From positions 362,266,001 through 362,330,000 of the forward strand of contig OZ024742.1 of the NCBI GenBank assembly GCA_964016885.1: a stretch of DNA of 64,000 bases, in the 5' to 3' direction. This document shows, piece after piece, positions 1-64,000 of this stretch. Under the pieces are notes generated by a model. The model was not told the origin of the DNA and ran no database searches. It saw only the letters and a program-made list of their open reading frames with translations. Both the position numbers and the translations under genes were made by a program. Each line of letters opens with the position of its first letter. Within the stretch, counting starts at the first letter, position 1. The stretch is from Eledone cirrhosa (taxonomy: Eukaryota).

Positions 1-26384: not shown

Positions 26385-27722
26385 ACAATATAAACAGTCT
26401 TATAAATAGATAGATTCGACATACCTTTCAACTTCGACTTCTATTTGAAAAGTTGATTTGGTAGTGAAAAAATATAAAAAGAAAGAAAGAAAAACGAAGA
26501 AAAAGAAGAAATGCATGCAACTAAATAGAGAGAGATAGATATAGAGAGATAGATAGAGAGAAGAAATTCATGTAAAGAAACAGAGAGAGATATATAGAGA
26601 GAGGAAAAAAACACAGAGGGAGATAGATAGAGAGAGAGAGAGAGAAGAGAGGAGAGAGAGAGAGAGAGAAAATATAGAGAGATAGAATAGATAGAGATAG
26701 AGAGAAAGAAAATAGGTAGTTGGGCACCAGTTGAATGACGTATCAATGATATATTTATTTATTTATTTATTTATTTAGCTCTAGTAGAGAGAGATATATG
26801 TGGTTAAGAGAGAAAACAGCCGTTACATAGAGAGAAAAGAAAAATATCCAGACATAAACGAGGCAGATTTAAAACACTATGTTTCATCAATGTAAAAAAT
26901 ATCAATTCGTATAAAACAGGCAATATAATGTAAATATCAGTATTCATGAATGAGACACGTATCAATAATGTGTGAAAAATAATGATCATATGTCTAGTTT
27001 AAAATTCCTAGGTTTATATTAGAGTTGAGATAAAATAGAAGGTTATCCCAGATTTTATACTATATACATCCATGTGAATTTACGTGATCAGCTCTGCAAA
27101 TTCCTATTTCACACGAAAACATTCTCATTGTGCTATAAAAATTCTAGTATAGATATATGTGTACATACACACAAATATATATAGAGTCTACATTAATTTT
27201 AACAATACTATTCATGTCTTTACTCTACATGATTATCGTTCAAGCATAAATAGAGAACAGATATGAATATATCAATAAAAATATCAGAAACAAAAAATAA
27301 ATAAAAAACAAAAAAAATCAAAAAAATATTAAAAATAAAAATATTAAAAATATTAAAAATATTAAAATAAAAATAAAACATAGTATGCCCCGCAAATCAA
27401 CCACAGAGATCAACCCTTCAAAGTTAATTGACAATATATTGCCAAGTTCGTTATAAGCATCAGAATCAAAAGCAAACAAAACCAAAAATTATTTACCAAA
27501 TCCTGTCTAGCAGAAAACATTCCAAAAGTTTAGGATACCCATTTGATCTACAGATGGTCTTATATTTAATATAGAAGTTTATCTAGTGTAAAATTTATTC
27601 GATATATTTGGAGCATCAGCTTTTAGGGTAGTTTAATTATTCATGAAGAATGTTTAAAATAAAAAGGAATCGAAAGATTTATCGGCGAGTTTCATAAATA
27701 ATTATAAATCAAATTAAATATA

Positions 27723-29387
27723 CTACATTTTAAATTTATATTTATATTTAAAAGTTGAGTTCAATCTATGTCTGCAGCAACTGAATACATTTGTCCGTAA
27801 ATTAAGGGAATTTTTAGATTTTAGTATAAAGAATATCTCCTCCGCGCAGAGGTCACATGTCTCAGAGGATGAATTAAAAGGAATCCCTCTTGAGACTATA
27901 TTCCAAGCCGTTGAATATCCAACGTTATCATGCCTAAGTTGCCAGAGTAAGCCTGATAGTGATGTTGAGGATTTTTTGCTTGGATCTGTGAAAGAATTAT
28001 TGTGGTTATTATAGCGAAGTTTAAATTCTGTCGAGGTGGAACCAACATAGTTAAAAGAATTTAAGTCCGTTTTAACATTACAGTTGTATATTATATTTTT
28101 AACTAAGCAATTGTTATTTAACGGACATTTAGATCTATCTCTACAGTTACATTTGTTAACTTGGATATTATTTATGCTATTATCGGTATTTTGGCTAGGT
28201 TTTAAATTCCTATTATTTATTCTATTAATATTTTGTGCTAAATTTTTGGTGGATGAGTAGGTTAATTTTATAGTATGTCTATTGAAAATTGAGTGATACC
28301 TATGTGTTCTAGGGAAGCGATTATCAAGAGCATTAAAAAATAGTTTAGCGATGTGGGTTTTAATGTTTAGTGAGAAAGGGGGGGCAAACCATATTATATT
28401 CCTAGTTCTATTTCTTTTTTGGCTTTTGGAATTATTGTAATGCTTTCTATTATAGTTGTTAAAGTTGTTGCCGTAATTAAAATTGTTGTTATTTTGGTTA
28501 GTTTGTCTATTATTATCTATGTACATAATTTTATCACTATATCCTGCTCTAGCTAACGCTTCATTGTAATACTGGGCTTTTTCGTCGAAAATCTTTTTAT
28601 TAGATGAGATTCTAGAGATACGATTTTGAACAGAGTTTACTATAGTATTTTTAACAGATCTGGGGTGGTTAGAGTTAAAGCTGACATAGTTTAAGTTTTC
28701 ATTCAACTTGTGAAATGGATAGTGAAGACATGTGTTGAGATTTAATGTTACATCTAGGAAATTGACTATTCTATGGTTATTCTCAATTTCTATTTTTAGA
28801 TTAAAGTAATTAAAAAATTGTGTAATTTGTTTTCTTTTTCTATTTAGTTCAGAGTTATTATTTTCAATAAGTAAAAGCATGTCATCTCTATATAAACCTC
28901 CGGTAGCACCGGGTATTTTCCTATGCAGCGAATTGATTAAAAATAGGCCCACAAGGTCAGTTACCTGAGCTGAGTCGGATGATCCCATAGTAATGTCGAA
29001 ATTGTTATCTCTATCTGCTCTGGTCCATAGTTGGTCATTAAATTCTATGAATGTTTTCCTAGCCGATAATATAATGTGCATTTCATTGCTAGTTAGGTCT
29101 GTATGTTTGAATGCGTAATTTAGTGCCTTATTTAGTAGATTAGGGGTAATAGATGAATAATAGTTAGCGATATCTAGTTGAATAAACTTATTATTATTGT
29201 TATATTTAATTTCTTTAAACCACTCAACAACCTCTCCAGTTCCCTTCCACAAGCTCAAGTTAGGTACACAATTCAAGTTTTTAATTTGCTGTATCACCCT
29301 GTCTAGAATGTTTTTGCTTAGTTTACCCAGGTCCGATTTTGATGGTGCAATCAATCTGACTGGCAGGTCATTTTCAAAATTACTTTT
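27723..29387 (-). CDS. Penelope-like reverse transcriptase + GIY-YIG endonuclease, 5'-truncated, probably Nematis clade
   Basis: 543-aa open frame with RLIAPSKSDLG, FIQLDIANYYSSI, FDITMGSSDSAQ, GLYRDD, NFLDVTLNL, SNHP, IIWFAPPFS, CNCR..CPL, IIY..NYVGST, CDLCAEE; homology extends to about 29387 with no ATG start. Confidence 0.92.
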   Translation of the reverse strand, partial: KSNFENDLPVRLIAPSKSDLGKLSKNILDRVIQQIKNLNCVPNLSLWKGTGEVVEWFKEIKYNNNNKFIQLDIANYYSSITPNLLNKALNYAFKHTDLTSNEMHIILSARKTFIEFNDQLWTRADRDNNFDITMGSSDSAQVTDLVGLFLINSLHRKIPGATGGLYRDDMLLLIENNNSELNRKRKQITQFFNYFNLKIEIENNHRIVNFLDVTLNLNTCLHYPFHKLNENLNYVSFNSNHPRSVKNTIVNSVQNRISRISSNKKIFDEKAQYYNEALARAGYSDKIMYIDNNRQTNQNNNNFNYGNNFNNYNRKHYNNSKSQKRNRTRNIIWFAPPFSLNIKTHIAKLFFNALDNRFPRTHRYHSIFNRHTIKLTYSSTKNLAQNINRINNRNLKPSQNTDNSINNIQVNKCNCRDRSKCPLNNNCLVKNIIYNCNVKTDLNSFNYVGSTSTEFKLRYNNHNNSFTDPSKKSSTSLSGLLWQLRHDNVGYSTAWNIVSRGIPFNSSSETCDLCAEEIFFILKSKNSLNLRTNVFSCCRHRLNSTFKYKYKFKM

Positions 29388-29485
29388 TATTTAATATCGT
29401 AAATATACTCCAAATACTTGTTGAGTGCTTTTATATCAGTTATAAATATTTACTCGTTGTTAACCCAACAATTTAAATAAAACTT

Positions 29486-29518
<33 letters not shown>

Positions 29519-29524
<6 letters not shown>

Positions 29525-29875
29525 AAAAAGAGATGAAATCGAAAATGCAACTGGAGTCTTATTTAATTTAGAATTATATATATTTATTTGGTTCCTTTAC
29601 CGGTTTCGCAGTTCTTCTGCTTTTCAAAAGGTGAGTTGAGATGGAGGGTCTGTGGTTTTTCTCAGATGTGAGAAAAACCACAGACCCTCCATCTCAACTA
29701 AACTTTTGAAAAGCAGAAGAACTGCGAAACCGGTAAAGGAACCAAATAAATATATATAATTTTAAAAAAAATAAGACTCCAGTTGCATTTTCGATTTTAT
29801 CTCTTTTTCTTTATACTTTCACTCGTGTAGGACACCTCGGTTATTTTTCATTTTGTAAAAAAACCTCACTTTCTA

Positions 29876-29880
<5 letters not shown>
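29519..29880 (+). mobile_element. Fold-back element with U3-A8 hammerhead
   Basis: Arms 29519-29665/29670-29814; 'ctt TTGAAAA gcag aagaa ctgc GAAA ccgg TA aag' (29703-29738); tail to 29878; (TA)n on both sides. Confidence 0.8.
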
Positions 29881-29962
<82 letters not shown>

Positions 29963-29969
<7 letters not shown>

Positions 29970-31722
29970 AAGTTAAATAAAAGTCAAATGATTAAAATAT
30001 AGCTTCGTTTATTACTGCTATATATATTTCAGTGACAGTCATCTTTGGCTGTAACCTCTTCAGGCAGTTTGAATTAGTATGGTATAGACAAGTACATATG
30101 TTGTTGAGGTGTATAATATTGTCATTACTCTGATATGCCTAGTTCCTTGTTGGGTTGTTATTTCATTGAGGAACTGGAATCATATGAATTCAAACAAACG
30201 AATTTCAGTGTTAAAGGTTCTCTTCTCCTCTCATTGGTCAGTTATTAGAACATTCCTCATTCTAAGTGTTGTTATTGTTGGAGTTAGCTTAAAAAATTGA
30301 TAAAATGGTAGAAGGGACAAGGTGTTAAAGGAGCAAAATAACAAAAAAAGTGTCAAACTTCCTATTGGTCAGTTCTGAGAGCATTCCTCAGTCAGAAGTC
30401 TATATAATTCTTTCTGTGGTGAGGTTCCCTGTAGTGTTTTTGTTTGCCATTGTTCAGTACATTTGACCTCTACCATTATTTTGGTAGTGTTGTTGGTGTT
30501 GTGGTCAGCTTATATCTTGCTGCTGCTAACAATTTAGAAGTATCCAGTGTGTGTTTTTTCTTCATCCCTCCTGCCACCATCTCTCATAGTAGTGTTGGTG
30601 GTGGTGGTGGTGGTGGTGGTGGTGGTGGGGGGGGGGGTGTTCTTCCATGTATATGAAGAAATATAAGGCAATAAATGAAGAAAACAGAAAATAAATAAAT
30701 AATATAATAAAATAATTAATATAATTTGTATAATTTGAAAATGAATAAATAAATAGAGAATAAAGAATAAAGAATAAATGAAAAATTGGTGAAAAAGTAA
30801 TGAAAATGAATATGGAGAAGTGAAAAATAATGTAGGATAAAGTGTGTGTGTGCTATAACCAATCTCAAGGTCAGAAATATGTTGGATAGATTGGTATGAG
30901 GGCAAGATGTTAAGATAAGATAATCAAACTAAATGTGTTTGTGTTATAATCAATCTCAACTTAAAAATAAATATAAGGTGATACAGTGAAGAGGGCAGAA
31001 AACAAATAACAAATTAATAAAGAAAAATCAAGATTTAAAATTGGAACTTGAAAATCAGAAATCTAGTAAATTAAAAAGTGTTTGTGTTATATAGATGTTG
31101 GCCAAATTATAATGGCTGTGTCCGATTCTATCTCTAGGCTATCATGGTGTCTTCTCAGCCTGGGTTGTTCCCTATGGCTTGAGGGGAGTTCACAACCTAG
31201 GGTGTTGTTACTGCCCATATAGCTTGAGGGAGGTCTGGCCGAGAGGTGTTTTCATGTTCTGATGAAGTCCCTATAGCTTGAGGGGAGTTCACATCTTCTT
31301 GCGTTGCTACTGTCCATATATCTTGAGAAAAAAATGTTCTAATAACTGACCAATGAGAGGAGAAGAGGACCTTTGACACTGAAATTCGTTTGTTTGAATT
31401 CATATGATTCCCGTTCCTCAGTGAAATAACAACCCAACAAGGAACTGGGCATATCAGAGTAATGACAATATTATACACCTCAACAACATATGTACTTGTC
31501 TATACCATACTAATTCAAACTGCCTGAAGAGGTCACAGCCAAAGATGGCTGTCACTGAAATATATATAGCAGTAATAAACGAAGCTAAATTTTAATCATT
31601 TGACTTTTATTTAACTTTATTTTACACTACTCCGGAGTAACCAAACCAACCTGCGCACTTCGTCGAGTGCTCCAGCCTGCATACCGAGGTGTTGGTATAC
31701 TACCAACATAAACTAAAAATCT
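29963..31722. mobile_element. PLE-type insertion with about 290-bp inverted pLTR arms and canonical hammerhead
   Basis: Arms 29963-30253/31334-31624; 'actgc CTGAAGA g gtcacagcca aaga tggctgtcac t GAAA tatata TA gcagt' (31519-31573); tail with GAGTGCT at 31665. Confidence 0.85.
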
Positions 31723-31775
31723 CTCTCTCTATATATATATATATACATATATATATGTATATTTATATATTTATA

Positions 31776-31860
<85 letters not shown>

Positions 31861-31871
<11 letters not shown>

Positions 31872-34800
31872 AATATAGACATAGAATATTCGAAAATATT
31901 CTGTATGTTTATAATAAACATTTTGAAGACCTAATCGCTATAGAATAGAATACGTCACGTATTACAATTAGATTCTCGATAAAAGCAAGGGAAGTAATCT
32001 ACGCGTTTCATTCTCGTTAGAAATCATCAGGACTACATATCCAGTGCTTTTATCGAGAATGACACAGCTAGAGACTTATAGAATACTTAGCTGTGTACAG
32101 GAACTGGTTTGAAAGAGCGGTTGCCGGTCCGGCAGAAATTAGAAATTGGAATAAATGCTCTGAAATAGCGATATATATGTGAATATAGACATAGAATATT
32201 CGAAAATATTCTGTATGTTTATAATAAACATTTTGAAGACCTAATCGCTATAGAATAGAATACGTCACGTATTACAATTAGATTCTCGATAAAAGCAAGG
32301 GAAGTAATCTACGCGTTTCATTCTCGTTAGAAATCATCAGGACTACATATCCAGTGCTTTTATCGAGAATGACACAGCTAGAGACTTATAGAATACTTAG
32401 CTGTGTACAGGAACTGGTTTGAAAGAGCGGTTGCCGGTCCGGCAGAAATTAGAAATTGGAATAAATGCTCTGAAATAGCGATATATATGTGAATATAGAC
32501 ATAGAATATTCGAAAATATTCTGTATGTTTATAATAAACATTTTGAAGACCTAATCGCTATAGAATAGAATACGTCACGTATTACAATTAGATTCTCGAT
32601 AAAAGCAAGGGAAGTAATCTACGCGTTTCATTCTCGTTAGAAATCATCAGGACTACATATCCAGTGCTTTTATCGAGAATGACACAGCTAGAGACTTATA
32701 GAATACTTAGCTGTGTACAGGAACTGGTTTGAAAGAGCGGTTGCCGGTCCGGCAGAAATTAGAAATTGGAATAAATGCTCTGAAATAGCGATATATATGT
32801 GAATATAGACATAGAATATTCGAAAATATTCTGTATGTTTATAATAAACATTTTGAAGACCTAATCGCTATAGAATAGAATACGTCACGTATTACAATTA
32901 GATTCTCGATAAAAGCAAGGGAAGTAATCTACGCGTTTCATTCTCGTTAGAAATCATCAGGACTACATATCCAGTGCTTTTATCGAGAATGACACAGCTA
33001 GAGACTTATAGAATACTTAGCTGTGTACAGGAACTGGTTTGAAAGAGCGGTTGCCGGTCCGGCAGAAATTAGAAATTGGAATAAATGCTCTGAAATAGCG
33101 ATATATATGTGAATATAGACATAGAATATTCGAAAATATTCTGTATGTTTATAATAAACATTTTGAAGACCTAATCGCTATAGAATAGAATTCTATAGCG
33201 TATTCTATTCTATAGCGATTAGGTCTTCAAAATGTTTATTATAAACATACAGAATATTTTCGAATATTCTATGTCTATATTCACATATATATCGCTATTT
33301 CAGAGCATTTATTCCAATTTCTAATTTCTGCCGGACCGGCAACCGCTCTTTCAAACCAGTTCCTGTACACAGCTAAGTATTCTATAAGTCTCTAGCTGTG
33401 TCATTCTCGATAAAAGCACTGGATATGTAGTCCTGATGATTTCTAACGAGAATGAAACGCGTAGATTACTTCCCTTGCTTTTATCGAGAATCTAATTGTA
33501 ATACGTGACGTATTCTATTCTATAGCGATTAGGTCTTCAAAATGTTTATTATAAACATACAGAATATTTTCGAATATTCTATGTCTATATTCACATATAT
33601 ATCGCTATTTCAGAGCATTTATTCCAATTTCTAATTTCTGCCGGACCGGCAACCGCTCTTTCAAACCAGTTCCTGTACACAGCTAAGTATTCTATAAGTC
33701 TCTAGCTGTGTCATTCTCGATAAAAGCACTGGATATGTAGTCCTGATGATTTCTAACGAGAATGAAACGCGTAGATTACTTCCCTTGCTTTTATCGAGAA
33801 TCTAATTGTAATACGTGACGTATTCTATTCTATAGCGATTAGGTCTTCAAAATGTTTATTATAAACATACAGAATATTTTCGAATATTCTATGTCTATAT
33901 TCACATATATATCGCTATTTCAGAGCATTTATTCCAATTTCTAATTTCTGCCGGACCGGCAACCGCTCTTTCAAACCAGTTCCTGTACACAGCTAAGTAT
34001 TCTATAAGTCTCTAGCTGTGTCATTCTCGATAAAAGCACTGGATATGTAGTCCTGATGATTTCTAACGAGAATGAAACGCGTAGATTACTTCCCTTGCTT
34101 TTATCGAGAATCTAATTGTAATACGTGACGTATTCTATTCTATAGCGATTAGGTCTTCAAAATGTTTATTATAAACATACAGAATATTTTCGAATATTCT
34201 ATGTCTATATTCACATATATATCGCTATTTCAGAGCATTTATTCCAATTTCTAATTTCTGCCGGACCGGCAACCGCTCTTTCAAACCAGTTCCTGTACAC
34301 AGCTAAGTATTCTATAAGTCTCTAGCTGTGTCATTCTCGATAAAAGCACTGGATATGTAGTCCTGATGATTTCTAACGAGAATGAAACGCGTAGATTACT
34401 TCCCTTGCTTTTATCGAGAATCTAATTGTAATACGTGACGTATTCTATTCTATAGCGATTAGGTCTTCAAAATGTTTATTATAAACATACAGAATATTTT
34501 CGAATATTCTATGTCTATATTCACATATATATCGCTATTTCAGAGCATTTATTCCAATTTCTAATTTCTGCCGGACCGGCAACCGCTCTTTCAAACCAGT
34601 TCCTGTACACAGCTAAGTATTCTATAAGTCTCTAGCTGTGTCATTCTCGATAAAAGCACTGGATATGTAGTCCTGATGATTTCTAACGAGAATGAAACGC
34701 GTAGATTACTTCCCTTGCTTTTATCGAGAATCTAATTGTAATACGTGACGTATTCTATTCTATAGCGATTAGGTCTTCAAAATGTTTATTATAAACATAC

Positions 34801-37800
34801 AGAATATTTTCGAATATTCTATGTCTATATTCACATATATATCGCTATTTCAGAGCATTTATTCCAATTTCTAATTTCTGCCGGACCGGCAACCGCTCTT
34901 TCAAACCAGTTCCTGTACACAGCTAAGTATTCTATAAGTCTCTAGCTGTGTCATTCTCGATAAAAGCACTGGATATGTAGTCCTGATGATTTCTAACGAG
35001 AATGAAACGCGTAGATTACTTCCCTTGCTTTTATCGAGAATCTAATTGTAATACGTGACGTATTCTATTCTATAGCGATTAGGTCTTCAAAATGTTTATT
35101 ATAAACATACAGAATATTTTCGAATATTCTATGTCTATATTCACATATATATCGCTATTTCAGAGCATTTATTCCAATTTCTAATTTCTGCCGGACCGGC
35201 AACCGCTCTTTCAAACCAGTTCCTGTACACAGCTAAGTATTCTATAAGTCTCTAGCTGTGTCATTCTCGATAAAAGCACTGGATATGTAGTCCTGATGAT
35301 TTCTAACGAGAATGAAACGCGTAGATTACTTCCCTTGCTTTTATCGAGAATCTAATTGTAATACGTGACGTATTCTATTCTATAGCGATTAGGTCTTCAA
35401 AATGTTTATTATAAACATAGAGAATATTTTCGAATATTCTATGTCTATATTCACATATATATCGCTATTTCAGAGCATTTATTCCAATTTCTAATTTCTG
35501 CCGGACCGGCAACCGCTCTTTCAAACCAGTTCCTGTACACAGCTAAGTATTCTATAAGTCTCTAGCTGTGTCATTCTCGATAAAAGCACTGGATATGTAG
35601 TCCTGATGATTTCTAACGAGAATGAAACGCGTAGATTACTTCCCTTGCTTTTATCGAGAATCTAATTGTAATACGTGACGTATTCTATTCTATAGCGATT
35701 AGGTCTTCAAAATGTTTATTATAAACATACAGAATATTTTCGAATATTCTATGTCTATATTCACATATATATCGCTATTTCAGAGCATTTATTCCAATTT
35801 CTAATTTCTGCCGGACCGGCAACCGCTCTTTCAAACCAGTTCCTGTACACAGCTAAGTATTCTATAAGTCTCTAGCTGTGTCATTCTCGATAAAAGCACT
35901 GGATATGTAGTCCTGATGATTTCTAACGAGAATGAAACGCGTAGATTACTTCCCTTGCTTTTATCGAGAATCTAATTGTAATACGTGACGTATTCTATTC
36001 TATAGCGATTAGGTCTTCAAAATGTTTATTATAAACATACAGAATATTTTCGAATATTCTATGTCTATATTCACATATATATCGCTATTTCAGAGCATTT
36101 ATTCCAATTTCTAATTTCTGCCGGACCGGCAACCGCTCTTTCAAACCAGTTCCTGTACACAGCTAAGTATTCTATAAGTCTCTAGCTGTGTCATTCTCGA
36201 TAAAAGCACTGGATATGTAGTCCTGATGATTTCTAACGAGAATGAAACGCGTAGATTACTTCCCTTGCTTTTATCGAGAATCTAATTGTAATACGTGACG
36301 TATTCTATTCTATAGCGATTAGGTCTTCAAAATGTTTATTATAAACATACAGAATATTTTCGAATATTCTATGTCTATATTCACATATATATCGCTATTT
36401 CAGAGCATTTATTCCAATTTCTAATTTCTGCCGGACCGGCAACCGCTCTTTCAAACCAGTTCCTGTACACAGCTAAGTATTCTATAAGTCTCTAGCTGTG
36501 TCATTCTCGATAAAAGCACTGGATATGTAGTCCTGATGATTTCTAACGAGAATGAAACGCGTAGATTACTTCCCTTGCTTTTATCGAGAATCTAATTGTA
36601 ATACGTGACGTATTCTATTCTATAGCGATTAGGTCTTCAAAATGTTTATTATAAACATACAGAATATTTTCGAATATTCTATGTCTATATTCACATATAT
36701 ATCGCTATTTCAGAGCATTTATTCCAATTTCTAATTTCTGCCGGACCGGCAACCGCTCTTTCAAACCAGTTCCTGTACACAGCTAAGTATTCTATAAGTC
36801 TCTAGCTGTGTCATTCTCGATAAAAGCACTGGATATGTAGTCCTGATGATTTCTAACGAGAATGAAACGCGTAGATTACTTCCCTTGCTTTTATCGAGAA
36901 TCTAATTGTAATACGTGACGTATTCTATTCTATAGCGATTAGGTCTTCAAAATGTTTATTATAAACATACAGAATATTTTCGAATATTCTATGTCTATAT
37001 TCACATATATATCGCTATTTCAGAGCATTTATTCCAATTTCTAATTTCTGCCGGACCGGCAACCGCTCTTTCAAACCAGTTCCTGTACACAGCTAAGTAT
37101 TCTATAAGTCTCTAGCTGTGTCATTCTCGATAAAAGCACTGGATATGTAGTCCTGATGATTTCTAACGAGAATGAAACGCGTAGATTACTTCCCTTGCTT
37201 TTATCGAGAATCTAATTGTAATACGTGACGTATTCTATTCTATAGCGATTAGGTCTTCAAAATGTTTATTATAAACATACAGAATATTTTCGAATATTCT
37301 ATGTCTATATTCACATATATATCGCTATTTCAGAGCATTTATTCCAATTTCTAATTTCTGCCGGACCGGCAACCGCTCTTTCAAACCAGTTCCTGTACAC
37401 AGCTAAGTATTCTATAAGTCTCTAGCTGTGTCATTCTCGATAAAAGCACTGGATATGTAGTCCTGATGATTTCTAACGAGAATGAAACGCGTAGATTACT
37501 TCCCTTGCTTTTATCGAGAATCTAATTGTAATACGTGACGTATTCTATTCTATAGCGATTAGGTCTTCAAAATGTTTATTATAAACATACAGAATATTTT
37601 CGAATATTCTATGTCTATATTCACATATATATCGCTATTTCAGAGCATTTATTCCAATTTCTAATTTCTGCCGGACCGGCAACCGCTCTTTCAAACCAGT
37701 TCCTGTACACAGCTAAGTATTCTATAAGTCTCTAGCTGTGTCATTCTCGATAAAAGCACTGGATATGTAGTCCTGATGATTTCTAACGAGAATGAAACGC

Positions 37801-40800
37801 GTAGATTACTTCCCTTGCTTTTATCGAGAATCTAATTGTAATACGTGACGTATTCTATTCTATAGCGATTAGGTCTTCAAAATGTTTATTATAAACATAC
37901 AGAATATTTTCGAATATTCTATGTCTATATTCACATATATATCGCTATTTCAGAGCATTTATTCCAATTTCTAATTTCTGCCGGACCGGCAACCGCTCTT
38001 TCAAACCAGTTCCTGTACACAGCTAAGTATTCTATAAGTCTCTAGCTGTGTCATTCTCGATAAAAGCACTGGATATGTAGTCCTGATGATTTCTAACGAG
38101 AATGAAACGCGTAGATTACTTCCCTTGCTTTTATCGAGAATCTAATTGTAATACGTGACGTATTCTATTCTATAGCGATTAGGTCTTCAAAATGTTTATT
38201 ATAAACATACAGAATATTTTCGAATATTCTATGTCTATATTCACATATATATCGCTATTTCAGAGCATTTATTCCAATTTCTAATTTCTGCCGGACCGGC
38301 AACCGCTCTTTCAAACCAGTTCCTGTACACAGCTAAGTATTCTATAAGTCTCTAGCTGTGTCATTCTCGATAAAAGCACTGGATATGTAGTCCTGATGAT
38401 TTCTAACGAGAATGAAACGCGTAGATTACTTCCCTTGCTTTTATCGAGAATCTAATTGTAATACGTGACGTATTCTATTCTATAGCGATTAGGTCTTCAA
38501 AATGTTTATTATAAACATACAGAATATTTTCGAATATTCTATGTCTATATTCACATATATATCGCTATTTCAGAGCATTTATTCCAATTTCTAATTTCTG
38601 CCGGACCGGCAACCGCTCTTTCAAACCAGTTCCTGTACACAGCTAAGTATTCTATAAGTCTCTAGCTGTGTCATTCTCGATAAAAGCACTGGATATGTAG
38701 TCCTGATGATTTCTAACGAGAATGAAACGCGTAGATTACTTCCCTTGCTTTTATCGAGAATCTAATTGTAATACGTGACGTATTCTATTCTATAGCGATT
38801 AGGTCTTCAAAATGTTTATTATAAACATACAGAATATTTTCGAATATTCTATGTCTATATTCACATATATATCGCTATTTCAGAGCATTTATTCCAATTT
38901 CTAATTTCTGCCGGACCGGCAACCGCTCTTTCAAACCAGTTCCTGTACACAGCTAAGTATTCTATAAGTCTCTAGCTGTGTCATTCTCGATAAAAGCACT
39001 GGATATGTAGTCCTGATGATTTCTAACGAGAATGAAACGCGTAGATTACTTCCCTTGCTTTTATCGAGAATCTAATTGTAATACGTGACGTATTCTATTC
39101 TATAGCGATTAGGTCTTCAAAATGTTTATTATAAACATACAGAATATTTTCGAATATTCTATGTCTATATTCACATATATATCGCTATTTCAGAGCATTT
39201 ATTCCAATTTCTAATTTCTGCCGGACCGGCAACCGCTCTTTCAAACCAGTTCCTGTACACAGCTAAGTATTCTATAAGTCTCTAGCTGTGTCATTCTCGA
39301 TAAAAGCACTGGATATGTAGTCCTGATGATTTCTAACGAGAATGAAACGCGTAGATTACTTCCCTTGCTTTTATCGAGAATCTAATTGTAATACGTGACG
39401 TATTCTATTCTATAGCGATTAGGTCTTCAAAATGTTTATTATAAACATACAGAATATTTTCGAATATTCTATGTCTATATTCACATATATATCGCTATTT
39501 CAGAGCATTTATTCCAATTTCTAATTTCTGCCGGACCGGCAACCGCTCTTTCAAACCAGTTCCTGTACACAGCTAAGTATTCTATAAGTCTCTAGCTGTG
39601 TCATTCTCGATAAAAGCACTGGATATGTAGTCCTGATGATTTCTAACGAGAATGAAACGCGTAGATTACTTCCCTTGCTTTTATCGAGAATCTAATTGTA
39701 ATACGTGACGTATTCTATTCTATAGCGATTAGGTCTTCAAAATGTTTATTATAAACATACAGAATATTTTCGAATATTCTATGTCTATATTCACATATAT
39801 ATCGCTATTTCAGAGCATTTATTCCAATTTCTAATTTCTGCCGGACCGGCAACCGCTCTTTCAAACCAGTTCCTGTACACAGCTAAGTATTCTATAAGTC
39901 TCTAGCTGTGTCATTCTCGATAAAAGCACTGGATATGTAGTCCTGATGATTTCTAACGAGAATGAAACGCGTAGATTACTTCCCTTGCTTTTATCGAGAA
40001 TCTAATTGTAATACGTGACGTATTCTATTCTATAGCGATTAGGTCTTCAAAATGTTTATTATAAACATACAGAATATTTTCGAATATTCTATGTCTATAT
40101 TCACATATATATCGCTATTTCAGAGCATTTATTCCAATTTCTAATTTCTGCCGGACCGGCAACCGCTCTTTCAAACCAGTTCCTGTACACAGCTAAGTAT
40201 TCTATAAGTCTCTAGCTGTGTCATTCTCGATAAAAGCACTGGATATGTAGTCCTGATGATTTCTAACGAGAATGAAACGCGTAGATTACTTCCCTTGCTT
40301 TTATCGAGAATCTAATTGTAATACGTGACGTATTCTATTCTATAGCGATTAGGTCTTCAAAATGTTTATTATAAACATACAGAATATTTTCGAATATTCT
40401 ATGTCTATATTCACATATATATCGCTATTTCAGAGCATTTATTCCAATTTCTAATTTCTGCCGGACCGGCAACCGCTCTTTCAAACCAGTTCCTGTACAC
40501 AGCTAAGTATTCTATAAGTCTCTAGCTGTGTCATTCTCGATAAAAGCACTGGATATGTAGTCCTGATGATTTCTAACGAGAATGAAACGCGTAGATTACT
40601 TCCCTTGCTTTTATCGAGAATCTAATTGTAATACGTGACGTATTCTATTCTATAGCGATTAGGTCTTCAAAATGTTTATTATAAACATACAGAATATTTT
40701 CGAATATTCTATGTCTATATTCACATATATATCGCTATTTCAGAGCATTTATTCCAATTTCTAATTTCTGCCGGACCGGCAACCGCTCTTTCAAACCAGT

Positions 40801-43800
40801 TCCTGTACACAGCTAAGTATTCTATAAGTCTCTAGCTGTGTCATTCTCGATAAAAGCACTGGATATGTAGTCCTGATGATTTCTAACGAGAATGAAACGC
40901 GTAGATTACTTCCCTTGCTTTTATCGAGAATCTAATTGTAATACGTGACGTATTCTATTCTATAGCGATTAGGTCTTCAAAATGTTTATTATAAACATAC
41001 AGAATATTTTCGAATATTCTATGTCTATATTCACATATATATCGCTATTTCAGAGCATTTATTCCAATTTCTAATTTCTGCCGGACCGGCAACCGCTCTT
41101 TCAAACCAGTTCCTGTACACAGCTAAGTATTCTATAAGTCTCTAGCTGTGTCATTCTCGATAAAAGCACTGGATATGTAGTCCTGATGATTTCTAACGAG
41201 AATGAAACGCGTAGATTACTTCCCTTGCTTTTATCGAGAATCTAATTGTAATACGTGACGTATTCTATTCTATAGCGATTAGGTCTTCAAAATGTTTATT
41301 ATAAACATACAGAATATTTTCGAATATTCTATGTCTATATTCACATATATATCGCTATTTCAGAGCATTTATTCCAATTTCTAATTTCTGCCGGACCGGC
41401 AACCGCTCTTTCAAACCAGTTCCTGTACACAGCTAAGTATTCCATAAGTCTCTAGCTGTGTCATTCTCGATAAAAGCACTGGATATGTAGTCCTGATGAT
41501 TTCTAACGAGAATGAAACGCGTAGATTACTTCCCTTGCTTTTATCGAGAATCTAATTGTAATACGTGACGTATTCTATTCTATAGCGATTAGGTCTTCAA
41601 AATGTTTATTATAAACATACAGAATATTTTCGAATATTCTATGTCTATATTCACATATATATCGCTATTTCAGAGCATTTATTCCAATTTCTAATTTCTG
41701 CCGGACCGGCAACCGCTCTTTCAAACCAGTTCCTGTACACAGCTAAGTATTCTATAAGTCTCTAGCTGTGTCATTCTCGATAAAAGCACTGGATATGTAG
41801 TCCTGATGATTTCTAACGAGAATGAAACGCGTAGATTACTTCCCTTGCTTTTATCGAGAATCTAATTGTAATACGTGACGTATTCTATTCTATAGCGATT
41901 AGGTCTTCAAAATGTTTATTATAAACATACAGAATATTTTCGAATATTCTATGTCTATATTCACATATATATCGCTATTTCAGAGCATTTATTCCAATTT
42001 CTAATTTCTGCCGGACCGGCAACCGCTCTTTCAAACCAGTTCCTGTACACAGCTAAGTATTCTATAAGTCTCTAGCTGTGTCATTCTCGATAAAAGCACT
42101 GGATATGTAGTCCTGATGATTTCTAACGAGAATGAAACGCGTAGATTACTTCCCTTGCTTTTATCGAGAATCTAATTGTAATACGTGACGTATTCTATTC
42201 TATAGCGATTAGGTCTTCAAAATGTTTATTATAAACATACAGAATATTTTCGAATATTCTATGTCTATATTCACATATATATCGCTATTTCAGAGCATTT
42301 ATTCCAATTTCTAATTTCTGCCGGACCGGCAACCGCTCTTTCAAACCAGTTCCTGTACACAGCTAAGTATTCTATAAGTCTCTAGCTGTGTCATTCTCGA
42401 TAAAAGCACTGGATATGTAGTCCTGATGATTTCTAACGAGAATGAAACGCGTAGATTACTTCCCTTGCTTTTATCGAGAATCTAATTGTAATACGTGACG
42501 TATTCTATTCTATAGCGATTAGGTCTTCAAAATGTTTATTATAAACATACAGAATATTTTCGAATATTCTATGTCTATATTCACATATATATCGCTATTT
42601 CAGAGCATTTATTCCAATTTCTAATTTCTGCCGGACCGGCAACCGCTCTTTCAAACCAGTTCCTGTACACAGCTAAGTATTCTATAAGTCTCTAGCTGTG
42701 TCATTCTCGATAAAAGCACTGGATATGTAGTCCTGATGATTTCTAACGAGAATGAAACGCGTAGATTACTTCCCTTGCTTTTATCGAGAATCTAATTGTA
42801 ATACGTGACGTATTCTATTCTATAGCGATTAGGTCTTCAAAATGTTTATTATAAACATACAGAATATTTTCGAATATTCTATGTCTATATTCACATATAT
42901 ATCGCTATTTCAGAGCATTTATTCCAATTTCTAATTTCTGCCGGACCGGCAACCGCTCTTTCAAACCAGTTCCTGTACACAGCTAAGTATTCTATAAGTC
43001 TCTAGCTGTGTCATTCTCGATAAAAGCACTGGATATGTAGTCCTGATGATTTCTAACGAGAATGAAACGCGTAGATTACTTCCCTTGCTTTTATCGAGAA
43101 TCTAATTGTAATACGTGACGTATTCTATTCTATAGCGATTAGGTCTTCAAAATGTTTATTATAAACATACAGAATATTTTCGAATATTCTATGTCTATAT
43201 TCACATATATATCGCTATTTCAGAGCATTTATTCCAATTTCTAATTTCTGCCGGACCGGCAACCGCTCTTTCAAACCAGTTCCTGTACACAGCTAAGTAT
43301 TCTATAAGTCTCTAGCTGTGTCATTCTCGATAAAAGCACTGGATATGTAGTCCTGATGATTTCTAACGAGAATGAAACGCGTAGATTACTTCCCTTGCTT
43401 TTATCGAGAATCTAATTGTAATACGTGACGTATTCTATTCTATAGCAATTAGGTCTTCAAAATGTTTATTATAAACATACAGAATATTTTCGAATATTCT
43501 ATGTCTATATTCACATATATATCGCTATTTCAGAGCATTTATTCCAATTTCTAATTTCTGCCGGACCGGCAACCGCTCTTTCAAACCAGTTCCTGTACAC
43601 AGCTAAGTATTCTATAAGTCTCTAGCTGTGTCATTCTCGATAAAAGCACTGGATATGTAGTCCTGATGATTTCTAACGAGAATGAAACGCGTAGATTACT
43701 TCCCTTGCTTTTATCGAGAATCTAATTGTAATACGTGACGTATTCTATTCTATAGCGATTAGGTCTTCAAAATGTTTATTATAAACATACAGAATATTTT

Positions 43801-44793
43801 CGAATATTCTATGTCTATATTCACATATATATCGCTATTTCAGAGCATTTATTCCAATTTCTAATTTCTGCCGGACCGGCAACCGCTCTTTCAAACCAGT
43901 TCCTGTACACAGCTAAGTATTCTATAAGTCTCTAGCTGTGTCATTCTCGATAAAAGCACTGGATATGTAGTCCTGATGATTTCTAACGAGAATGAAACGC
44001 GTAGATTACTTCCCTTGCTTTTATCGAGAATCTAATTGTAATACGTGACGTATTCTATTCTATAGCGATTAGGTCTTCAAAATGTTTATTATAAACATAC
44101 AGAATATTTTCGAATATTCTATGTCTATATTCACATATATATCGCTATTTCAGAGCATTTATTCCAATTTCTAATTTCTGCCGGACCGGCAACCGCTCTT
44201 TCAAACCAGTTCCTGTACACAGCTAAGTATTCTATAAGTCTCTAGCTGTGTCATTCTCTATAAAAGCACTGGATATGTAGTCCTGATGATTTCTAACGAG
44301 AATGAAACGCGTAGATTACTTCCCTTGCTTTTATCGAGAATCTAATTGTAATACGTGACGTATTCTATTCTATAGCGATTAGGTCTTCAAAATGTTTATT
44401 ATAAACATACAGAATATTTTCGAATATTCTATGACTATATTCACATATATATCGCTATTTCAGAGCATTTATTCCAATTTCTAATTTCTGCCGGACCGGC
44501 AACCGCTCTTTCAAACCAGTTCCTGTACACAGCTAAGTATTCTATAAGTCTCTAGCTGTGTCATTCTCGATAAAAGCACTGGATATGTAGTCCTGATGAT
44601 TTCTAACGAGAATGAAACGCGTAGATTACTTCCCTTGCTTTTATCGAGAATCTAATTGTAATACGTGACGTATTCTATTCTATAGCGATTAGGTCTTCAA
44701 AATGTTTATTATAAACATACAGAATATTTTCGAATATTCTATGTCTATATTCACATATATATCGCTATTTCAGAGCATTTATTCCAATTTCTA
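31861..44793. repeat. 310-bp tandem array (about 41.6 units) of a hammerhead-bearing unit; candidate non-LTR retrozyme
   Basis: Exact 310-bp period; minus-oriented block 31861-33190 (about 4.3 units), plus-oriented block 33199-44793 (about 37.4 units); (TA)n on both sides; no ORF. Confidence 0.95.
33403..33491 (+). ncRNA. Type I hammerhead ribozyme (first of 37 plus-strand copies; 4 more on the minus strand)
   Basis: Stem I gtagtc/gattac, CTGATGA 33433-33439, stem II ttct-aacg-agaa, GAAA 33454-33457, palindromic stem III ACGCGT, GUA cleavage after 33463; 16-bp outer stem attctcgataaaagca/tgcttttatcgagaat. Confidence 0.88.
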
Positions 44794-44808
44794 TATATAT
44801 ATATATAT

Positions 44809-44952
<144 letters not shown>

Positions 44953-45037
44953 ATAAAAAAAATGAATAAAAAGAATAAAAAGAACAAACAAAAAGATTAA
45001 CACACTAAAATACTGCCAACAGCAACACACACTTTCG

Positions 45038-46890
45038 ATGGCTATCACCTTGCTTGAGTTAAAAAAATATAACCTCCAGCAATGCATGATGACCATCATC
45101 AATAACCAGAGAATAGCTGAAGAGAGCTGGGCCATTGAGAAAATCAAACTCAACCCCAAAGTGTTCTTTTCATTTGCTAAAAAACACAAGGTCAGCGTCT
45201 CCACTGTTGGCCCCGTAGTTGATGACAATGGCACACTCCAAGACAATGCCAAAACCATGGGCGAGATACTGCAGAAACAATACTGCTCTGTTTTCAGCAA
45301 TCCTGATATGGCCGATCTGGGCCGTACCAGTGATGTTAATTTCTCCACACACTATATCAGACATAACGTTTGGCGCCCCTGATGCCTTAGCGGCAATAAA
45401 AGAAATTAAACACAATTCAGCAGTAGGCCCCGATGGGTTCCCTGCTTGTGTCCTGAAGGTGTGTCGACACCAACTTGCATCTCCTCTGGTTAATCTGTGG
45501 AGGAACTCACTGGACTCTGGCTATATTCCTGAAAACTTTCTGTCCCAGTCCATTGTCCCAGTCTTCAAAAAGGGAAATAAGTCCCTTGCAGTGAACTACC
45601 ATCCGATCTCACTCACCTCTCATATTATCAAGGTATTTGAGAGGGTGATGAGATCACGAATAACTCACTTTCTTGAAAGCAACGGTCTGCTGAACTCCAA
45701 CCAACATGGGTTCCGTAATGGAAGGGACTGCGTAACGCAGCTCCTGCATCACTTTGACGATGTTTTGAGAGCCTTGGGAGAGGGCTCCAACACTGATGTC
45801 ATCTACCTTGATTTCAGCAAGGCCTTCGACAGGGTTGATCATGAGATTCTACTGAAAAAACTATCCAATGTTGGTGTCTCTGGAAGGTTACTACAGTGGA
45901 TCAAATGTTTCCTGACACGCAGAACCCAGCATGTTGTAGTTGAAGGAGTAAAATCAAGCCCTGCCAAAGTCAGCAGTGGCGTCCCACATGGTACTGTGTT
46001 GGGCCCACTTCTTTTCATCATCTACATTAATGACATTACTGACATCATCAAGCACAGCAACATCAGAATCTTCGCAGACGATTCCAAGCTCCAAAGGGTC
46101 ATCAATGAAGTGGGTGACCGGACTTGCCCTCAGTCAGACCTACTGGCTGTTATCCAATGGGCAGAAATGAATAATATGCTGTTGAATTAATCCACTTTGG
46201 AAAAATTTGAATTAATCCACTTTGGAAAAAAGGATGCCCTGAAACTACCATACTCTCTTCTTTCAGGTGAAACTCTAGTGGCATCCAATAACATCAGAGA
46301 CCCGAGAGTAATTGTGGACAACGACATAAGCTGGGCCACTCATATAAACAGCAAAGTTGATATGGCCCGCAGAATGTGTCCCTGGATTCTTAGAACTTTC
46401 CAGTCGAGAGATATCCACACTGTTATCCTTCTCTTCTCCACTTTTGCCCGACCCCACCTTGGATACTGTTGTCCACTGTGGTCACTCCACACGAAACAAA
46501 GTATTATGAAAGTTGAAGCACCCCAAAGTTCAATTACAAAAAAGATAGATGGCATGACAGGCCTTGACTATCGTAGTCGATTAGAAAAGCTGAAACTTTA
46601 TTCTCTCCACCGTCGCTGTGAGCGCTACATTATCTGTATGGTGTGGAAAATATTCCATCAGCTTTGCCCAAATGATGTTGGCATCACCTTTAGTGTACAC
46701 CCAAGGCTTGGGCCCCGTGCTATCCGCCACAACAAAAATCCCACTCGCATCACATAACAACAATACGGCACAATTATTTCACCTCAATTGGCCCTGCACT
46801 CTTTAACATTACACCAAGACACGTCAAAGCAGAGACAGACCCCATCACGTTCAAGAAGTCTTTGGATAAATTCCTTCAAGAAATCCCGGT
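45038..46890 (+). pseudogene. CR1-clade LINE ORF2 (RT) remnant
   Basis: NYHPISLTS, NQHGFR, YLDFSKAFDRVDH, SGVPHGTVLGP, IFADDSKL, RLEKLKLYSL, FKKSLDKFL; frameshifts and a 25-bp duplication at 46183-46230. Confidence 0.9.
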
Positions 46891-46892
46891 AG

Positions 46893-47002
46893 TAACATGA
46901 AAAAAAATTAGATCTTCAAAGGCTTTCAGCAATACACTTCATAGACGCCATAACAATTTCGATATATGTATGTATGTATATATATATTTACACACACACA
47001 CA

Positions 47003-47081
<79 letters not shown>

Positions 47082-48392
47082 TAAAATAACAGATTAAAGT
47101 TTAAGCAAAGAATCGCTGCTTTCACCCTTAACGGGACCTTCTGAAACTAACAAAGCTAATCTGTGAACGCGAAGTGAATATTTCAAAAAACGTTGCCACC
47201 GGAAGAAGACAGGAAGACGATACTTTGGTTCGTGGAAACGTTCCCTGGCAAAGAACGGGAAAAAACGAATATAATACGTCATTATTTGGAGCGGTGAAAA
47301 ACAATTACACGCATAGACAAAACCACGGTTATGGTATAAAAGAAGTCGTAGACTAATATTCTATTAGGTGGTTCATAGAGACGTTCTCTGGCAATGAACG
47401 AAAAAAACGAAGATGTTATATACCTATTTATTTATTTATATACGTTTATTTAATTATATGTATACACGCACACACACACACACACATATATATATTAATA
47501 TATATATTTTTATATATAATTTTATGTGTATTTGGTGTATACATTCGTATGCGTGCGGGTACAGGCGTTGCGTGGGTTCTGTATGTGCTTGCGAGTTTTT
47601 TTGTTTTTTTTTGTGTGTACGTGCGTGTATTTGTATATCTATGGCGAGTGTTTTCGCGTGTACTTGTGTACGTATATGGATGCGTGTATGTATTTATTTA
47701 ATTTCGATTACCTCTGTATTTTATTTACTTTATTCTTAACTCTGAAGCCGAGAATCATTCCGTTTCCTAGTTAGAATTTTAGTCTATGACTTCAGTTATA
47801 CCATTTACGTGGTTTTGTCTTTGTGTGCTATTGTTCTCCCCGCTCCACATATGACGTATTATCTTCGTTTTTTCCGTTCATTGCCAGAGAACGTCTCTAT
47901 GAACCACCTAATAGAATATTAGTCTACGACTTCTTTTATACGATAAACGTCGTTTTGACTTTGCGTGTAATTGTTTTTCACCGCTCCAAATAATGACGTA
48001 TTATATTCGTTTTTTCCCGTTCTTTGCCAGGGAACGTTTCCACGAACCAAAGTATCGTCTTCCTGTCTTCCTCCGGTTGCAACATTTTTTGAAATATTCA
48101 CTTCCGCGTTCACACATTGAGTTTGTTAGTTTCAGAAGATCCCGTTAAGGGTGAAAGCAGCGATTCTTTGCTTAAACTTGAATCTGTTATTTTAATAAAT
48201 ATTTGCTCTACGGTTCTTATATATTTGATATATATTTATCCTTATCGAGCCCTCTTTGGATTTTAGTCTTCAAATTTATTATTATTGCTATATATATATA
48301 TATATACATACATAATATATCGAAATTGTTTTGGCGTCTATGAAGTGTATTGCTGAAAACCTTTGAAGATCTAATTTTTCTTTATGTTACAT
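46893..48392. repeat. Outer about 90-bp inverted repeat enclosing the 47078-48290 element
   Basis: 46893-46985 is the reverse complement of 48300-48390. Confidence 0.8.
47078..48290 (+). mobile_element. Fold-back element with CAGAAGA-core hammerhead
   Basis: Arms 47078-47420/47855-48200; 'agttt CAGAAGA tcccgttaagggt GAAA gca..tgc TT aaact' (48128-48178); tail 48200-48290; (TA)n flanks. Confidence 0.75.
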
Positions 48393-48427
48393 ACGTTTAA
48401 TGATACATTAATCAGTATACACTGAGG

Positions 48428-48734
48428 ATGAAAAACTCAGAGCTGTATGGGAGCATCCCAAAAGTCAGCTCAAAAGTGACACAGAGGGGATTGAGGTTAG
48501 CTGGACATGCTCACCGACATCCAGAGTTGACATTGCACTCAGTACTCCTTTGGGAGCCCCTACATGGACACACTAGAAGAGGAAGGCCAAGGTTAACGTA
48601 TGTTGATGCCCTAAGGACAGACACTGGTCTGTTGGAGATGCAGGACATGGCAGCGATAATGAGGGACAGAGACCGCTGGAGAGAACTCGTCCATGGATCT
48701 CGGGAATTTTACCCGCCTTAGATAGATAGATAGA
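48428..48734 (+). pseudogene. RTE-clade LINE 3' end
   Basis: NSELYG..LRLAGHAHRH..LLWEP..RRGRPRLTYVD..RDRDRWR followed by a (TAGA)n tail. Confidence 0.85.
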
Positions 48735-49001
48735 ATGATACATTTTCTTAATGGCCGATACGATATCGCTTCTATTTCCCTCTACAAGATACTATTTCAT
48801 CTGTCTATATTTACCTTACTATATTTCATGACATTTGATCATACGTTCACTTCTGATTATATTTTATTCCCAATGATAATATCTTGTATTATTCTATTTA
48901 GATAACGCTCTCACAGATTCAGATTTCTCAACCACCACATTTTCCCTTCACTCAGCTATCCATTAGTTTACGTATTATATATGTATATGCATATACATAC
49001 A

Positions 49002-49111
<110 letters not shown>

Positions 49112-49677
49112 AATTAAAATGAAGAATTAGAAATAGAAGCCAGGACTATCTATCATCAGTGGTCTACTAGCCATCATAGGTATTTCTTCGCATTCAAGAC
49201 CAGATACCTCAGGCTAGTGCGAACAATAACTAAAATAAGTTATTGGGATAAAAAGAATTGGGTGGAGAAAGAGAGACAGGTAAACAAACACGAATGGTGA
49301 GGCAACGTAAAGAGAGGAAACAATGAGAAAATCAAGTCAATGATTCATTTGAACATAAGAACTTGCGAATATTCACGAGTAAACGAAAGACACATCTTAA
49401 CCGTGCGAAAGTAAGCGAGGAAAATATTTCGCACGGTGTGGGACTATGGAGGAAGTGAGAGAGAGGGTGAGTAACAGAGAGTGAGTGAAAGTGTGAGGAA
49501 GAGGCTAGCCGAGAGAGGGTGACTAGCAGAGGGGGTGAATGAAAGTAAGAGGGAGAAGGAGAGAGAAGGGAAAGAGAGAAAGAGGATAGTAGTAAGGGAA
49601 GAGTAAAAGACAGGTCACAGCGAAGGGGAAAGCATATAGGAATGAAAAATAGCGTATATTTGTGTGATTTATGGTTA

Positions 49678-50595
49678 TCTATATATATAAAACTGAGGAT
49701 GTCTGTCTGTGTGTGTGTGTGAGTTTGAATTCCTAAAACTCGAGAAGCACCCAACCTACTGTTTTCAAACTTTACACATGTAATACTTATGAATCAGGGA
49801 GTGTTCTGAGCAAAAATAATTTAAATTTTCAATGCCTTAGGGACCGCATTAGGCGATTTAGCGATCTCTCTCTATAATTGTTAGTCTTTCTCTTTTTAGA
49901 TACATTCATCCATATAACGTCGCGCCCTTATAATATCTGTCTGGATGTCTGGTTGTCTGCATTACGTCACTTCCCTGAGGATGTCTGTCTGTGTGTGTGT
50001 GTGTGTCTGTGAGGTTGAATCCCTAAAACTCGAGAAGTACCCAACCGATTTTTTTCAAACTTTACATGTGTATTACTTATTTTTCAGGGAGTGTTATGCG
50101 TTAAAAAAAAATCAACTTTTTGATCTCCTAGGGCCCACATTAGGTGAACAACTGCGTTTTTAAAGCTTTTTAGGGGTCTTTTGAGGCGTTACATCAGACC
50201 GATTTCCTTGAAATCGTAACTATGTATTAGTCAGTCTCTTCTTCATACCGTGAGCAAAGAAAATCCAACTTTTTTTTGGCCTAGGGCCCGCATTAGGTGA
50301 AAAACTTCATTTTAAAAGCTTTTTAGGGCTTTTTTGAGGCGTTACTTCTAGCCGATTTTCCCGAAATTTCATGCACATAAAACATTCATTTTCTTGATCC
50401 CCAGGGCCCTCATTAGGTGAAAACCTGCATTTTTCCTGCTTCATCGAGGAAAATCTTAAAGATTTTCCAGCCATCATAGTATTCGGTTTATTTTCTTTAC
50501 ATATTGTCCAGGCATGCAGTTTTTCCACGACTGGTCTGTTGGCGGCCCGCGTTCCAAAATAGCTTATCCCGTGATACGCCGGGTACCACTGCTAG
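49678..50595 (+). mobile_element. Non-autonomous Helitron-like element
   Basis: A|TCTATATATATAAAACTG..gtctgtctgtgtgt 5' end; internal duplication; 'cccgtgatacgccggg taccactg CTAG|T' 3' end. Confidence 0.8.
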
Positions 50596-50706
50596 TATAT
50601 ATATATATTTGTCGGTAAGTGTGCATTTTTAAGTGTCTGTATGCATACTGTTGATGTATGTAAGTCTGTCCTTCTGCCTGTATCTCCCCCCTCTCCTCTC
50701 TTTCTT

Positions 50707-52731
<2,025 letters not shown>

Positions 52732-52789
52732 CCTATATATATATATACATATCTACCAATAGCTATATTTCAGTATATGTAGATGTACC

Positions 52790-54109
52790 AACATATCTAT
52801 CCCTCATCTACTACCGCCTGACCGTAGTGCCCTGCCCAAGGGAAACCCTCACCAAGATGGAGCGCGCGCTCTTCCAATTCCTTTGGAAGAGGCGGGCTCC
52901 TATGGTGAGGAGATCCATCTGCTGTCAACATCCTTCGAAAGGAGGGCTGGGGATGCCGTGGCTAATGATGCGTAAACACGCATTAAGGCTACGGCACCTC
53001 TACGTATTCCTCACCGGACAACCGGTGTGGGCCTCGTTTGTGAGACGAACCTTTCCCAGACTCGTCTCACTCACCGAGCTGCAATCCTGGGTCAAGCAAA
53101 GACCGAGAAAACTGGGCGCCTGGCACACTGAGTGTGCCCAGGCGCTCACCGCCCTCTGACAGGCGGATCCGGTTATCAGTGGAGACTCCACCGCAACATT
53201 CTATAGAGGGCTGGTACGCAGCAGGTGCGACGACGCCCTCGGAGAAGCCCTAGACATGGAGGAGGACGAACTGGCCAGCCTGTTCGGTAGGACATTCAGC
53301 CCGGGACCTATGGACAACTTCCAGAAGTCCCTGGCCTGGCAGTGCTACCGAGGGGCTTTACCCGTTCGAGAAAGGCTCTACAGACACGGGCGCCCGGGTA
53401 GGGACCCCGCCAAAAAGATCTGTCCCAGATGCGTGTGCGACGAGGAAACCGTTGCACACGCATTGGTACACTGCTCGGGCGTAGCCGATCTGTGGGGCTA
53501 TGTCGAACAACTGCTGTCAAGGGTGGGACCGATCCGGTTGACCACCGAGTCTATTGTAATGATCAAGCCGCCTCCCCCCTTCAAAGATGAAGCAGAGGCG
53601 GTGTTTCTGTGCGTAATAGCCATAGCGAAAGAGGTTGTATGGTGGACGCGTCTGAAAGGACTGAGGTCAGGCACCTTTCTCTCTGGCCAACAACTGGTCC
53701 GTTTCTTCCGATATCATTTCGGAAGAAGGATCAGGATGGAGAGAGAGGTGCTGCACCCCAGCCGTTTCTATGAAAGATGGGTGAAAGTGGCGAGAATGGC
53801 CCGTGTGAATGGGCCTTCACTCTACATCAGACTATAGGTGAGGAAGATGAAAGACCAAGGGAGCACCCCTTCTCTGTGCTCCTGAGGAGAAGGGTTGCAC
53901 ACTTTTTTCGGGGGTGTGTGCGACCCCCCAAGGCGCCTCCTCTCTATTGAGGATTTTGTTATAAATTTTATTTTTTGTTATATCTTATTTTATTTTTATA
54001 TTTTGTTATTGCCTCCTCCTTATTGAGGACGCCTTTTTGTGTAAACTCCCCCCTTTGTACTTGTCCCACTTTTGATGCCCTAGTGGCAAATAAAAGAAAC
54101 ATATCTATC
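52790..54109 (+). mobile_element. Tx1/L1-clade LINE 3' fragment with 12-bp target-site duplication
   Basis: FQFLW..KGGLGMP, WQCYRGALPV..CPRC..ETVAHALVHC (zf-RVT knuckle), one in-frame stop at 53157-53159; AATAAA at 54089; TSD AACATATCTATC at 52790-52801 and 54098-54109. Confidence 0.88.
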
Positions 54110-54250
54110 TTCTGAGAGGAGTAAAGATGACAACGATAAATCCGGAATTCCGATAGCTGTCTGGTCAAGGAGTCATACCTGTCACGAAGTTTCAGGCTCA
54201 CTCTCTGTGCATCGTATCTTCCCAATGTGTGTATTATCTCTCTCTCTCTA

Positions 54251-54356
<106 letters not shown>

Positions 54357-54412
54357 AATATATATATATAAATATATATATATAAATATATATATATTTA
54401 TATATATATATA

Positions 54413-55595
54413 TAGGAACCAGTAAGACCCCGACAGCTGAGCTCAAGCCGTTTCGACGGCTAATTCTGGACTAAATGAAAATTTATCCTGGTATTTAAAT
54501 AGCCGATCTTCTCAAGGGGTAATTCCATATATGGTCAAAGTGATTGTCAAAAATCAGTAGTAATTCTGTGGTTGCAAATTAGTAGGGGAGATGGTGGCTA
54601 AACCTGCCAGTAGGAGAAAGAGGGGAGGGGGTGGAGTAGACCCAATCAAGCGTTGGTAGTGCCAGCTACAGCTGGGCATGAGGTCAAAGAAGATACTGGG
54701 GAGGGGGAGGGGGAGGAAGTCGGAACGGTAGGTAGAACAATGGGGGGTAGAAATATATAGGAAAGAAAAAATACTGAGAGTGAAGAAAAGCAAATAAGTG
54801 TAAAGAAAAAAGTAAAGTAAATTCTACGACCTAGGTCTCTAGCTATTGTTAGGCTAGAATAAATAAAGAAATAAATAAATAAATAAATAAAGAAAGAAAG
54901 AAAGAAGTAAAGAAAGAAATAAAGAAATAACGAAATAAGTAAAAGAACTAGGTGGGACGATATAGGCAAGGACCCTTTAAGAGGTATAAGTACGTAAATG
55001 ATACGGTGACGGGTCAACAAAAGGGGCCAAAATACTAAAGAGACTACCACTAGCCTTAGTACCCCCACCCCTCCTCTAGTCTATGATAGATTTGGCGGAC
55101 TCCGCCTTTTATAGCAGTTGGTTTAGACCCCGGATACTTGTCCCCTTTTTCCGACCGCTCCCACTATTCTCTGTGCCCTCTATATTTCTTAGTGGCACTT
55201 ATGCCTTATTTTTTCGTTTCAGTATTTCTTTCTTCGCTTTTCTTTTGGGCGGGGTGGATTCTGAATTTATCTTTCCGTATTCTACCTTTACCTCGTACGA
55301 ACTTTCATGTAGCTTGTTTTAGATCTTTTAGAGTTAGCATTAGTATATATTTTTCTCGGGACTCAGAATTATTATCTCGTACTAGTTCACTTTGCTGCAT
55401 GGGTGGTTGCTGGCATTGTGCCCGGGATGGAAACCTTTATTGTTTATTTCGTGGTAGTCTCTTTAGTATTTTGGCCCCTTTTGTTGACCCGTCACCGTAT
55501 CATTTACGTACTTATACCTCTTAAAGGGTCCTTGCCTAATCCGTCCCATCTAGTTCTTTTACTTATTTCGTTATTTCTTTATTTCTTTCTTTACT

Positions 55596-55655
<60 letters not shown>

Positions 55656-56190
55656 TATTTATTTATTGTAGCCTAACAATAGCTAGAGACCTAGGTCGTA
55701 GAATTTACTTTACTTTTTTCTTTACACTTATTTGCTTTTCTTCACTCTCAGTATTTTTTCTTTCCTATATATTTCTACCCCCCATTGTTCTACCTACCGT
55801 TCCGACTTCCTCCCCCTCCCCCTCCCCAGTATCTTCTTTGACCTCATGCCCAGCTGTAGCTGGCACTACCAACGCTTGATTGGGTCTACTCCACCCCCTC
55901 CCCTCTTTCTCCTACTGGCAGGTTTAGCCACCATCTCCCCTACTAATTTGCAACCACAGAATTACTACTGATTTTTGACAATCACTTTGACCATATATGG
56001 AATTACCCCTTGAGAAGATCGGCTATTTAAATACCAGGATAAATTTTCATTTAGTCCAGAATTAGCCGTCGAAACGGCTTGAGCTCAGCTGTCGGGGTCT
56101 TACTGGTTCCTATTACCCACTCTACTACCTCAAGTATTGAGTACTTTGGTGCGTTATGGTCCACCTGGTTCCTTACCACATTTCCTTCGT
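54413..56190. mobile_element. Fold-back element with about 640-bp arms and U3-A8 hammerhead
   Basis: Arms 54413-55050/55452-56113; 'acccc TTGAGAA gatcggcta..tagccgtc GAAA cggc ttgagctca gctg TC ggggt' (56005-56098); tail with GAGTACT at 56139; (TA)n flanks. Confidence 0.85.
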
Positions 56191-56211
56191 TATATATATA
56201 TATATATATAT

Positions 56212-56345
56212 AGGAAAAAGACAGAATCCGACGGCTGAGTTCCGGCTGTTTCAACCTGTTTCAACAGATAGATCCGAACTAAGCCAGCAGTATTAGGACG
56301 GCGGGAATCTAACTGAACTTATCAAGAGATATTGTCCATATATGG
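56212..56345 (-). mobile_element. Related pLTR with TTGATAA hammerhead core
   Basis: Minus strand 'atctc TTGATAA..GAAA cagccggaactcagccg TC ggat'; 10-bp internal duplication. Confidence 0.55.
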
Positions 56346-57277
56346 GCAGATAGTCAAAAGAAAAAAAAAACAGAAGTATTAAATCAAACAATCCTAAAAA
56401 TTTGTTGTTTTTCATGTCTGTCACGGGGAGTGGTCAATAATTTTGGGATGTCATGTACATGTTTAAATTCCTTCATAGCAGCGGGAGGGGGTGGGTGCTG
56501 AACTGGCCTGAAGGACAAAGGGGAGAGAGTAAGATGATTTTCTGACCCGTGGTTGCCAAGCCGGTCAAGGTTTAAGAGAGAAATCTTTACAACTATCTCT
56601 AATGGGGATCAGAAAGGAATTTCAGCATATGAGAATGAAGGAGAGTTGTTAGAGTGAAAGTAAACATGCCAGGTCTAACACTTAGCTACAGCAAAGCTTA
56701 TAGATATTAATACTAATTAAATTTCTAATTAATAAAATTTAGTTATCAGTTAATCTAATGCACTGGAAGGGCCCCTCAATACAGTAATTTACTAGTATTT
56801 TCTTATATGATGATACCCCCCCCCCCCATGGTTATGTGTTCGGCCGGTTCTCTGTATATTTAACAAGAGTGAAATAATTCCGGGTTAACCTAAGGAAGAA
56901 TAGAAACTGATTATAATAGTGTAGATATGCAGAGATCCGCATGAATGTAATTAGAGTGTGGCACTAATGAGGAAAAAAGAACATTTTCTATTTCTACCTA
57001 AGTATGCTTGGCGTTTCCTCTATCTTAGTTTGTAAATATGAAAGATACAGCCGAGGTCTACCCACCTGGGTTGTGAGGGGGTAAGATATGTCCTATGTAT
57101 TCTGTCCCCTTAAAGATATACGTCTTACAGTTATTTTGTATGGTGTTGATAATTGGTCATTAATGATTTCCAGTTGTTAACCTTTGCTTTATCTTTGCAT
57201 GTAACATTGTAACCGTAAAGAAACGGACGTAGAAATAAAAGATTGAATGTAAATTGTTAACCTTGGTATTTTGCCAT

Positions 57278-57334
<57 letters not shown>

Positions 57335-57409
57335 ATCTAAAACTACTTCTCATATGTTGATTTAAAACTGAACTATCCACAAGTGTTTTTTAACCTTCAT
57401 ATCATGTCT

Positions 57410-57520
57410 TCCTGTTTTATCTGATGAAAACACAAATATTATTGCATGATGATATTTTGTTTTTGAAATGCGCATAATAAAATACATGGAACTCTTTTAA
57501 CCATCTTTTGTTCTTATATA
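57410..57520 (+). mobile_element. Second copy of the 4379 family with intact hammerhead
   Basis: 'ttttat CTGATGA(57421)..GAAA tgcgca TA ataaaa'. Confidence 0.75.
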
Positions 57521-57541
57521 TTATATATATATATATATATA

Positions 57542-57808
57542 TATTGTAAAAGAATGAAGAATAATATGGTCGGCTGTACAAAAGGGTTTATTTACAGAAT
57601 TCTGTAAATAAACCCCTTTGTACAGCTGACCATGTTATTCTTCATCTATTTACAATTATTACTCCAAGAACCATCTGCCTAGGAACATTCTTAAACTGGC
57701 CACCTAAGGAAACTTCTTGTTGAATCAAACAACGCCGTACGTTAAAACTCTCCTCAACACAGAGTACTCACAACCTCTAGCTGGATTACCTTAAACGATA
57801 CTTTGTTA
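57542..57808 (+). mobile_element. Short fold-back element with long tail
   Basis: Palindrome 57542-57656 centred on gaattc; tail has 'actct cctcaacac aGAGTACT'. Confidence 0.6.
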
Positions 57809-57892
57809 CCCCCCCCCCCCCCCACACTCTCTCCCCCTCTCTCTATATATATATGTATGTATGTGTGTGTGTGTGTGTGTGTGCGTGCGTGC

Positions 57893-57924
<32 letters not shown>

Positions 57925-58379
57925 TTCTATGTCTATATTTACGTTGATTGTGTTATGTGGTATGAATTGCCGATTCGACAAATGGGATCGATACAATATT
58001 ACCAGCATCGAAACAAAAAATAAGAAATAGGATCGATATGATTGACTAAGTCCTATTAATCCAGCATGGCCGTATACTTTTCATGCATGTCTTGCTAATG
58101 CAGTATTGTGTGTTACGGGATGTTAAGAGTTGAATCTAAATTTATATATTCCTCTCAGTAATAATTAATACTCTGTAAACTGACGATCTTGAAAAAAACA
58201 TGAGACGATGTGTATTAGGAAATGTTAACATTTCTGTGTTGTGTATAATCCTATAGCGATGTAAGACAGAGAAGGCTGCTAGGAGGGAATCTATATACAT
58301 GAGTTCTGGACCTCCTTCGGTTCCAACGACGAGTGACATCGTTTTTTACTTAATGGAATTCTTTGCTCGTGAAAATATC

Positions 58380-58620
58380 TTGCTGGTGGCTGAGCATTCC
58401 ACAGACACAGTTATCTTTACTAACATTGTTCTCAGCGTGATACTGTATGATATGGCTCGTCCTTTAAATTAGAAGTATAAATCATTTTCTCCAGCTGAAG
58501 GCACTGGAACTATATGAAGAAAACTCTCTTGCTAAAGGACTCATCGCACCCTCAGATCTGGGAAATGAACTTACGGTCTTGAGACAGCCAGCCGAATATC
58601 TTAACCACTAAGCCATACAT
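58380..58620 (-). mobile_element. Decayed SINE (MetaSINE-like)
   Basis: Similar to 20525-20760; tRNA-like head 'aaccactaagcca' on the plus strand. Confidence 0.5.
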
Positions 58621-59644
58621 CTTCACTGGAAGAATCTATAAAACATTCAAGAAACCAACTTTGTCCTCGTCATGAGCTTAATTACAATTTTATAAATGCG
58701 TATAGAAGTTTGATTGTCAATGTAACTGGTCGTTCGTTGATCGTAATGTCATATCATAATGCATCTATTATCTTACAACTGAGTCTGTTTCTATTTTGAA
58801 AACATTAATATCAATATCCATAGCAGATTTTTAGAGAAAAGTTCTGAATCCCAGTATAGTATTGGAAAGCGAAAATATTTTAATGGAAATTGAAAGTATT
58901 ATAACTAAAAGCTATTGATAATTTTTATTCATAGCAACAACGTAATCTTAAACACAAATCACTCACTGCATTTATAGAAGTAAAGGAAAACATAATTGAT
59001 AAAAATAAATAAATGAAAACTAAAATACGAAAAGGAAAATGGAAATATTTTATTTTATTTTATTTTATTTTCATTCATTTATATTTTTTCCATTTTAAAA
59101 GATATTATTGTCCGAAATGTATAAAAACAAAAGCCTTTTCCATAGACCTTTCTTGTACGACATACTTTGCTGAAAATATGACAGTCCTGCTTCATGGCAA
59201 GGAAAGAAGATGGAAGTAGTTCTCAACGACAACCTTCACAACGTTAACTCTTCATATCCAATAATTATTTGGTAGAAAATATATAAAAAATAGGATTAAT
59301 TCAAATGTTTATAGTATATTTACTAGAGGAAAAATTTGCTGTCTTAGACTAATGATTTCTGGTGCAGTCATGGTGCTGTTTTGTAATAAATGTTTATAAC
59401 TTTACTAACAGTCAGAGTTGTGTGGGATTTGGTAGAATTAATTGTTAATGTCATGCAATCTTAATAATGTTTTGGATTTTTAAGAATGTCCTGCTAATTC
59501 TCGTTCATGAAATACAGAACGTTAAATGTTATCTTATAATATGCTATAAAGAATTAATAAATATATATCTAAAATGTGTTTGTTAACTGTAATGTTCATA
59601 GTATTTTTATAGCGGAGAAATAAAGGCAGCTGCACAGTTATATA

Positions 59645-60060
59645 TACGAGGGACGGCTGAAATGTTTATAGGTTGATCAAGATACTCTCATTATAAGTGT
59701 GAAGAACAAATAGACAAAAATATGCCTAATGTTTCTTCAAAGTCCCGACTGTACAGTTTCGCCGACTGGTATGCAGCCAAAGTGCAACTAAAGTGCACTC
59801 GCGGGATGAGGTTAACGGTTTTTCAAGAGACTCCTTCGATAAAAAGACAATTTCTTGAATTGACCACTACCAGTGACAACTTTTCAGGAGGGAGAATTAT
59901 CACGTGCTATAACGGTCACCAGAAGGGTAGCAAAGGTGGACGTTTATCGAGTAATAGATTTGCTAGTAGAAGCAGTCCGTTTCAGACCATTTTTTACTTA
60001 ACCATACGGAAGTTAGAACAAAATAAGATAAATAGGTATAAATACATATATATGTGGTAC
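59645..60060 (+). mobile_element. Possible mariner-type MITE or relic
   Basis: Starts TA|CGAGGGACGGCTGAAA, resembling a mariner TIR; matching right TIR not clearly seen. Confidence 0.35.
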
Positions 60061-60084
60061 CCTTCCTTTACCAGTTTTGCTCGA

Positions 60085-60275
60085 TAAAGGCCAACAATTT
60101 GAAGGGGATGGGATTAAATCGATCCAGTGCATTAATGGTACTTTATTTTATCGACCCACGTAAGGATAAGAGGGAAAACTAAACTAGATGGGATTAGAAC
60201 TCGGCACGTAAAGGGTCGTAAGTCTATGTCACAAAGCATGGGTCCGACGCTCTAACGATACTACCAATCCACCGC
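60085..60275 (-). mobile_element. tRNA-derived SINE
   Basis: 'gtactttattttatcgacccacgtaaggataagagggaaaactaaactagatgggattagaactc'. Confidence 0.7.
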
Positions 60276-60289
60276 TCGCAACAACATTG

Positions 60290-60560
60290 AAAATAATAAC
60301 AATAACAATAGCGTCAACATCAATAATAAAATAATAACATGAACAAGAGGAACAAAAAAACAACAACAATAAAAACAACAACGACATCAGCAATAACAAC
60401 AATAGCAACAACAATATAAACAACAACAGCAACAACAATAACAACAACAACAACAGCAACAACAATAAAAACAACAACAGCAAAATCAATAAAAACAACA
60501 ACAACAGAAACGACAATAACAACAACAGCAACAATAATAACAACAACAACAATAACAACA
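60290..60560. repeat. (AAC/AAT)n microsatellite
   Basis: Direct reading. Confidence 0.9.
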
Positions 60561-60754
60561 AGAGGTAAGTATTATAATATATTTACATATATGGAAGTAA
60601 TTATGAATGGAAATGGCTTTCTAACGTCATTCTCTGTAGGATGTGGAATTAATGATACAATTAGATAGACTCATATTTTATTTAGAAATAAATATAAAAT
60701 ACATGCCTGAAATCTCAAGGAGTTTATAATGGAAACGGCTGTTTGTATTGATGA

Positions 60755-60835
<81 letters not shown>

Positions 60836-60896
60836 TATATAAGTATGTGTGTTATGTATTCATATATATATATATGCATCTATACAAAGATATGGA

Positions 60897-60978
<82 letters not shown>

Positions 60979-61669
60979 CGTGTGTATATATATATGTGTG
61001 TGAGTGTGAGTGTGTGTGTGTACGTGTACATGTATATATATGCATATATATATATATATATGTGTGTGTCTGTGTGTGTACATATATATGCCTCTGTGCG
61101 AGTGGAATGTGGTACAAATTTACATTTTTTCACATTTTTAATGTCCACTGTGTTTTAAGTAGATTGGAGTGAGTGAAATTTATGTTATTCTATGTCAAAT
61201 TATGTACATACATGTGAATGTATGTATATACATGTCTATAGACATGCTTAACAAATACTTAATCAGGATAAAATATGGATCAATACCACGATATATATAT
61301 TCAGGTAGGTTTATATAAGTGTATGAAATATTTTTATGAATATTTATTTGTTTGCGAACGTATATACATACACACATACACACACACACACATCATATAT
61401 ATATATATATATATATTTATACACACATATATATATATGTGTGAATTAAGTACAATATGAAGTTGAATTTATGCAGGAAAACAAATATTTTAAAAGCATC
61501 CTTTTGTAAATGCTAATGGATATAATATGTGGATGTATATGCATATTTGTACACGTTCATATATATATATATACATACATTTCTCTATCTCAGTTATATA
61601 TATATATATATAATTAAGAGAGAGAAATGTATATATATATATGAACGTGTACAAATATGCATATACACC

Positions 61670-61798
<129 letters not shown>

Positions 61799-62269
61799 TT
61801 TACCTGTATCTTCAACGTGAACATTTATTCAGGTGTATAAACATCTAACACTAAACGCTGCCGACCAAAGGATTTAACTTTATAGCTTTAAAATTATGTA
61901 AATCTCCATTCATATTTACATATAATTTTATATAATTTGCATGACTTGCTATATTTACTGGTAAAATCATTTAGATTTATGCAGAGCCACATACACACAA
62001 TCCCTCACCATGCCATGATGTCTTACCTCACCATACAAGTGTAATAAGACAGTCGTTACATTGGCGTATATTGGACATTTTAAATCGGGTGGATTTCATC
62101 CCTCTTGATGTTTGACTACAGCAGATTTCCACCATATATATATATATTTATATATATATAAATTAGGGCGTATTCAGATTCATACTGGTTAGAACAGAAT
62201 TAATAGCAATCAAAATTGTGACCAAATCTTCAAACGCTTATTTGAGTTTGTCATACATATTGATATCAT

Positions 62270-62412
62270 CTAGGGTGTGGTAAAAATCCAGGTGGACCAG
62301 AGTACTCGATACTTGGGGTAGTAGAGTGGGCAATATGAAATGATTCAGGACCCCGACGGCTAGCTCTCGAAACGGCCGGCGCTCAGCCGTCGGGCTCCTG
62401 AATCTTTTCATA
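62270..62412 (-). mobile_element. Mini fold-back relative of the 54413 family
   Basis: Hairpin 62334-62412; left tail 'ccaggtggaccagagtactcgatacttggggtagtagagtggg' is homologous to the reverse complement of 56113-56170. Confidence 0.7.
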
Positions 62413-62510
62413 TATATATATAGAGAGAGAGAGATGAAAAACTCAAATAGGCGTCTGAAATTAGGTCACACACAATTTTGATTCCTATTACATTCTGCAG
62501 AAAGGTCAAT

Positions 62511-62581
<71 letters not shown>

Positions 62582-62603
62582 GAGAAAGAGAGAGAGAGGG
62601 GGA

Positions 62604-62673
<70 letters not shown>

Positions 62674-62852
62674 AATAAATAAATAAATATATAAGAGTTC
62701 ATTCTCCAGTCTCCTTCTCAACAAGGAAAATGAAAAAATACTTACCTCTTAATTTTAAATCTTTAATCTTTAGTTTTTAATTCTTATTAATTCTTTTTAA
62801 TTGTAATACTCAACATTTGATAAGATAAATTTTACTAATATACCGTTTCCCT

Positions 62853-63530
62853 GAGGCTCGGCCTCCGGATCTGCCAGCCACACCAATGTCGCTGCGGTTC
62901 CACCGTGGACTCTTTCGGCCTCCAGCCGCTTTCCTATCGCCACAGTGCTGGCCGCATTCCACGCCATGCTGCCCTCAACAAGGTCATTAAGCATGGCTTG
63001 GACGCTGCAGGCTTTCCCTCCCAGCTCGAGCCGGTGGGGCTGGATCGAGAGGATGGCAAAAGGCCAGATGGCATGACCATCTTCCCGTTCCGCGGTGACA
63101 AACCCCTCGTCTGGGATGCCACTTGCACCGACACTTTCTGCAGCCGCAACCTGGTGTACTCTGCGACTGACCCAGGTTCTGCTGCACGACTGGCTGGGGG
63201 GGCCAAACTCCTCAAATACCGGTCGCTCTCCGACAGGTTTGCGGTCGTACTCCTGGCAGTGGAGACTTCTGGTGTCCTCGGCCCCAGGGCTACCTCCTTA
63301 CTCACCACCATAGGCACTGAGCTGGGCAGCCGCAGGTGTGAGCCCCGCGAGTTGGAGTGGCTCTTCCAGCGCGTCGCCCTCGCCGTCCTCCGGGGAAACG
63401 CCTTCTCCATTCTGTCCGCCGGGGCTGTAGGTGGGTCCTATCGCGTACCGTTGTACTTGTTGTAGAAGAAACAGAAGGACATGATCTAATCTAATATGTT
63501 TGGCAATGGTTTTGGGTGTCACAACAATAA
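62853..63530 (+). pseudogene. CRE-like non-LTR retrotransposon 3' end (restriction-like endonuclease)
   Basis: CQPHQCRCG zinc-knuckle remnant, RHAALN, GKRPDGMT..WDATCTDT, VETSGVLGP, LFQRVALAVLRGNA; GC-rich; AATAAA near 63525. Confidence 0.85.
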
Positions 63531-63680
63531 AGGATATTTATATACATTATAAAACTCTTCTTTAAAAGAATTTTCCCTCTCATTTTTTCAATAATGTCAC
63601 TTTGAGAAAGGAAAAACAAAAGGAAAACAGACCCTAAAATATATTTTCCCTGCTATTCCAACTTCACCTTTTCTCCCCCC

Positions 63681-63751
<71 letters not shown>

Positions 63752-63892
63752 TTCCTTTGATAATTTGTAATATTTTTACATAGATCTATATGATATACAT
63801 ACCAACACACATATACATCCCAGAAACGATGGTAAAATTATGAATGTTTTAATATAAGGAACTTGTTCTTTGTTTTTATTTTATTGTTTTTA

Positions 63893-63940
<48 letters not shown>

Positions 63941-64000
63941 GAGAGAGAGAGAGAGAGAGGGAGAGGGGGGGGGCGAACGAGAAAGAGAAAGGGAGACTGT

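Follow-up and report, generated by a model that had tools for sequence, protein, structure and literature searches.

The window, the whole stretch of 64,000 nucleotides analysed here, comes from Eledone cirrhosa (contig OZ024742.1, positions 362,266,001 to 362,330,000) and contains a two-armed, head-to-head insertion of a 310-nt repeat with a hammerhead motif, located in a (TA)n tract. In the assembly sequence, 37.40 head-to-tail units are located on the plus strand at 33199..44793, matching the original prediction of about 37 copies, and an inverted arm of 4.29 units with zero variants is located on the minus strand at 31861..33191. The parts of the locus are as follows.

31730..31860, no strand: left (TA)n target microsatellite, the last bases of which merge with the A end of the element
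31861..33191, minus strand: short arm, RNA-sense 3' end outward, at unit column 94 (A end)
33192..33198, no strand: head-to-head junction with a 7-nt linker
33199..44793, plus strand: long arm, 3' end at unit column 125 (B end)
33427..33469, plus strand: first copy of the minimal type I hammerhead motif, one per unit (from sequence, folds and pair counts)
44763..44793, plus strand: 'tail' of 31 nt (up to about 42), beyond the A end and in the B arm only
44794..44922, no strand: right target, a short (TA)n followed by (TC)55

Both flanks consist of (TA)n and no target-site duplication is discernible at the locus. The 5' ends of the arms are at unit columns 4 and 1, and the centre of the locus is therefore a near-perfect palindrome. 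Positions 33190-33200 correspond to unit columns 9-19, and this copy may represent a short fold-back or re-priming product. The tail would sit between two start sites of reverse transcription, a reading that draws on work on Penelope-like elements, PLEs (PMC11167929; PMC8557442, text covered in part). A search for a second haplotype by the left flank gave one match, the left flank junction being single-copy, and for a LINE beside the locus the sequencing runs X1, X2, X4 and X16 gave short pieces only, mostly of 85-95%. In the Hi-C runs X23 and X24, 0 reads matched the unit.

The unit is 310 bp in size, non-coding and has a GC content of about 0.345, which is within the retrozyme range of ~150-450 bp and GC below 50%. 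Its hammerhead motif comprises a stem I of 6 bp, CUGAUGA, a stem II with a U.U base and a 4-nt loop, GAAA and a palindromic stem III of 2 bp. The core and the three stems were read from the sequence, with stem I predicted by folding, and self-cleavage is predicted to occur after position 33463. The hammerhead pairing yielded 89.7% paired cells as compared to 29-62% in slid controls, and this level was reached by 10 of 500 shuffles, the rows compared being related. An Rfam scan of the unit gave chance matches only and no hammerhead match. Given the minimal type I hammerhead in each unit, we classify the locus as a non-LTR retrozyme. An autonomous PLE was rejected as a candidate, as the insertion is built of 310-bp units alone and is too short for an ORF with reverse transcriptase (RT) and GIY-YIG domains.

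The repeat belongs to a family that we estimate at 1,500 or more insertions, most of them two-armed. The genome contains 4,084 exact matches of a 37-nt core, dispersed over many loci, and genome-wide forward searches matched 769 B ends and 666 A ends (0 and 22 in the controls). Of 72 loci within the first 115 Mb of chromosome C1, 60 had two head-to-head arms in (TA)n, a tally that combines loci found by the B end with those found by the A end. Clean head-to-head pairs of A and B ends were identified at 106 of 114 parsed loci, a sample mostly found by the B end, and at 9 of 10 loci found by the ribozyme core. The A ends map to unit columns 83-94 and the B ends to columns 118-127, and this difference matches the 'tail' of Penelope elements, a mark of two start sites of the RT. 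TA runs adjoined 223 of 224 arm ends, which is largely built into the search patterns, and the 9 two-armed loci detected through the ribozyme core had TA-rich runs at every end. Some arms are shorter than one unit. The statistics for the 114 loci leave out L226-L252 (27 stretches) and the L175 extension, although these were parsed, while L033 and L042 are empty extension stretches. Before counting, we removed 35 nt per inner end, ambiguous outer ends that merge with TA, and unit-rounds with at least 5 clustered private events (junction overrun or nested sequence).

The 114 loci contained 38 fixed haplotypes, 28 of which occurred at one locus only and were fixed throughout. At 68 of the 69 informative loci both arms carried one common fixed haplotype, with a chance expectation of 0.07-0.15. 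Adjacent insertions keep differing haplotypes (L234, L236), with locus-specific haplotypes just 73 bp apart at L234, and L194 showed 8 fixed differences and zero private SNVs over 22.7 units. The inner ends are random and joined with microhomology: at the 65 of 90 inner junctions that had no insert, the overlap was 2.0 nt on average versus 0.76 nt for random ends, and there was no pile-up of 5' ends at the ribozyme cut (6 of 213 versus 8.9 expected). Errors at the cut site were not in excess (2 versus 3.8). Because fixed haplotypes span both arms, the ends are of the Penelope type and the 5' ends are random, reverse transcription of a circular template is the best reading, and the sequences favour two target-primed reverse transcriptions around one RNA circle, one per arm, instead of the single event originally predicted. 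Template jumping among pooled linear monomers was rejected, as the arrays are not haplotype mosaics and the cut-site junctions are precise, and a fold-back read artefact was rejected, as the arms differ in ends and flanks.

Young PLEs with the same two-ended build are present in the genome, and an ORF with RT and GIY-YIG domains was found (P0001). The arms of one PLE, L164/L165, differ by 2 mismatches in 3,000 bp, and L135 is a further young PLE. L164/L165 has 26 of 28 nt of the ribozyme core in common with the unit, a match that is confined to this conserved core and scores 45 versus a shuffle maximum of 44. Terminal (tail) homology to an autonomous partner was not found in the three PLE 3' ends tested, nor in a search of 50 GIY-YIG loci and 28 L164-family stretches; 150 of 10,596 GIY-YIG candidates were scored. 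Unit-like matches at the searched PLE loci were rejected as PLE ends and are older sister repeats. A PLE has been found in vitro to nick and extend both strands at AT-rich DNA and to start reverse transcription at two adjacent sites bounding the tail; ribozyme cleavage was dispensable in vitro, and multimeric RNA was proposed as the template (PMC11167929).

We propose that transcripts of the arrays self-cleave, probably as dimers, and that the products would then be ligated into circles. A PLE protein with RT and GIY-YIG domains, possibly dimeric, may bind the tail region and nick both (TA)n strands, with cDNA synthesis starting at site A on one strand and, about 35 nt further downstream, at site B on the opposite strand. 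Both cDNAs would roll around the circle and stop at random, at this locus likely after 4 rounds on one side and about 37 on the other, and would be joined by microhomology or fold-back priming before the second strands are filled in. Private SNVs would mostly arise after insertion. To the whole explanation, a PLE-type two-ended insertion from an RNA circle with a long arm that is essentially as inserted, we assign a probability of roughly 55%. We have little doubt about the two-ended insertion of PLE type, and its combination with a circular monomer in the template cycle is probable. More tentatively, and at slightly worse than even odds, the family may record a two-headed rolling-circle machine in vivo, in which one complex of a telomerase-related Penelope RT takes a single 310-nt ring, primes on both (TA)n break ends at two sites separated by ~35 nt, and makes up to 37 turns around the ring (11.6 kb), each side independent of the other, leaving ~1,500 records that each fix the haplotype of one RNA molecule.

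The original prediction listed five substitutions in the long arm, all private, and no indels, and an alignment of the units reproduced this exactly: 35420 C>G (unit 8), 41443 T>C (unit 27), 43447 G>A (unit 34), 44259 G>T (unit 36) and 44434 T>A (unit 37), each confined to one unit. As also predicted, none was located in the 12 core hammerhead columns, which is the likely outcome by chance (probability about 0.82); selection keeping fixed variants out of the catalytic core was rejected as a candidate, since 0 of 39 versus about 1.5 expected is not significant. The assembly does show the near-zero divergence, but this is nothing unusual in the family: the density of private SNVs was 3.9e-4 per base here and 3.55e-4 across the 114 loci, 54 of which had zero private SNVs. 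Loci with the same haplotype predict 3.3 SNVs for this locus (P(>=5) = 0.24). The density differed ~16-fold between haplotype groups (1.4e-4 versus 2.2e-3) and the private SNVs were overdispersed among the 114 loci (p ~ 1e-14), suggesting that most are post-insertion mutations; for this reason, and because strand asymmetries of the SNVs were marginal (six classes, p 0.03-0.6), we rejected the idea that a single synthesis left the private SNVs as RT errors.

The locus lacks the runs or higher-order periods of shared variants that mark a classical satellite. The probability that five of five SNVs are private was estimated at 8e-4 under steady turnover; it is 0.04 if the arm grew stepwise from a single unit, 0.11-0.27 if growth began at 10-20 units, and 0.57-0.77 with an early block duplication. 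The five SNVs are weak evidence on the origin of the array, excluding long turnover and being compatible with early block duplication. The circular template that had been deduced from their star-like pattern is favoured by the family-wide data, while the pattern itself says little.

Whether the long arm is a single run of 11.6 kb is about an even bet. The median arm of the family has 3.9 units, and the 37.4-unit arm is a length outlier with a per-arm probability of 1e-5 to 4e-5 under the gamma distribution, which gave the best fit, 3-5e-4 under the exponential and 4-5e-3 under the lognormal. These figures are in line with the most serious alternative, although an unlikely one, that the two-ended insertion from a circle delivered a long arm of ~10-20 units that was soon enlarged by unequal exchange or block duplication. 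The L086 arm of 45.4 units is the clearest higher-order case, with four markers recurring at a 27-unit period, and at L054 two markers recur at 7 units; both other arms of at least 25 units carry shared variants. Overall, shared variants were present at 15 of 114 loci, as compared to about 0.3 recurrent pairs expected by chance, and at 3 of 6 loci with arms of at least 15 units. Within the long arm, units 9-26 are free of SNVs and 3 of the 5 SNVs cluster in the outer 1.35 kb (post hoc p 0.009-0.019), an edge bias that private SNVs do not show across the family, and the probability of observing only private SNVs remains 0.11-0.77 under these models of enlargement. For these reasons (length, shared variants in the sister long arms and crowding at the outer end), the processive synthesis of >11 kb implied in the original prediction is to be taken as a possibility and not as a finding. 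Enlargement is opposed by the lack of any duplicated variant in the long arm and by arms of 20-21 units that have no shared variants (L194, L175), and the lognormal tail permits several arms of this length among about 3,000.

Considerably less likely is that a PLE copied a linear multimer, either a transcript of a homogeneous array or the product of RNA-to-RNA rolling-circle replication, with no rolling at the RT step. Minimal hammerheads are slow to cleave (PMC6765202, in part), and a monomer circle does not explain L077 and L091, where both arms have a variant that is limited to unit 0, the outermost one; at L064 and L218, a variant switches at the inner end. Linear copying can neither lengthen arrays nor fix new variants in every unit, as seen in the single-locus haplotypes, and is further contradicted by the random 5' ends and by the recurrence of private SNVs across loci, which is near chance (q 0.0016 versus 0.0011). 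The RNA-to-RNA version looks alike in genomic data.

It is improbable that the element is real and its copy number or homogeneity an assembly artefact caused by over-expansion or interior polishing. In favour of an artefact are the 12.9 kb length of the array, its palindromic centre and its sparse interior SNVs, and one family locus is present twice across a gap (L062/L245). The assembly nevertheless retains private SNVs, the closely spaced haplotypes at L234 and the higher-order structure of L086; the two arms stop at distinct sites that are typical of the family and have unlike flanks, which a fold-back read would not produce, the left junction is single-copy, and the independent run X1 contains the identical unit as a 310-periodic contig. 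Least credible is the birth of a satellite, by unequal crossover from a solitary PLE terminal piece, following the local growth model discussed in bioRxiv 10.64898/2026.07.22.740005 (in part), or by reinsertion of an amplified DNA circle: DNA-level exchange does occur at the 15 loci, but the 124 private SNVs in total, the low probability under steady turnover and an architecture that it leaves unexplained (two inverted arms, RT-type ends at fixed sites, insertion into (TA)n and sub-unit arms) largely refute it.

The single flagged array is less important than its family, which defines an RNA site that a PLE RT should recognise, and an RT that is target-primed, displaces strands and copies small circles processively would be of interest for genome-writing work. 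LINE-1 twin priming likewise joins a pair of cDNAs, primed on opposite strands, head-to-head through microhomology, but the internal position of its second primer varies and neither part is a duplicate of the other. In this family, the two starting points are constant, with about 35 nt between them, and the arms repeat one unit.

Like metazoan retrozymes, the family has non-coding, tandem units of 150-450 bp with low GC and one type I hammerhead each, and for those of the non-LTR type, which reach 62-mers in corals, the RT of a PLE or LINE has been proposed to make tandem cDNA from a primed circRNA (PMC7229834, in part). Metazoan retrozymes are head-to-tail repeats with occasional long target-site duplications and with demonstrated expression and circles (PMC7229834, in part), whereas the family described here has inverted arms, a tail, (TA)n targets and haplotypes fixed per insertion, and is known from the genome alone. 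In vertebrates, arrays reach 180-300 units and retrozymes have been linked to PLEs by co-occurrence and pLTR similarity, a link drawn here too; that study invokes unequal crossover in the discussion and rolling-circle mobilisation in the abstract, and the text covered holds no evidence on insertion structure (bioRxiv 10.64898/2026.07.22.740005, in part), whereas arms and ends are documented here. We found no description of two-armed, tailed retrozyme insertions in the openly accessible literature, the supplements of PMC7229834 and bioRxiv 10.64898/2026.07.22.740005 aside.

The spread of animal retrozymes and the origin of tandem and inverted structures in PLEs are open questions, for which published models compete: a circle as the template of the RT (PMC7229834), a linear RNA multimer in that role (PMC11167929) and unequal crossover within the locus (bioRxiv 10.64898/2026.07.22.740005). 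Since the family combines multimeric arms, a complete PLE signature and a single haplotype in each insertion, these models can be put to a direct test in one genome. The non-autonomous Chlamys PLEs (such as MRC1) also use PLE machinery and often form multicopy head-to-tail insertions, but are algal, mostly lack hammerheads and are similar in their 3' part to an autonomous partner (PMC8557442, in part), of which none was found here in the PLE sequences searched. The endonuclease-bearing PLEs Neptune, Hydra, Naiad and Poseidon likewise have an inverted, 5'-truncated copy and a one-end tail of 30-40 bp, and share (TA)n targets, no discernible target-site duplication and a minimal hammerhead with a palindromic stem III (PMC8557442, in part; PMC11167929). 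They also have two RT start sites, and both target strands are nicked and extended (PMC11167929), as the sequences suggest here. Unlike in PLEs, there is no ORF and the arms are long, perfect 310-nt multimers instead of partial tandems of a 3-4 kb element. If the two-headed rolling-circle cycle is true, it would also account for the tandem copies, inverted copies and tails of the autonomous PLEs.

Parsed unit by unit, the array proved to have two arms in head-to-head orientation. The original prediction's five substitutions in the plus-strand array were matched exactly, each in one unit and with zero indels, and the 37.40 units counted agree with its estimate of about 37 copies. Both arms adjoin (TA)n at their outer ends, and judged by sequence the array is a non-LTR retrozyme as defined in PMC7229834. 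The features are:

31861-33191, minus strand: inverted arm, 4.29 units, variant-free, 7-nt link to the plus-strand array
33199-44793, plus strand: long arm, 37.40 units of 310 bp
33427-33469, plus strand: first hammerhead motif copy, predicted cut after 33463

A minimal type I hammerhead motif recurs in every 310-bp unit on the plus strand; it is made up of stem I (6 bp), CUGAUGA, stem II, GAAA and stem III (2 bp, palindromic). Stem I was predicted to lie within a long hairpin and the whole-unit fold had a z of -3.9; an 81-nt piece folded alone was not unusually stable, and an Rfam scan returned no hammerhead match. Pairing was kept in 89.7% of cells versus 29-62% in slid controls among 11 family variants and one Penelope-like element (PLE) copy, rows that are related sequences and hence weak evidence.

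The array sits in (TA)n at the end of an older head-to-head insertion of a different family directly to its left (29963-31720; 292-nt arms, 97% complementary, an extra ~95-nt tail on the right, hammerhead-like motifs at 30063 on the minus and 31524 on the plus strand). Small inverted insertions also occur at 7321-7590, 29518-29815 and 21713-22143, the first and last with hammerhead-like motifs in pairs; 7844 (minus) and 13357 (plus) each have a lone motif. The window as a whole resembles a series of PLE-type insertions into microsatellites. A degraded LINE-type RT fragment at 45000-46900 on the plus strand (RVT_1, E 8e-15) is unrelated to the array.

In the 3.0-Gb genome, where the window is part of chromosome C3, the 37-nt core of the unit had 4,084 matches. 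From the genome-wide forward matches to the two end patterns (769 and 666) and the 72 loci within 115 Mb of chromosome C1, we estimated the family at roughly 1,500-1,900 loci. We parsed 114 loci unit by unit, window included, and 27 further stretches for architecture. At 106 of the 114 there were just two arms, placed head to head and with their 3' ends facing outward; in two-armed loci one arm (A) ends at unit column 83-94 and the other (B) at 118-127. This sample was found mostly via the B end; loci found via the ribozyme core had both ends in 9 of 10 cases, while 12 found only via the A end comprised 9 single-armed and 3 A+B loci (one an apparent duplicate across a gap), and the fair two-armed proportion is 60 of 72. 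Inner-end positions were uniform over the unit (KS p 0.66). Insert-free junctions (65 of 90) had a mean overlap of 2.0 nt versus 0.76 at random, and inserts in the other 25 were often unit-derived. Arm lengths were uncorrelated within loci (rho 0.12), with a median of 3.9 units and at least 15 units in 5 of 222 arms, a count that excludes one arm of 21.3 units then only partly covered.

In PMC8557442, PLE insertions are described as having inverted 5'-truncated copies, a 30-40 bp tail on one end and (TA)n targets. The two-armed, (TA)n-flanked retrozyme insertions, with a tail on the B arm only, carry this Penelope signature. A PLE protein, predicted to be dimeric, nicks and extends both DNA strands at AT-rich sites, and RT starts at two neighbouring sites bounding the tail (PMC11167929). 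The two-ended build is also seen in several PLE families of the Eledone cirrhosa genome, where the PLE sequences include:

P0001: PLE ORF with RT and GIY-YIG domains
L135 family: PLE with two-ended insertions
L164/L165 family: PLE with 400 matches, arms differing at 2 of 3,000 bp

The L164/L165 family is a candidate mobiliser, its ribozyme being identical to that of the retrozyme at 26 of 28 nt. The match is limited to the conserved core (score 45 against a shuffle maximum of 44), so the family stays a candidate partner. It is young (C1:41.17 Mb and C1:328.44 Mb), with two-ended insertions, a ~68-nt tail and a ribozyme core near the retrozyme's, and is possibly Hydra-like. Its RT is divergent, sharing 26% identity with P0001 across 230 aa and giving no Pfam RT match. 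Older sister repeats (~77% identical) keep the region round both ends and not the retrozyme's ribozyme sequence, which suggests that the end region is a recognition site. Eight such stretches (L047, L092, L095, L143, L140, L124, L090 and L034) match unit columns 14-190 at 73-82% identity; in L047 the retrozyme's B end is followed by (TA)n, and L095 has a different hammerhead. A second tandem ribozyme family (L134:7700-10000) has units of ~490-510 bp with an internal (TA)n tract and another minimal hammerhead.

There were 38 fixed haplotypes among the 114 loci, 28 of them seen once, and fixed variants were present in both arms at 68 of 69 informative two-armed loci (chance 0.07-0.15). Neighbouring insertions (L234, L236) each keep their own haplotype, and one locus (L194) has eight fixed differences and zero private SNVs across 22.7 units. 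Because haplotypes are fixed per insertion and concordant across arms, new variants would pass a one-unit bottleneck and be re-expanded upon insertion. Each insertion thus probably had a single template, likely a monomer circle, which predicts this bottleneck where linear copying does not. The proposed rolling-circle RT is therefore likely right in kind, and its single event is contradicted by the two arms; rolling RT and RNA-to-RNA rolling followed by RT leave the same genomic pattern.

An alternative is a linear or multimeric RNA template. Shared variants at 15 of the 114 loci count against a monomer circle. So does a variant confined to the outermost unit of both arms at L077 and L091, and one that switches towards the inner end of a single arm at L064 and L218; the templates may have been multimeric, the RT may have switched template, or one arm may have converted the other. 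An anole PLE, moreover, works in vitro without ribozyme cleavage (PMC11167929). In favour of the circle, neither a pile-up of 5' ends (6 of 213 versus 8.9 expected) nor error enrichment was found at the cut site, and private SNVs recurred between loci near chance. The monomer circle is favoured over linear copying by the one-unit bottleneck.

The star-like pattern of private SNVs, offered as evidence for a single event, carries little weight. Family-wide there were 124 in 349 kb (3.55e-4), overdispersed among loci (p about 1e-14); since rates range from 1.4e-4 to 2.2e-3 between haplotype groups, most arose after insertion, and RT and assembly error combined amount to at most ~1.4e-4. The window density of 3.9e-4 is ordinary (P 0.24). 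In simple simulations, the probability that all five are private was 8e-4 with steady turnover, 0.036 with stepwise growth from a single unit, 0.11-0.27 with growth from 10-20 units and 0.57-0.77 with an early 18-unit block duplication. The outermost 1.35 kb has three of the five, a clustering with a post hoc p of 0.009-0.019; no such edge bias was found family-wide.

The long arm is a length outlier, with a per-arm P of 1e-5 (gamma) to 5e-3 (lognormal), and the two other arms of at least 25 units both have shared variants. One of them, of 45.4 units (L086 with L138, C1:97,461,500-97,476,500), has higher-order structure: four markers recur at a 27-unit period, markers recur partly at 18 units as well, and two linked changes occur in 9 of 46 units. 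Two arms, of 20.1 and 21.3 units, lack shared variants and have private ones at most, which makes RT runs of 6 kb or more plausible. For the predicted run of more than 11 kb, we put the probability that the window arm is essentially one run at roughly 0.55.

An assembly artefact in copy number or homogeneity seems unlikely at the array. Haplotypes particular to single loci survive in the assembly, as does higher-order structure, and both speak against wholesale polishing, but one family insertion is duplicated on two sides of a gap (L245 and L062, C1:56.26 Mb), an artefact at that locus. Among sequencing runs, X1 contains an identical unit in a contig with 310-bp periodicity and X20 contains a sister haplotype, so other samples, too, have the unit and its head-to-tail junction; Hi-C runs yielded no reads on the unit. 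Across 20 runs (X1-X20, 18 organism labels), 65-100% of the unit's words were present, which may be due to relatedness between species, to shared labels, to carry-over or to horizontal spread. The four of these runs compared with the neighbouring LINE contained only short, diverged pieces of it.

Our search of the openly accessible literature returned no account of retrozyme insertions that have two arms, a tail and one haplotype per insertion, and the family is a useful genomic test bed for insertion models. Retrozymes and a proposed circle-to-tandem-cDNA route (PMC7229834) and a PLE-retrozyme link (bioRxiv 10.64898/2026.07.22.740005) are already published, with further background in PMC7761336, PMC11722881 and PMC6765202, and non-autonomous multicopy insertions have been noted for Chlamys PLEs (PMC8557442).

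Follow-up and report, generated by a model that had tools for sequence, protein, structure and literature searches.

A hammerhead-bearing 310-bp repeat inserted as two head-to-head arrays in Eledone cirrhosa: family-wide data favour priming from both target ends over fold-back self-priming

The window analyzed here is a 64,000-nt stretch of the Eledone cirrhosa genome (assembly GCA_964016885.1, contig OZ024742.1, positions 362,266,001 to 362,330,000 of the forward strand), and it contains an insertion in which an antisense arm (1,331 bp) and a sense arm (11,595 bp) of a 310-bp repeat lie head-to-head across a 7-nt insert, between two (TA)n tracts. The features needed for the argument are listed below in window coordinates.

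31730..31868, no strand: (TA)n target, left side, the last 8 nt of which overlap the unit's own AT run (from sequence)
31861..33191, minus strand: inverted arm of 4.3 identical 310-bp units, running from start site A (unit position 94) on the outside to unit position 4 on the inside
33176..33186, minus strand: candidate template of the insert if made by snap-back (inverted 11-nt sequence match)
33190..33191, plus strand: 2-nt microhomology AT between left arm end and insert (sequence match)
33192..33198, plus strand: net 7-nt templated insert, the inversion centre (from arm parsing)
33199..33200, plus strand: 2-nt microhomology CG between insert and right arm start (sequence match)
33199..44793, plus strand: sense arm of 37.4 units with five single-unit substitutions, with its inner end at unit position 1 and its outer end at 125 (start site B)
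33207..33217, plus strand: 11-nt direct match, the candidate template in the case of a 17-nt back-slip and the one that the sister loci favour
33427..33469, plus strand: first minimal type I hammerhead motif of the sense arm (read from the sequence; predicted cut after 33463)
33500..33514, plus strand: built-in 7-bp inverted repeat of the unit (unit positions 302-6), a recurrent centre at other loci
44794..44809, no strand: right-hand target tract, (TA)8, with (TC)n directly after it

The hammerhead motif occupies unit positions 229-271 and has, as read by eye, a 6-bp stem I, an intact core and a palindromic stem III, with 41 full copies in the window (37 on the plus and 4 on the minus strand). 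Its stem II base pair is U-U, not the usual G-C, and an Rfam scan returned no hammerhead match; the only matches, to miRNA and sRNA families, were hairpin-driven and below their cut-offs, and were rejected. Variants fixed at individual loci map to the free core position, loop II and the stems, sparing the conserved core, and a minimal hammerhead with a palindromic stem III is described in PMC4209133 as a dimer-dependent form found in Penelope-like elements (PLEs). There is no open reading frame in the unit, the longest stop-free stretch of the circularised unit being 59 aa. Because it combines a tandem unit of ~300 bp, a type I hammerhead motif in every unit, the lack of an open reading frame and a dispersed high copy number, the repeat fits, by its sequence features, an animal non-LTR retrozyme, a class for which the same characteristics are described (PMC7229834; bioRxiv 10.64898/2026.07.22.740005) and which is proposed in those sources to use PLE enzymes. 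We regard the element as a further member of this established class; its two-armed layout has precedents in PLEs. At L137:2440-2871 lies an inverted repeat that also bears a hammerhead and is related to the unit, with 78% identity over positions 14-109. Sequencing runs carrying 18 different organism labels contain words of the unit, at great depth in one sample and at low depth in a second one.

The insertion also has the anatomy of a PLE, as supported by its inverted arm, its tail (31 nt at this locus), its (TA)n target and its minimal hammerhead. An inverted 5'-truncated arm, a tail, a (TA)n bias and two internal start sites are likewise described for endonuclease-bearing PLEs (PMC3846280, PMC8557442, PMC11167929), from which the present element differs in having no open reading frame and in that both arms are multimers of one small unit, such that arm length and centre position can be measured separately. 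Compared with the retrozymes of the two sources cited above, the difference is that nearly all loci seen here pair two arrays head-to-head, the outer ends being fixed; the main text of PMC7229834 does not use the word "inverted", and the available text of bioRxiv 10.64898/2026.07.22.740005 describes no such layout.

A pattern search of the genome gave 4,085 exact motif matches, and three centre-spanning patterns matched 352, 729 and 789 times, the first two being head-to-head centres with two anchors; scaling from 79 centres in the first 186 Mb of contig C1, we estimate 1,150-1,300 two-armed loci. Among the first 100 motif matches, 10 of 11 loci carried a head-to-head inverted copy, the other (L048) being single-armed, and the family is very young. 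For the family set, 167 stretches were taken and 166 centre rows parsed, the window included; both outer ends were read in 125 of these rows, the other 41 being cut at the edge of the fetched stretch, and arm lengths were compared in the 82 complete loci of the first set. A mis-parsed duplicate (the first copy of L084) and L048 were dropped, while L206, L210, L245 and L248 lay outside the automatic parse, L210 being read by eye. A genome-wide search near the unit position of the window locus returned 61 centres, with 45 parsed among the 50 matches listed.

The outer ends of these insertions follow a simple rule, in that one arm ends near unit position 94 (A) and the other at about 120-127 (B) in 121 of the 125 rows, the four exceptions being one assembly gap and three diverged copies. 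The A end falls at position 94 in 71 of 86 cases, and the B end within 120-127 in 84 of 87. The interval between A and B (26-33 nt across the family) is the 30-40-bp tail that PLEs are reported to carry at one end (PMC8557442). (TA)n flanks both sides in 74 of 82 loci, and target duplications of 11-15 bp can be read in four loci where the target is not pure TA (L047, L074, L078 and L123), the duplication at the window locus not being readable. At A, the TA run of the target overlaps the AT run of the unit and has overwritten a mismatch at position 86 in 40 of the 71 ends at 94, which suggests annealing at this site; at B, target and unit share 1-2 nt.

Both arms of a locus come from one template, as 170 fixed substitutions are common to both arms and none is confined to one arm (163 rows). 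Thirteen locus-private variants, in 10 loci, occupy nearly all units of both arms, a distribution that, as far as sequence can tell, would be best explained by a monomer circle or by a monomer stage at some point in the past. Such a circle fails to account for the three loci (L090, L063 and the second insertion of L058) in which a single-unit variant is common to both arms, against 0.05 expected, and these hint that some insertions involved multimeric templates or conversion; in L090 the variant sits at the same RNA position and at the same distance from both outer ends. The long arms of L113 and L241 carry linked variants that recur at uneven unit intervals, which is probably the result of later local duplication within the array.

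At the junction itself (33171..33220), bases 33191-33200 are the exact reverse complement of 33176-33185, as the original prediction had stated, and the match is one base longer than described there, extending over 11 nt (33190-33200 against 33176-33186) with a 3-nt loop. In direct orientation, these 11 nt match 33207-33217 of the right arm just as exactly and over the same boundaries, a repeat that the original prediction does not mention. The left arm follows the antisense strand of the unit without a mismatch as far as 33191 and the right arm starts at 33199 with the shared CG, and the arm alignment thus confirms the earlier claim that sequence resumes in the plus unit through this 2-nt microhomology. 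The probability of an 11-nt match arising by chance within 160 nearby positions is ~1e-4, from which the 7-nt insert is templated, again as had been proposed. The direction of copying is a different matter, as the inverted and direct matches are tied here because the two arms end at nearly equal unit positions, and the junction can neither decide between them nor prove a snap-back; taken alone, it is an ordinary, undecidable example. Mirrored RT errors, sought as a local test, were not found, none of the five single-unit changes falling within the inner 4.3 units.

The sister centres, in turn, are informative on how such junctions are made. On contig C1, 100 of 125 centres are free of inserts, and 58 of these 100 show microhomology of at least 2 nt, compared to 18.2 expected (p = 1e-18). 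We examined 28 apparent inserts in addition to that of L210, and assigned nine as templated in direct orientation only, four as degenerate, three as short and ambiguous (L070, L099, L102), five as in-register arm sequence with one change (L074, L077, L083, L092, L256), and the remaining seven as without a clear template or from diverged subfamilies. With L210 included, the direct-only inserts number ten (L046, L049, L110, L122, L131, L065, L196, L210, the first insertion of L058 and the second insertion of L239), against zero that can be explained by snap-back only (sign test p = 0.002); the four ties, including the window junction, all lie at centres no more than 13 nt from symmetry. In the terms of PMC2943611, the informative inserts are products of loop-out and not of snap-back. 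Insertions of at least 4 nt inside the arms were found only twice in 302 kb, and direct duplications are thus clustered at the centres. The most extended case is at L210:1170-1400 (G000:C1, ~272.98 Mb), where ~11 direct re-copies of a 9-11-nt motif precede the centre and are followed by in-register continuation; this requires template beyond the 3' end and therefore points to slippage on RNA, and the stutter resembles repeat addition by a slipping RT. At L075, L196 and the second insertion of L239, the inversion centre itself has been duplicated by a direct back-jump across the centre.

In a rival reading, the inverted arm was made by fold-back: a single cDNA would turn back and use itself as template before the opposite end of the target captures it, which is how the original prediction took the inverted 5' segment of PLE insertions to form. 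This predicts centres that are symmetric apart from a short loop, and one arm type that is always the shorter. The window locus on its own looks much like this, with its inverted match and 3-nt loop, a centre that is only 3 nt from symmetry, and an A arm that is the shorter of the two, the outcome expected if the long arm had folded back and a point against a two-ended model. The family does not: centre offsets of 10 nt or less occur in 8 of 125 rows compared to 8.5 expected, and in 6 of the unbiased 79 centres compared to 5.4 expected, with offsets uniformly distributed (KS p = 0.20), and the longer arm is A in 41 and B in 41 of the 82 complete loci. As a self-copied arm cannot exceed its template, yet either arm is longer equally often, fold-back is not favoured, and centre symmetry and arm lengths fit it poorly as the family-wide origin of the inverted arm. 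Even where centres are symmetric and arms long, either arm can be the longer, and the perfect palindromes without a spacer at three centres (L229-L231) would be hard to obtain from a hairpin loop. The five exact centres (of 45), plus one with a mismatch, that fall on the unit's built-in inverted repeat speak for fold-back, but the five do not exceed the ~16% expected from microhomology length (a rough weight from three observations), and this hairpin was rejected as a self-priming hot spot. The predicted ribozyme cut at unit position 265 was likewise rejected as a stop site, the inner ends being spread over the unit (chi-square p = 0.12). The comparison with other centre junctions in the genome, which the original prediction had named as a check, gave the ten direct and zero snap-back inserts described above. 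Fold-back is thus largely refuted as a family-wide route, and we consider it improbable for the window insertion. What survives of the earlier link to PLEs is the anatomy (arm, tail, (TA)n target and hammerhead), and not snap-back as the way to the inverted segment. Several results weigh against two-ended priming. The single-armed L048 and the three loci whose arms share a single-unit variant are among them. The lengths of the two arms show a weak correlation (Spearman 0.32, p = 0.004). In 11 of 81 loci the inner ends fall on the same lap no more than 80 nt apart, where permutation gives 4.1 (p = 0.002), and in 5 loci the distance is at most 30 nt, with 1.6 expected (p = 0.02). Near unit position 1, 22 of the 45 parsed centres are no more than 8 nt from symmetry compared to ~17 expected. 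Together with the near-symmetric centres in two coding PLE copies (discussed below), these results allow for a minority fold-back class or for coupled termination of two RT sites.

A narrower use of snap-back is somewhat less improbable, although still unlikely: two-ended priming would have made the arms, and the left cDNA end would have snapped back briefly while the ends were being joined, leaving the 7-nt insert. Such a parse is sequence-equivalent at the window junction, and snap-back templated inserts are a described product of end joining (PMC2943611). The primer would, however, be a 2-bp hairpin with a computed free energy of +2.0 kcal/mol, a value that is not decisive alone, since weak primers of this kind may be protein-stabilised (PMC2943611), and no snap-back-only insert was found beside the ten informative sister inserts. 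With the direct parse tied, the primer this short and the sister inserts uniformly direct, the claim that this junction records snap-back self-priming is unsupported. We give still less weight to the insert being a later repair scar, left when a perfect palindrome with the built-in hairpin at its centre suffered a break at the tip and the break was closed by a templated patch. The window centre does resemble the recurrent hairpin centre in all but a stretch of 6 nt, which is exchanged for 7 nt, but the same kinds of insert are found at asymmetric centres that are unable to extrude a cruciform, and palindromes centred on the hairpin or lacking any spacer have stayed unrepaired despite arms of 1.4-3.5 kb (L224, L227, L230). 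Least probable of all is a fold-back artefact of the reads or the assembly. Contigs from 4 of 24 sequencing runs include none that crosses the inversion join, and a 35-nt piece from them extends to 33196 but could have come from another locus; the artefact is nevertheless unlikely because the arms are unequal, the outer ends differ as they do in the family, the sequences flanking the insertion do not mirror each other, and the same construction recurs with many different junctions.

The reading we prefer, to which we assign a probability of roughly 0.7, is that both 3' ends of the cut (TA)n target served as primers for reverse transcription of one RNA at two fixed sites and that the resulting cDNA ends were joined by microhomology. 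The 7-nt insert would then probably have arisen when the cDNA slipped back by 17 nt and copied the template again in direct orientation. From the anatomy, the A and B end rule, the shared variants, the microhomology excess and the direct insert orientation, all of which are read from the genome, we infer the following priming steps. A borrowed Penelope-type RT/GIY-YIG protein would make a staggered cut (cf. the 11-15-bp duplications), after which one target end would prime at unit position ~120-127 with 1-2 nt of pairing, while the TA run of the other would anneal at ~85-94. Each cDNA would then extend over several units, differing in number, along an RNA template that is either circular or multimeric. 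At the window locus, the long cDNA may have halted at position 1 and slipped from one CG to the CG 17 nt behind, with 9 nt re-copied before AT pairing with the other cDNA; a short cDNA priming in trans on the long one would give the same sequence. Second strands would finally be filled in. A broader version can only be put forward tentatively, at somewhat less than even odds: a dimeric PLE protein might hold one small RNA on which two fixed sites, ~30 nt apart, serve as starting points for extending both ends of the target, rolling through as many as 37 laps, with an RT that stutters in a telomerase-like manner (9-17-nt re-copying) at termination before the cDNAs are joined. Inverted arm and tail would then be one signature, replacing self-priming for PLE inversions generally.

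Such a scheme has relatives among known systems. Purified PLE protein is reported to cut and extend both target strands, with two internal start sites bounding the tail and a dimer predicted; the start sites were used without strand difference, which counts against the present reading, and the available text of this in vitro work does not address inversions (PMC11167929). Self-priming was proposed for PLEs from palindromes at inverted junctions (PMC3846280), and how PLEs make tandem-plus-inverted insertions is described as unresolved in PMC8557442; the present family data favour two-ended priming over the self-priming of PMC3846280. In LINE-1 twin priming (PMC11702581), as proposed here, both target 3' ends prime on one RNA, with target duplication and junction microhomology. 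There, however, the second primer is internal and the cDNAs end close together, nearly without overlap, whereas here the starts are fixed ~30 nt apart, the same sequence is copied repeatedly and the stops fall at unrelated unit positions. The inserts are similar to those of synthesis-dependent microhomology-mediated end joining (SD-MMEJ, PMC2943611), in which a primer repeat, short templated synthesis and a microhomology repeat are described and loop-out gives direct repeats, with the difference that the template here may be the RNA itself, as L210 continues ahead after its stutter. Full-text literature searches, judged by titles and the starts of abstracts, returned no application of twin priming to PLE or retrozyme inversions; subscription papers and supplements may differ. 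More than 1,000 estimated junctions on a periodic template, in a very young family, allow fold-back and two-ended predictions to be separated, linking the in vitro two-start-site result (PMC11167929) to an inverted genomic structure and making an open question of PLE transposition testable.

Intact RT and GIY-YIG frames are present in the genome. A partner of the 310-bp unit was sought among 50 GIY-YIG loci, yielding only 74-82% matches to neighbouring non-coding repeats and no partner pLTR. A young PLE family (L166, L167, L171, L174, L175, L178, L184), ~97% identical and inserted in (TA)n, has a 938-aa open frame with RT and GIY-YIG and two alternative 3' ends ~67 nt apart, and two coding RT and GIY-YIG copies (L171, L175) show the same two-end layout as the 310-bp family. 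Coding PLE copies at L181:3260-6525 and L171:1849-7097 are head-to-head with near-symmetric centres and spacers of 8 and 26 nt, respectively, the arms of L181 being of equal length; these two loci are candidates for true fold-back or coupled termination. Elsewhere in the window, open frames of 555 aa (27726-29390, minus strand) and 323 + 188 aa (45219-46754, plus strand) resemble retroelement fragments. Three short palindromic elements (7321-7590, 2672-2943 and 4367-4561), two of them with hammerhead-like core motifs, are possibly short two-armed insertions of other families.

What the first reader, a model, noticed from the sequence alone, without database searches (positions are those of the whole stretch)
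44753..44793. Array ends have PLE geometry: (TA)n target, common terminus and a 31-nt one-sided tail
Seen: the inverted block ends at the unit's internal ...TCACATATATAT, fused to genomic (TA)n at 31861. The forward block runs 31 nt past that point (cgctatttcagagcatttattccaatttcta) before joining (TA)n. Established: PLE insertions often show an inverted 5' pLTR and a short 3' extension on one copy. Inference: the array was integrated by PLE machinery, with the internal (AT)4 annealing to the target.
Basis: partly seen in the sequence, partly recalled or inferred. Interest (0 to 1): 0.75.

Follow-up and report, generated by a model that had tools for sequence, protein, structure and literature searches.

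The report
Ribozyme repeat arrays inserted Penelope-style
A 13-kb array of a 310-base repeat carrying a hammerhead-ribozyme motif sits in a TA microsatellite with the same two fixed ends as many other arrays of its genome, a pattern that likely means each array was copied in from RNA in one event by the enzymes of a Penelope-like retrotransposon.

Summary
The window holds 4.3 inverted plus 37.4 forward copies of a 310-bp unit. The inverted block ends at the unit's ...TTCAC(AT)4. The forward block ends 31 nt further on. Both ends abut (TA)n.

The genome holds at least 16,487 units.
- Of 80 unique arrays picked by one end, 71 are head-to-head double blocks. Each has one "long" end (unit 303-312) and one "short" end (unit 259-279). 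None has two alike.
- Eight arrays are single 5'-truncated blocks, and one abuts a gap.
- Both blocks of an array carry the same private variants.
- Five insertions at sites where duplication is visible have target-site duplications of about 6-15 bp.

The unit carries a type-I hammerhead-like core, so it is an animal non-LTR retrozyme.

- The usual long end is 305 (1004 places), not 310 (75 places).
- The usual short boundary is C269, which gives a tail of about 36 nt.
- Non-TA targets use the same short-end window with little microhomology, so (AT)4 annealing alone does not set it.

Target-primed reverse transcription from both ends of the break is well supported. That a Penelope-like enzyme does it is inferred: no partner element and no RNA data were found.

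The parts
31730..31860 (.). Left flanking (TA)n microsatellite, imperfect, about 130 bp. Taken to be one half of the target.
   Evidence: TRF period 2, 69.5 copies, 31730-31868; its last 8 nt are shared with the unit.
31861..33191 (-). Inverted (antisense) block, 4.3 units. Its outer end is the short end S (unit 271-279) and its inner end is at unit 189.
31861..31868 (.). (AT)4 that could belong to either the unit (272-279) or the target microsatellite. This is the microhomology zone of the short end.
33192..33198. 7-nt filler, TCTATAG, at the head-to-head junction. With the next base it copies unit 196-203.
33199..44793 (+). Forward (ribozyme-sense) block, 37.4 units. Its inner end is at unit 186 and its outer end is the long end L at unit 310.
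44763..44793 (+). The 31-nt one-sided 'tail' (unit 280-310), present only at the forward block's end.
44794..44810 (.). Right flanking (TA)n, 17 nt, followed by (TC)55, (TA)n and (TG)n.
44587..44629 (+). Type-I hammerhead-like motif of the last unit (one per unit). It reads GUAGUC / CUGAUGA / U-UUCU-AACG-AGAA-U / GAAA / C-GC-G / UA|G / AUUAC. The predicted cut is between 44623 and 44624 (unit A140|G141).
   Evidence: Read from the sequence. Rfam Hammerhead_HH9 gives 15.8 bits, E 0.081, at 44578-44643, below the gathering score of 52. Variants between arrays spare the core.
44489..44501 (+). G+C hairpin (unit 6-18) just 3' of the long-end start window. In the predicted circular fold the flanking stretch, unit 294-310 plus 1-5, is unpaired.
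   Evidence: ViennaRNA circular MFE; a prediction only.

Best explanation
The array is a non-coding 310-nt hammerhead-bearing repeat (an animal non-LTR retrozyme) that was likely inserted as a ready-made array in one event of target-primed reverse transcription, predicted to be carried out by the reverse transcriptase and endonuclease of a Penelope-like element.

Shown directly:
- The arrays have fixed outer ends and variable inner junctions.
- In every double-block array both outer ends are the 3' side of the ribozyme-sense unit.
- Every double-block array pairs one long end (unit 303-312, mostly 305) with one short end (unit 259-279, mostly with its boundary at C269).
- The two blocks of an array share the same private variants.
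- Target-site duplications of about 6-15 bp flank insertions where the target lets them be seen.

Inferred:
- A staggered break, mostly in (TA)n, leaves two 3' overhangs.
- One overhang primes cDNA in the open 303-312 window and the other primes about 26-46 nt upstream, on ribozyme-sense RNA of a single sequence.
- Both cDNAs run through many unit lengths, either round a circle or along a homogeneous multimer.
- Their 3' ends are then joined at an arbitrary unit position with 0-7 nt of overlap or a short filler.
- The one-sided 'tail' is the distance between the two priming sites.
For: - Recurrent termini (exact patterns): 1004 places for ...TTATTCCAAT+(AT)n, 75 for ...CCAATTTCTA+(TA)n, and 497 for ...TTCAC(AT)4+(AT)n. 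The reversed-pattern control gave 0 matches each time.
- Independent insertions: sequence beyond the TA runs differs from locus to locus.
- The unselected far end: of 80 unique arrays (90 picked loci, 10 duplicates), 71 are double blocks with one L and one S end, 0 are L+L, 0 are S+S, 8 are single blocks and 1 abuts an N gap. For 6 of the 71 the far end rests on coordinate pairing only.
- A census not picked by ends: the 18 arrays on C1:1-36.04 Mb listed by an internal 30-mer comprise 14 double blocks, all L+S, and 4 single blocks.
- Inner junction positions spread over the whole unit.
- One template per array: the inverted and forward consensus are identical in 32 of 35 arrays, including arrays with 3-7 private variants. 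Between arrays the median is 3 differences. Within a block the median pairwise difference is 0.
- The end type (305 or 310) is not lineage-bound.
- Target-site duplications: 15 bp in L199, 10-12 and 9-11 bp in L200 and L203, 6-12 and about 10-12 bp in L208 and L210.
- The TA association is far above background: every one of 49 arrays has a pure TA run of at least 8 nt at both ends, against 4.7-11.8% background cover.
- The control for non-TA 305 ends gave 37 matches: 14 internal variants and 23 short TA or AT-rich flanks.
- PLEs are abundant in this genome: 10,596 GIY-YIG candidates, and all 150 that were scored passed the cut-off. One family ends ...CTGTTTTCA+(TA)n at 1199 places, and 9 of its 29 unique loci have an inverted upstream copy.
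- Three copies of two related repeat families show the same L+S layout.
- Literature passages.
Against: - No autonomous element sharing the unit's 3' module was found among the 20 GIY-YIG-picked loci.
- The abundant (TA)n-targeting PLE has an unrelated 3' end, and I saw no CUGAUGA core in the about 470 bases of its 3' end that I read (no scan of the whole copy was run).
- That PLE's inverted copies mostly end at the same terminus as the forward copy. Outer ends were 0, 0, 0, 0, -3, -22 and -30 in the 7 resolved cases, so its geometry is not identical to the repeat's strict L+S rule.
- LINE-type enzymes also give target-site duplications and twin-primed inversions (recalled), and a LINE-like RT fragment lies beside the array.
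- The hammerhead scores far below Rfam's threshold and has a U-U pair at positions 10.1/11.1.
- No RNA data and no empty-site allele were seen, so single-event birth rests on sequence identity and end geometry.
Confidence: 0.7

Rival explanations
1. The same target-primed, twin-primed integration takes place, but a non-PLE reverse transcriptase (a LINE with an AP- or REL-type endonuclease and a taste for TA-rich DNA) carries it out, so the resemblance to PLE insertions is convergent.
For: Target-site duplications of about 6-15 bp and an inverted 5' block are also what L1 twin priming gives (recalled; not read here). A LINE-like RVT_1 ORF fragment lies at window 45219-46757, beside the array. 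No PLE with the unit's 3' module was found.
Against: The combination of tandem copies, an inverted copy, a one-sided tail of 26-46 nt and a (TA)n target is what Craig et al. [quoted passage not shown] A real PLE family in this genome targets (TA)n at 1199 places and has inverted copies in 9 of 29 loci. The unit carries the hammerhead type linked with PLEs.
Confidence: 0.12
2. The arrays arise at the DNA level. Extrachromosomal circular or rolling-circle DNA copies of the repeat are captured at breaks in fragile (TA)n tracts by microhomology-mediated end joining.
For: (TA)n tracts are break-prone (general knowledge). The short end has (AT)4 microhomology. Inner junctions show short overlaps or fillers, as end joining gives. 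The 2026 preprint's abstract mentions 'rolling-circle transposition'.
Against: Capture of circular DNA would give permuted ends, but the far ends fall within two windows covering about 10% of the unit in 71 of 71 double-block arrays. Both outer ends are always the 3' side of the ribozyme-sense strand. Target-site duplications of about 6-15 bp point to staggered nicks that were filled in. The long end uses only 0-3 nt of microhomology.
Confidence: 0.08
3. A single unit or dimer is inserted first. The array and its inverted part then grow locally by unequal crossing-over, replication slippage and inversion. This is the satellite-birth model discussed by Li, Clavereau and Pollet 2026.
For: It is the standard model for satellite expansion (discussion section read). 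Unit number varies widely between arrays.
Against: The model does not predict that 71 of 71 double-block arrays have exactly one L and one S outer end. It does not predict the absence of the opposite (tail-to-tail) order. It does not predict identical private variants in both orientations in 32 of 35 arrays. It does not predict target-site duplications bracketing the whole double block.
Confidence: 0.05
4. The head-to-head structure of the window's array is an assembly artefact of a long, nearly identical repeat.
For: 37 near-identical units are hard to assemble. One related locus abuts a run of N (L040). My read check gave no test.
Against: The same architecture, with unique junctions and different flanks, recurs on many chromosomes, including arrays only 217-700 bp long that any read would span.
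Confidence: 0.03

Closest known systems
Animal non-LTR retrozymes (Cervera and de la Pena 2020, PMC7229834; review PMC7761336; Li, Clavereau and Pollet 2026 preprint 10.64898/2026.07.22.740005)
   Same: Tandem, non-coding, low-GC (34.5%) repeat of a few hundred bases. Each unit has one type-I hammerhead with a 6-bp helix I, a 4-bp helix II and a 2-bp helix III closed by a palindromic loop. It coexists with PLEs. The published model has RNA circles copied into tandem cDNA.
   Different: In the passages and sections I read, those papers give no array termini, no (TA)n target, no inverted block and no tail. [quoted passage not shown] Here the ends supply such a signature. Circular RNA was not tested here.
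Insertion architecture of Penelope-like elements (Craig et al. 2021, PMC8557442)
   Same: A (TA)n microsatellite target, 5' truncation, head-to-tail copies, an adjacent inverted 5'-truncated copy, and an extension of 30-40 bp at one end only.
   Different: The unit encodes no RT or endonuclease. The inverted block is nearly obligatory (71 of 79 resolved arrays, against 9 of 29 for a resident PLE family). The L+S pairing is strict. No sequence is shared with any PLE 3' end examined.
Twin priming of human L1
   Same: Both 3' ends of a staggered break prime on one RNA. The result is an inverted 5' part, a forward 3' part, a junction with microhomology, and a target-site duplication around the whole.
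   Different: In L1 it affects a minority of insertions, and the second primer anneals anywhere along a linear mRNA. Here the second site is fixed about 26-46 nt upstream of the first, and both cDNAs span many unit lengths.
Non-autonomous Chlamys elements such as MRC1 (Craig et al. 2021, passage)
   Same: Non-coding passengers of PLEs that give pseudo-LTRs and multicopy head-to-tail insertions.
   Different: They share 3' ends with their autonomous partners and carry no hammerhead. They are found in green algae.

Membership tests
Animal non-LTR retrozyme | Tandem head-to-tail repeats of about 150-400 bp, dispersed over many loci | tested here: met
   310-bp period. At least 16,487 units. More than 1,000 array ends on many contigs.
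Animal non-LTR retrozyme | One type-I hammerhead ribozyme motif per unit, with an intact catalytic core | tested here: inconclusive
   All core letters and helices I to III can be read. Rfam HH9 gives only 15.8 bits, E 0.081, against a gathering score of 52, and positions 10.1/11.1 form a U-U pair. The seven recurrent or pair-relevant variants in the motif (T114A, T117A, C124T, G125A, A106G, G107A, A142G) spare the core or keep pairs. Cleavage was not assayed.
Animal non-LTR retrozyme | Non-coding and low in GC | tested here: met
   GC is 34.5%. The longest stop-free stretch in a tetramer is 59 aa.
Animal non-LTR retrozyme | Expressed as small circular RNA | not testable with these tools
   No RNA run was listed as a holder, which is not evidence either way.
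PLE-type insertion (a non-autonomous passenger of a Penelope-like element) | Microsatellite target, (TA)n in several clades | tested here: met
   Both ends of 49 of 49 measured arrays lie in TA runs of at least 8 nt.
PLE-type insertion (a non-autonomous passenger of a Penelope-like element) | Adjacent inverted 5'-truncated copy | tested here: met
   71 of 79 resolved unique arrays. 14 of 18 in the census not picked by ends.
PLE-type insertion (a non-autonomous passenger of a Penelope-like element) | 30-40 bp extension (tail) at one end only | tested here: met
   The long end minus the short end is 26-46 nt, with a mode of 36 (305 minus 269). It is 31 nt in the window.
PLE-type insertion (a non-autonomous passenger of a Penelope-like element) | Sequence shared with the 3' end or pseudo-LTR of an autonomous PLE in the same genome | tested here: not met
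   Sensitive BLAST of the unit against 20 GIY-YIG-picked loci found only other non-coding relatives of the unit. This sample is 20 of 10,596 candidates, so the test is weak.
PLE-type insertion (a non-autonomous passenger of a Penelope-like element) | Mobilised by a PLE RT with a GIY-YIG endonuclease | not testable with these tools
   This needs a retrotransposition assay.
Twin-primed target-primed reverse transcription | A target-site duplication bracketing an inverted-plus-forward insertion, with both outer ends on the RNA-3' side | tested here: met
   L199, L200, L203, L208 and L210. The orientation rule held in all double blocks.

The most novel reading that the evidence does not exclude
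Both 3' ends of one staggered break prime on a single unit-length circular retrozyme RNA, at two fixed sites about 36 nt apart. Rolling-circle reverse transcription from the two primers then builds the whole head-to-head array in one event. On this reading the strict 'one long end, one short end' rule arises because a circle offers each site only once. The long-puzzling one-sided 'tail' of Penelope-like insertions would then be the footprint between the two priming sites of the integration complex.
Probability: 0.35. Interest if true: 0.8.

Novelty: new member of a known kind. Interest (0 to 1): 0.62.

Why it matters
How animal retrozymes move is an open question. The 2020 review says their sequence gives no clue to the mobilising element. 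The 2026 preprint calls for work on mobilisation mechanisms and favours local amplification of arrays.

This family offers a natural experiment of more than a thousand young insertions. They have base-precise ends, target-site duplications, and the hallmark geometry of Penelope-like insertions.

The data support three points:
- Arrays are born as arrays, from one template sequence.
- Both ends of the break act as primers.
- The PLE 'tail' reflects two priming sites on the template.

Each point can be tested directly with a donor construct and a PLE ORF from this genome.

Tried and rejected
- Own-genome DNA search with the whole unit found nothing, because common words are skipped. I replaced it with exact junction patterns.
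- Rfam at gathering threshold over the array, and at E<=10 over 701 nt, gave no hammerhead. Only an 81-nt search space gave a sub-threshold HH9 match.
- The look-up of sequencing runs listed 20 holders under 18 coded organism labels and no RNA holder. This is no evidence on expression.
- Read laying on the inversion junction gave no test. The two raw Hi-C runs laid 0 reads. The two contig runs held only a 340-nt cyclic unit contig.
- The search for the autonomous partner failed. Twenty loci picked by GIY-YIG, eight of them with long ORFs, showed no unit-like 3' end. The hits were separate related repeats. One array lying 2.5 kb from a PLE fragment turned out to be separate insertions into one TA tract.
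- I considered whether the long end is inherited from read-through transcripts of parent arrays. This is rejected because the same unit haplotypes carry both 305 and 310 ends.
- I considered snap-back (hairpin) synthesis for the inverted block. Inner positions of the two blocks differ by 10 nt or less in only 8 of 49 arrays, the window's included (my count from the rows). It may therefore explain a minority at most.
- I considered two independent insertions into one microsatellite. This is rejected because the inner junctions lack (TA)n and the L+S pairing is strict.
- The pattern for short ends at non-TA flanks gave 16 places. I fetched 8: 3 were inner junctions or internal variants, not ends.
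- earlier-findings look-ups by place and by sequence returned nothing.

Full report
**1. The observation**

The window holds a tandem repeat with a 310-bp period. There are 4.3 copies at 31861-33191 and 37.4 copies at 33199-44793, in opposite orientation and 99-100% identical. 32 of the 37 whole forward units equal the last unit, and the other 5 differ at 1-2 sites.

The left outer end reads (TA)n-ATATATAT-GTGAATATAG. This is the reverse complement of the unit's ...CTATATTCAC(AT)4. I number the unit from window 44484 (= 1) to 44793 (= 310), which places this end at unit 271-279. The right outer end continues 31 nt beyond that (AT)4, through 44763-44793, and then meets TATATA....

The blocks meet head to head at unit positions 189 and 186, with a 7-nt filler.

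**2. What the unit is**

The unit is 34.5% G+C and has no open frame longer than 59 aa, even across a tetramer.

Each unit carries GUAGUC-CUGAUGA-U-UUCU-AACG-AGAA-U-GAAA-C-GC-G-UA|G-AUUAC at unit 104-146. This gives a 6-bp helix I, a 4-bp helix II and a 2-bp helix III closed by a 2-nt loop, within the palindrome ACGCGU. That is the layout Cervera and de la Pena 2014 describe for most metazoan type-I hammerheads, which act as dimers in tandem repeats (PMC4209133, passages).

Rfam finds nothing at its own threshold. Searching only 81 nt gives Hammerhead_HH9 at 15.8 bits, E 0.081, against a gathering score of 52. The alignment agrees with my reading and flags a U-U pair at 10.1/11.1.

Seven variants that distinguish arrays fall in the motif, and all are tolerated by the fold:
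- position N7: T114A;
- loop 2: C124T and G125A;
- changes that preserve or create pairs: A106G, G107A, A142G, and T117A, which turns the U-U into A-U.

I therefore file the unit as an animal non-LTR retrozyme. The ribozyme's activity is untested.

**3. Do other copies share the termini?**

An internal 30-mer occurs 16,487 times in the 3.0-Gb genome. Exact junction patterns gave these counts, each with 0 matches for the reversed-pattern control:

| Junction | Places |
|---|---|
| ...CCAATTTCTA + TATAT (unit 310, the window's form) | 75 |
| ...TTATTCCAAT + ATATATAT (unit 305) | 1004 |
| ...TTCAC(AT)4 + ATAT (unit 279) | 497 |

Beyond the TA runs the flanks differ from locus to locus, so these are separate insertions.

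A control counted departures from the unit after position 305 whose ninth flank base is not A. It gave 37 places: 14 internal variants and 23 short TA or AT-rich flanks. (TA)>=4 covers 4.7% of the window outside the array and 11.8% of 119 kb picked by a protein domain.

**4. The unselected end**

I took 30 loci for each of the three patterns. Where an array ran off the locus I fetched up to 10 kb more. Ten loci were two ends of the same array, which leaves 80 unique arrays.

- All 30 arrays picked by the 310 end have an inverted block whose outer end lies in unit 264-279.
- Of the 30 picked by the 305 end, 27 have the same structure, 1 has it with an extra small switch, and 2 are single 5'-truncated blocks.
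- Of the 20 further arrays picked by the 279 end, 13 have an inverted block. Five of those end at 305, one at 307 and one at 310/312 by sequence. The other six rest on coordinate pairing with a 305 end. Six arrays are single blocks and one abuts a run of N.

In total, 71 arrays are double blocks with one long (L) and one short (S) end. None is L+L or S+S, and 8 are single blocks.

On C1 up to 277 Mb, 28 of 53 exact 279 ends pair head to head with an exact 305 or 310 end, at spans of 217-14,955 bp. No 279/279 or long/long convergent pair exists.

A census not picked by ends used the 18 arrays listed by the internal 30-mer on C1:1-36.04 Mb. It gives 14 double blocks, all L+S, and 4 single blocks. 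In that listing the antisense units always precede the sense units, so both outer ends are always the 3' side of the ribozyme-sense strand.

Inner junction positions are spread over the whole unit, with overlaps from -20 to +31 nt, mostly 0-7.

**5. One template per array**

The consensus of the inverted block equals that of the forward block in 32 of 35 arrays. This includes arrays with 3-7 private differences from the window's unit. Between arrays the median is 3 differences (5th-95th percentile 0-7). Within a block the median pairwise difference is 0.

The same unit haplotypes occur with both 305 and 310 ends. The long-end position is therefore chosen anew at each insertion, not inherited.

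**6. Target-site duplications**

In pure (TA)n no duplication can be seen. Five arrays sit at sites where one can:

| Locus | Duplication |
|---|---|
| L199 | 15 bp, TATTTGTATTATTAT |
| L200 | 10-12 bp |
| L203 | 9-11 bp |
| L208 | 6-12 bp |
| L210 | about 10-12 bp |

In each case the duplication brackets the whole double block and touches the L end on one side and the S end on the other. This is what staggered nicks give when both 3' overhangs are extended on an RNA of ribozyme sense.

**7.

- The window's long end (310) is the minor form, and 305 is the rule. Positions 300, 303, 307 and 312 also occur.
- The short end is fuzzy. Of 49 arrays, 29 read ...ATAT-GAATATAG (first unit-specific base opposite C269), 13 read ...ATGT-GAATATAG as in the window, and 7 end a few bases further in.
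- The modal tail is therefore 36 nt, against 31 nt in the window.
- In four of the five insertions with visible duplications (L199, L200, L203, L208) the short end still lies at unit 259-269, with only 1-6 nt of possible pairing. The (AT)4 may help, but it does not define the site.
- In the predicted circular fold, unit 294-310 plus 1-5 is unpaired, next to a G+C hairpin at unit 6-18 (a prediction only).

**8. Penelope-like elements in this genome**

A GIY-YIG search gave 10,596 first-look candidates. All 150 that were scored passed the curated cut-off, and some lie in open frames of 844-1096 aa.

One family has a Cys-rich linker before the GIY-YIG core. Its 3' end...CTGTTTTCA, meets (TA)n at 1199 places. 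Most copies are 5'-truncated, and 9 of 29 unique loci have an inverted upstream copy. The outer ends of the 7 resolved inverted copies lie 0, 0, 0, 0, 3, 22 and 30 nt short of the terminus.

A (TA)n-targeting PLE machinery with inverted copies therefore exists here. Its 3' end is unrelated to the unit, however, and its two ends are often equal.

Two related non-coding repeat families (in L132, L144 and L151) conserve the unit's terminal module and show the same L+S layout.

**9. What is in print**

- Craig et al. 2021 list the PLE hallmarks used above and attribute the tail to endonuclease-mediated resolution.
- Cervera and de la Pena 2020 propose primed circular RNA copied into tandem cDNA and name PLEs as candidates.
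- Their review says the repeats show no motif that reveals the mobilising element.
- Li, Clavereau and Pollet 2026 relate vertebrate retrozymes to PLE terminal repeats and discuss local amplification (abstract and discussion read).
- Keyword look-ups inside the three retrozyme papers (the preprint, the 2020 article and the review) for microsatellite, inverted, target site, tail and TSD found no account of array ends.
- Library searches for 'Penelope-like' with 'twin priming', and for retrozyme with target-primed, found none either.
- I did not see the supplements.
- Two earlier notes of this scan describe tRNA-bearing tandem repeats with PLE-type ends in TA microsatellites of other genomes (unchecked).

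**10. Mechanism**

The sequence shows fixed outer ends, variable inner ends, the polarity rule, one template per array, and target-site duplications.

From this I infer the following. A staggered break, mostly in (TA)n, is made. One 3' overhang starts cDNA in the 303-312 window, and the other starts about 26-46 nt upstream, on ribozyme-sense RNA. Both run through many unit lengths, and the two cDNA ends are then joined.

Whether the template is a unit-length circle or a homogeneous multimer is open. The strict L+S pairing is what one circle would give, since it offers each site only once. An intrinsic difference between the two DNA ends would give the same result.

The enzyme is inferred to be a PLE RT-endonuclease. 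A LINE enzyme, DNA-level capture, local amplification and misassembly are the rivals, and all fit the data less well (see the rival explanations).

Noticed in passing
window 44966-46757 (+): A LINE-like reverse-transcriptase fragment lies right after the microsatellite block that follows the array. It matches RVT_1 at E 1.6e-24, has one in-frame stop at 46188-46190, and has no start region.
   Followed up: partly
window 44812-44950: A compound microsatellite sits directly beside the array's right TA run: (TC)55, then (TA)n, then (TG)n.
   Followed up: no
L132:2420-2905; L144:270-725; L151 (reverse complement) 3913-4596: Two related non-coding repeat families are 75-86% identical to unit 199-310 and 1-42. 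They show the same long-end plus short-end head-to-head layout. In one family the ribozyme core reads UUGAUAA instead of CUGAUGA, so it is probably inactive.
   Followed up: partly
L151 (reverse complement) 5633-7370; L132:1-2440; 1199 places in G000: An abundant Penelope-like family has a C-terminal GIY-YIG domain preceded by a Cys-rich CxxxxCxxC linker. Its 3' end, ...CTGTTTTCA, abuts (TA)n. I saw no CUGAUGA core in the about 470 bases of its 3' end that I read.
   Followed up: partly
flanks of L024, L031/L062, L051, L116 and L156: Several arrays sit in the (TA)n that ends copies of another repeat (...CCCTCCCAAAGTATAACA + (AT)n). TA tails of other mobile elements therefore serve as landing sites.
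   Followed up: no
L151 (reverse complement) 4990-5330; flanks of L060, L153, L157 and L197: A fold-back (MITE-like) element of about 330 bp with long inverted arms (...AATGAAATAAATATGGTTTTATAAATA...) is itself bounded by TA runs. It recurs next to arrays.
   Followed up: no
window 6410-6997 (+) and 53160-53837 (+): One ORF has an STPR repeat domain (PF21107, E 1.4e-9). Another has a zf-RVT domain (PF13966, E 4e-6), which is a further retroelement fragment.
   Followed up: no
(runs X1-X20): Near-identical copies of the unit (57-89% of sampled 31-mers) are held by public runs filed under 18 different coded organism labels in 17 studies. The family is either widespread among related species or the animal is widely sampled.
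   Followed up: no
L036 and L198: Two single-block insertions span almost exactly one unit, from about unit 292-307 round to unit 279. This is what a single turn round a circular template would give.
   Followed up: no
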